Below are positions 1 to 64,000 of a DNA stretch of 64,000 nucleotides, in pieces. Where the stretch lies: the NCBI RefSeq assembly GCF_030028105.1, contig NC_092372.1, positions 57,230,034 through 57,294,033 on the forward strand, in the 5' to 3' direction. This stretch comes from Mobula birostris. Taxonomy: Eukaryota. The stretch's first letter is position 1; each line of letters opens with the position of its first letter. Below the pieces are notes generated by a model. It searched no databases and was not told the origin of the DNA. It saw only the letters and a list, made by a program, of their open reading frames with translations. The translations under genes and the position numbers were made by a program.

Positions 1-762
1 ATCCGGGCCCACTCCACCAGCTTTTCGAGCCCTTGTAGAATCCTCCAGCAGCCTGGGACTGATTCTGTGGTGACTGAGGTCATCCATGAATGCCCTGATA
101 GGTGGTTGCCATTGAGCAGAATTCATTCTGGGCCCTCTGCACTCTGGTTCAGCAGACTTAGTGAGCATGTTCATGGCTAGGGAGAACAGTGTCACTGAGA
201 TTGGCATCATCACAGGGTGCACTATCTCCACCTTGTGCCAGGTTGATGTAATTGCTCCTGAAGAGACCCTCATCCTGAAGTTGCTGTAATAATCAGCGAT
301 AAGGTCTCTGATTCTGCTGGGGATGTGATATTTGGCCAGTGTGAGCTGCACCAGCTTGTGCGGAATGGAGCCATATGCATTTGCCAGGTCGAGCCACAAC
401 ACTGACAGGTTGCCCTTGTTCTCTCTGGCCTCTGATGAGCTGTGTCACCACACCGATGTGCTCCACACAGCCCGGCATCCCTGAAATACCACCCTTCTGG
501 ACTGATGTATCAATATAGGTGTTCTTTGCTGGTAGGTGCACAGCCGGTTAGAAACTGCACTGAAGAAGATCTTCGCCTCGAGACACAGCAGGGAGATGAT
601 GCGAAACTGATCTATCTGGGTGGCATTTTCCTCCTTTGGGATCCACACCCCTTCAGCCACTCTCCACTGTTCTGGGATTTTGCCCCTTCTCCAAAAGGTT
701 CTCAGGATCTTCCACAGATGCAGCAGGAGTTTGGGGCAATTCTTGAAAAGCCACTTTAACAA
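1..762 (-). mobile_element. Hero-clade (R2 group) non-LTR retrotransposon, RT fragment, frameshifted; runs off the window start
   Basis: Minus-strand ORFs 445-762 and 293-541 give FKNCPKLL..LWKILR..W..AEGVWIPKEE...FRIISLL..EAKIFF and IDTSVQKGG..GMPGCVEH, then WLDLANAYGSIPHKL in a shifted frame; these are Hero RT motifs. Confidence 0.85.
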
Positions 763-1021
763 TCTCTTTACAATACTGTATTCAATATAATTGTATCTTC
801 TAATATTACCAGTGAGGTAAAAAATATAAATATCTGGATTCCATTGATTTTTTTCAATTTTAGTAAACCTTTATCATAATGATCCACATTAATTTGTGTT
901 AATGGTTATACAACAATATAGTATTTCAGGTCTCTGAAACAGAAGTAATGTAATGTTTCAAATTCCAAGTGAGCAGTGTATCCTGTACATCTAAGAGCAA
1001 ACTCAGGATACCTTCTCAATT

Positions 1022-1183
1022 AGGAAGAGGTACAGTTAATGTTTTGGGTCGAGACTGTTCATCAGGACTCGGCCTGAAACATCGACTGTACCTCTTCCTA
1101 TAGATGCTGCCTGGCCTGCTACATTCACCAGCATTTTTAATGTGTTGCTTAAATTTCCAGCAGCTGCAGATTTCCTCGTGTTA
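1022..1183. mobile_element. Penelope-like element (PLE) terminal-repeat fold-back insert with degenerate hammerhead motif
   Basis: Inverted arms 1021-1053 and 1068-1100 (28/33 match); perfect 12-bp direct repeat ACCTTCTCAATT at 1010-1021 and 1184-1195; same family as 32532-32808. Confidence 0.8.
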
Positions 1184-1864
1184 ACCTTCTCAATTGGTCG
1201 GCCTAGGCGTAAATCAATTTCTTCATACATTATGAATGGAAAAACTAGAATGACAATCACCTCAAAGCCTTGAAGATTAAAAGAGGAGCTTTGAATTAAA
1301 GCTGTATCATCACTGTTTCCCCTTTTAAAAGCAAATTACATCTTTATGAATCTGATTAGTCATATTGACTTTGAACAATTCTGCAAAACCTGCAATAATG
1401 TGTTAGCAGCCTCAATCAAATATCACATCCACTAATTTCCATTGGAGAGATGTAATATGGATTTCTAATTTGTTAGTGCCCATTTCACAACATTGCCTAA
1501 AGCCAAATTTATTCGAGTCAGCAGTTCAGGCCAGATTAGTAAAGATATCACTTACATGTTTTACATTAGAAAAGATCACCTAGTTGTAAATATCAGCAAG
1601 TATGTGAACATCTTTTACCTGGGTCGGTTGCAAGTGAACAAATGAAATTAGAAAAAAAAGAAACTAAAACCAGGACATGACCTCAACTAGCAAACGTAAT
1701 GTCACCGCCAACCGCTTACACTCTGATGGACACCATAACCATGATTTATAGAGCCCCCAGACTACAATTTCTCCTCCAATGGTACTGTAATTGCTGCTGT
1801 AGACATGATTTCTACTGTACCACAATTCATCATACTCAACATTGAGTCAATAACCATGTTTTGT

Positions 1865-2105
1865 TGAATGGTTCCCTAATATGATAAGATGGGCTCAACC
1901 TCAAAATCTATCTTGTTATTACCCTACACCTTATTGTCTAACTGTGCTGCACTCTTTGTAGCTATTGCACTTTATTCTGTTCTGTTAATGTTTTACCTCC
2001 TACTACCTCAACACACTGTGTATTGATTTGATCTATACAAAAAGTATGCAAGAAGCTATTTTCACTGTACCTTTGTACATGTGACAATAATAATAAACCA
2101 ATTCC
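1865..2105 (+). mobile_element. Old Rex1/Babar-type LINE 3' tail
   Basis: Ends in catgtgacaataataataaaccaattcc; similar to the tail at 35480-35720. Confidence 0.5.
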
Positions 2106-2339
2106 AAAGCAATTCTTGCTTATGACACTCCTCCACTAACAAAGCACCATCAGATTACAATCCCTTCAATTCCATCTATTTGTTTCCTTAAACCCAATAT
2201 GCATTCACATTTGTTTATGACATAAAGGAGGCTACTTGCCCCATCAAGTGTATACCAGCTCTTAGATCAATCGTGCCAATCCCATTCCCCCTCTTAATTC
2301 CCTGCAAACTATTTTCTCATGCAAACCTCATAACTGCCA

Positions 2340-2490
2340 GATTGTCCTCCTACCCACCTACACTAGAGACAGTTAATAATGGCCAATAAACCTAACAAAC
2401 AGATGTTTGAGATGTAGGAAGGAACTGGAGCACCTGGGAGAAACCCATATTCACAGAAGGTACATACTCCAGATAGACAGGACTGGCATT
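2340..2490 (-). mobile_element. V-SINE fragment
   Basis: Reverse complement of the V-domain (gggtttctcccaggtgctccagttccttcctacatctc). Confidence 0.6.
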
Positions 2491-3499
2491 CAGAATGGAA
2501 TTTCCCCATCTCACAAAGTAATCCCTCCACCAATTGTAATAAACTGTCCCATTTATCAATACACATCCAGCAAATTTCCTATTGGAATTGTGTAAAAGCA
2601 GCCATACACGTAAAAAGGCATTAGAGAACCATTTTTTTAAACAAGGTTACACTCCTCAGTAAACCATCAACATCACAAAAAGACCAGGCAATAGCCCTTC
2701 TGCAGGCTGAACAACTACCATGCACACTTTTTTCAAGTTTCAGGTAAGGGGAGTTCAGGCATGGAAAGGTTTTTATAGATCTGAGTCTGCGCAGAGAAAT
2801 GGCCTCAGTGAAAGTAATTTGTGTTAAAGGTGAAAGCCTACACCTCTGAGAGTGCAGTAGTTCTGTCAGTCTGGATTGGACATACATTTGCTTCTTCCCT
2901 GGAATGTACCTCCTGGCTCTGAATCCAGTGCATCCAGATAAGCTGTAGTTGACACAGACTAGAAAGCACGTGTAGGAACTTTGCTATGGTGTTTCAGAAT
3001 TGTTGCAAAATGATAGCATAAGTGCTGAGGACCTGCAAAGTATTTTCCTGGCTTCCAACAACATCTTCATGAGTGACACCAAACCATAGAATTTATACCA
3101 CTGCATAAAATGCCCTTTTCTTTTAACAAGTTGATCGTCATTCTATGGATGTAATCAGCAGTGAACATACCACTAACTAATACAGTGGGATCATGAAATT
3201 TCTTTCTGTAAAGCTCTTTAGTGTGGAGATTATTATTCCTACAGTCACCTGTTACCCTATTGCCAAGCTCTTATAGATGTGGTCCTAGTGTGTCTCCTGG
3301 GCTTCTAGCTGCCGGGATATTTCTCATGACATGAAAGTCATTGTCCGACATGCTCCTTTGAGTTACTATTGGAGCAGTTTCAATCTCCCTTATAGTCTCT
3401 CTCTTCCATGCCTGTTGCTGCCTGGGACTGTACCTTTAGGAGCAGACATCCTGCTTGTGCAATAGAAGTGTGAGAGAGAAGCAAGATTATGTGAAATCC

Positions 3500-3870
3500 T
3501 CTCAAGAAACAAGTCTAGACTCAATACCTCCTTGTACAACTGGATCCTCTATTTCCTCACTTGCAGGCCCCTGTCAGTTTGGATTGGCACCACTGCCACT
3601 GGCTGACAGTGACAATTCAACATTTAGCAGGGAGGGTCAACATCTGGCCGAATGGTGCCACAACAACAACCTCTCACTCAATTTCAGCAAAATCAAAGAG
3701 CTCATTATTGACAACAGGAGAAGGAAAGCTGAGAGCCATGAGCTAATACTCATCAGGGGAGGAGGCATTCAGAAATTTCAAATTCTTTGGCATTATCATT
3801 TCAGAGGGTCTGTCCTGGGTCCAGCATGTAAGTGCCTTTACAAAGAAAGCACGGTAGCACCTTTATCTTA
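3500..3870 (+). mobile_element. Rex1/Babar RT fragment, internally deleted
   Basis: EWCHNNNLSLNFSKIKELIID motif in ORF 3455-3871. Confidence 0.7.
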
Positions 3871-4018
3871 GAAATATTAAGATTGTTGCACCTTTCTTTG
3901 TTTAATATTCTGCCCTTATCTAGTCTAAAGTTCATGTTCATATCTTTTGAAAATAGTTCTACAATTTGGATTAATTGCATTAGATTCACTGAATAATAAC
4001 AATAATGGTAATAATAAT

Positions 4019-4887
4019 GCCAAGAGAAACCAGAAATGATCCAATGCATTACATACTTGTTGAAAGACAACACAAATATGTTGAATCAAAAGAGGAGATT
4101 AGGCTATGAAACCCTAAGACATAGGAGCAGAATTCAGCTATTTGGCCCATCAAGTTGCTCTGCCATTCAATCATGGCTGAACCTTTTCATCCCCCTCCTC
4201 AGCCCCACTCCCCAACCTTGTCCCTGTAACCTGAGATGCCAATGGCCAATCAAGAGCCTATCAATCTCCACCCTAAATACACCCAATGACCTGGCCTCCA
4301 CAGCTGGCTGTAGTAACAAATCCTACAAATTCACTATCCTCTGGCTAAAGAAATTTCTCTGCATCTCTGCCTTAATTGCCCCTCTATGCAGAGGCTGTGC
4401 CCTTTTGTCTTAGACTCACTGACCATGGGAAACCTCTTTTTCCCCATCTACTCTGTCTAGGCCTTTCAACATTCGAAAGCTTTCAATGAGATCCCCTGCC
4501 ATCCTTCTAACTTCCAGCAAGTACAAGCCCAAAGCCATCAAATGTTCCCTTTCATTCTTGGAATCCTTGTGAGCCTCCTCTGGACCCTCTCCAATGCCAG
4601 CACATCTTTTCTTAGATAAGGAGCTCAAAACTGTTCACAATATTCAAATTGAAAGACTGTGGAACATGAGCAGAATATTGTCTCATTGGTAGTATCTACA
4701 ACTGGTACCATCCCAAAGTCACTACACAATAGCATTAAACAATTATGCCTACATAGCACTGTTTATAAACATCTTCAGAAAGCCACAATACTAAACACTA
4801 CTAGAATAGTCTGAAAGTTCCTAGCAATTGAGGAATGAGTGTGCTTGGTTATATCCATATCTCAGATCTTACCCCCTTGAGCTGAGA
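4019..4887 (+). mobile_element. R4/Dong non-LTR element, 3' portion (CCHC remnant plus REL endonuclease end), interrupted by a CR1
   Basis: CQEKPEMIQCIT (zinc-knuckle remnant), KYVESKEEI / IERLWNM, IVSLVVSTTGTIPKSLHNSIKQL...LQKATILNTTRIV*KFL; flanked by degenerate (TAA)n at 3992-4018 and 4888-4908. Confidence 0.8.
4105..4647 (-). mobile_element. CR1 LINE 3' fragment
   Basis: EHLMALGLYLLEVRRMAGDLIESFRMLKGLDRVD in ORF 4416-4628, plus CR1 3' tail. Confidence 0.9.
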
Positions 4888-4919
4888 AATAATAGTAATA
4901 ACAACAATATTATTATAAA

Positions 4920-5850
4920 GAAAGACACACATGAAATAGTCACTGAAAGTAAATATATTCATAATGTGTGTATATTATTGAGTAACAGAGCTTGAGACTG
5001 TTATTACAGTGTACAGGGAAAAACTTCAACAGTTTAAATCACAACAAAACTTCACACAACTAAATGCATAGTGAATAGCAGACAAAGGTGAAGTGATAAC
5101 AAAGAAGTAACGTAATCCCTATAGACATGTTAAACCAAATAAAACATGAAGTTGCGCAAGACCTGGAAAGAAACCAACCTAAAGACCACAACAGTGGTAT
5201 ATAAGAAATAATGAAGATGCCACCCCCCAAAGTGCTGATGAAAATAGAATTACTTCATCAACTGCTCCATAACTTGATGGTAATAGCAACAACACAGATA
5301 AAGAGCCAGCATAGATGCTAATGATGAAGCTAAGCTTACAGACAAAATTATCCTAACATTTAACATCTCACTAACAGAATATATGGCCACTGACCCAACA
5401 AAATGACCCTACAAACCCAAAAAAATACATATCATTAAAATTTGCAAAAAATGTTAATACTCACAACAATTCTATATTACTACAATATTTAGGAAAACCT
5501 GAAACATTTGAAGAGCTACATACAATAACATACTGCGTAGTATTAACAACAGAGCAGTGCACTGTCTCCAAATTAGAGGTAGTCATTAATAGAAACCCAA
5601 AACTGAGTAAGGAAAAAAGAACACTGAAATGGCAGGAGAGATTAAGAAACAAAATTGAAACCTTAAATGCAGAAATAGCCTACCTAATGCAGTATAGGAT
5701 GAATAACCTGAGCAAGAAAGTTAAGAGAGAAGCTAAGGAAAAGCGAACGAAATATAAGTTCCATTCAAGAGATGATCAACCTAACAAAAGAATTGTAGCA
5801 TTTATAGATACACTAAAACAAAAGCTTGGGGCATACAAAGCAATACAGAT
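4920..5850 (+). mobile_element. R4/Dong non-LTR element, N-terminal ORF region, decayed
   Basis: MK*SLKVNIFIMCVYY*VTELETVITVYREKL, IADK, EYMATDPTK*PY.PK, LHTITYC, KWQERLRNKIETLNAEIAYLMQY, IDTLKQKLGAY; these match R4-clade N-terminal motifs. Confidence 0.75.
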
Positions 5851-6814
5851 GTACCTAATTAAATGGCCACTGAGAGTATATTGTACATTATATTATATTG
5901 TATATTATGTGATATATTGAGTAGGTCTGTATTTTTTAGCAGCTGTGATTTTGCCTGAAAATTCAATTTGCCTATCAGTGTATTTTTTAGCAAAGTGTAG
6001 CTAGAAAATTGATCTTCAGTGAAATAAAATGTAAATTAATCATTTTTCAGGTCACTTGAGATAGTCAACCAGATATTTCCTGGCATCAATCACCCTTGTG
6101 CTAAGATGCAGCTTCTGTCACTGGGCACTCTGGGAACATGCAAATTGCTTACCTTTACATATTGCCACCATGTTTCCCTTCTCTGCACTAAAAACCTCAC
6201 TGATTTCCTTTCTGCATGCCCTTACCAGCATACCCTGATCTTCTCTTTCCCTTGTGACCACCCATAGACTGCTTCTAATTTCCCAACTCTACTCATCTGA
6301 TTGTCACATTTTCCCTTCAATCTGTAATTTGATCTCTCCAACAACAACCACATGTATTTGAAGCCACTTTGCCAGAGCATTCTCAGAAACTTTGACACCA
6401 AAACACTCATTGCAAGATATTGGGAAAAGCATTAAGTTGCAAACAGCCATCTGAAGGAAGACAAAGACAAGAGTGGTCGAGGGACAGAATTAGATTGTGG
6501 AAAATTTGGAAGCAAGCAGAGTAGTGTGCAATGTTGATTTGATGCTAACTCATACAATCTAGAACTCAGCACTCCAGTAAATGCCATTGCTTAATTACAT
6601 GCAACTAACTGAACCTCAATTAATCAGCAGGAAAGAACTCTTATCTGCGTTATTTAACTATTACATCAAATCCTTACAGGGTAGCTACTGTTTGACTTCT
6701 CCAACTGTTGCTGTGATTGTACAGCTATTCAGTGGTTTCTAACATTAAATGAGGCATGGAACAAAAGAGGAGGAAGAAGAAAAGGAAGATGAGGAAGAGT
6801 GAAGGTTGCGCACA

Positions 6815-9630
6815 TATAGAATCATAGAGTCAAAGTGTCACAGGAAAGCACAGCACAGAAGCAGGCCCTGTCTGTGCTGAACCATTTAAAGTGCCTACCT
6901 CTATCGACATGCATCTGGACCAAATTCCTCCATACCCCTGCTGTTTATATATCTATTGAAACTTCTCTTAAACTTTGAAATCGAGCTTGCATGCACCACT
7001 TGTGCTGGCAGCTCGCTCCACACTTTCACAGCCCTCTGAGCGAAGAAAATTCCTCTCATATTCCCTTGAACTTTTCACCTTCGCACTTACCCTGTGTCTA
7101 CCCCTCCTAATTTTATATACCTCTATCAAATCTCCTCTCAAAGGAATAAAGTCCTAACCTATTCAATCTTTCCTTATAGCTCAGGTCCTCTAGACCCAGC
7201 AACACCCTTGCAACTTGACTCCATACTCTTTCAACCTTATTTATATCTTTCCTGTGGGTTGGTGGCCAAAACTGCATACATTACAGCAAATTAGGCCTCA
7301 CCAACATCTTATACAACTTCAACATAACATCCCATCTCCTGTACTCTGTACTTTGATTTATGAAGGCCAATGTGTCAAAAGCTTTATTTATGACCTGTCT
7401 ACCTGTGCTGCCACTTTCAATGAATTACAGCTCTGTATTCCCAGATCCCTTTGTTCTACCACAATTGTTAGTGCCCTACCATTCACGGTGTAAGACCTAC
7501 CCTGGTTGGTCCTACTGAACTGCAGCACCTCCATCTGCCATTTTGCAGCCCATTTTTCCAGCTGATCCAGGTCCCGCTGCTATCTCTAATAGTCTTCTTC
7601 GCTGTCCACTAAACCCCAATCTTGGTGCCATCTGCAAACTTGCTGATCTAGTTAACCACATTATCATCCAGATCATGGATATAGATGACAAACAACAATG
7701 AACCAAGTACTGATCCCTGTGGAACTCCACAAGTCACAGGTCTCCAGTCAGAGAAGCAACCTTCTACTACTTCTGTCTGGCTTCTCCCACAAAGCTATAC
7801 CTTATCCAATTTACTACTTCACCTTGTATGCCAAGCAACTGAACCTTCTTAACCAACTACCCATGTGGGACCTTGTCAAATGTCTACCTAAAATCCATGT
7901 AGACAATATCCACTGCCTTGCCTTCATCAACTTTCCTGGTAACTTCCTCAAAAGCATTCTATAAGAATGGTTGGACACAATGTACCATGCAGAAAGCCAT
8001 GCTGACTGTCCCTAATTAGTCTATGTCCATCCAGATACTGATATATCTGGCCCTGAGAATTCCTTCCAATAACTTTCCCACTACTGATATCAGGTTCACT
8101 CACCTATAATTTCCTGGTTGATTTTTAGAATCTTTCTTAAACAGCAGAACAACATTAGCTATCCTCCAATTACTCAGGTCCTCAACTGTCACTAAGAATG
8201 ATTTAAATATCTCCGCTAGTGCCCCTGCAGTTTCTACACTTGCCTCCCATTGAGTCCAAGGGAACACCTTGTCAGGCCCTGGGGATTTATACACTGTAAT
8301 ATACCTTAAGACAGCAGACACCTCCTCCTCTGTAATTTCTATAGGCTCCATGACCTCGTTGCTGCTTTGCCTCACTTCTATAATCTCTGTGTCTTCCTGA
8401 GTAAATACAGATGCAAAATATCCATTTAAAATCTCCTCCATCTCTTTTGGCTCCATGCTTAGATCATAATTCTGATCTTCCAGAGAAGCAATTTTGTCCC
8501 TTGCAATCCTTTAACTCTTAATGTATTTGTTGAATCTCTTAGGATTCTCTTTCACCTTGTCGGCTAGAGCAACCTCATGTCTTCTTTTAGTCCTCCTGAT
8601 TCCATTCTTACCAAGTACACCTTTGCCAGAAAACATCCTGTTCTAATCCACACTTGCCAGGTCATTTCTGCTACCATCAGAATTGGCCTTTCTCCAAATT
8701 AGAATTTCAATTTTAGAATTGTGGACCAAAACCTATCTTTTTGCATGTTTACTTTGAAACTAATGGCATTATGTTCACTAAATGCAAAGTATTCCTCTAC
8801 ACAAACTTTTGTCATCTGCCCTGTCTCATTCCCTAACAGCATTTCAAGTATGGCACACTCTCTCAATGATCCTTCTATGTACTGAATACGGAAACTTACC
8901 TGATCACATTTGACAAACTCTATCCCATCTAGTCCTTTTACAGTAAGAAAGTCCCAGTATATATATGGAAAGTTAAAATCTCCTGCTATCACAATGTTAT
9001 GTTTCTTGCAACAGTCTGCAATTCCTCTACAACTTTCTTCCTCTAAGTCTTGTGGACTGTTGGATGGTATATAATATAGCCCCATTAACAGGGCTATACC
9101 TTCTTGGCCCAGATCGTCGTCTGTTTACTCTTTTCCATAGGTGCTGCCTGACCTACTGAGTTCCTCCAGCATTTTGTGTGTTGCTTGAATTTCCAGCATC
9201 TTCAGGTTTTCTCATGTTTGTGATACCTTTCTTATTCCTCAGATCCACCCATAAAGCCTCAATAGATGAGTTCTCCTGTCTGTCAGTCCTGCCCCTCCTG
9301 CAATCAAGTCTTACTAATGGTTACAATATCATAATTCCATGTGTTGATCCATGTGCTGAGCTCATCTGTCACTCTTTTCAACAATACTTCTTTTATTTAA
9401 ATATATGCAGGTCAGAACTTCAGTCACGGCATGCTCAACCTGTTGATTCTGGACTTTGTCTGAGGTCTTAAAAACATCTGTCTCCACAACCTGTCCACTA
9501 TCTGTTCTGGCACTCTGGTTTCCATCTAATTTCAATCTCACCTCACCCCCCATACAGCACTAGCAAGCCTTCCTGCTGGGAAATTAGTCTCTCTGCAGTT
9601 CAGATGCAAACCATATTTTTTGCACAGGTC
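6815..9630 (-). mobile_element. CR1 LINE ORF2 (APE and RT), decayed with internal deletions
   Basis: IAGDFNFPYI.W (APE), EILNGYFASVFT, KSPGPD, WRIANVVLLFKK..PGNYR; 3' tail near 6815. Confidence 0.9.
9104..9220 (+). mobile_element. PLE terminal-repeat fragment inserted in CR1
   Basis: gctgcctgacctactgagttcctccagcattttgtgtg family sequence; flanked by atacctt direct repeats. Confidence 0.7.
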
Positions 9631-10179
9631 ATAGGAAAGAACAGGCAGAAGAAAGCTGCTATGCTGCAATATTTGAAAATTGCAGCATGACAACTTCAGG
9701 AAGCTGCACAACTGGGATCCCTCAAAGATACAGTTCTACTCAAAAACAAAGTTGAGTTATCAACATAGAGATTGAAAAAAAGGCCAAAACTGGAGGAAAA
9801 AAACAGGGACAGACAATGGAGATTTGCAGGGATGGGGAAGAGTACAGCAATGAGGAAGGGAGAAGCTGTTCTAGAATTAGAAAAGAAGAAAAAATAAATT
9901 TCAAAACTGAGATCTCTCTCGACCAGGCACCAATATAGTTTAGTGAAAGATGGGTGAACAGGATTATGTAGTAAGAAAATATATGGAAAAGAACTTAAAA
10001 TAGCAGAAATGTCTTAAAAATGTTTGTGTCACTAATGTTCTTCAAGAGAGTAGATCTTCCACCCTTACCTGTCCTGGTTATTTGGAATATCCCTACTAAA
10101 TGTATATCCCTACTAAATAAAGTGGTAGGGATAAGTATATTACACATTTGAAAGTTATCCAGACATTTACATGGACAGG

Positions 10180-10258
10180 CAGGGGTTCCTAACCAGGGGT
10201 CCATGGACCATCAGTTAATTGTAGAGGTCTAAGCATAAAGAAAGGTTAGTAACCCCTG
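10180..10258. mobile_element. hAT/Charlie-type MITE (79 bp) inside a CR1 tail
   Basis: TIRs caggggttcctaacc / ggttagtaacccctg; no clear 8-bp TSD. Confidence 0.55.
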
Positions 10259-11989
10259 GTTTAGAAGGATATGGACCAAATGCAAATAAATGGAACTACC
10301 TGGCAAATTGGTCAACAATAATGAGTTTGTCTGAAGAGTTTTTTTTCATGCTGCATTACTCTATGATGCCGTAAACTCTGAACATGCCCAGGAAGCCATT
10401 CAGTTTAAGGTGAATAAAGATGGGCAGATGATCTTATTGGTGATACCTGGATCTGGAAAAATGATAGTGCAAAGTGGAAGTCTGACCGGAAATATGATGC
10501 TATGACATGCCTTAAGAGTATATAGGAATGGATGTGGGCCTCAGCAGCAGATGAGCTGAACCAAAGGTATAGTGGGAGGTATGCAGATGGAGGCAAGTGA
10601 TGATATCATCAACATGCAGAGGGAAGTCTATCTTGAGGCCAAGTACATCACCCAAATTGTATTCCTATGTGGAGGTATTCTAGGAATCACTTATGGGATT
10701 CTGTATAGGTTTGTTACACTTAGACAGGGAAAGGATTATCGACAAGATTGGTGGAACATTTAGTGAAGAGGAAGAAAGAAGCATACTTAAGGTTTTGGTA
10801 GCAAAGCTCAGACAGGGCTCTTGAAAGCTAAGATAATTAGGAAAGAGATTAAGAAGGGACATAGGAGAGTGAGAAGGGGATTTAAGAAGGCCTTGATGTT
10901 TACAATTAAGGATAACACCAAGGCACTCTCCATGTAAGTGTAGACCCCCTGGCCACCCTCAGGGTCGCTCGACTTGCTGTCATCTAGGAACAGAACAGAA
11001 GTAGACTAAAGTGAGAATAAGACTGATAAAGCAGGAAATCTGTGCATGGAGGCAGAGGAAGTAGGGGAGACCCTTGATGAATGCTTTGCTTCAATATTCA
11101 CCAGTGAGAGACACCTTGATGAATGTGAGTTCGATGTAGAACAAACAATGTGCTGATGTATGCTGAGTTTAAGAGAGAGGCAGTGTTGGAGCTTCTGAAA
11201 AACATTAGGATAGATAAATCCTTTGGGCCAGACAGGATAAAGCCAGATTACTGTGAGAAGTGAGTAAAGACAGTGTTGGGGTGTTGTTGATGATCTTTGC
11301 ATCCTCCCTTGTCTGAGGAGTAGCACCAGAGGATTTGAGGATGTCAAATATTGTATAAAATAGGTTATAGAGGTAATCCTGAGCATTATAGACCAATGAG
11401 TCTTATCTCACTTATTAGCAAACTAATGGAAAGGATTCTTAGGGACAATCGTTAACAGTGGAATTTCTGAATATTTGGACAGGCATAGACTTATTAGGGC
11501 TAGTCAGCATGGTTTTGTGAGGAGAAGCTCATGCCTCATAAGTCTGATTGAGATTTTTGAGCAGGTGACAAAGAAAATTGATGAAGGTAGATTGATGAAT
11601 ATGGGTATATGAATTTTACTAAGGTGTTTCACAAGGTTTCCTAAGGAGGACTCATTGAGAAAGTCAGGAGTTATACGATCCAAGGAAAATTGACTGCATG
11701 GATTCTGAATTGGCTTCCGCACAAAAAACAGAGGGCTGCAGAAGATGGAAAGTATTCTGGAGGCAAGTGATTAGTACTGTTCCACAGAGATCTATTCTGG
11801 GATCCCTGCTGTTTGTGTTTTTCATAAAAGACTTGATAACGAGAAAATTGAAGAGTAGGTTATTAGGTTTGCAGATGATATGAAATTTGATGATTTGGAG
11901 ATGAAAAGTCTCCACCCAGTCTGAGGAGGGAACCTTGCAAATCAATACTTTGTAGCCATGTATTCAGAGCCTGAAAAACAGTCAAACCA

Positions 11990-14900
11990 AGCTTGGGATT
12001 CATTAGCAAGGTCACTAAAAAGGCAGGGAAGCAGAGTGGCATTATTGGAGTGGGGCAGTGTTAGAGTGGGAAGACTTTTGGCTTTGCTCAAAAGGCCAGG
12101 CAATAACAGGCATGTGCAATGTAAGTATCTGGTAAGCTTTTTCTTGCTCATTCTTCATCTGTTAGTATATAGCTAGAGCAGTAAGAGTGGTTCATACTGC
12201 ATCTCTGTGCAGTATCTCAGTTGTACAGCAGCTGATAGGAAAGCACTTCAGCGGGTCATCTCTAGTGCACAGAAGATCATTGGGACACAGCTCCCAGCCT
12301 GGAGCTCTCGCTACCTAAGGAAAACTACAAGCATCTGTAAGGACAATACACACCCATGCAATCATCTGTTTGAACTTCCATCTGGCAGACGTTAAAAGAT
12401 TTTCTATGCCCGCACTTCCAGACTGAAAAATAGCTTTTTCCCCAGAGCTATAATTGCTCTGAACCAATCGATCAAGCATCATCCATAAATTTGTTATATT
12501 GCTGCTCTAATACTGGTTTTATGGCTGTCATGCATCTGAGTTGCGCTTTTGTACTGGCTGGTTACTTGATTTATTTATAGTTTATTTATTTTATTTGTTG
12601 TTTTATAGCATTGAGTATGAGAGTTGCAGACTCATATTCGCTGTATTGGTGCATGACAACTGTAATAAATGCAATAAAGATATTTCATTTCATTTCTAGG
12701 GTTTGTGTTTTGTTCTGTGTACAGGATATGGGAATCCTGCGAGACCTCCTGCCTCCCTGACAGCCACATCTGCATCAGGAACACCAAGCTGAAGCTCCTC
12801 AGAGAACGTGTCAAAGAACTTGAGCTGCAACTTGAAGACCTTCAGACCATAAGGGAAACTGAGGAGATGATAGATAGGAGCTACAGAGAGGTAGTTACTT
12901 CTAGGTAGCCAGAGGCATGTGATTGGGTGACTGACAGGAGAGGGGAGGGAAATAGGCAGCCAATATAGAGTACCCTTGTGGCTGTTTCCCTCATTAACAG
13001 GTATAATGTTTTGGATACTGTTGGGGGAGGGTGATGACCTACCTGGGAATGCTGTAGTGACCAGGTCTCAGGCACAGAAGGGAATAGAGCAGAGGAGGAA
13101 AGCAGTGGTTATCGGAGATTCCAATGTTAGAGGAGTAGATAGGAGAGTCAGTGAACGTGATGGCAAGACCCAGATGGAACGTTGCTCCCAGATGCAAGGG
13201 TCAGAGACAACTTGGATCATGTTCATGACATTCAAAAGTGGGAAAGAGAGCAGCCAGACATATTGGTACATACTGGTGCCAATGACATAGGAAGGAAAAG
13301 AGAGGAGGTCCTAAAGAAAGAATTTAAAGAGCTATTTGAAAGCTGAAAAGCAGGACCTCCAGGGTAACCATCTCTGGATTGCTGCCTGTGCCACACACCA
13401 GTGTAGGATAATATGGCAGATGAATGTATGGCTGAAAAACTGGTGCGGGGACAGGGTTTTAGAATTCTGGATCATTAGGATTTCTTTTGGGGAAGGTATG
13501 GTCTGTAGAAAAAGGACAGGCTACACCTGAGCCCAAGAGGGACCAATATCCTTGTGGGCAGGTTTGCTAGAGCTGTTGAGGGTTTAAACCAATATGGCAG
13601 AGAGATGGGAACGAGCGTAATAGGGCTGAGGATAGGGATGTTGGTTTACAACCAGAGATAGTTTATAGTGAGACGGTCAGAAAGGACAAGCAGATGACAG
13701 GGAAAAGTTGCAGTCAGTGGGATGGGTACAGTGTACAACAGAGACAAAATTGAAAATGGTGACAAATACAGGAATGAAGGTGTTATATTTGAATGCATGC
13801 AGTATACAGAATATGGTAGATGATCTTGGAGCACATTTAGGGATTGGCAGGTATGATATTGGGGACATCACAGAGTCATGGCTGAAAGAAGATTGTAGAA
13901 GGGAGGTTAATAGCCGAAGATACACAATGTATTGAGAGGACAGGCAGGGAAGCAGAGGAGGAGGAGAAGAAGTGACTCTACTAGTAAAAAAAGGAAATAA
14001 AATCAGTAGAAAGAAATGACATAGGATTGGAAGATGTAGAGTCCTCATGGGTGGAGTTAAAAAACTGCAAGGGTAAGGCTACCCAGGTAGGAGTTACTTA
14101 CAGGCCTCCGAACAGTAGCCAGAATGTTGGCTACAAATTACATCCCGAAGAAGAGGAAGTATTCTAAAGGCAGGATGACGCGACTGTAGCTGACAAGGGA
14201 ATTCAAAACCAACATAACAGCAAAAGAGATGGCATTTAATAAAGCAAAAATTAATGGGAAGTTAGAGCATTGGGAAACTTAAAAAGCAACAGAAGACAAC
14301 TAAAACAACCATAAGGGGGGAAAAATGAACTATGAAAATAAGCTAGCCAATAATATCAAAAATAATACCAAAAGTTTCTTCTGATTTAGAAAGAGTAAAA
14401 GAGAGGACAGAGTAGATATTGGGCTGCTGGACACTGGAGAGATATCAATGGAGGACAAAGAAATAGTGGATGAACTGAATATGTATTTTGCATTGGTCTA
14501 CACAGTGGAAGACACTCATAGTGTGCCAGATATTCGAGAGTGTCAAGGTGCAGATGTGAGTGCAGTTGCTATTACTAGTAAGATGATGCTTGGAAAACTG
14601 TAAGGTCTAAAAGTAGACCAGTTGGACTAGGCCCCAGGATTCTGAAAAAGATAGCTGAAGAGATTGTGAAGATATTAGTAATGATCTTTCAAAAATCAAT
14701 AAATTCTGGCATGGTTCTGGAGAACTGGAAAACTGCAACTGCCACTCCACTCTTCAAGAAGGGAGAGAGGCAGAAGAAAGGAAATTATAGGCCTGTTAGC
14801 CTGACTTCAGTGGTTGGGAAGATGTTGGTGTCGATTATTAAGGATGTGGTTCTGGGGTACTTGGAGGTACATGACAAAATAGGCCAGAGTCAGTATGGTT

Positions 14901-15965
14901 TTCTTAGGGGCAAATCTTGCCTGACAAATTTGTTGGAATTTTTTGAAGAAATAACAGGCAGGATAGACAAAGAAGAATTGGTGAACATCGTGAACTTGGA
15001 TTTTCAGAAGGTCTTTGACAGGGTGCTGCACATGAGGCTGCTAAACAAGGTATAAGACCAGGATGTTACAGGAAAGATACTAGCATGGATAGAGATTTGG
15101 CTGATTGGCAGGAGCTAAAGAGGGGGAATAGAGGAATTTTCTGACTACAGTTTAAGAGAATAGGCAAAGAGGTAGCAGATGGAATAAAGTATCGGGAAGT
15201 GTATGGGCATGCATGTTGGTAGGCAGAATAAAAGCATAGACTATTTTTAATGGGATAAGAATTCAAAAATACAAGGTGCATAAGGATTTGGGAGTCCTTG
15301 TGCAGGATTTCCTCAAGATTAATTTGCATGTTGAATCAGTGGTGAAGAAGGCAAATGCTAAGAGGAATAGCATAGAAAAGCAAGGATGTGATGCTGAGGT
15401 TGGAAAAGGCTCTGGTGTTGCCTCACTTGGAGTATTGTGAGTAGTTTTGGGCCCTTTATTTAAGAAACTATGTGCTCACGTTAGGGAGGTTTCAGAGGCG
15501 GTTCACAAGAATGATTCTGGGAATGAAAGGGTTATCATATGAGCAGTAATTTAAAGCTCTGGGCCTGTACTCACTGGGATTTAGCAGAATGAGGGGGGAA
15601 TCGCATTGAAACCTATTGAATGTTGAATGAGCTAGATAGAGTAGACATGAAGAGGATGGGGGAGTCTGTGACAAGAGGACACACTCAAAATAGAGGTTCT
15701 TCCATTCAGAACAGAGATGAAGAAAAATTTCTTTAGCTAGAGGGTGGCGAATCTGTGAAATTCATTGCCACAGGTTGCTGTGAAGGTCAGGTCACTGGGT
15801 ACATTTAAGGCAGAGGTTGATTGGTTCTTGATTAGTCAGGGCATGAAAGGTCACGGGGAGAAAGCAGAAGATTGCGGTTGAGAGGGAAATGGATCAGCCA
15901 TGATGGAATGGCGGGGCAGACCCAATGAACCAAATAGCCTAATTCTGTTTCTGTGTCTTATGGTG
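11990..15965 (+). mobile_element. Near full-length decayed CR1 with ORF1 (Zn finger and SGNH esterase) and ORF2 (APE, RT)
   Basis: CSVYRIWE..C.PDSHICIR..L.LLRERVKELELQLEDL, VVIGDSNVRGVDRR (esterase), MKVLYLNACSIQN (APE), NYRPVSLTSVVGK..GFLRGKSCLTNL..DFQKVFD (RT); internal deletion near 14145. Confidence 0.9.
12180..12690 (+). mobile_element. Rex1/Babar 3' fragment inserted in CR1 ORF1
   Basis: SCTAADRKALQRVI.SAQKIIG..LP, HPCNHLFELPSGRR; AATAAA followed by a (CATTT) tail. Confidence 0.8.
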
Positions 15966-17310
15966 TCATGGTGTTGTGGATTGTGTAGAAGTTTGTTATA
16001 AGTTACAATGGGATATTGGCAAGATTGAATTTGGAATCAGAGTACGAGGTTAATGGCAGGAATCTTAGCAGTTTGGAGGAAAAGATGGGTCTTGGGATTC
16101 ATATATCCCTGAAAATTGCAACACAAGTTGATAGGAAGATTTAAAAAGTGTATCTTGTGTTTGCCTTCGTTAGTCAGGGGACTGTGTTCAAGATCCCTGA
16201 GGTTATATAGTAGCTCTACACACTTAGAATATTGTGTTCATTTATCGTCTCATTATAGGAAGAATGTGGAAGCTTTAGAGTGAGTGCACAAAAGATTTAC
16301 AAGAATGTTGCCTGGATTAGAGAACATGTCTCATGAGGAAAGGTTGAACGAGCTATGACTTTTCTCTTTGGAGTGGAGAAGGATGAAACGTAACTTGATA
16401 GCAGTGAGATGATGAGAGGCATAGACTGAGTGGACAGCCAGCACTGTTCTCCATGATAGCAATAGCCAATACCAGAGAATATCCTTTTAACGTGAGTGGG
16501 ATGTCAGAGGTAAGTGTTTACACAGAGAATGGTAAGACTCTGGAATGCAATGCCGGGTATGATGGTAGAGGCTGAGACAATAGAGACTTTGAAGAGACTC
16601 TTAGATAGGCACATGGAGGAAAGAAAACTGGACGCTGTGCAGGAGGTATTGGTTAGGTTAAAATACTGGCACAATATCATGGGCTAGGTGCCCATTATGG
16701 TTCCATACTGTCCAATGTTCTATAAGTGGAGGAATCTAATTCAGCTTCCATTTTGCCAAAGAGAAGAGAGCAATTGGAATTGGAATTAAAATTGCTTTAT
16801 TATTATCAATTGCTTTGTATGCATCCATGTAGATTGTTGCACAGGTGTTACAACAACTATGTAGTATAAGAGAAGATCAACTGACAATGCAGAATATATC
16901 ACTATGGTTACAGAGGAAATAAAGTGTAGTTAAGTAATAAGATTCAAGGCCATGATGAGGTAAATTGCAAGAGTCTATCATCACACAACAGGTCTGCTCT
17001 GTAGTCTTAATACAGCAGGATAGAGGGTGTCCTTGAGTCTGGTGGTGACTGGAAGCCTGCTAGCGCTGTTGAATAGCCATCATCCATAGAACATCACATA
17101 CCCTCTCGCTCTGTTTTGACCTTATAAATTTGCAGTGAAACAAAGACTCCTAACCTCAGACTAAAACAGGTTTGTGAATGCAGTTAATATGTCAAAAGTC
17201 AAGACGGTTGCCTTATTTACACTACAGGCTTCTGAAAAAGATGATGACACCTGGCAGGAAAACACAACCTAAGTTCAGTTGACTCACCTTTGAATGATGC
17301 TACCAACTGA

Positions 17311-17488
17311 GGGCGGCAAAATAGTAGTGCAGTTAGACGAATTGCTTGGCAACACCAGCAATCACCAAAGGGGGTTCAATTCCTGCCACGGTCTGTAAGG
17401 AATTTGCATGTTCCCCATGACTCTGTGGGTTTTCTTCAGGAGTTCCAGTTTCCTCCCATATTCCAAAGACATACAGCTTAGGGTTAAT
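17311..17488 (+). mobile_element. tRNA-derived V-SINE
   Basis: B-box-like ggttcaattcc followed by the V-domain (gtgggttttcttcaggagttccagtttcctcccatattccaaagac). Confidence 0.75.
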
Positions 17489-18486
17489 GTAATGAGGCCA
17501 TTATAATTCCACAATAAGGTTCGGATAGATTGAGTGATCAGCTAAAAGCCGGGCAAATTAAATGTTGGGAAGTGTGAGCCATGAACTAGTGAAATTGATT
17601 ATAAGAAGATTATTATCTAAATGGTGAGAGGTTGAAAATAAGGGTTCAAAGGGATCCAGGTGTTTTCATTCACGAATCACAAAAAAGTCACCAAGCATGT
17701 CCAACAAGCAAACAGTATAGTGGGTTTCTATTGTGAAGGGGATAAGAGCTTAAAAACAGGGGTTTGCTACCACTGTACAGAATATTAGTGAATCCACACC
17801 TGGAATACTGTACACAGGTTTAGCCTCCTTAACTAATAAAAAAGATCATCCAAAGTAGATTCATCAGGTTAATTCCTGGGCTAGAACATAAAATACAGAA
17901 CAATACAGCACAGGAACAGGCCCTTAGGCCTTCATTGTCTGTTCTAACTGTTATGTACCCCAAGGGGTCATATTTTCTATGGACTATACTTTTAAAAAGA
18001 GAGAGAGAGTTGTACAACATGAACACCTTGTTAGTAAGAGAGAGAGAGGCAAAGACTGCTTTGAGATGGTGTTATGGTTTCTCTGCAGCATGTTCACCCT
18101 TTTGCAAGGACACTGCCAGCTTCTGTGTTCTTACAGAGAGAGAAGGGAGGAGCTGCTTGATGGACAGCTGGTGTTCAGCATGGTGAGATAAATAGAAGGT
18201 CAGCTGATAGACTGACAGACACATGGTTTTGGACACTGAATGAGCTTCGTGGTGCCCAGGGGAAAGGGTGGGTTTTTGGAGGATCGATCAGGAGGATCAA
18301 TCAGCAGAATCGATCAGTGGCTCTCGCAGTGTGGAAAAGGTGTTACCGGTAGGGAGTTATTAGTATGTCCGACTCTCACATGGGTTGATAATTCCACCAC
18401 AGAAGAATGGTCCCCTTTGCTGTGGTCACATTCGGTGACTTTTAAAGGATTTCGGAGGACAACGGGAAGATCGACGGCATCGGCTC

Positions 18487-18868
18487 NNNNNNNNNNNNNN
18501 NNNNNNNNNNNNNNNNNNNNNNNNNNNNNNNNNNNNNNNNNNNNNNNNNNNNNNNNNNNNNNNNNNNNNNNNNNNNNNNNNNNNNNNNNNNNNNNNNNNN
18601 NNNNNNNNNNNNNNNNNNNNNNNNNNNNNNNNNNNNNNNNNNNNNNNNNNNNNNNNNNNNNNNNNNNNNNNNNNNNNNNNNNNNNNNNNNNNNNNNNNNN
18701 NNNNNNNNNNNNNNNNNNNNNNNNNNNNNNNNNNNNNNNNNNNNNNNNNNNNNNNNNNNNNNNNNNNNNNNNNNNNNNNNNNNNNNNNNNNNNNNNNNNN
18801 NNNNNNNNNNNNNNNNNNNNNNNNNNNNNNNNNNNNNNNNNNNNNNNNNNNNNNNNNNNNNNNNNNNN
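18487..18868. other. Assembly gap (382 N)
   Basis: Run of N bases. Confidence 1.
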
Positions 18869-18939
18869 AGGCTTGAAGAAGTTTGGTTTTCATATATTTC
18901 CACACTTTTATTTATATAATCATTGCTAACCTCTTTGAT

Positions 18940-20188
18940 ATGGTCTATGGTCAGGCCACACTTAGGTCCCCTCCAGTTTGCCTACCAGTCCCGACTAGGA
19001 GTTGAGGATGCCATCGTCTACCTGCTGAACCGTGTCTACGCCCACCTGGACAAGCCAGCGAGCACTGTGAGGGTCATGTTTTTTGACTTCTCCAGTGCAT
19101 TCAACACCATCCACCCTGCTCTGCTGGGGGAGAAGCTGACAGCGATGCAGGTGGATGCTTTCCTGGTGTCATGGATTCTTGATTACCTGACTGGCAGACC
19201 ACAGTACGTGTGCTTGCAACACTGTGTGTCTGACAGAGTGATCTGCAGCACTGGGGCTCCATAGGGGCCTGTCTTGTCTCCCTTTCTCTTCACCATTTAC
19301 ACCTCGGACTTCAACTACTGCACAGAGTCTTACCATCTTCAGAAGTTTTCTGATGACTCTGCCATAGTTGGATGCATCAGCAAGAGATGAGGCTGAGTAC
19401 AGGGCTACGGTAGGAAACTTTGTCACATGGTGTGAGCAGAATTATCTGCAGCTTAATGTGAAAAAGACTAAGGAGCTGGTGGTAGACCTGAGAAGAGCTA
19501 AGGTACCCCTGTTTCCATCCAGGGGGTCAGTGTGGACATAGTGGAAGATTACAAATACCTGGGGATATGAATTGACAATAAACTGGACTGGTCAAAGATC
19601 ACTGAGGCTGTCTACAAGAAGGGTCAGAGCCGTCTCTATTTCCCGAGGAGACTGAGGTCCTTCAGCATCTGCCAGACGATGCTGAGGATGTTCTACGAGT
19701 CTATGGTGGCCAGTGCTATCATGTTTGCTGTTGTGTGCTGAGGCAGCAGACTGAGGGTAGCAGACACCAACAGAATCAACAATCTCATTCGTAAGGCCAG
19801 TGATGTTGTGGGGATGGAACTAGACTCTCTGACGGTGGTGTCTGAAAAGAGGATGCTGTCCAAGTTGCATGCGATCTTGGACAATGTCTCCCATCCACTA
19901 CATAATGTCCTGGGTGGGCACAGGAGTACATTCAGCCAGAGACTCATTCCACCGAGATGCAACACAGAGCGTCACAGGAAGTCATTCTTGCCTGTGGCCA
20001 TCAAACTTTACAACTTCTCCCTTGGAGGGTCAGACACCCTGAGCCAATAGGCTGGTCCTGGACATTTCCTGGCGTAATTTACATATTACTATTTAATTAT
20101 TTATGGTTTTATTACTATTTAATTATTTATGGTGCAACAGTAATGAAAACCAATTTCCCCTGGGATCAATAAAGTATGACTATGACTA
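18940..20188 (+). mobile_element. Rex1 LINE, 5'-truncated
   Basis: LQFAYQSRLGVEDAI..RVMFFDFSSAFNTI, KFSDDSAI, SHPLH..SQRL.PRC.TER.RKSFLP; tail gggatcaataaagtatgactatgactat; ATAT at both junctions. Confidence 0.92.
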
Positions 20189-21105
20189 TATATCTGCATT
20201 TATATTACTGTATTGGGTAGTTACTAATAAATACCATTAGTTAATAGCAATACCAGACTCCAAAGTGTTTTTTATTTCTGCTGGTTCTTTAACCTGTCAT
20301 GGGGTACGTGATGCCAATCCAAATGGATCCATCTGGCTGTACATGGTCTATATCCCTTCATTCTCTGTCTCTTCATATGCCTGTCTAAAATGTCTTTTAA
20401 ACATTGCTGTTGTAGAGGAAAGGGTTGTCCGTTTAAGTGAGCCTGGATAATCTGGGTCTTTCAAATTTTGAAGGAAGCAGGGTGGCTTTATGCAGACACA
20501 TAAGATTCTAAAAGGGTTTCACAGATTACACATTGGCATGTTTTCACTCATAGGAAAGTCATAAATAAGAAGATGGAGTTACAAAATGTGAGATTGATGA
20601 TTTAAAACTGAAGTACCATAAAAATTTCTTCTTTCAAAAGACATTGAATCGCTGAAATTCTCTGCCCCTGAGAAGTATGGAGGTCAGATCATTTTATGTA
20701 CTTAAAGTGGAGATGATAATTACAATGGTTTCCAATTAATTGGGGCACATTAGGACCAGTACATTTTGGCCCAATTAATCAGTTGCTGCAATTAGCTGAA
20801 GTTTCATGGAAATAGTTAAAAAGGTATAAAAAAGATAAATAACTGTTTAACTGACTAAGAAAATGTAAATGAAATACAGAGCAAATTAGAACACTATCAA
20901 TACTGCTGCAGTATTATAAAACTGAGTATTAGTTCCTATTAGTTATCGATGGAAGAATTCATCCAATGTACACTGCCCTGTTCTTTTGATTGACTGTAGA
21001 TAAACAAAATTAATGCAGACACCTAGTGTTGATATGTTACTGCCTTCATACAAACCTTTCAATGATTGCATCCTTCAAATCTTCAATTTCATTGTAACAT
21101 TCAAG

Positions 21106-23014
21106 ATAGAAACATAGAAAATAGGTGCAGGAGTAGGCTATTCAGCCCTTCGAGCCTGCACTGCCATTCAGTATGATCATGGCTGATCATCCAACTCAGA
21201 ACCCTATACCTGCTTTCTCTCCATACCCCCTGATCCCTTTAGCCACAAGGGTCATATCTAACTCCCTCTTAAATATAGCCAATGAACTGGCCTCAACTGT
21301 TTCCTGTGGCAGAGAATGCCACAGATTCACCACTCTCTGTGTGAAGAAGGTTTTCCTCATCTCGGTCCTAAAAGGCTTCCCCTTTTTCCTTAAACTGTGA
21401 TCCCTCATACTGGACATCCCCAACATCAGGAACAATCTTCCTGCATCTAGCTTGTCCAATCCCTTTAGAATTTTATACGTTTCAATAACATCCCCCCTCA
21501 ATCTTCTAAATTCCAGTGAGTATAAGCCTAGTCGATCCAGTCTTTCATCATATGAAAGTACTGCCATCCCAGGAATCCATCTGGTGAACCTTCTTTGTAC
21601 TCCCTCTATGGCAAAAATGTCTTTCCTCGGATTAGGGGACCAAAACTAAACACAATACTCCAGGTGTGGTCTCACCAAGGCCTTGTACAACTGCAGTAGT
21701 ACCTCCCTGCTCCTGTACTCGAATCCTCTTGCTATGAATGCCAGCATACCATTCGCCTTTTCCACCGCCTGCTGTACCTGCATGCCCACTTTCAATGACT
21801 GGTGTATAATGACACCCAGGTCTCGTTGCACCTCCCCTTTTCCTAATCGACCACCATTCAGATAATAATCTGTTTTCCTGTTCTTGCCACCAAAGTGGAT
21901 AACCTCAGATTTATCCACATTAAATTGCATCTGCCATGAATTTGCCCACTCACCTAACCTATCCAAGTCACCTTGCATCCTCTTAGCATCCTCCTCACAG
22001 CTAACACTGCCGCCCAGCTTCGTGTCATCCGCAAACTTGGAGATGCTGCATTTAATTCCCTCGTCTAAGTCATTAATATATATTGTAAACTACTGGGGTC
22101 CCAGCACTGAGTCTTGTGGTACCCCACTAGTCACTGCCTGCCATTCTGAAAAGGTCCCATTTATTCCCACTCTTTGCTTCCTGTCTGCCAACCAATGTTC
22201 TATCCACATCAATGGGGGTCAGGGGGTATGGAGGGAAGGCTGGGGCGGTGTTCTGAGTTGGATGATCAGCCATGATCATAATAAATGGCGGTGCAGGCTC
22301 GAAGGGCCGAATGGCCTACTCCTGCACCTATTTTCTATGTTTCTATGTTTCTAATACCTTACCCCCAATACCGTGTGCTTTAAGTTTGCACACTAATCTC
22401 CTGTATGGGTCCTTTTCAAAAGCCCTTTGAAAATCCAAATATACCACATCCACTGGTTCTCCCCTATCCACTCTACGAGTTACATCCTCAAAAGATTCTC
22501 TGAAATTCGTCAGACATGATTTTTCCTTTCACAAATCCATGCTGACTTTGTCCGATGATTACACCGCTTTCCAAATGTGCTGTTATCACATCTTTGATAA
22601 CTGACTCTAGCATTTTCCCCACCACCGATGTCAGGCTAACCGGTCTATAATTCCCCAGTTTCTCTCTCCCTCCTTTTTTAAAAAGCGGGGTTACATTAGC
22701 CACCCTCCAATCCTCAGGAACTAATCTAGAATCTAAAGAGTTCTGAAAAATTATCACTAATGCATCCACTATTTCTTGGGCTACCTCCTTAAGCACTCTG
22801 ATGGATGCAGACCATCTGGCCCTGGGGATTTATCTGCCTTTAATCCCTTCAATTTACCTAACACCACTTGCCTACTAACATGTATTTCCCTCAGTTCCTC
22901 CATCTCACTAGACCCTTGGTCCCCTACTATTTCCGGAAGATTATTTATGTCCCCCTTAGTGAAGACAGAACCAAAGTAGTTATTTAATTGGTCTGCCATG
23001 TCCTTGTTCCCCAT
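21106..23014 (-). mobile_element. Young CR1, 5'-truncated
   Basis: ORFs 22488-22796, 21646-21978 and 21196-21567 encode RT and the C-terminus; (CTATGTTT) tail at 21106. Confidence 0.95.
22214..22352 (+). mobile_element. 139-bp CR1 3' end inserted antisense into a same-family CR1
   Basis: Matches the tail at 25535-25665; AAT duplicated at both junctions. Confidence 0.85.
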
Positions 23015-23258
23015 GATTATCGATACCTTTAAATTCTTTGTAGTCCCTAATTTGCTGAGGTAGTAAAATAGCTTCATTTTCACTCCTGACCATTTCAGGC
23101 ATCTCCAAGCCTGAATGCTGAAACTGCAGTGAGCAAAACAGTTCTGTATTGTCTTACTGCTTATTTCTCGCCAACTATCAGTGACAAAAGCAGCTGTTTT
23201 TTGAACACAAACACACACAATTGATGCTATTTAAAATCTGGTCGCTCTAAGCACGGTG

Positions 23259-25798
23259 TTCAATCGCTCACTGCTATGGGTGGAAGTTCCCACTTGCTTC
23301 AAAAAGGCAACAATTATAACAGTGCCTAAGAAGAATAATATGAGCTGCCTTAATGACTATCGCCCAGTAGCACTCACATCTACAGTGATGAAATGCATTG
23401 AGAGGTTGGTCATGACTAAAATGAACTCCTGCCTCAGTAAGGACCTGAACCCATTGCAATTTTCCTATCGCCACAATAGGTCAACAGCAGACACTAGCTC
23501 AATGGCTCTTCACGCGGCTTTAGACCACCTGGGTAACACAAACACTTATGTCAGGATGCTGGTCATCGACTATAGCTCAGCATTTAACACCATCATTCCC
23601 ACAATCCTGATTGAGAAGTTGCAGAACCTGGGCCTCTGTACCTCCCACTGCAATTGGATCCTTGACTTCATAACTGGAAGACCACAATCTGTGCAGATTA
23701 GTGATAATGTCTCCTCATTGATGATCAACACTGGTGCACCTCAGGAGTGTGTGATTAGCCCATTACTCTACTTTCTCTATACCCATGAATGTGTGTCTAG
23801 GCATAGCTCAAATACCATCTATAAACTTGCTGATGATACAACCATTGTTGGTAGAATCTCAGATGGTGATGAGAGGGCGTACAGGAATGAGAAATGCAAC
23901 TAGTGGAGTGGTGTTGCAGCAATAACCTGGCACTCAACGTCAGTAAGACGAAAGAGCTGATTGTGGACTTTAGAAAGGGTAAGATGAAGGAACACATACC
24001 AATCCTCATAGGGGGATCAGAAGTGGAGAGAGTGAAGAGTTTCAAGTTCTTGGGTGTCAAGATCTCTGAGGACCTAACCTGGTCCCGACATATCGATGCA
24101 GTCATAAAGAAGTCAAGACAGTAACTATACTTCATTAGGAGTTTGAAGAGATTGGTATGTCAACAAATACTCTCAAAAATTTCCATAGATGTACAGTGGA
24201 CAGTATTCTGACAGGCTGCATCACTGTCTGGTATGGGGGGGGGGGTGCTACTGCACAGGGCTGGAAGAAGCTGCACAGGGTTGTAAATTTAGTCAGCTAC
24301 AAAGTACCCAGGACATCTTCAAGGAGCAGTTTCTCAGAAAGGACATTATTAAGGATGTCCAGCGCCCAGGGCATGCCATTTTCTCACTGTTACCATCAGG
24401 TAGGAGATACAGTAGCCTGAAGGTACACACTCAGCAATTCAGGAACAGCTTCTTCCCCTCTGCCATTCAATTCCTAAATGGACATTGAACCTGTGGACAC
24501 TACCTCACTTTTTTAATACATATTTTTTTCTGTTTTTTGCACAATTTTTAATCTATTCACTATGTATATATGTACTCGAATCCTCTTGCTATAAATGCCA
24601 GCATATCATTCACCTTTTTCACCGCCTGCTGTACCTGCATGCCCACTTTCAATGACTGGTGTATATTGACACCCAGGTCTCGTTGCACCTCCCCTTTTCC
24701 TAATCGGCCACCATTCAGATAATAATCTGTTTTCCTGTTTTTTACCACCAAAGTGGATAACTTCACATTTATCCACATTAAATTGCATCTGCCATGAATT
24801 TGCCCGATAGGTTAGGTGAGTGGGCAAATTCATGGCAGATGCAATTTAATGTGGATAAATCTGAGGTTATCCACTTTGGTGGCAAAAACAGGAAAACAGA
24901 TTATTATCTGAATGGTGGCCGATTAGGAAAAGGGGAGGTGCAACGAGATCTGGGTGTCATTATACACCAGTCATTGAAAGTGGGCATGCAGGTACAGCAG
25001 GCGGTGAAAAAGGCGAATGGTATGCTGGCATTCATAGCTAGAGGATTCGAGTACAGGAGCAGGGAGGTACTACTGCAGTTGTACAAGGCCTTGGTGAGAC
25101 CACACCTGGAGTATTGTGTGCAGTTTTGGTCCCCTAATCTGAGGAAAGACATCCTTGCCATAGAGGGAGTACAAAGAAGGTTCACCAGATTGATTCCTGG
25201 GATGGCAGGACTTTCATATGATGAAAGACTGGATGAACTAGGCTTATACTCGTTGGAATTTAGAAGATTGAGGGGGGATCTGATTGAAACGTATAAAATC
25301 CTAAAGGGATTGGACAGGCTAGATGCAGGAAGATTGTTCCCGATGTTGGGGAAGTCCAGAACGAAAAGTCACAGTTTGAGGATAAAGGGGAAGCCTTTTA
25401 GGACCGAGATTAGGAAAAACTTCTTCACACAGAGAGTGGCAAATCTGTGGAATTCTCTGCCACAGGAAACAGTTGAGGCCAGTTCATTGGTTATATTTAA
25501 GAGGGAGTTAGATATGGCCCTTGTGGCTAAAGGGATCAGGGGGTATGGAGGGAAGGCTGGTGCAGGGTCCTGAGTTAGATGATCAGCCATGATCATATTG
25601 AATGGCGGTGCAGATTCGAAGGACCGAATGGCCTACTCCTGCACCTATTTTCTATGTTTCTATGTTTTTATTATTTATTTATTATTATTTTTTTTTTTTT
25701 TCTTTCTTCTATGTTATGTATTGCATTGAACTGCTGCTGCTAAGCTAACAACTTCCATGACACATGCCGGTGATAATAAACCTGATTCTGATTCTGAT
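23259..25798 (+). mobile_element. Rex1/Babar LINE (RT to 3' tail), tail interrupted by CR1
   Basis: 215-aa ORF with [28 protein letters not shown]; tail aataaacctgattctgattctgat. Confidence 0.92.
24571..25667 (+). mobile_element. Young CR1 3' part with a 5' fold-back inverted duplication
   Basis: Uninterrupted 259-aa ORF 24794-25573 (CR1 ORF2 C-terminus); 24571-24805 is the reverse complement of 24822-25055. Confidence 0.93.
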
Positions 25799-28269
25799 TG
25801 TGTCTTACGGCCACAGAAGTGCATGTGACTGTCACTAGTTAGAATCTGTTTGGCAACAGTGTCCTGCCCCAATTAAGCAGCAAAGTGCTCCAAATAAATG
25901 GAGGAAATCCTGGCTAGTTTCTCAATTAGTTTTTGGTCTTTAATAGTTGTCCCAAATAAACAGCTGCCCTGATCAACTTATGACCCAATTAGCCGGAATC
26001 CACTGTATTTGAAAGATAAAGGAATTGAAGGTTATGGGGAAGGGGCATAGAAGAGGAATTGATATCAGCATAGATTAATCATAATCATATCAAATAGTGG
26101 GCAGATTTGAGGGTTTGGTGATTTACTTCTGCCCCTGTTATCTGGTGTTCTCATGTTCTTTGCAATAAGTATATTGGCCATCATCATTTTTTTGATATCA
26201 ATTTTTCTAAAAAATGCTTTCGTTTGTAATACTGGATTTAGCAAAACCAATCATAGATTTTAATATGTGACAAACTATTTCAATGTCTAAAGTGTGTCAT
26301 CAGAATCTTGAGTGCAAGAAGATGTGAGATAAAAACCACATGTGTGCAATGTAGATAAATCTGACAGGACATTCAAAAATTAAGTGTGAAGCGATCAAGG
26401 CAGAAAATAAACTGATGTTAAAGCTTTTGGCACTGCATGAAACCAACTTATTGTTACTTGTTTCAGAGTTTTACTCATCAAGTTTCAGGGAAACTGTGAA
26501 ACTCTGCCTGGAGCACTGGGAACGGATTGGTTTCAGCCAAAGTTTTTTTCTAATTTTCTCAGTTGATTGCTCATCGGCAGAATCTATAAATGCTGCTGGC
26601 ATACAATGAATTTCTCTAATGAAATGTTGTATAAATTACTGATCCATTAACTGCTGTATTATTTTCTCATTACCAAACTTACATTGCTACAATCAACACT
26701 GGAACTCACCAGAATGGCAATAAAAGAACAAATGCCCAATGCTTTGGATACTCTGCTATAACCAAGATACTCCTCAATTTCTGAAGCAGAAAACAAGTTC
26801 AGTTAATGAACTAATATACTTGAAGCTTGATTGGATTACCTGTGAAAGGTGGTAACAGCCAGAATCAGAATTTTCCAAATTTAAACTGCTTCAGGCCTCA
26901 GATAGGTGAGCAGACAATACAATACATAATACAATGTGTCCACTCATAATATCACCAAAAGAAAAGGAGCAACAATGTGTGGTTTAACTCTTAACCTGTC
27001 ACTTAGGATTTTAGATCACAGCTGACCTATATAGTTCAACATTGTTTGCATTCCTATGTTGCATATACTATTGACATTTCATAATAAATTGGCAGCCCCT
27101 TATAATGTCCACATTCTGTACCCAAATCTTAACATTAGACTTGAGAGTAAAACTTTGCACTCTATACGCTCCTACATTACTGATGTCACTTTACTTTTCC
27201 TCCTTGTGTAGTCTTCACAGACATTAACTGGTTACAAAATCAGAGTGAATAAAAGATAATCCGAGATTAGAGAAAGGTTGACAGGAAATGCAGCAGAAGT
27301 CCAATATAATAAGTCAAATACTGGTGGTGATAATAAAATTGTCAAGAATTGTCAAGGAAACAACTTTGGTCACATGTGAAAATCTGTCACTGATCCTAGG
27401 CATTTCCAAAGAAAACTAATGTGTTATTGAGATATAGATTGAACATGCTGCGGGATGCACTTATGTAATTAAGAATCTTATTTAAAATGCTTGCATGAAG
27501 AAGATTAGTCAACCCACAGAAAAAAAATCTTTTTGTAAATGGGGTAACGAACAAGGGAATAGAATCAAATCAAAATTACAGTCAGAAGAAACACCATAAA
27601 AGAAACAAACACATTTTGTTTTATATTTTGACAAAAAGTTTAAGATAATCTTCAATTACATTGCTCTGGCTATCTATACTTATATGGTTTCAAGCAATTT
27701 AAATTAACTAAAGAAATGGTTAAATATTAGTCTATAGATACTAGGCAGTTGCAAGTTTAACAGGTTGCTCACGTAGTCTTGAGCCATGAATTTAAAGCAG
27801 GTAGGGTCAAAGATCTGTACTGAACTATCAGTCTCAGTTTTGATGTATTCATGCTTTCAGTGGTCTTCGAACCTCTAATAGTGGTTCCTGCAGTGACCTC
27901 TGGTGGACTGCATGCATAATGAAGAACGAGGACACGTTCTGGTTCACCTGTTAGACCCTCAGTGTGCAATGTTAAATAACAACATTCACTGTCAGAAGCT
28001 GCAGAAGGTGTTGAGAAGCTACTATCACACAAGAAAAAATATCTCAGCTTGGGTCAAAACCTCACCTCGTGAGCTGTGAATAAATGTCCTCTTGCGATTG
28101 AAATAAAACAATATTGAATTTTAACTTCCATGTGTGCTCATTCTGAGAGTAGCAGTTTTATCATTTGATGAATTGGTTACAGGACTAAAATGTGTTTATG
28201 CTGGCTGTCGGTGCAATCCTCTCTATGACAATTCTCCCTGCAACCTACATATGCTCACTATCAATCCGC

Positions 28270-28400
28270 TCCACTACTAATTCTCCTACATTTGGGTCAA
28301 TTTACAATTGTCAGTGCACCCAATAACCAGCATATCTTCAGAATATTGGAGGAAACCAGGGCACCTGGAGGAAACCAATGGTCACAGGCAATCTCCACAC
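28270..28400 (-). mobile_element. V-SINE fragment
   Basis: ggaggaaaccagggcacctggaggaaacc is the reverse complement of the V-domain. Confidence 0.6.
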
Positions 28401-29019
28401 ACAAAAAAAAATCAGGGAACAAAATCAACAATGGATCACCAGAGCTGCAAGTTAGCTCCAATACTTGATGTCCCTTCTGGAGTGAAAAGTTCGTGCCTGT
28501 GAGGTTGATCATGAAGTTATGAGATCATTTTAAAGAACTATAAGGTTCATTACTGCCTGTCAGGGAAGGGAATGTGCGAATGTGACCTATGCATGTTTTT
28601 AGGACAGCTCATGCAGTTGAGCCTTATCTGCCCTATGAAATAACCTAGGAAGGCATTCAGTTCTGGATGCATTTAGGGACGGGAAACATGTGGTGGTCTT
28701 GGATGCAGAGTGCACATTCTACAGCTGAATAAATAAAGAAAATGGAATGGCAGTTATTTTGTGTAGAAGAAAGACCAAGAGTTTCAAGCCTGAAGATAGA
28801 TGGGGCTATAGAATTGCCAGAAATGAGTTGGAATAGAAACCCATTAGTGTTGAGTCAGAAATAATTAAGCTGCCATGTTTAGCCCTAAATTTCACATGTG
28901 ATTTAGCATCGAAGACTCAACTTTTGGACTGTGTGGAAATATTTGATCTCAAATTAGTCACTGAATCTCTGATCTAATTGTGTGATGATAATTAAACAGA
29001 CCAGAGAAAAAGAGACCGA

Positions 29020-29752
29020 CTTTGCACTCAATGTCAGTAAGACCAAGGGCTTGATTGTGGGCTTCAGGGAGAAGAAGTCAAGGGAACACACACCAGTCTG
29101 TATTGAGGGGTGAACGGTAGAAGTGGTGAGCAGTTTCAAGTTCCAATGTGTCAACATCTCTGAAGATTTATTCTGGGTCCACCATGCTTGTGCAGTTATG
29201 AAGGTATGTCGGTGGTTATATTTCATTAGGAGTTTGAGGAGGTTTGGTATGCCACTGAAGACTCTAACAAATTTATACATATATTCTGTGAAGAGAATTC
29301 TAACTGGTTGTATTGCCATCTGGAATTGAGGGTCCTCTACACAGGATCGGAAAAAGCTGCCAAGAGTTACAAGCTCAGCCAATTCCATCATGGGCATTAG
29401 CCTTCCCAGCATCAAAGGCATCTTCAAAAGGCAATGCTTCAAAAAGGTAGAATCCCTCATTAAGGACATCAGAGAGGAGCTACAGGAGCCTGAAGACACA
29501 CACTCAACAGTTTAGGAACAGCTTCTTCAGCTTTGCCATCAGATTTCTGAAAGGGCAATGAACCAACCCATGAACACTACCTCAATATTTTTGTTTCTCT
29601 TGTTGTACTATCTATTTAATTTACTTTTAAAATAAATAAATTTCTCATTGTAATGTGTTGTATTTTTTATGTATTGCACTGTACTGCTGCCACAAAACAC
29701 CAAATTTCACAACATATGTCAGTAATATTAAACCTAATGCTGATTCTGATAT
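29020..29752 (+). mobile_element. Rex1/Babar 3' fragment
   Basis: VSSFKF..VNISEDL.W, LYFIRSLRRFGM, ILTGCI..W; typical tail. Confidence 0.85.
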
Positions 29753-30274
29753 CAGATGAAAGAAAAAGAAAATCAACAGAAAAAAAATGCTGATAACAAT
29801 TGTCAAGTAAAGTAGTATTATATCGTTATTAATGTGGGGCATTCAAGAATTAATTCCCAAATTGATTGCAAACTCAATTCACACAGAACTCAGTTTGAAA
29901 ATTTACATCAGAGATATCAGAAAAGATGTACTTAACAGTCTTGAATCTAATGAAGTATTTCTTAGGTGATACCAAATTACATGAAGTCAAAGTTTCACTT
30001 TGATACAGTACGATGAATTAAAATCTGTAGAACATATTCAAGCACAAAATGAATTACCACTGACCAGTGAAAAGATTTAATTCAGAATGCTGACAAACCT
30101 GATTAAAGTTGAACTAAACCTTGTGGCAGAACATTCTGTCTTCAATCATAAAGAGAACAATTGCCATATTATAAAATATACCTTTTACCTTGTTACATGC
30201 GATTCCTAACAAGTGGTTGGGCAGGCTAAGTCTTTATTCATTTTTTCCATTTTCAAATATGATGATTGTGTTTG

Positions 30275-31260
30275 AATTACAGAGGGAACTGTTCAGTTAG
30301 GGAAGTGGGCCGAGAAATGGCAAATGGATTTCAATGTAACGTATGCATTTTGGAAAGTCAGACCAGCGTAGGTTATTACAATAAATGGTAGGGCACTAGG
30401 GTGTGTAATGAAAGAGTGCATAGTTTGTCGAAAGTTTCATCACAAGTAGAGAGGATGGTGAAAAAGGCATTAAGCACATTTGCCTTCATCGGCCAAGGCA
30501 TTGAGTATAGAGGGTGTGACATTATGTTGCAGTTGTACAAGTTGTTGATGAGGGTGCACTTGAAGTATTGTGTACAGTTTTGGTTGCCCTGTTATAGGGA
30601 AGATGTGGAAAGAATGCAGAAAAGATGCTATGACGACAAGAAGGAATGAGTCATGAGAAGTGGTTGGGCAGGCTAAGTCTTTGTTCCTAGGCTTGTAGAA
30701 GAATGAAGGGAGAACATATCAAAACGCTTACAATTTTGAGAGACATAGATATGGTGGATGTTAACGTACACAAAATGCTGGGGGAACTCAACAGGTCAAA
30801 CAGCATCTATGGAGAGAAATAAACAGTTGATGTTTTGGGCTTAGACCCTTTATCAAGACGTGATCTCACTCTGAAGCATTGACTGTTTATTCATAGATGC
30901 TGCTTGACCTGGTGACTTCCTGCAGTATTCTGTATGAATTCCAGCATATGCAGGATCCATTGTGTCTCTAAGGTAAATGGTAACAGTCTTTTCCTCATGG
31001 TAAAGAAGTCCAAAACTGTAGGGCATAAGTTCAGGGTGAAAGGGGAGAGATTTATGAGGGACCTCAGGGACAACCTTTTCACACAAAAGGTGGGTATATG
31101 GAATAATGAAGTGGTTGAGTCAAGTACAATAGTAAAGAAGCATTTGAATGGGTACATGGTTAGAGGGAGATGGACAAAGTTCAGGAAATAGCTGGGTGAG
31201 CAATGGACTGGTTGGGTTAAATGACCTGTATCCATGCTGTGTTGCTCTATGACTCTGTAT
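30275..31260 (+). mobile_element. Old CR1 3' fragment
   Basis: MLQLYKLLMRVHLKYCVQFWLP, GHKFRVKGERF..DLR.NLFTQKV; ctctatgactct tail. Confidence 0.85.
30766..30968. mobile_element. Second PLE terminal-repeat fold-back insert
   Basis: Forward arm (cacaaaatgctg...agcatctat...aaacagttga) and reverse arm (ttgactgttt..atagatgctg...); degenerate ~16-bp duplication of CR1 host sequence at the flanks. Confidence 0.7.
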
Positions 31261-31589
31261 AAAGTTTTCTTTTCATATAGAAAATGGAAGTAGGAGGCTG
31301 CATGTTGCCTTAAATTTACATTCACCAGTAAAGGGAACATTCTTAAAATGTCCATCAGTCTTCAAGAGAAGCTATTTTATGAAAAAGTTTGCATATATAC
31401 TGTCAAAATATGCTCACCAAAACACCTCACTGGAATTACTGGCCTGAAACCAGCCGTGGTTACATTGTACAACATAGGAGTTGTGAAACAAAGTTTTGAA
31501 GAAGGTGTTACAATTGCACAAGGGTATGCTCATGCCTATTAAGAAAAGGTTATGTTGTTAAGATCCTGTTGCTTACATCAGTGGTGGAA

Positions 31590-32445
31590 AACCTAATGGA
31601 GAGGATTCTTAGGGATAAGAATTATGAGCATTTGGAGGGGCATAGTCTGATTAGGGATAGTCAACATGGCTTTGTGAGGGCCACTGAATGAGTTTTTCGA
31701 GGAAGTATCAAAACAAGTTGATGAATGTAGAGCAGTGGATGTGATGGATTTGGAGTTTAGTAAGGCATTTAACAAGAGTAAGGAAAGGAAAGCTCATCCA
31801 GAAAATCATGAGACATGGGATCCAGGGAACCTTAGCAGCATGGATCCAGAATTGGCTTGCACACAGAAAATAGACGATGGTAGAAGATGGAGTATATTGT
31901 TCTGTGCCCCCTGTTCTTGAACTTTAAAAATGATTTTGGATGAGTCCATGGTGTTATGGATTGTGTAGAAGTTTTCCATAGGCTCGAACAGGACATAGAC
32001 AGGGGTCAAAGCTTGCTGGGAAGTTCTGGATTGAGTTCAATCCAGAAATGTGTGAAGTTATACAGTCAGTAAAGTCAAGCTTAAAGGCTGAGTACAAGGT
32101 TAATGGAGAAAAAGGAGGATTCTAGTGTCCATGTCCATGCACCCTCAAAGTTGTTACCTTATTTGAAATGGTGGTTAAGAAGGCAAATGGTGTGTTGCCT
32201 TTATTAGTTAGGGTACTGAGTTTAAGGTAATGTTGCAGCATTATAAAACTTTGACTAGACTGGATTTGTTCATTTCTGGTTACCTCATTATACGAAGAAT
32301 GTAGAACCATTAGAGTGGGTACAAAGGAGATTTATCTGGATGCTGCCTGGATCAGAGAAATGTCTTTGAGGAGGAGATTAAAAGGCTGGGACAATATCTT
32401 CAGATGAAGGGCTCATTCTGTGCTGTACTGTTCTGTGTTTTATGT
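31590..32445 (+). mobile_element. Heavily deleted CR1 RT/3' fragment
   Basis: DVMDLEFSKAFNK and a CR1 tail. Confidence 0.75.
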
Positions 32446-32531
32446 GCAATGTTATTACTTAGGTCAGATACATTTGCTTTTGCCCCACTTCTAACCTTGG
32501 CTGCCAGGTGGCAAGTCACTTTTCATCTTAA

Positions 32532-32808
32532 ACACGAGGAATTCTGCAGATGCTGGAAATTCAAGCAACACACATCAAAGTTGCTGGTGAACGCAGCAGG
32601 TCAGGCAGCATCTCTAGAAAGAGGTACAGTCGACGTTTCAGACCGAGACCCTTTGTCAGGACTAACTGAAGGAAGAGCTAGTAAGAGATTTGAAAGTGGG
32701 AGGGGGAGGGGGAGGTCCAAAATGATAGAAGAAGACAGGAGGGGGAGGGATGGAGCCAAGAGCTGGACAGGTGATTGGCAAAGGGGATACGAGAGGATCA
32801 TGGGACAG
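32532..32808 (-). mobile_element. PLE terminal repeat (young) containing a minimal hammerhead-like motif at 32628-32662
   Basis: Minus strand reads agtc-CTGACAA-agggtctcggtct-GAAAC-GTC-gact; ATCTTAA direct repeats at the flanks. Confidence 0.8.
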
Positions 32809-33019
32809 ATCTTAATTCACCTTAATTCATATTGAAGTTCCTGAAGTGATGGGCTAATTGTGTCCACCATTTTCTTTCTTGTACCTTAACCTCGTCTTAA
32901 AACTTCATCAACCTAGCCTGCCACAGGAATCTGAGGAAAATCCTTCCCCTGCCTGTCCGAACATTACTGTGGCTAATCCCTCAACTGTAGCCCACTCCAG
33001 TGTAGATCTCTGAGCTACT

Positions 33020-33370
33020 CTTTCTTTATTGCTTCCTTCTGTTTGACTCCCCTTTCTGCGGTATCCCATTACTCTTACTCTACACCCCCTTCTGGTGCTC
33101 GTCCGTGCATTGTTGCCCTCTCTGTTACTCCCCCTGCAAATATCCTCTATACTATTTTTATTTCTGTTGCATCTCTTTTTTTGATACCCTTTCTGCTGTA
33201 TCTTTCCCTATTGCTCTGCATTCTGCTTTTCTTCCTCTATCCTCTGTCCCCTTCACACCTCTCCTCCTCTTCCTTTCTTTCTGTACAGCTTCTTTCACTC
33301 TTTGTCCCTCCTTGTATTTCCTGTTCCCCATACTTTCCTGTTCCTCCAATCACGGCTCCTCATTCCCTGA
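33020..33370 (+). repeat. Pyrimidine-rich low-complexity tract
   Basis: About 350 bp dominated by C/T on the plus strand. Confidence 0.8.
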
Positions 33371-36300
33371 GTTCTAGACAGGAAGTTTAGTTTCCACCAA
33401 ATTCTAGGGAGTATTAAGGCAGCCCATTTTTTTTTCTCTCTCTTACAAGTAAAGAGTCAAAATCCAGCTGCATTGATAGGGTTGGCTTCCACTGGGAGGA
33501 CAATGCTGCAAATGCTGGTGTAGCACAGGAGCAAATAGGTATTAATGCAATGAAGATCACAAGAGGAGATTGGGCAGGTGAGAAGGATTGCAGCATGGTT
33601 GGTGTATCAGTGCTTTAGGAACTGAGAGTTACTGGGGTTCAGAGGCAAGTGAGTGCTGAAACAAGAGAAGTCAGACATCTAGATGATTGTAGAAACCTCA
33701 CATAGTGTCAGTAATAGTTGATCATATTGCAAGCACAGGTCAACAATTGTGGGTCAATGATTTAGTACTATCTTTGAAGAAAAGAGTGTGGGATACCCAA
33801 TAATATGAAGGGAAATAGGTAAGCCTCAAGGACAGTAGGAAGAAAGCACTCCTGATTCTCCTAGTAATCTTGTATGTTATATAGCACAACACTTCAATCT
33901 TGCTACCTTCACTAGCCTTTGATTGTTGGTTTTGTGATGCCTAGGAAAATTGATTGGTCATCATTAAGTTACTGACTGTGCATTCCTAAGCTAGCTCCAT
34001 TAAAGCTGAATGTAGCCCAGGATCAAGGGTGGTTAAGTTCAGGTTTAAGATGTTAAAGATGTTTAACTTCCATCTAACCTAATCCTACCCACTTCAATGG
34101 TTAAAATTTTCATCAATACAGGAGATCACACTGCAGGAGACAGATCACCATAGAAACAAGAACAATTCCAGTCCAGCTGTGTAAATCGAGAAAAAAAAAC
34201 ATGCAAAGTGTAAATCAATCATGCCTTGTTTTTATAGAAACCTATCATTGAAAAGCCACCACCTCTGAGCTGTACTTTAATATTACGAAGGACTTTTTAG
34301 AGGCTTGACAGAATTCAATGTGGAAAGGAACACAGATCCAACACAGCTGATGCAAGCCCACCTTTCACTTCTTGATATCACGGTCTTATTTGATATTTTC
34401 CCTATTGCGCAATATCTCACTACATTATGCCTTTGCTGAAATCCCAATTGCCAATGAAGCAGAAAACTGATTACAAGAGAATATTCTGCACTGCAATGAT
34501 CTGAATCCAAATAGCTGGAATCATCCTGACAAGCTTGAGACTGCTGCAAGTACATCCCAAAGTACGAATATCAAACCAAGAGGCACAGGTTTAAGGTGAG
34601 AGAAAGGAGTTTTAAAGGGGATCTGAAGCATAATTTACTTTTGTGCAGAGTAGATGATAGATGGAATGTTTTGCCAAAGGAGGAGATGATATCAGATGCA
34701 TTTACTATATTTAAGAGGCATTTAGGCAGGCACTTAAATATGTAAAGCATAGAAACTTGATCCCAACATGAGCAAATGGGATTAAGATGAGCTGAAGAAC
34801 CCATTTCTCTGCTGTACAACTCCATAACTCGATGGCACTGGCATTAAGTGCTCCATCTAAAGTTGACATTTAGGTATATTTTGGGAATTTGAAAATATTA
34901 GTGGTGTTTTTTAATACAATTCTAATTTGTTGGCGCACAGGCCACAGAGGTGGACTCAATTCTAATTTCAATATTTCAATGTAATAAAAATTAATAGTAA
35001 ATTATTAAAAAGCTCATAATTCATGTTTTATGCTTCTATGCAAAAAGTAGTCTATTAAGTAAAAATTTAAATTAACTCGTGTAAATTTTAAAAAATGCAT
35101 GTTCAAAATTAGAGTATAAATGCATTTTGCAGACTTCTGTTTTTTCATAGGAATAACAATAAATTGTAGAGAAAAAGAAACTGCAAGTCTGGTAGATAGT
35201 TAGACTTATTCCATGATATAGATAAAACAACATTACAACAGAGCTATATAAACAATGACATGGAACTCATCACATGAGCAAGCTGACAGGAATACAAACT
35301 TTTTACTGTAAGCTCCCTCAGCACCGCTCCATGAACTCTGTCTATATTTCTTGCTGTCTCAGTAAGGCAGCCAGCACAATCTACGACTATACCCATTCTG
35401 AGCATTCTCACTTCTCCCCTTTCCTGTTGGCAGGATACAGAAACCTGAAAGCACATAGCAGGACCCTGCTGTTAGAAGACTATTGAATGGTTCGCAGAAT
35501 GGACTCTTGACCGCAAAGTCATTATGATTTTGCACCTTAATGTCTACATGCACCATACTTTCCTTGTAGTTGTAACACTTTATTCTGCATTCTTATAATA
35601 TTTTATTTTGTGTTACCTCAATGCACTACGTAATGATTTGATCTGTATGAACAGTATGCAAGACAAGCTCTTCACCTAACCTTCAGTAAACATGACAGTA
35701 ACAAATAAATTTAAATTCCAATAATCTGAATTACTTCAATTGTGGTAGGATCCTCCACAAATATCATAACATAGATTACCTCAGTCTGTGTTTTTGCTTG
35801 GCAGATATTATTGATTGTCTTCAGATTCCTTCTCATTGACTAACAAATAATTGGTGCTGAAGATCCGTTCTTATGGTGGGGTGGTATTAGAACTTATTTG
35901 CAACTTGAAATATTTCATGTGGTACACAATTCATTTTGACATTGAGAGCATGTGTTCATGAACATCTTTGACATCCTTTGGATCTATGAAAAATCATAGA
36001 TATGAATAATTCATAAGTAATTCAAGACAGCGATTAATTAATGTCTCTTCATCCAGAGTAGAGTAAATCTTTGCAAAAGAGAGGGGAGGAGAATTTGTGT
36101 CTGGACAAAGACAGAGATTGATAGGTTTTGGGGTTCAAGGGATATGGGGCTATAGGAGGAGCATGGCACTTAGTTACACGATGGCCCTATTGAAAGGAAG
36201 AACAAATCTGAATGGCTTAATAGCTATACTCCACCATGAATGAACAATGAAGGGATGATTAGTAGTGGAACAGAGAGACCTTTATGACAGAGTATAGCTT

Positions 36301-38937
36301 TCATGTGCAGTTTGAAAGTATATTTGTTTGGATACGGAACGATAGTCATCAAATAATTTATTTCCAGAATTTATTGATGCAATGCTTTACAACAATTAGG
36401 AAAAGCTGCTTTCTCAGTGAATAAACCTGAGCTTTTTAATTACCAACAAAGCCATACATAACTTATTCATTGCATTCAATGGAAATTTTAAAAAGCAATA
36501 CACATTTATTAACTTTCTATAAGAGTACAGAAGATGAGGTTATTTGTGCTTTCAAATGACAGCAGCTTTTATCAGTACATTTTATATACCACATGGATGT
36601 TTGCCATTCTAAGCCTGATTATCTGAGTTTGAGCACATTAGATTATTGAGGAAGAAAGAGGAGTTACTGAATGAACACTGCCCTCTGCTGAACTGAATTA
36701 ATTCTTTGTTTAATTAAATTTGTCTTATACACATTTTTGTGAATATAATAATCCAGGCTTTTTTGAAAAATACAGAGAAACTCAGTGCATGCAAATTTCT
36801 TGTGTATTTGCATACAAATGATGAAGTCTTGGAGTTGCTGTGAGCTCTTCCCCATTGTTTCCTGCATCAAAGTTCAAAGTTCAAAGTGCGTTTGTCATCC
36901 AAGTATGTGTATGTCACGATATGCTACCCCAAAATTCACTTTCCTTCTGGGCATTCATAGTGGATACAATAGAAATACAATGGAAGCAATGAAAAACCAC
37001 ACTAAACAAAGATGGTCAAATAACAAATGTGCAAAAGAAGACAAGTTGTGCAATTAAAAAAAAAGAAATAATAATAATAAATAATATTGAGAGTATGAGT
37101 TGTAGAAGATGAGCCCATATGTTGTGAAATCAATTCGGTGCTGAGGTGAGTGAAGTTATCCACACTGGTTCAGGAGCCTGATGGTTGAAAGGTAAAATCC
37201 ATACCTGAACATTGTGGTGTGGGTCCTGAGACTCCTGTACCTCCTTCCTGATGGCGGCAGCGAGAAGAGAGCATGGCCTGGATGGTGGGGGTCCCTAATG
37301 ATGGATACTGTTTTCTTGTTTAGACTGTCCAGTTTAGGCTTCTAAAATTTGTTGAGAGTTTATTTTGAATTTTAGGTGCTTTTATGTATCTTAATTGTGT
37401 TTACACATTTATATATCTTTAAACTAAGATAATTTATAATAATTCTAATAATTTTTATTGTTTTTCCTTTTAAATGTCTGCAACATTCAGAAACATTCAG
37501 TCTTTAAAAGCTTAGGGTATGTTAGGGGATATAGCCTAGCCAACTGTCAAAAGATTTTCTCCTCTTTTTATGCGTGGGCTAGTTCTGCTCCCCAGAAGAT
37601 CTACTTGTGTGGTGGAAGGAGCCTGTACAGCACACAGCCACACTGTGAGGGATCTAGCCGATTCAACTATACACACTGCAGCTGCTTGGATTGACTGGAG
37701 GAAGCTCAAACTTCATTCAGTCAATAGATCGCTGTTGACAGCACATTCTGCCCAATAGTCAGGACCTTGTGGCTATAACGACAGTGAAGCTGTCATTGCT
37801 CACCCTCATTATTGTGCAAAAATGAGACCACTCTGTCATCTGCACATGCATTGATAAGTGTGAAAAACCCAAACTGCTGTCAGTGTTATCCTGCTCATCC
37901 ACAAGATGCAATCAACACAGAATAAGTAAACTGATGGAAACATTTTTATGCATTATTATCACTGTAAAACCATCGAGAATGTTAAATATTGAATAAGATA
38001 GTATTAAGTTTTTTTTAGCTGGACATCAAGTCATGATTACTGGATATTTCTGTGGTTTCTGTTGTGGAAAGCTGGTTTTTATTCACTGCAGACTTTTATT
38101 CCTTCTTTTCTGTAATAAAATATTCCATAGAAATTAAAAATAACAAACTTTAAGCATTTGTTTTGGTATTTCAACTTCTTATCATAATTATACTTCAGTC
38201 AAAATATTAAATATTGAATTATTATAACTGTGCTCTCTTACTTTGCTCACAGCAGCCTGCAATTCGATTAGTTGCTCAGGCCAACGAGATTCATGAACAG
38301 CCTGTTGTCGGGTGCTGTCGAGACCCTATAACTTGAGCCATACTGGAAGTTACGCTGGCATTGTTAAAATTGGAGCTGGATTTTCGTAAGGGATTTGTTT
38401 AGGAATAACAGCATTGCTCCTTTACTAATGACTGTAAAACATAAACAGATTTTCTGTCCTGAGTAAATGCCCTATTGACTGTCAATAACAATTACAAGTG
38501 AAATTAAATGAAAATATTGCTGAGCGTCACTTCTCAGACTGACTTATTCATATTCCGTTGTATGCTCAATTACATTTAAGATGCTTTAATTCAGAAAATT
38601 GCATCTAACATAGGAACACCAAATATGGGATCAATGTACGTGCTTTCATTTCTGCCTTAAGTTTCTTGATATCTTCAGCACAGAAATAAATCTGTTTCTT
38701 CGAATGGATTGAGCATGAAACTGTTGCCTTCACGATGGAATGAAGAAAAGAAGATGTAAACATTTTAAACAATGGGAAAAGAACTCCGAGCAAGAATATT
38801 ATCATCTTGTTGGTTCATTGTAAGTGACCAGCTGTCTATATAAATTTTATATGGATAGTGTAATTGTTTCATTATTAGGGGACGATGAAGTTACATATGA
38901 GTGAGAATAGATTTAAAGACCTTTAAAGTGTGCAAAT

Positions 38938-39332
38938 ACATTCTGTGGCCACTTTATTAGGTACCTCCTGTACACAGTAAAGTGCCCACTGAGTGTATGC
39001 CTGTGGTCCTCTGCTGCTGTAGCCTGTCCGCTTCATGGTTTGACATGTTGTGCATTCAGAGATGATCTTCTGCACACAGCTGTTGTAACACTGGTTATTT
39101 GAGCTACTGTCACTTTCCTGTCAGCTTGAATCAGTTTGGCCAGCCTCCTCTGATTTTTCTAATTAGCAAACGGGTTTTCACCCATGAATCTGCCGCTCAC
39201 AGGCTGTTTTTATTTCTTGTAGTTTTGCAGCTTTATCTGTAAACTCTAGAGGCTGTTGTGTGTGAAAATCCCAGGAGATTAGTAATTTCTCAGATATTCA
39301 AACCACCCTGTCTAGCACCAACAATCATTCCA
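38938..39332. mobile_element. Tc1-family non-autonomous element, right end lost
   Basis: TIR gtggccactttattaggtac followed closely by its inverse gtaaagtgcccactgagtgta; body shared with 56130-56494 and 59061-59591. Confidence 0.75.
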
Positions 39333-39344
39333 TTGACCGTTCGC

Positions 39345-39475
39345 TAGTGCTGCTGAAGGGTTTCGGTCCAAAGCGTTGACTGTACTTTTTACCATAGATG
39401 CTGCCTGGCCTGCTGAGTTCCTCCAGCATTTTGTGTGTTGTTTAGATTTCTAGCATCTGCAGATTTTCTCTTGTC
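39345..39475 (+). mobile_element. PLE terminal repeat with decayed hammerhead motif
   Basis: agtg-CTGCTGA-agggtttcggtcc-AAAGC-GTT-gact followed by the family tail. Confidence 0.7.
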
Positions 39476-40049
39476 TTAAAATGTTTAGATCAGATGGATT
39501 GAGGCTCCACACTTATAAATTTTAATTTTTGCTTTCAGAGCAGTTGTTTGAAATATGTAAGCCACTGCAGCAGTAAAAACAAAATATTATTGAATGACAC
39601 ATTGACCTAACTCTCTGCAAATAAGTTAATATATTTGTAGTGAGTACATTAATGTATCATTTCTTATTTTAAATCTTGTCAAGCCTGTATTTTAAATATA
39701 ATCTATTTTAAACAGAACCAAAAATATTGGAAGAGCTACAATATTCAAAAAAGAATCTGTGGTGATAGAAACTAGTTGATGTTTTAAGTTGAAAAACTCA
39801 TTAGGACCACATTTCAGCATCTGTGGCTTGAAAGTCCAACATCAAATAGTCAACAAGCATTTGAAAGAGACCAAATTCAAGGAATCTGCTGACAATTTAA
39901 ATTTTAAAGCAAAGTCTGAAATGCAAGTACAAATATTTCTGGCAGGGATGCCAAGTTCGTAAAGAAATTTGCATATGCGTGTACTGAGCCATTGTCTGTA
40001 GTTCCTAACAAAATATTGGATAAATGTGCATTATTCATTTGATTCAATC

Positions 40050-40305
40050 ACTGTCCCTTGTAACTCCTCATTTTACTCAATGTCGGTCCATAACCATCTC
40101 TACTGCCGCCATGAGGCCTCTCTGAATTTGGAAGAGCAGCACTGCATATTCCGTCGAACAGCCTCCAGCCTGATGGCATGACATCGATTTCTTCAACTTC
40201 CGGTAATATTTCCCCACTCTGGCATCTTACCTCTTCTCCTTATCTGCCTACCACCTGACGCTCCTGCTCCTTTCATTCCTCCAATCCACTCTTCTCTCCA
40301 ATCAG
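40050..40305 (+). mobile_element. PLE GIY-YIG endonuclease C-terminal remnant and 3' pyrimidine tract
   Basis: LYCRHEASLNLEEQHCIFR / SLQPDGM / IDFFNFR* across frameshifts. Confidence 0.75.
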
Positions 40306-40795
40306 ACAGCTGTGAAGATCCCTGCTGCTCCTGATCTCCGTCTCAGAGGCCGATGTTAGGCTGTCTTTAAAGAGAGTGAACCCTCGCAAGGCGAACGGTC
40401 CCAATGGAGTACCTGGTAAGGCTATGAAAACCTGTGCCAACCAACTAGCAGAAGTATTCGAGGACATTTTCAACCTCTCACTACTACGGGTAGAAGTTTC
40501 CACTTGCTTCAAAAAGGCAACAATTATACTAGTGCCTAAGAAGAATAGCGTGGGCTACCTCAATGACTATCGCCCAGTAGCACTCACACCGACAAGGATG
40601 AAATGCATTGAAAGGTTGATCACCACTAGACTGAACTCCTGTCTCAGCAAGGACCTGGACCCATTGCAATTTGCCTATTGCCACAATAGGTCAATGGCAG
40701 ACGCAATCTCAATGGCTCTCCACGTGGCTTTAGACCATCTGGACAACACAAACACCTATGTCAAGATGCTGTTCATCGACTATAGCTCAGCACTT
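40306..40795 (+). mobile_element. Rex1/Babar RT fragment
   Basis: [47 protein letters not shown]. Confidence 0.9.
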
Positions 40796-43795
40796 GATAT
40801 CATAATGTCCAAGGATACACATTGTATCGAAAGCACAGGCAGGAAGGCATAGGGGGTGGTGTTGCTCTATTGGTAAAAAATAAAATCAAATCATTAGAAG
40901 AGATGACATAGGGTCAGAAGGTGTGGAATCATTGTAGATAGAGCTTAGAAATGCAAAGGTAACAAGACCCTGATAGGAGTTGTACACAGACCACCAAACA
41001 GTAGTAAAAATGTGGCATACAAATTACGATAGGAGGTAGCAAATGCATGCTAAAAGGGCAATGTTACAATAGTCATTGGGAATTTCAATATGCATGTAGT
41101 TTGGGAAAATCAGGTTGGTGCTGGAATTCAGGAGGGAGAATGTCTTGAGTGCCAGTGAGATGGCTTTTTAGAGCAGCTTTGTGTGAAGCTCACTAGAGGA
41201 TCAATTATTCCAGACTGGGTGTTGTGCAATGAACCCGAATTGATAAGAGACCTTAAGGTAAAAGAGCCCTTATGGGGAAAGTGATCATAATATGATGAAA
41301 TTCACCCTGAAATTTGAGAAGGAAAAGTTAAAATCAGATGTATTAGTGCTACAGTGGAGTAAAGGGAATGACAGAAACATAAGAGAGGAGTTGGCCAAAA
41401 CTGATTGGAAAAGAACATTGGCAGGAATTATGGCAGAGTAGCAATGACTTGAATTTCTGGAAGCAATTTGGAAGGCACAGGATATGTAGTAAACATCTCA
41501 AAGGGAAAGAAGTATTCTGAGGGAAAGATGACACAACGAGAGAACTCAAAGCCAACATAAAAACCAAAGAGAGGGCATACAATAAAGCAAAAAATAGTGG
41601 AAAGTTAAAGGATTGGAAAGCTTTCAAAAACCAATAGAAGGCAACTAAAAAGTCATTAAGAAGGTAAAGGTAGAATACAAAAGTAAGCTAGACAATAACA
41701 TTAATGATGATACCAAATGTTTATTCAGATACATAGAGTGGATATCAGACTGCTGGAAAATGATGCCGCAGAGGTAGTAATGAGGGACTGAACTGAATAA
41801 GTATTTTGCATCAGTCTTCACGGTAGAAGACAGTAGAAGTACAGAGGAAGTTCCAGGTGTCAGGGGGTCATGCAATTTGTGAAGTTGAAATAACCAGAGA
41901 AAAGTTTCTTGGGAAACTGACGGGTCTGAAGGTAGAGAAGTCACCGGGACCAGGCGGTGTACATCCCAGAGTTCTGAAAGAGCTGGCTGAAGAGATCATG
42001 ATGGCATTAGCAATAATCTCTCAAGAACTACTAGATTCTGGATTGGTTCAAGAAGACTGGAAAAATGCAAGTGTCATTCCACTCTTCAAGAAGGGAAAGA
42101 GGCAGAAGAAAGGAAACTATAGGCCATTCAGTCTGACCTCAGTGGTTGGGAAAATGTTGGAGTCTATTATTAAGATGAGGTGTCAGGGTACTTGGAGGCA
42201 CATGATAAAATAGGCTGCAGTCAGCATGGTTTCCTTAAGGGAAAATGCATGAGAAATCTGGTGGAATTCCTTGAAAAAATAACAGGCAAGATAGACAAAG
42301 GAGAATTCATTGATGTTATGTACACAGAGTTTCAGAAGGCTTTTGACAAAGTGTCACACATGAGCCTGCTTCATAAGCTATGAGCCCCTGTATGACATGA
42401 AATATTCTAGCTTGGTAAAGCAGTGGGTGATTGGCAGGAGACAAAGAGTGGGAATAATGGGAAACATTTCTAGCAGGCTGCCGGTGACTAGTGGTGTTCC
42501 ACAGGGATCTGTGTTGTGACCAATTCTTTTTAAATTATACGTCAATGATTTGGATGATGGAATTGAGGCATTGTTGCAAAGTTTGCAGACAATATGAAGA
42601 AAGGTGGAGGGCAGGTACTTTTGAAGAAGGAGAGAGGCTACAGAAGGACTTAGATGGATTATGAGAATGGGCAAAGAAATGGCAGATGGAATACAGTGTC
42701 GAGAAGTGCATGGCCATGCACTTTGGTAGAAGAAATGAAAGGGTTGACTATTTTATAAATGGAGAAAAAATATAAAAAAACTGAGGTGCAAAGAGACTTG
42801 GGAATCTTTGTGCAGGATTCCATAAAGGTTAATTTACAAGTTGAGTCTGTGGTGAGGAAGGCAAATGGAATGTTATCATTCATTTCAAGCGGACCAGGAT
42901 ATAAAAGCTAGGATGTAATGGTGAAACTTTATGAAGCACTAGTGAGCAAGATTGGGCCCTTTATGAGGGGTGATTGATAAGTTTGTGGCCTAAGGAAGAA
43001 CGCGATAAGTTATACAGCTCACCTTACATGCATATGCAGTTCAATGCTTTGAGTTATTACGCAGAAAGTTTGAAGTTAATACTCATCAGTTAATAACTCA
43101 TCAGGGGTGATTGATAAGTTTGTGGCCTATGGTAGGAGATGAGTTATTAATGAATTATTATGTTGAAAAATAAATGTGCTTGGTTTTCTAAAACTGACTC
43201 CTTCTACCTTAGGCCACAAACATATCAATTACCCCTCATACCTTAGAAAGTATGTGCTGAAACTGGAGAGGGTTCAAAGGAGATTCATGAAAATGATTTC
43301 AGGATTGAATGGCTTGTCATATGAAGAGTGTTTGATGGCTTTGGGCCTGTATTTGCTGGAATTCAGAAGAATGAGGGCTGACCTCATTGAAACCTATTGA
43401 ATGGTGAAAGGCCTTGATAGAGTGGATATGGAGAGGATGTTTCCTCTGGTGGGAGAGTCTAAGATTAGATGACACAGCTTCAGAATAAAGGGGTGTCCTT
43501 TTAGAATGAAGATGAGGAGGAATTTCTTTAGGCAGAGAAACTGTGAAATTCTTTGCCACAGGCAGCTGTGGAGGCCACGCTTTTATGTATATATGTATAT
43601 TCATGCATATTCAAGTTTTATCTATATACATTTGTATTAAGAATCTTGATAGATTGTTTGCCTAGGGCACGAAGGGATACAGGGAGAAGGCAAGAGAACG
43701 GGGCAGAGAGAAAAATAGGATTAGCCATGAGGAAATGGCGGAGAAGACTCAAAGAGCCAAATGGCTTAATTATGCTCCTAAATCTTATGATTCTT
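40796..43795 (+). mobile_element. CR1 ORF2 (APE to 3' tail), decayed
   Basis: APE remnants; KSPGPGGVHPRVLKE, NYRP.SLTSVVGK, FQKAFDKV; C-terminus and tail. Confidence 0.9.
42964..43238. mobile_element. Mariner-type MITE in CR1
   Basis: TIRs tgaggggtgattgataagtttgtggcctaagg / ccttaggccacaaacatatcaattacccctca; TA on both sides; extra internal TIR near 43102. Confidence 0.85.
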
Positions 43796-44160
43796 CTGTG
43801 TGTCTGTCTCACATGTTCAGATATTTCTGAATATGTTACACCAGAAGAGTGGTTCATAAAGAAATCTACAGCAGTCTTTGTAGTCATTTAAAAGATCACC
43901 TGTCACTTGTAGTCCATCCATGCATGATACTGTATGCTCTGCTGAACATGCAACATGAAGGTTTGAGGTGTTGTGCATGTTATGGAAGGTGTCATAGGTT
44001 ATAACTGGACATAGACAGGATGTAGAACTAGGCTGAAAAGTGACAGATGGCTCAAAGGTACATTTATTAGCAAAATATGCAACTCTGAAATTCTTCTCCA
44101 GATAGCCATAAAATCAACAAAGAAAAAAAACAGCTGCACGATCATCAACCATCTAATACC

Positions 44161-44768
44161 CCCCCCCACACACAAAAAACCCATGGAACTGGCATATCAA
44201 CCCCCAAATCCCCCTTCCCCCATCAACCCCCAAATCCCCCTTCCCCTATCAACCCCCAAATCCCCCTTCCCCCTATCAACCCCCAAATCCCCCTTCCCCC
44301 ACACACAGAAAACCCATGGAACTGGCATATCAACCCCCAAATCCCCCTTCCCCTATCAACCCCCAAATCCCCCTTCCCCCTATCAACCCCCAAATCCCCC
44401 TTCCTCCACACACAGAAAAGCCATGGAACTGGCATATCAACCCCCAAATCCCCCTTCCCCTATCAACCCCCAAATCCCCCTTCCCCCTATCAACCCCCAA
44501 ATCCCCCTTCCCCCTATCAACCCCCAAATCCCCCTTCCCCCACACACAGAAAAACCATGGAACTGGCATATCAACCCCCAAATCCCCCTTCCCCTATCAA
44601 CCCCCAAATCCCCCTTCCCCCACACACAGAAAAAACCATGGAACTGGCATATCAACCCCCAAATCCCCCTCCCCCCTATCAACCCCCAAATCCCCCTTCC
44701 CCTATCAACCCCCAAATCTCCCTTCCCCCTATCAACCCCCAAATCCCCCTTCCCCCACACACAGAAAA
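44161..44768. repeat. Higher-order C-rich/G-rich minisatellite
   Basis: 17 copies of the 26-27-bp unit ATCAACCCCCAAATCCCCCTTCCCC(C)T in blocks of 4,3,4,2,4, separated by an acacacagaaaa(n)ccatggaactggcat spacer. Confidence 0.97.
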
Positions 44769-44849
44769 AACAAGAAATATTGGACGAAAAACACAGAATA
44801 TAAAAAAAAACTATAAGACTGAAAGAAGTCCAAGTTCATATGCAAAATG

Positions 44850-45388
44850 TGGAAAAAAAAGAGTTAAATCTAGAAAATTGTAAAGTGATACACTTTGGCA
44901 GGTCAAAGCTGAAGGCAGAGTAGAAGATAAATGGCAGATTCTTAGCATTGTGGAGGAACAGAAGGATCATGGGTTCCAAGTCAATAGATACATTATGGTG
45001 GACAGCAAATTGATAGGGTTGTTAAGGAGGATTATGATGCATTATCCTTTATTAGTTGGGGGATTGCATTCAATAGCCAGGAGGTAATATGGCAGTTCCA
45101 TAAAACTTAGTTTAGACTGCATGTGAAGCATTACATTCAGTATTGTCACCTTCATTATAGGATGTGGAAGATTTAGAACGAGTACAGAAGAGATTTACCA
45201 GGATGATGTCTGGGTTAGAGAACCTGTCTTTATGAGGAAGGATTGAGCTGTTAGAGCTCTTTTGGAATGAAGGAGGATGTGAGGTGACTTGATGGAGGTA
45301 CACAAGATGATAAAAGTCATAGAGTGAACAGACAGCACCTTTTTATCCATGGCAGCAATAGCTAATATGAGAGGACATGGTATTTGGG
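44850..45388 (+). mobile_element. Old CR1 3' fragment (probably continues at ~46655-46950)
   Basis: CR1 C-terminal nucleotide motifs; (CTATGTT)n tail at 46903-46950. Confidence 0.7.
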
Positions 45389-45710
45389 TGTGATGACATT
45401 GGGTTTGTGGACCACAAAGTTCTGAAGTCAAACAAACACCTTAAGCCCCAGAGGATGTAAATACCCACTGGTGCTCTCACTACAAGGAGATTATACTGCA
45501 ACTATCCAATCTTCAAAGACTAGTTCACTTCCCTGTTTGTTCTCCAGAGCAAGTTTAGCTGCCAATATACTCTGTTTGAGCAGACGGGCCCCCTCTCCCT
45601 GCCAGGGAGAAGATGCTTCCACCTAACAAAGTAGTTTAAATCCAAACAGCACTCTTAAAATGCACTCTATCTTAAACATTTCAAACTTGCAAGCCATTTC
45701 TAAAACATAA

Positions 45711-46023
45711 TGTCAAAAAATGTGGAGGAGGCTTGACCCAAATGCAGGGCAGCAAAGTCAATTTAGCAGTAAGCAATAACTTTAGTAATAAAGTGCAAAA
45801 TAGCAAACCATGAGTGGCCAGAAAGTATGAGGGAACCGATACTAAATGCAAAAAGGTAACTGCAAGCTAGGAGCAACTGGTTGAGGCTGGCTAGTTCAAT
45901 GAATGAACAGGATCTGTGGATGAGGACTGGGTTTAAAAAGGCTGGATGAGCTGGAAATGAGCAGCATGTGACTCCTGTTAGCTGGTTGGAGACTGGGAGG
46001 AGACTGCATATGTAGGCCTGACA
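45711..46023 (-). mobile_element. Possible Gypsy solo LTR
   Basis: TGTCA...TGACA termini, 313 bp, gacccaaatgca motif; no TSD visible. Confidence 0.45.
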
Positions 46024-47659
46024 GGATTTTGCAGTAGTTGGGCAGAGACTTCTTCAAGCTAGCCTAGTTAAGATCCTTAACAAAGATGTAAAAGGTTTCT
46101 GTGGTATTGCAGAGCTTGTTTGCAAAACTGTATATTTAACTTCAAGCTGATTACTGCTTTCCATTTAAATTTTAAGAACTCTAAATAGACTCCTACTTAT
46201 GAAGAGAAACTAAACAAACCAATATTAGTTGGAGTTTACATACAACTGTTTGTGATTTTACAAATGGTAGATACTGTGTTTAGAAGCAATATTAGCAAAC
46301 AATAAAGGGGTCCATTGTGGTAACAAATTTAACAAATTCCCCACCCTCTGGCTAAAGATATTACTCCATTCAAAACAGAGATGTGAAGAAGAAAATTTTT
46401 AGCCAGAAAGTGGTGAATTTGTGGAATTTATTATCATGTACAGCTGTGGAGGCCAGGTTTTTGGGTGTATTTAAGGCAGAGATTGATAGGTTCTTGATTG
46501 GACTTGGCACCTAAGGTTAAGAGGAGAAGGCCAGGAAGTGGGAATAAGGAGGGGAGAAAAAGGATCAGCCATGATTGAATGGACGAAATGGCCTAATTCT
46601 GCTCCTATGTTTTATGGTCTTGTTGGCCAAGAAGTGAATATCCACCACAAGGATGATTGGAGAAAGGAATGGGGGAATATCAGTGGTAGTGTTTTTATGC
46701 AGAGATTGGTAAGTGCATGGAGTACACTGACAGGAATGGTTGTAGAGGCAGATAAATTAGGGACAATTAAGAGATTCTTAGATAGATATGAATGAAGGGA
46801 AAGTTGAGGGTTTTGTGGGAAGGGATGATTAAATTCATCTTGAAATAGGTTAAAAGGTCAGCACACAACGTGGGCCAAAGGGCCTGTACTGTGATGTACT
46901 GGTCTATGTTCTATGTTCCATGTTCTATGGTCTGTGTTCTATATTCTATGCAGCCAATGAATACAAGTGGTACTTCTTTACACTTAACAAGCAGGTAAAA
47001 TGGCAGGTAGCACCAATTTAATGTACAGCCCGCAACATAATAAATAAGGTTCCTGTGCCTGTTTAGCAGTTATTTAAGTAAACTCCCAATAAGTCAGTAT
47101 ATGTCAGCTTTTTCAATTCCTTTATCACTAGTTTAAATTAAATGCATCAATTTCTTTATTAAAAGAGAAAACTAGAAACATTGCTAGATGTTAAACATTC
47201 AGCATTCATTTCAACATTTTGTTATTATTTAAACCTTCTCAAAATCATTGTTTCATGTGATAGAAATCTAATAATAAAATTGTGATTAAAGATACGTATA
47301 TCGTTTGACAATATAAACAGACATGAGGACTGAATTTTGCTGACCTGAGAAATTGCCTGCAGTCTGGGTCCACAATCTATTATATATGTGCTGATTACTA
47401 CTGTCACTCTGACATTCCCTGCAGATATTGACAGCCCTGATATGGACAATGAAACCTTTCTCCTGTTTACTATATAATAATGAAAGGACCACTGTAACAA
47501 GCACCAATACAAGCTGAACATGGTACTCAATGTTGGAGAACACAATGCAGCTGCAACAGGCCATCCATCTGCATTATGTGAGCTGGGCACCGTGGTTAAA
47601 TCTAGATATAGTCATGCTACCTTAATTTTATTGACAAACTCAGTAAAGTCATTGTAACT

Positions 47660-47805
47660 CAACACTTCCGCACCTCCCCCCCAACGCCCGCCCAATTTCT
47701 ATTTCCCAATACTGGCAGTTTCATAGTTGCAATGGTAGGATAGTAGAAAGGCTGAAATAAATGAAGTTACTGCATTCATATCTTCTTTACTTAAAATGGC
47801 AGCTG
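47660..47805. promoter_or_regulatory. Candidate promoter/enhancer motif cluster
   Basis: CACTTCCG (ETS), CCCGCCC (Sp), two CCAAT, GTTGCAATGGTAG (RFX-like), AAAATGGCAGC (YY1) within ~145 bp of non-repeat DNA. Confidence 0.35.
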
Positions 47806-48774
47806 CAAATAGTTTTGAGGACAATAAAACTTTGCATAAGATGATAGACATGTTTCAGAAAATTCCTCTAGATGAGCTTTGAAGTTATCTTAGCTGGATA
47901 TTATCAACTCAACTTTATTATCAAGTATCTTTGGGGGACAAAGAGCATAAAAATAGGCTTGAAGCAATGACTTTCAATGAGACTGCAACAAAAAAGTGTG
48001 TTGTATTAACTAACCAATCTGCCCTGTACAGACTTATGGTGGCAGTGCAGCCCAGATGGAACTTTTAATGCAGCCCTGAGAAAAAATGCATTTGCAGTAG
48101 TCACGCTGTCACTGTGGGATCATGTGCAGTTCTCCCGTTGTGTGTAGTCCTTACTGGGGGATTTACTGTTTCTCTTTCTCCTCTGGGTTCACTGCCATTC
48201 CATGCTTTTAAGATTTAGACTACCTACAGCAAGGCATTGGAAAAATACTTCAGGTGCCTTCACTGCAAAATCCTCCAACGTTATTGGAATGTTAAGTTAA
48301 CCAAAATGAGTGTCTCTCCCAGGCCAACATCCTCACCATCAAGGCCAAATTTGCACTCCGCCAGCTCTGTCATTGGTATGCCCTGGATCAGACTTGTGGA
48401 TTAGACTTTTTGTTCTCAATTCTGTGATGGGAAGACATTACACGGTGGACTGAAGAGACTGAAGAATATGACCAAAATTTCCTTGGAGAAATGCACCATC
48501 CATTCTGACATCTAGGAATCTCTGGCCCATGACTACTCCAACAGGTAAAAGAGGATTCAGGAAGGTACCTCCATGCACTGTGAGAACACAAAATCTTTGC
48601 ATTAGCATTAGAGGGAGCTGACCTCCCCACAAGCTACCTCCATGTTCACCCTGCTGTCTACCACCTACCCTTCTGTGCAAGAGGTTGCCACATTGATCCT
48701 ATTAGTCACCCCAGTTCCACAAATTCTGAGAATTAAGTTATCCTCAATACCATAGGATGTGTAAAAAGAACTGG

Positions 48775-48980
48775 CTTGCTGTAAAAACCAATGTGGTTTA
48801 TTAATGTCCTTCAGGAAGAGAAATCCTCCATTCTCATCTGGTCTGTCCGATGTGTGACTCCAGATGCACAGTAATGCAGTTGGTTCTAACTGAGCATCTA
48901 AAATGGTCTACTGGGACCCCAGTGATGATAAGACAGGAACAAATAACATTGGATTTGGAAGGGAATGCCAAAATCCCAAG
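48775..48980 (+). mobile_element. Old chondrichthyan SINE fragment
   Basis: Degenerate taatgtccttcaggaagagaaatc...tggtctg...tgtgactccaga core. Confidence 0.55.
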
Positions 48981-49064
48981 TCTTGGCTAAGTATTATCAA
49001 TGGAAATGATCTAAAAGTAAATTATATTAACTAACAACTGCTTTTAATGGAAGAGTGTATACGG

Positions 49065-49350
49065 TGGCCAGAGAGGGGTACCTCCTCTGGTGAAGGGGCT
49101 TGTCATGTCCTTTCCAGGGCAGCTCACACACCTGTGGCTCCAAGCAGCTGTTTGCATGCAATAGCAGCCAAACCTCAGTGCCCTCCCTTAGCAGGCAGTC
49201 TGAACTGGGTGAGGGTAGCCAATCGAGAGACTGGCACTGCCCCAGTGCAATGGCTTTGCCACTTTAAAAATTCTCCGATCAGGTCTTCTGTCATCATTGG
49301 ACAAGATGGACAATCACCACTTCTAATGAAACGTCCAAGCAGTGATTGAC
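49065..49350 (+). mobile_element. Possible RTE-derived non-autonomous element/SINE
   Basis: ctctggtgaaggggcttg resembles the RTE 5'UTR motif; GC-richer than the flanks. Confidence 0.4.
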
Positions 49351-50064
49351 TTGAAATCACAATATCTAGCTGTATGAACAAAGATTTGTTCTATTACAGC
49401 AGTGAACAGCAGTGAGCCACTTGACATAAGGGGTCTAAAAACTAATCACTGTATTTACACAGCTGATGATAGATTCCACAGTGTTCAAGAGAGAGAAACA
49501 AAACCTTAAGATGTGTCAAGGGACCAGCCTCATGTTCTTATCCTGGAACAGTTGCAGTTCCTTTAAGCAGCCAACTGTCACGTGTAAATGAATGGAGCAT
49601 TCGCTGGTCATCAACTTGAAGCATTAACTCTTTTCTCACCCCACAGATGCTAACTGACCTACTGAGAATTTCCAGCATACTTCATTTACATTGATAGAGA
49701 ATGCAGGATCCACCCATATTTATCCAGTGATTGTAATTCAGATCCTATGGTCAAGGTCAAAGAATCCTTTTCAGAAGTAAGCCATCTCCCAACTATCAGG
49801 CAGAGGCTGCTCTCTAACTCACAGCCTAACGGAGGTCAAGGCCAAGAAGTGGTCACAGGATGAGTTCTCCAAGTGCAGGCTACTTGCTTCTCTGCCTTTA
49901 TTCTGTCAGTCTAGTGATTTCATTTTCTCGAACAGCTTACTGTTAGATTACTAAGATCAAAGCTCAAATTTTAAACTAAAACTGTTTTCTCAAGGTGTTC
50001 ATTGGATGTTATTTTTCAAACGTTGGGTCATAATGATATCACAGCAATGAGCAGCAATGATAGT

Positions 50065-50835
50065 CATAGTCATAAAGCACTACAGCACAGAAATAGGCTC
50101 TTCAGCCCACCTATTCCATTCCAAACTATAAATCGACTATAGTCCCATCGACCTGTACCTGCTCCATATCCCTCCATACCCCTGCCATCCATGTAAACTT
50201 CATAAATATTGAAATGAAACGTACATCCACAACTTCTACTGGCAACTCATTCCACACTCTCACAACCCTCTGAATGAAGAAGTTTCCCCTCGTGTTCCTT
50301 CAAACATTTCACCTTTCACCCTTAATCCATGACCTCTAATTCTCAATCAATCTCAGAGGAAAAAGCCTGCTTACATTTACCCCACCAATACGCCTCATAA
50401 TCTTGTACACCTCTATCAAATCTTCCCTCATTCTCTCATGCACTAGGGAATAAAATCCTTAACTATTCAACCTTATCTGGTCTTCAAGTCCTGGCAATAT
50501 CCTTGTAAATTTTCTCGGCACATGTTCAAACTTATTGATATCTTTCCAATTAGTAAGTGACCAGAACTGCACACAATACTCCAAATTTCCAAATTAGGCC
50601 TCACCAACAGCTTCAGCAACTTCAACATTCCAACTTCTGTACTCAATACTTTGATTTATGAAGGCCAATGTGCCAAAAGCTCTCTGTACGATCCTATCTA
50701 CCTGTGACACTATCTTGAAGGAATTATGTATGGGTCTGTATTTCTGGATCCCTTTGTTGTACCACATTCTTCAGAGTTCTACTGCTCACCTTGTAAGTCC
50801 TACCCCAGCTGGTCCTCCCAAAGTGCAATGCCTGA
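50065..50835 (-). mobile_element. CR1 3' fragment
   Basis: Same family as 6815-7520. Confidence 0.85.
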
Positions 50836-51645
50836 GATTGAGAAGTGAACCTTTATGGATTGCTTGCTCGGAGCAGTGGCCAGGAATCACAAGTAGAAAC
50901 AGTACTTCGGAGGAATCTACCTTTTCCTGACACACCTCTGATCGTGTGTAAGCAGCCATATTACAGCTGGCTTTTCTGATAGCCTGCCAGAACATAACAA
51001 CAAAAGTAATGATAGCAGGAATAGGACTTTCAGCTCTCACCCCTGCTCCAATATTTAGTCTTTTAATTGTCAATAGTTTTCCTCAGTGTCATTTACCCCC
51101 AATAACCCTGTATGCCTTGATTCCCGATATAGCTAAAAAATATCTTTTGATCTGTCTTGAATATATTCAGTGACTGATTCCCCACAACCATCTCTGGACA
51201 AAAATTCCACAAAGACTCACTGCTGTCATATGGAGAAGTTTCTTCTCATCCTATCCCTGGATGACCTTCTCATTATTTGAAGACTGTGGCTTTTGATTCT
51301 GCATACCCCAACCAGGGGAACATCATACTTATATCTGTCAAGTCTTGTTAAAATAAAATAGTTCCAATAAGATTAAATCTTATTCTTTTAAATTCAGGTA
51401 AGTAGAGACTCAGTCTTCTTGATATCTCTTCAATGGGCATACCCACTATTTCAAGATTTAATCATAATTGCAAGTATATCCTTCCTTAGGAAGGGAGGCA
51501 GATTCAGTTTCACCAGAGCTCTGTATAATTCTATGAAGAAGCCTATACATTATTGCTCAAATCCATGTACAGTAAAGGCAAATGTGCTATCTTTTTGTAT
51601 CCCAATGTTAATTTTGTATGCTGCATGTACACCCTGGGTCCCTCA

Positions 51646-54600
51646 GTCATGGCTTGGCTTCGCGGAGGAAGATTTAGGAAGGGGACTGCCCACGTCTGCT
51701 GTAGGCTCACTGGTGGCTGACAAGGCCAATACGGGACAGGCAGGTCTGGCAACAGCGGCTGCAAGGGAAATTCTGTTCTGGGTTTGGTGCTGCTGTGTCA
51801 CGGTTCTTCTTCCTTCTCCTTTTGTCCTTATTGCCAGCCCTGCGTATGTTCTCGAAGGAGGAGACAGACTGGTGAATAGTGTGTCACCAGGCCTCGCGAT
51901 CGGACGCTAGATTAGACCACTGGCAATGGTCAATGTGACAGGCACAAAGGGATTTCTTCAGAGAGTCCTTGTACCTCTTCTTCGGTGCCCCTCTGTCATG
52001 GTGACCAGTGGAGAGTTCACCATACAGCACAATCTGGGGCAGGCGATGATCCTCCATCCTGGAGACGTGGCCTGCCCAGCACAGCTGTGTCTTCAACAGC
52101 ATGGCCTCAACGTTGGTGACCTCCGCCTGTTCGAGGACTTCGATGTTGGTGATGAAGTCACTCCAGTGGATGTTGAGGATGGTGTGGAGGCAGCGCTGGT
52201 GGAAACGCTCAAGGAGTCATAGGTGGTGACGGTAGGTGACCCACGACTCGGAGCCATACAGGAGGGTGGTCAGTACAACGGCTCTGTACACGCCGATCTT
52301 TGTGCCTTTCTTCAAATGCTTGTTGTTCCAGACTCCGTTGCACAGCCTGCCGAATGTGCTGTTTGCCTTTGCCAGTCTGTTGTCAATCTGTTTGTCGATC
52401 TTGGCATCTGACCCGATGGTGCACCCCAGGTAGCTGAACTGGTGGACTGTCTTCAGCTCTACCTCACCAATGGTGATGCAGGAAGGATGGTAATCTTTCT
52501 GAGGTGCGGGCTGATGGAGAACTTCTGTCTTCTTCAAGCTGACTTCCAGTCTGAAGAGCTCGGCATCGTCTGCGAAGCAAGATGTTATACGCTGCAGGGC
52601 TGTCTTTGTGTGGGCAACAAGGGCAGCATCATCGGCGAAGAGTAGCTCTCAGATGAGTTATTCCAATGTCTTGGTGTGGGACTGTAGTCACCTCAGGTTG
52701 AACAGGCTGCCATTGGTGCGGTATTGGATGTAGACACCATCCTCATCTTCAAGGTCTTCTGTGGCCCCTTCGAGCATCATGCTGAAGATGCTGAAGAGAA
52801 TCGGCACAAGGACGCAGCCTTGCTTTACTCCATTGCCTATTGGGAAGGGTTCTGAGAGGTCGTTGTTGTGTCTGACTTGGCCACGCTGATCTTCATGTAG
52901 CTGGATGACCATGCTGAGGAACTTTGGGGGGCATCCCAGTTGTTCCATCATTTACCACAGACATTCCTGCTCACGGTGTTAAACACTTTGGTAAGGTTGA
53001 CAAATGTCATGTACAATCCCTTGTTCTGTTCCCTACATTTCTCTTGGAGCTGCCTGAGAACAAATACCATGTTGGTGGTGCTCCAGTTGGCTCCGAAGAC
53101 ACACTGGCTCTCTGGGAGGTGTTCTTCTGCAATGATGGCCACCAGTCTGTTCAGGAGTACTCTTGCGAGGAGTTTTCCTGCAATAGAGAGAAGAGTTATC
53201 CCCTGGTAGTTGGAACACTCAGACTTTTCCCCCTTGTTCTTATACAGGGCGATGATGACTACATCACAGAGGTCCTGTGGTAGTTTACCTTGTTCCCAGC
53301 AGCAGACAAAGAACTCGTGGAGTTTGGTGTGTAACGCTGGACTCCCATGCTTCTAAATCTCAGGTGAGATTCCATCATCTCCTGCTGCCTTGCCACTTTT
53401 CAGCTGCTCTATGGCCTTGACTGTCTCTTCTAGGGTTGGGATCTTGTCCAGTTCTGTTTTCTCTGGCTGTTGTGGGATGCAATGAATTGCTGAGTCTTGG
53501 ACAACGCAGCGGGCGCTGAAGAGAGTCTGGAAATGTTCCGACCACCGATTCAGGATGGACTCTTTGTCTGTGAAGAGCGCCTGACCGTCTGCACTGCACA
53601 AGTGAATCTGGACCTGGTGCGAAGGGCTGTACACCACTCTCAGGGCTTCATAAAACCCCTGTAGTTACCGGTGTCTGCACAAAGCTGAGTTCTCTTTGCG
53701 AGTTTGGTCCACCACATGTTCTGAATCTCTCAAGACCTGCGCTGGAATTTGCTGCATGCGAGGTGGAAGGCTGCTTTCTTATCAGGACAAGACGGCTCAA
53801 CAAGGTGCGCCTGGTGGGCGGATCTCTTCTTCACCAGCAATTCTTGGATCTCCTGGTTGTTTTCATTAAACCAGTCCTTGTTCTTCTTTGTGGAAAACCC
53901 TAGGACTTCTTCAGAGGTTTGCAGGATGGTGCTTTTTAGGTGTTCCCAAAGTACTTCTGGAGAGGAGTCTGCAGGGAAACTGCGATCCTGAAGCCTTGAC
54001 TGAAAATTTATCTGAAAGTCAGCTTTCACTTTAGCTGACTGGAGGTCGCCAACTTGAAACTTCTTCCTTGGAGCGTCCCTCTCTTTGGCTTGGGTTTGAA
54101 ATGAAGACTGAGTTTGCAGTGGACAAGACGATGGTCCTTATGACACTCTGCGCTGGGCATCGCTCGGGTGAGTAAGATGTCCCGAAGGTCTCTCTGGTGC
54201 ACCAAGATGTAGTCTATGAGGTACCAATGCTTGGACCGAGGATGCATCCAGGTTGTCTTCAGACTGCCTTTCTGCTGGAAAATGGTGTTAGTGATGGTGA
54301 GTTGCTGCTCTGCGCAGAACTCTAACAGAAGGCGCCTGTTGTTGTTGCAGTTTCCAACACCATGTTTGCCAAGTACTCCTTTCCAGGCTTCTGAATCTTG
54401 GCCTACTCTGGAATTGAAGTCGCCAAGGATGAAGACCTTGTCATCTGCAGGGGCGTTCCGTACGAGGTTGTGCAGATCAGAGTAAAACTTGTCCTTTTCT
54501 GCAGGATCCGCTTGAAGAGTGGGAGCATACACACTGAACGGTGTGGCATGCTGCTTGGTTCAAAGTGGGAAGCGCATGGAGATGATGTGGTCGGAGTGAC

Positions 54601-55165
54601 CCGTTGGCAGTTTTTCAAGTTTGGAGGCAATGGGGTTCCTGATCATAAAGCCAATGCCAGAAAGGTGTCTCTCAGTCTCTGGCTTGCTTGACCAGTAGAG
54701 GGTGTAGCCGGCACCATGTTCTTGAAGGTTGCCTTCCTCTGGGAAGCATACTTCACTGAGAGCAGCGATGTCGACATTCAGTCTTGAAAGTTCATGCGCA
54801 ACTAGAGCGGATCGTCGTTCTGGGAGACCACTGTCTGCTGTATCGAGCATGGTTCTGACGTTCCAGCATGCGAGCTTTAGTCCTTGCACTCCTTGTGAGG
54901 CAGGTGTGCACCTTTTCTTTTTTGTTGTTCGATCGCATTTGAGGATGCCCGTTGACCGCGGCTAGCCAACAGGGGGAAATGGAAATGAGCTTTGGTTAGG
55001 CCACCTTTTCTAGGCCCCACTCCATGTGGAGCAAGCAGTGCTGTCCCTAGAGAAGGCTGCTTGGTCGTTCAAGGATATTGTCGTCTCTGGGGTCAACATC
55101 AGACGACCCATACACCTGAACCACCTGCATGCAGGATCGGAACTGCAGTCCCACAGTATTCTCAT
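51646..55165 (-). mobile_element. Near full-length RTE-clade LINE (AviRTE-like), pseudogenised
   Basis: Collinear minus-strand ORFs: APE (LACWNVRTM, ERRSALVAHELSRLNVDIAALSE, YAPT, LGDFN, TWMHPRSKHW..IDY), linker, RT (GKAAGDDGI, LRQLQEKCREQ, GVKQGCVL, FADD) and C-terminus (WAGHVSRMED.RLP...LYGEL); 3' end cgcgaagccaagccatga. Confidence 0.95.
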
Positions 55166-56129
55166 CTTAAATGACTTACATCATACATCTGCATAGTTTG
55201 TTTAGTTTTGATTTGAGACCTTGGTTTCAGATGGAACAATATCACTTTCAGTCTTTACATAAAAAATATCATATTATGATCATGCTTCTCTATAGGCCCT
55301 TCAACTACTGCATGATTAATGACCCCTTTCTCAATGCACAGTACAACATCAAAAAAAGCCTGTTTCCTCTTTCACTACAATGGCTTTGTCATCTTGTTTC
55401 ACACATTTGGATCTATGCATTACACCTCAGAATAATCTAGCATGCCAGTGGTCAGATAGAAAATGCAAGTGTATCCAACTCCCAATCGTGCTCCTAGTTT
55501 TAACACTGAGTTCAGGGTGTCTCTGTAAAGTACTGGGTCAAGAAGTTGGAGACATTTTGTATCAGTCGCGGTTGTCACATTAAACATGGTTCCATTATTT
55601 AGAAGGAGCTTACAGCTTACATAGAAAAGATAGGTAAAGTGGAATATAGTTTTAATATTTGCTTTAATTAATTAATTTCATTTTTTTCGACCGACATAAT
55701 CCAGTTTCGCAGAAATTAGTATTTTTTATTTTTTTAATTTTTTGTTCAAATAAATTGTTATTTTGTATATATTTTAAGGCACATTAACTGTTTCCATGTA
55801 TCTCTGATCACTGGAGCAATCTGGGGCAGAAATTTTGTCTGATAATGCCGTGTGTGGACTATACTGTCCTGAGTAAAGGTCAAAGGAGTGAGAACTCAAG
55901 GATACTGGGAATGAAGCAGCTCAAAGGACAAGTGAGGTGGACACCATTCCAAAGGAGTTGAGCTCAAGGCATTGACTGTGCTGATAAACAATCCAGTTCA
56001 TTTGGACATAAATCCCACTTTATGAGCATACTCACTGCATTTATGGTACAATAACACGAGTCTTAATCATCTGAAATAACAGAAGTAGAATCTATTAAAT
56101 GTCTTTAAAATGAGAAAAAAGACGAATAT

Positions 56130-56494
56130 ACATTTGGTGGCCCCTTTATTGGGTACATGTGTGGAAGCTGGTGTGGTCTTCTGCAGCTGTAACCCATCCA
56201 TTTCAAGGTCTGATGTGTTGTGCATCCAGAGCTGCTCTTCTGCACACCTCTCTTGTAACGTGTGGTTACTTGAGTTACTGTCGCCTTCCTGTCAGCTTTA
56301 GCATTTCTCTTAGGACCTCTCTCATTAACAAGGCATTTACGCCAGCAGAACTGCAGCTCATAGGATGTTTTTTACTCCTTGCATCATTAACCATAAAATC
56401 TCGAGACTGTTTTGTGTGAAAATCCCAGGAGATCAGCAGTGTCTGAGATATTTGCAGGTGCAGAGGTGTACCTAATAAAGTGTCACTGGGTGTA
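56130..56494. mobile_element. Tc1-family non-autonomous element
   Basis: TIRs gtggcccctttattgggtac / gtacctaataaagtgtcactgggtgta. Confidence 0.75.
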
Positions 56495-58129
56495 TGTGGG
56501 GTGGGGGGCTGTTACGTCAGGGAATTGGTGGTAAAATAGAATCTATCTGATCAGTTGAGTATTTGCTGCCAAAACAGTTGGGTACTCTGTATTTCTATAA
56601 AATAAAAGCTAAATTTAAATTTTTACACGGGCTTCTAAACATCAAATGTAACAAACATGACCCTAAAATTTGGTGTGGGATCTAAAGATCAAATAAAACA
56701 ACACAAAAGGTCAATGTCAAACAGTAGGTAAAGTTCACCCAATTTTTAGTGAGTGAAAATAGCACTGAAACAAATCTTAACTTTTGTCGCTGAAAGGAAA
56801 ACATAGGGAATATAGGCTGCAGTTTTGTCAAAAATAAACCTTCACACACTTCCAGCATACATGAAATTGAAATTTAATATACTAATTTTCATTATCAGCA
56901 GCCAGCCAGCAGCAGAATAAAACTGTAGCGTTTGATGCATGGTGTGTGGTAACAGCCAGCACAGTACTCAGCTACTCAACAATTACTGTCATGCTACAAT
57001 TTATTTCTGATTGCCTGATGGCTTTTAATGGCTCTTAACAGAGTTCCAAGCAACCGTTATAGTTATATCATACTTCAGTTCTATTTTGTCGCAACTTTAT
57101 AAAATAGGCCCTGTTAGCTGTTAGGATGGCCCGTTCGTTAAAATGATGGCATACTCAATGTGTCCTTCAAAAGCATTTTTTTGTAAGGTCCATCAACGTG
57201 CATTAAATTGGGTGAGGTATATTATATGTAGAATAATAGAATCATACAGCACATAGGAGGTCAGTGGTCCATTACATCAGTAGTGGCTCTGTGACAGAGC
57301 TAACAAACTAGTCCAATTTCTCTTCTTCCCTGTACCACACAAAAACTCCTCCTTCCAGTACTTGTTTAATTCCATTTGAAGCTTTTTATCTGAATCGACC
57401 CTTTCAGGCAGTACCTCCAGATCATAAAGCAATGCTAACAATTAAACTCTCCCAATCTTCATTCTGGATCGGTTGTTAATTTCCAAGAGAAAGTACATTC
57501 TGGAACGAAAAACATCAGAAGTAGAACAGTACAGCACAGGAACAGGCCCTTCATCCCCACAATGTTATGCCGAGCTAATTAGATTAGTAATCAAGTGGCT
57601 ACCTAAACTAATCTCTCCTGCCTACACAATATCCGTATCGCTCCATTTTCCTCACATTCATGTGCATAGATTTTCTGTAAGTTTGATTGACATGCTATTG
57701 TTACTCCTCAAGTAGAGGCAATGAGAATTTTTTGTCTTATCCTAAAGAATTAGTAATTGGTTAATTTTTGTCACGGATACAGAGATATATTGAAAGGTTG
57801 ATCTTTGTGCCATCTAGACAGAACATTCCATACATAAGTGCACTGGTTAGTACAAAAGAAAAACGGTAACAAAATAATAATGCTGCATACCGTATATAAA
57901 GAATGTGCAGTGCAGGGAGACAAGTAAAGCATATGGGTCGTGACAATGTAAACTGAGAGATCAAGAGTTTATCTCCTGTTGAAGAGCCTTGCAACAGCAG
58001 GAGTAAAGTAATTCTTGAGACTGGTAGTGCATGTCATCTAACACTTCTATCTTTTGCCCAATGGAAGGGGAGAGAAGAGAAAATGGCCTGGGTGAGAGAG
58101 TCCTTTAATAATGTTACTAGATTTTTAAA

Positions 58130-59045
58130 AAGTCAAGTTCATGGTCATTAGCAAAAGTACATGTATAGAAAGGTACAATGAAAAACTTACTTGCAGCAGC
58201 ATGGCAGGAAGATGGCATTATTAGCAGCATCCACAAGAAAACATAAATTAAACATAATATTTAGATAAAAGACAATTAGAACAAATAAGAAGTCCATTGT
58301 ATACTGAGGTAGTTATTATGGTTGTGCAGATTGGTTCAGGAGATGAATGGTTGAAGGGACGTAGCTTTTCTTGAATGTAATGGTTTGGGACTGAGGGCAT
58401 CTGTGTCCTCTGCCTGCTTTGTGGTTGTGAGAACATGACATGACCAGGATGCTAGGGATCTTTGATTTTAGATCCTGTAGATGCCACCGATGGTGGGGAG
58501 GGATGTGCCCCTGATATATTGGACTGAGTCTACAACTTTCTGCAGCTTCTGTGCATTCGAATTGCTGTACCAGACTGAAATGCATCCAGTCAGGTTACTT
58601 TCAACACTATCTTTATAGAAGTTTGTTAGAGTATTCAGTGACATTCTGAACCTTCTTAATCTTTCAAGAAAGTAAAGATGATGATGCACCATTCTGGTGA
58701 TTGAATCTATCTGCTGGGGTCAGGACAGGTCATCTGGTATATTAGCAACATGAGTGTAAAGCTTTTGAACCTCTCTACCAATGTGGACAGGCACATTTTC
58801 ATCTTCCTAACCCTTACTGAAGTCAACAATCAGTTCTTCTTTTTTAAGAGACATTGGCCGAGTGGTTGTTCTTGGGACAACATGTAACCAGGTGTCGACT
58901 GTATGCTGACTCATCACCACCACTGACGTATCCAACAACAGTGGTATCATCAACAAATTTGTCCATGGCACTGGAGCTGCACTTAGCCACACTGTCATAA
59001 GTGCATAGGGAGTGGAGAAAGGGCCAAGGTGGACGGTGTTGATGG
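58130..59045 (-). mobile_element. Rex1/Babar RT-to-tail fragment
   Basis: KFVDDTTVVG, KEELIVDF, LYFLERLRRF, ESNLTGCISVWY. Confidence 0.85.
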
Positions 59046-59060
59046 TCAGCGCTAAACTTA

Positions 59061-59591
59061 TGCTCAGTGGCTACTTTATGGAATACCCCCTGACCTAATA
59101 AAGTGGCCATTGAGTGTAAATTTGTGGCCTTCTGCTGCAGTAGCCCATCTGTTTCAGGGTTCAATGTGTTGTGCATAGGTAAATGCTCTTCTGCACACCA
59201 CTGTTGTAATGTGTGGTACTTGAGTTACTGTCACCCTCCTGTCATCTTGAATCAGTCTGGCCATTCTCCTCTGACTTCTCTCATTAACAAGATGCTTTCA
59301 CCCACAGAATTGCCACTCACTGAGTGCTCTTGCTTATCACAACATTCTCTGTAAACTCTAGAGTTCGATGTGTGTGAAAATCTGAGATACTCAGACCATC
59401 CCGTCAGGCAAGACCATCGTCAACGTCACTCAGATCAAACGTCTTCCCCTTTCTGACATTTGGTCTGAATAACAACTGAACCTCTTGATTTTGTCTGCAT
59501 ACTTTTATGCATTGAGTTGCTGCCACCTCATTAATGATATTTACATTAATGAGCAGGTGTACAGGTGTACCTAATAAATTGGCCACTGTGT
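59061..59591. mobile_element. Tc1-family non-autonomous element with three TIR copies
   Basis: gctcagtggctactttat; internal inverse cctaataaagtggccattgagtgta; terminal gtacctaataaattggccactgtgta. Confidence 0.8.
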
Positions 59592-59732
59592 ATAGTAATA
59601 ACAGCACTTTGCACTCTGCCTCTGAATGCAGCTCCAATGCACAGAATCAAAAGAGGATGCAGAGGGCTAGAGACTCAGTCAGTTCCATCACAGGCATGAC
59701 TCACTCCCCCACTTCAAGAGGCAGTACCTTAC

Positions 59733-60110
59733 GAACGTGGAATTGAAGCAGCAGAGATGTGGTTTTTGAGGAGGATGCAAAGAATATCATGGACGAAATG
59801 AATATCTAACAAGGGTGTCATGAACAGAGCAAACACAAAAAGAGAAGTAATTTATGAGATCATGAAAAGGCAACGTAATTTCATTGGATATGTGATTAGG
59901 AAAGAGGAGTTAGAATGCGCGGTAATTATGGGAAGGATTGACGGGAAGAAAGCAAAAGGAAGCCAAAGACAAATGATGATGGAGACAGCAGCCAGAGAAC
60001 TGGAAATGAATATCAATGAATTGATCCACTTGACCCAAAACAGGAGTGTGTGGGCCATGGCAGTCAAAGCTCAGACTGGGCATGGCACCAGATGATGATG
60101 ATGATGATGA
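59733..60110 (+). mobile_element. RTE (BovB-like) 3' fragment with (GAT)n tail, inserted in a Rex1 remnant
   Basis: IEAAEMWFLRRMQRISWT, FIGYVIRKEELE..IMGRIDGKK.KG.QR; (GAT)6 tail. Confidence 0.85.
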
Positions 60111-60552
60111 TTCATCATTAAGTACTCTCACCATCCAGGTATGCCCTCTTCTCCTTACTACCATCAAGGAGGAGGTACATTAAGAGCGTTAAGGTTCACA
60201 CATAAGATTTTAGGAACAGGTTTTTCACCTCTGCTATCATATTTATGAATGGTCCACGAATATATGAATATCACTTTGCAATTTAATTCATTATTTTTGT
60301 AATAACTTGTAGTAATGTTTTATGTCAGGCACTGTACTGATTTCACAAGACATCAATTTTCACAGCATATCTCAGTGATAATGAACCTGATTCTGATTTT
60401 GAAATTCATTTTCATTTACATTAACGGCACTAAATTTTGTAGGTCTTTAGAATGTGCTCTAAGATCATAAGATATAGGAGTAGAATTAGGTCATTTGGCC
60501 CATTGAGTCTGCTCCACCATTTCATCATGGCTGATCTAATTTCCTTCTCCTT

Positions 60553-61230
60553 GGTAGTGTGGAGGAGCAGAGGGATCTGTGGGTACTTGTCCACAGATCC
60601 CTGAAAGTTGCCTCACAGGTAGATAGGGTAGTTAAGAAAGTTTATGGGGTGTTAGTTTTCATAAGTCAAGGGACAGAGTTTAAGAGTCGTGAGGTAATGA
60701 TGCAGCTCTATAAAACTGGTTAGGCCACACTTGGAGTACTGTGTCCAGTTCTGGTCACCTCACTATAGGAAGGATGTGGAAGCATTGGAAAGGGTACAGA
60801 GGAGATTTATCAGGATACTGCCTGGTTTAGAAAGTATGCATTATGATCAGAGATTAAGGGAGCTAGGACTTTACTCTTTGGAGAGAAGGAGGATGAGAGG
60901 AGACATGATAGAGGTATACAAGATATTAAGAGGAATAGATAGAGTGGACAGCCAGCACCTCTTCCCCAGGGCACCACTGCTCAGTACAAGAGGACATGGC
61001 TTTAAGGTAAGAGGTGGGAAGTTCAAGTGGGATATTGGAGGACGGTATTTTACTCAGAGAGTCATTGGTGCGTGGAATGCACTGCCTGAGACAGTGGTGG
61101 AGGCAGATACACTAGTGAAATCTAAGACACTACTAGACAGGTATATGGAGGAATTTAAGGTGGGGGGGTTATATAGGAGGCAGGGTTTAAGGGTCAGCAC
61201 AACTATGTGGGCAAAAAGCCCTGTACTGTG
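60553..61230 (+). mobile_element. CR1 3' fragment
   Basis: 166-aa ORF EYCVQFWSPHYRKDVEALERVQRRF...FTQRVIGAWNALP. Confidence 0.92.
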
Positions 61231-61239
61231 AAGTAATTT

Positions 61240-61600
61240 CCTTTCTTCCACCTTTCTTGCTTCTTGAAGAGTGGAGTGACATTTGCAATTTTCCAGTCTT
61301 CCAGAACCATTCCAGAACCTAGTGATTCTTGTGCGATCATTACAAATGCCTTCACAATCTCTTTCAGAAGTCTGGGGTGTACACTGTTTGGGCCAGTTGA
61401 CTTATCTACCTTTAGACCTTTCAGTTTCCCGTAACCTTCTCTCTAGTTATGGTACCTTCACACGCTTCATGACCCCTGACACCTGGAACTTCCACCATAC
61501 TGCTAGTGTCTTCCACAATAAAGACCGATGCAAAATACTTATTCAGCTCATCTGCCATTTCCTTGTCCCCTATTATCTCTTGGGCATCACTTTCGCTGGA
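61240..61600 (-). mobile_element. CR1 internal fragment
   Basis: Reverse complement of the ELNKYFASVF..VE region. Confidence 0.7.
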
Positions 61601-62814
61601 TGTTTATCATGAATGTTTATTGAGTTTCTCTGGAGTAATGCTGGTGCCACAAGAGCTCACAGCTCATTGCCTACTGAACAATATTCAATGCTTAAACCCC
61701 AAACCCTGATATTTGCTGCAGGCTGGCAAGGTTGTTTGCTGAGATCACAATTCAAAGCATTTATCCTCACAACCTCAAAAAATGTATTGATCCATTTCTG
61801 AAAGGAAGCTAACTTTGTTTGACAACAATTTGTTCTAGCTACCTTATTTAATGGCAAATGGTTCTTGATCTGATATTTTAACTTGTTCTTTTTCCATCAA
61901 ATCTGCCTCAGTGATTCCAGTATTTTCTGCTTTTATCTCTGATTTTTGCATTTGCAGTTCTTTTTTGATATTCAGAATATTTATCATCAGCGCCTATGTA
62001 TGAATTTTAGGTAGGAGCATTGTTAATATCGTATTCTTAGCATCCTAGTTCCTTTATTCATCCTACTGGATCAATTATGACTGCTAGGACAACATAAATA
62101 CATATAAATTATTTGTATAAATGCTTTCTGATATTTAAACTAGGTGACTAGAGCTTTCAGAATGCATATGTTTTATTTTAAAAAGCTGTTTCTGGCACTT
62201 TGTTTTAAAATATGGTGTTGTGTATTGAGTTGGGGGAAGTTTTGAAATTTCTTTATTCCCAACAGTCTTGAATGTTTAATGAGTTTAGCTGCAGTGATGC
62301 TGGTGTCACAAGGATTCATAGGTCAATGCCTGGTGAACATAGTTCAGTTCTAAAGCACCAAGCTTTGATACTTGGTGCTGTTGGGCAAGATTTTATAATG
62401 GGAACACAAGGTATATTCTAATGTCTCTTATGATGAATTCCACAACTCAAAAAATTTTATTGAACCATGTTTGCATAATTTTTTTTGTTAGTAACTCTAA
62501 AGCACCTTCTTATATCCATAGTTTGGCATTCTTTTATATGTTGATTGTTTGTTTTCTCATATTTTACAACTGGATTTTTTTTTTCATTTGCTTTATTTGC
62601 CTTTAGGAGCAGCTATTTTCATACAGACTCATATCATAGAATGTAAACAGCAAATTATTTTTTTCCTCATGTAACCCTTATTTCTCTTCCCCTTTATTTT
62701 ACAATCACAACCACTAGTTCTCAAAATAGTGGAAGGCACATACTGTCTGCAGGCTAGACTCTAAGCCTAAATTGATAAGCTTCAGTATAGAGCTTGAAAC
62801 ACTAACAAAACACT

Positions 62815-64000
62815 GGAACTTCCATCCAGAACTGATCAAGCATTTTTTATGGAAAACGAAAGGAACAATATGTTTTTGTGATTTATTCATGAATAACTGT
62901 TTCATGTCCTTTGAACAGTTGTCTAATAAATAAAATTTGCCTAGATCACATTTCTTCAGATATTTACAGATTAGAAATTTTTGAAGGTTACCTACTTTTC
63001 GAATATCATATCAAATTGAAATTACAGAAATTTTTTTAGGTTTATACGCCTATCAGAAGAGCAATTGTTTATGATTTAATTACAAAAGTACATTTAGGTA
63101 TGTCTGATAAAATTAAGAATGAATGGGAAAGAGAACTTCAGGTACCCTTACCCATAGAGAAATGGGAGAAAATTCTCCAACTAGTTAACACTTTTTCAAT
63201 GTGTGCTAGACTTGCTTTGATACAATTTAAGGTGGTTCATAAGGCCCATATATCCACAGATAAGTTAGCTCGTTTCTATGGTCATATAAATCCTGTCTGT
63301 GACAGATGTAATTCTGAGGTAGCTTTCTTGACACATATGTTCTGGTCTTGCCCTCTTTTGAAAAAATATTGGAAAGACATTTTGAAATGATTTCAGTAGT
63401 TTTACATATTGATTTACAACCTAATCCTATTACTGCAATTTTTGGATTACCAATGATAAACTTTATTCATTTATCTCTTTCAGCTTGTCATTTGATTGCA
63501 TTTGTTACATTAATATCCAGAAGATCCATTTTATTTAAATGGAAAGATTCTAATCCCCCTACTACATTTCAATAGTTTTCCCAAACTATAACATGTTTAA
63601 ATTTGGAAAAAATTAGGAGTGGTACCACTGATCCTTCGGTTAAATTTGAAGAAACTCGGAGGCCATTTAGTCAACATTTTTATATGATGTAAGTTGACCT
63701 TTTCCGAATCCTTTTTAATAACTTCTTGTTTGTGTACAGAGGAGCGGAGTTAATGCCAAATAATGATTTTAACTGATGAAATATGGCAGCCCATTTTCTG
63801 TTTTGTTTTTTTTTAATGTAGGAGGTAAAAACATTTTTTTGAATCTTTTTCATGGTCAGTTATTAAGAGAATGGGAGGTTTAAATTAAATATATTACTCG
63901 GAGTCTGTGTCTGTATACGTTAACCGTTATTAATGTAATCTCGATCTCTGTATCATTATCATTGCTATATTTATCAATTTGAAACTCAATAAAAAGGATT
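62815..64000 (+). mobile_element. L1-clade LINE ORF2 C-terminus and 3'UTR
   Basis: SFEQL...LPRSHFFRYLQIR, WERELQ, IQFKVVH, CDRC...LTHMFWSCP (CCHC-type), AIFG; AATAAA at 63988. Confidence 0.9.

Follow-up and report, generated by a model that had tools for sequence, protein, structure and literature searches.

We read the minus-strand element at positions 51648–55147 of the window (the whole 64,000-nucleotide stretch of DNA analysed) as an inactivated, 5′-truncated non-LTR retrotransposon (LINE) of the RTE clade, which stands beside AviRTE, lies in what is probably a ray genome, and whose ancestor likely entered rays by old horizontal transfer. To this reading we assign a probability of about 0.7. 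The features of the copy and of its surroundings are collected in Table 1.

Table 1. Features of the RTE copy, its flanks and its relatives, in window positions unless a locus is named.
Feature	Position	Strand	Basis or remark
RTE copy, dead, 5′-truncated, of the AviRTE-related aquatic RTE group	51648–55147	−	blastn against L001; same ends against L003 and L009
Single broken ORF, ~1059 codons from the first in-frame ATG at 54850	51674–54961	−	frame open from 54961
APE endonuclease domain; first strand upstream of the first in-frame ATG	54122–54865	−	Pfam PF03372/PF14529, motifs, frame analysis
Reverse transcriptase domain, three pieces, FADD motif retained	52415–53226	−	Pfam PF00078 in three fragments
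C-terminal cysteine motif, found in intact relatives too	51740–51763	−	
Short 3′UTR, ~26 bases, clade-wide end motif	51648–51673	−	
Retained 3′ part of the 5′UTR, predicted multi-hairpin	54962–55147 (conserved stretch noted from 54940)	−	compensatory changes
Conserved 5′UTR in relatives	L001:645-875, L003:100-330, L009:1000-1230, L013:2310-2535; also L051, L070, L026, L021		
Candidate target-site duplication, 5′ copy, 10 bp, one mismatch to the 3′ copy	55148–55157	−	
Candidate target-site duplication, 3′ copy	51638–51647	−	
Much older CR1 fragment adjoining the 3′ end of the RTE copy	51102–51637	−	30–36% amino acid identity to CR1 proteins
Young CR1 fragment, outside the RTE element	24782–25570	+	

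The copy is colinear with the relative L001 (76.2% identity over 3525 columns, window 55146–51647, blastn), a metagenome contig with an intact ORF that belongs to the 80 loci retained out of 308 relatives. Its stop-to-stop pieces match the Pfam families Exo_endo_phos and RVT_1, and it tiles intact relatives of 1059 residues in four tblastn segments. The layout is that of the RTE clade, with one ORF in which an N-terminal APE endonuclease is followed by a reverse transcriptase (RT). The copy lies inside an in-group with 100/100 support that includes the bird AviRTE proteins and so groups with RTE-clade elements; AviRTE is described in PMC4844689 as a member of the RTE superfamily.

The first-pass annotation had recognised an APE–RT element with a characteristic 3′ end. 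Both domains are found by Pfam on the minus strand, colinear with L001, and the quoted 3′ end is present, its motif being common to L001 and L009. The tail consists of one repeat unit only, with no tandem tail beyond it. The element had also been called richer in GC and more CpG-retaining than its flanks, which is borne out by a GC content of 0.51 vs 0.40 and a CpG observed/expected ratio of 0.45, compared with 0.17 in the 5 kb to the left and 0.27 in the 5 kb to the right. The host, taken for a cartilaginous fish, is more exactly, and probably, a ray: the nearby young CR1 fragment is 93% identical to Mobula, 88% to the skate Leucoraja, 84% to Hypanus and 66–72% to shark and chimaera rows among the 120 of 5429 matches listed. 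No second copy of the element was found within the 64-kb window.

The 5′UTR had been described as complete; the upstream part that relatives share with AviRTE is missing from the copy. Upstream of the first in-frame ATG, homology to the relatives reaches only ~300 bases. Beyond that point five longer relatives (L001, L004, L009, L010 and L054) continue, and the segment they share matches the AviRTE 5′UTR by eye, a region given in PMC4844689 as ~800 bp long with a conserved 126-bp PCR segment. Since these relatives continue upstream with an AviRTE-like segment, in a region of ~800 bp in AviRTE, the copy is likely 5′-truncated rather than complete. It is because of this truncation that the 126-bp segment, present in the same five relatives, would be absent here.

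The copy is flanked by a candidate target-site duplication. A match as long occurs in 54 of 5000 random flank pairs (P 0.011), and its 10 bp fall within the range of 7–15 bp stated for RTEs in PMC6007223. Its 5′ copy partly overlaps a weak similarity to the UTR of the relatives, and the 5′ junction is uncertain by ~20 bases. When a continuation of the adjoining older CR1 fragment was sought across the insertion, the score of the right flank was within that of shuffles.

Two relatives, at L013:2310-2320 and L014:4400-4410, start at nearly the same 5′UTR position as the copy (window 55146–55170). This start point falls within a predicted long hairpin, in its 3′ arm (independent copy, other source; n = 2), and may mark a stop of reverse transcription, a site of processing or a hot spot for truncation. 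Because L013 and L014 begin at almost the same point of the UTR, a natively short-headed family is possible in place of truncation. The idea that a twister or HDV-like ribozyme marks the point of truncation, prompted by known ribozyme motifs, was rejected as having no Rfam support; Rfam gave 0 matches in the window at the gathering score and 0 at E ≤ 1 in seven related loci. Upstream of the shared UTR segment, the 5′ head of L004, L009, L010 and L054 is unlike that of AviRTE or L001, and these differing heads suggest that 5′ heads may have been exchanged within the clade.

Decay, previously judged modest, proved to be heavy. The ORF contains ten in-frame stops (at 54562, 53732, 53355, 52954, 52690, 52660, 52651, 52219, 51886 and 51709) and three net frameshifts (near 54077, 53655 and 52966), each a net one-base loss with respect to L001, together with a compensating +1/−1 pair and one 3-base deletion. 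Six of the ten stops fall at CGN arginine codons of L001. At 361 columns where 23 relatives are invariant, the copy differs in 44; each relative, omitted singly, differs in 0.3–7.7%. Three relatives share 37 CpGs, of which 21 now read TG or CA in the copy, and of the 780 non-CpG second positions that are shared, 36 (4.6%) have changed. The CpG observed/expected ratio of 0.455 is a quarter to a third lower than the 0.60–0.66 of the relatives. The copy is dead and old, and has decayed neutrally, largely via CpG deamination. Given the slow elasmobranch clock (a low mutation rate is reported in PMC10587355), its age likely runs to at least tens of millions of years. The epaulette-shark pedigree rate gave too wide a range to be used for dating.

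The closest proteins are marine. Amino acid identity over the full ORF is 77% to the marine proteins P0010 and P0008 and 73.5% to amphioxus P0005, and the aquatic RTEs around AviRTE as a whole (amphioxus P0005/P0007, marine P0002/P0008/P0010, medaka and carp) reach ~74–77%. Over the first ~370 residues, marine proteins are 76–77% identical. Values are 64–73% for decayed songbird copies and 68–72% for gene models of the electric ray Narcine bancroftii. No protein relative above 83% identity was found among the matches listed (120 of 515 and 120 of 344). At the nucleotide level L001 is 76% identical, and the UTR core and the 3′ end are alike across the group.

What sets the copy apart from this group, among the contig loci and database proteins compared, is its own branch of 0.22 in the 27-row tree, with no close partner, and its synonymous divergence. 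The dS to L001, its best DNA relative, is 1.12 (dN 0.15), dS exceeds 1.1 in 11 of 11 comparisons with DNA relatives, and 58–73% of synonymous sites differ. The lineage lies within a star-like group of aquatic RTEs, in which the tree backbone has no supported order. AviRTE has already been placed among aquatic RTEs in PMC4844689, where RTE-4_AMi and fragments from Oryzias and Pelodiscus are given as its aquatic neighbours. The Narcine models P0043 and P0284 belong to the same clade and also come from a batoid; they group with a carp element (98/95), apart from the copy, and cover only 22–24% of the columns. This suggests that rays hold at least two lineages of the AviRTE-related group.

The clade as a whole is discordant with the phylogeny of its hosts: elements of amphioxus, urchin, oyster, shrimp, octopus, carp, medaka, birds and rays are interleaved in the trees, where internal branches are short. 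This discordance is clade-wide, the copy's own place having no supported partner. In addition, one protein cluster built at 90% identity, itself 76% identical to the copy, contains a fragment labelled Exaiptasia (sea anemone). Host discordance, the grouping of Narcine with carp and this cluster together make old horizontal movement within the clade likely, and to judge from sequence comparison rays plausibly received the element by transfer. The comparisons yielded no donor; L001, nearest to the copy in DNA, is a metagenome contig at dS 1.12. The young CR1 fragment in the same window is only ~40–54% identical to bird and turtle matches (among 120 of 5429 matches listed), a yardstick limited by its being a different element under different constraints. 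Two 90%-identity clusters unite ENA proteins with a protein from a named animal, Lytechinus in the cluster of P0309 and Exaiptasia in that of P0004, and would be candidate recent marine transfers if the hosts differ. Of 20 clusters looked up for taxon names, three carried one.

The strongest alternative is vertical inheritance in cartilaginous fishes, in which the identity reflects purifying selection and a slow clock and transfers took place only elsewhere. We consider it unlikely. Retrotransposons are described in PMC7070016 as being under purifying selection even if vertically inherited, and therefore a protein identity of 75% alone is no proof of transfer. The dS values above 1.1 in every DNA pair and the low elasmobranch mutation rate point the same way, and monophyly of the copy with Narcine is compatible with the data (p 0.07, not rejected, with Narcine covering under a quarter of the columns). 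Against vertical descent, the free tree joins Narcine with the carp element, and a dS of 1.1 to L001, a marine metagenome contig, would be low if it reflects a split between phyla. Among the 240 protein matches listed (120 of 515 and 120 of 344), none is named after a shark, skate, chimaera or stingray, taxa that are in the database; this is weak evidence, because dead copies often go unannotated. Old transfer into the ray lineage stays our preferred reading. Comparable cases are RTE-Snek and RTE-Kret of sea snakes, described as donor-less with nearest marine relatives 75–85% identical (bioRxiv 10.1101/2020.02.27.968685), and Perere-3/Sr3, RTEs described as patchy across aquatic animals (PMC13155389). 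Those cases rest on presence/absence or dS tests, and are likened to ours by description only.

With regard to AviRTE itself, the claim of an AviRTE-lineage element stands in that a close marine relative of AviRTE is present in a cartilaginous fish, and fails in that this relative lies outside the AviRTE clade. AviRTE was represented in the trees by decayed suboscine gene models (Manacus, Lepidothrix, Pitangus and Willisornis), without nematode rows or the published consensus. After low-coverage or redundant rows had been dropped, the trees comprised 85 of 242 rows (quick), 38 rows (quick) and 27 rows (careful). The copy falls outside the AviRTE clade in all three trees, an outcome named beforehand as refuting the claim, and the songbird proteins form one clade that excludes it (100/100, stem 0.14 in the 27-row tree). 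Nesting of the copy with manakin sequences is rejected by the AU test (p-AU 1.1e-7). At 20 bird-diagnostic columns, the copy has the bird state in two and the non-bird majority state in 12; 23 other relatives have the bird state in 0–1 of 20.

All four peptides that had been quoted for their AviRTE likeness are present in the copy, and they divide in what they say. HELSRLN.DIAALSE is exact in 27 of 117 non-bird relatives vs 0 of 10 bird rows, and EHGAGYTLYWS in 32 of 114 vs 1 of 11, so the first two are commoner outside birds. The third and fourth lean to birds as was claimed, occurring at ≤1 mismatch in 7 of 17 bird vs 24 of 184 non-bird rows and in 5 of 13 vs 4 of 212 rows, respectively. By hand count against the Apaloderma AviRTE consensus, amino acid identity is ~80% over the endonuclease (~52 differences in 258 residues) and ~75% over the first ~370 residues (372). 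AviRTE subfamilies are stated in PMC4844689 to share 83–99% nucleotide identity over their full length. Because protein identity, a hand-counted proxy, is only ~75–80%, a nucleotide identity of 83% to AviRTE is unlikely.

The copy works like AviRTE, as a near cousin and not a member. As far as PMC4844689 describes AviRTE, both have a single ~3.2-kb ORF for APE and RT and a short 3′UTR. They differ in forming separate clades, in the diagnostic residues (2 of 20), in the 5′UTR head missing here, and in their hosts: AviRTE is reported there from tropical birds and filarial nematodes, a range outside which the batoid host falls.

That the ray lineage is the sister of AviRTE, near its aquatic source, we regard as quite improbable. 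Grouping the copy as sister of all birds is compatible with the data (AU test p 0.42, not rejected), the endonuclease identity of ~80% would fit, the two longer quoted motifs are closer to birds than to most non-birds, and the 85-row quick tree has both in a weak 26-row set (SH-aLRT 86). Sisterhood was recovered in none of the three trees, the two diagnostic states compare with 0–1 in the other relatives, and three of three bird rows examined are closer to P0002 and P0010 than to the copy, with the copy's decay lowering its own values. As a pointer to the aquatic source of AviRTE, for which it had been put forward, the copy is no better than several other lineages. A true AviRTE subfamily that moved recently between rays and the bird–nematode network has a negligible probability, since only shared motifs and the 3′ end speak for it and the rejected nesting, the fully supported bird clade without the copy and the 12 non-bird majority states speak against it.

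A contaminant or misassembled invertebrate sequence, which the invertebrate nearest named relatives might indicate, is equally far-fetched: host-type CR1 and the candidate duplication flank the copy, its CpG decay is vertebrate-style, and 28–40% of its sampled words occur in eight sequencing runs under two organism labels, no run holding half. Runs with small word shares (12 at 0.09–0.18, four at 0.04) were set aside as evidence. RNA runs containing words of the copy were absent among the matches listed, and AviRTE DNA as a contaminant was not found in viral or genome contig collections.

As its domains show, the single ORF of the source element encoded an APE endonuclease–reverse transcriptase protein. 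As is established for RTEs, this protein would have cut genomic DNA and used the nick for target-primed reverse transcription of its own RNA, beginning at the short 3′ end. Synthesis probably halted inside the 5′UTR, leaving a headless copy between 10-bp duplications. The copy has since decayed neutrally, largely by CpG deamination. Stems retained in the UTR may have helped translation to start upstream of the first ATG.

The retained 5′UTR (~200 bases) is 87–88% identical to three relatives. In a nine-sequence alignment, compensatory changes are seen at 21 of the 54 pairs predicted, a number reached in 0 of 500 shuffles, with slid partners giving 2–6. One alignment served both to derive the structure and to score the covariation, several rows are related, and folded by itself the UTR of the copy is no better than shuffles (z −0.79); for these reasons the covarying stems are put forward as a lead. 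A pseudoknot was rejected, with compensatory change in 0 of 10 pairs.

In the copy, as in 31 of 59 scored rows, the first strand of the endonuclease is encoded ahead of any in-frame ATG, so initiation likely dispenses with a standard ATG or involves a frame change, as far as reading frames can indicate. A conserved ACG is in frame and open in the copy and in L001, and is ATG in L013 and L014. As a general start codon this ACG is unsupported, because in 7 of the 11 rows with the motif a stop intervenes or the frame differs. An IRES-like role has been proposed for ribozymes of other non-LTR elements (as described in PMC6765202), and conserved RTE 5′UTR segments are known from bipartite SINEs (as described in PMC5786205). 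No prior description of this 5′UTR structure was found in a literature search by title.

With these results the AviRTE-related group of RTEs gains a ray lineage, a modest addition given that aquatic relatives were already expected. The copy likely adds rays to the known web of marine transposon exchange, without revealing the source of AviRTE. In the available text on the 370-sequence alignment of PMC4844689, no chondrichthyan was found by name, and no paper on AviRTE-like elements in sharks or rays was found by title or abstract start in the open-licence literature. For Rex1 and L2, PMC13343379 already describes transfer of LINEs between rays and teleosts. The covarying 5′UTR offers a testable handle on translation start in ATG-poor elements. 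It is improbable that the ray lineage is the aquatic sister of AviRTE and a node in a marine transfer web of anemone, amphioxus, urchin, bony fish and ray, with the whole group carrying an undescribed 5′UTR element of ~200 bases for an ATG-less start. Were this so, such an element might let the group work in any host.

In the window, CR1-like matches cover 12190 bases in 31 intervals, and no host gene was recognised among window ORFs of 110 codons or more. Two young CR1 fragments lie in inverted orientation at 21106–25667, 94% identical over 858 bases, with a self-inverted stretch of 487 bases at 24571–25055; the pair is possibly a 5′ inversion or an assembly fold-back. An RT fragment (PF00078) at window 1–870 (−) looks unlike CR1 or RTE and presumably resembles R2-group or NeSL-type elements. 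Further RT fragments at 18920–19381, 23235–23900, 40316–40849 and 58847–59224, three of them with RVT_1 matches, we take to be a Rex1-like family. There is also an L1/Tx1-type zf-RVT fragment at 63040–63387, a gap of 382 N bases at 18487–18868, and a compound C-rich minisatellite at 44144–44771 with periods of 26–27, 81, 107 and 134 bases.
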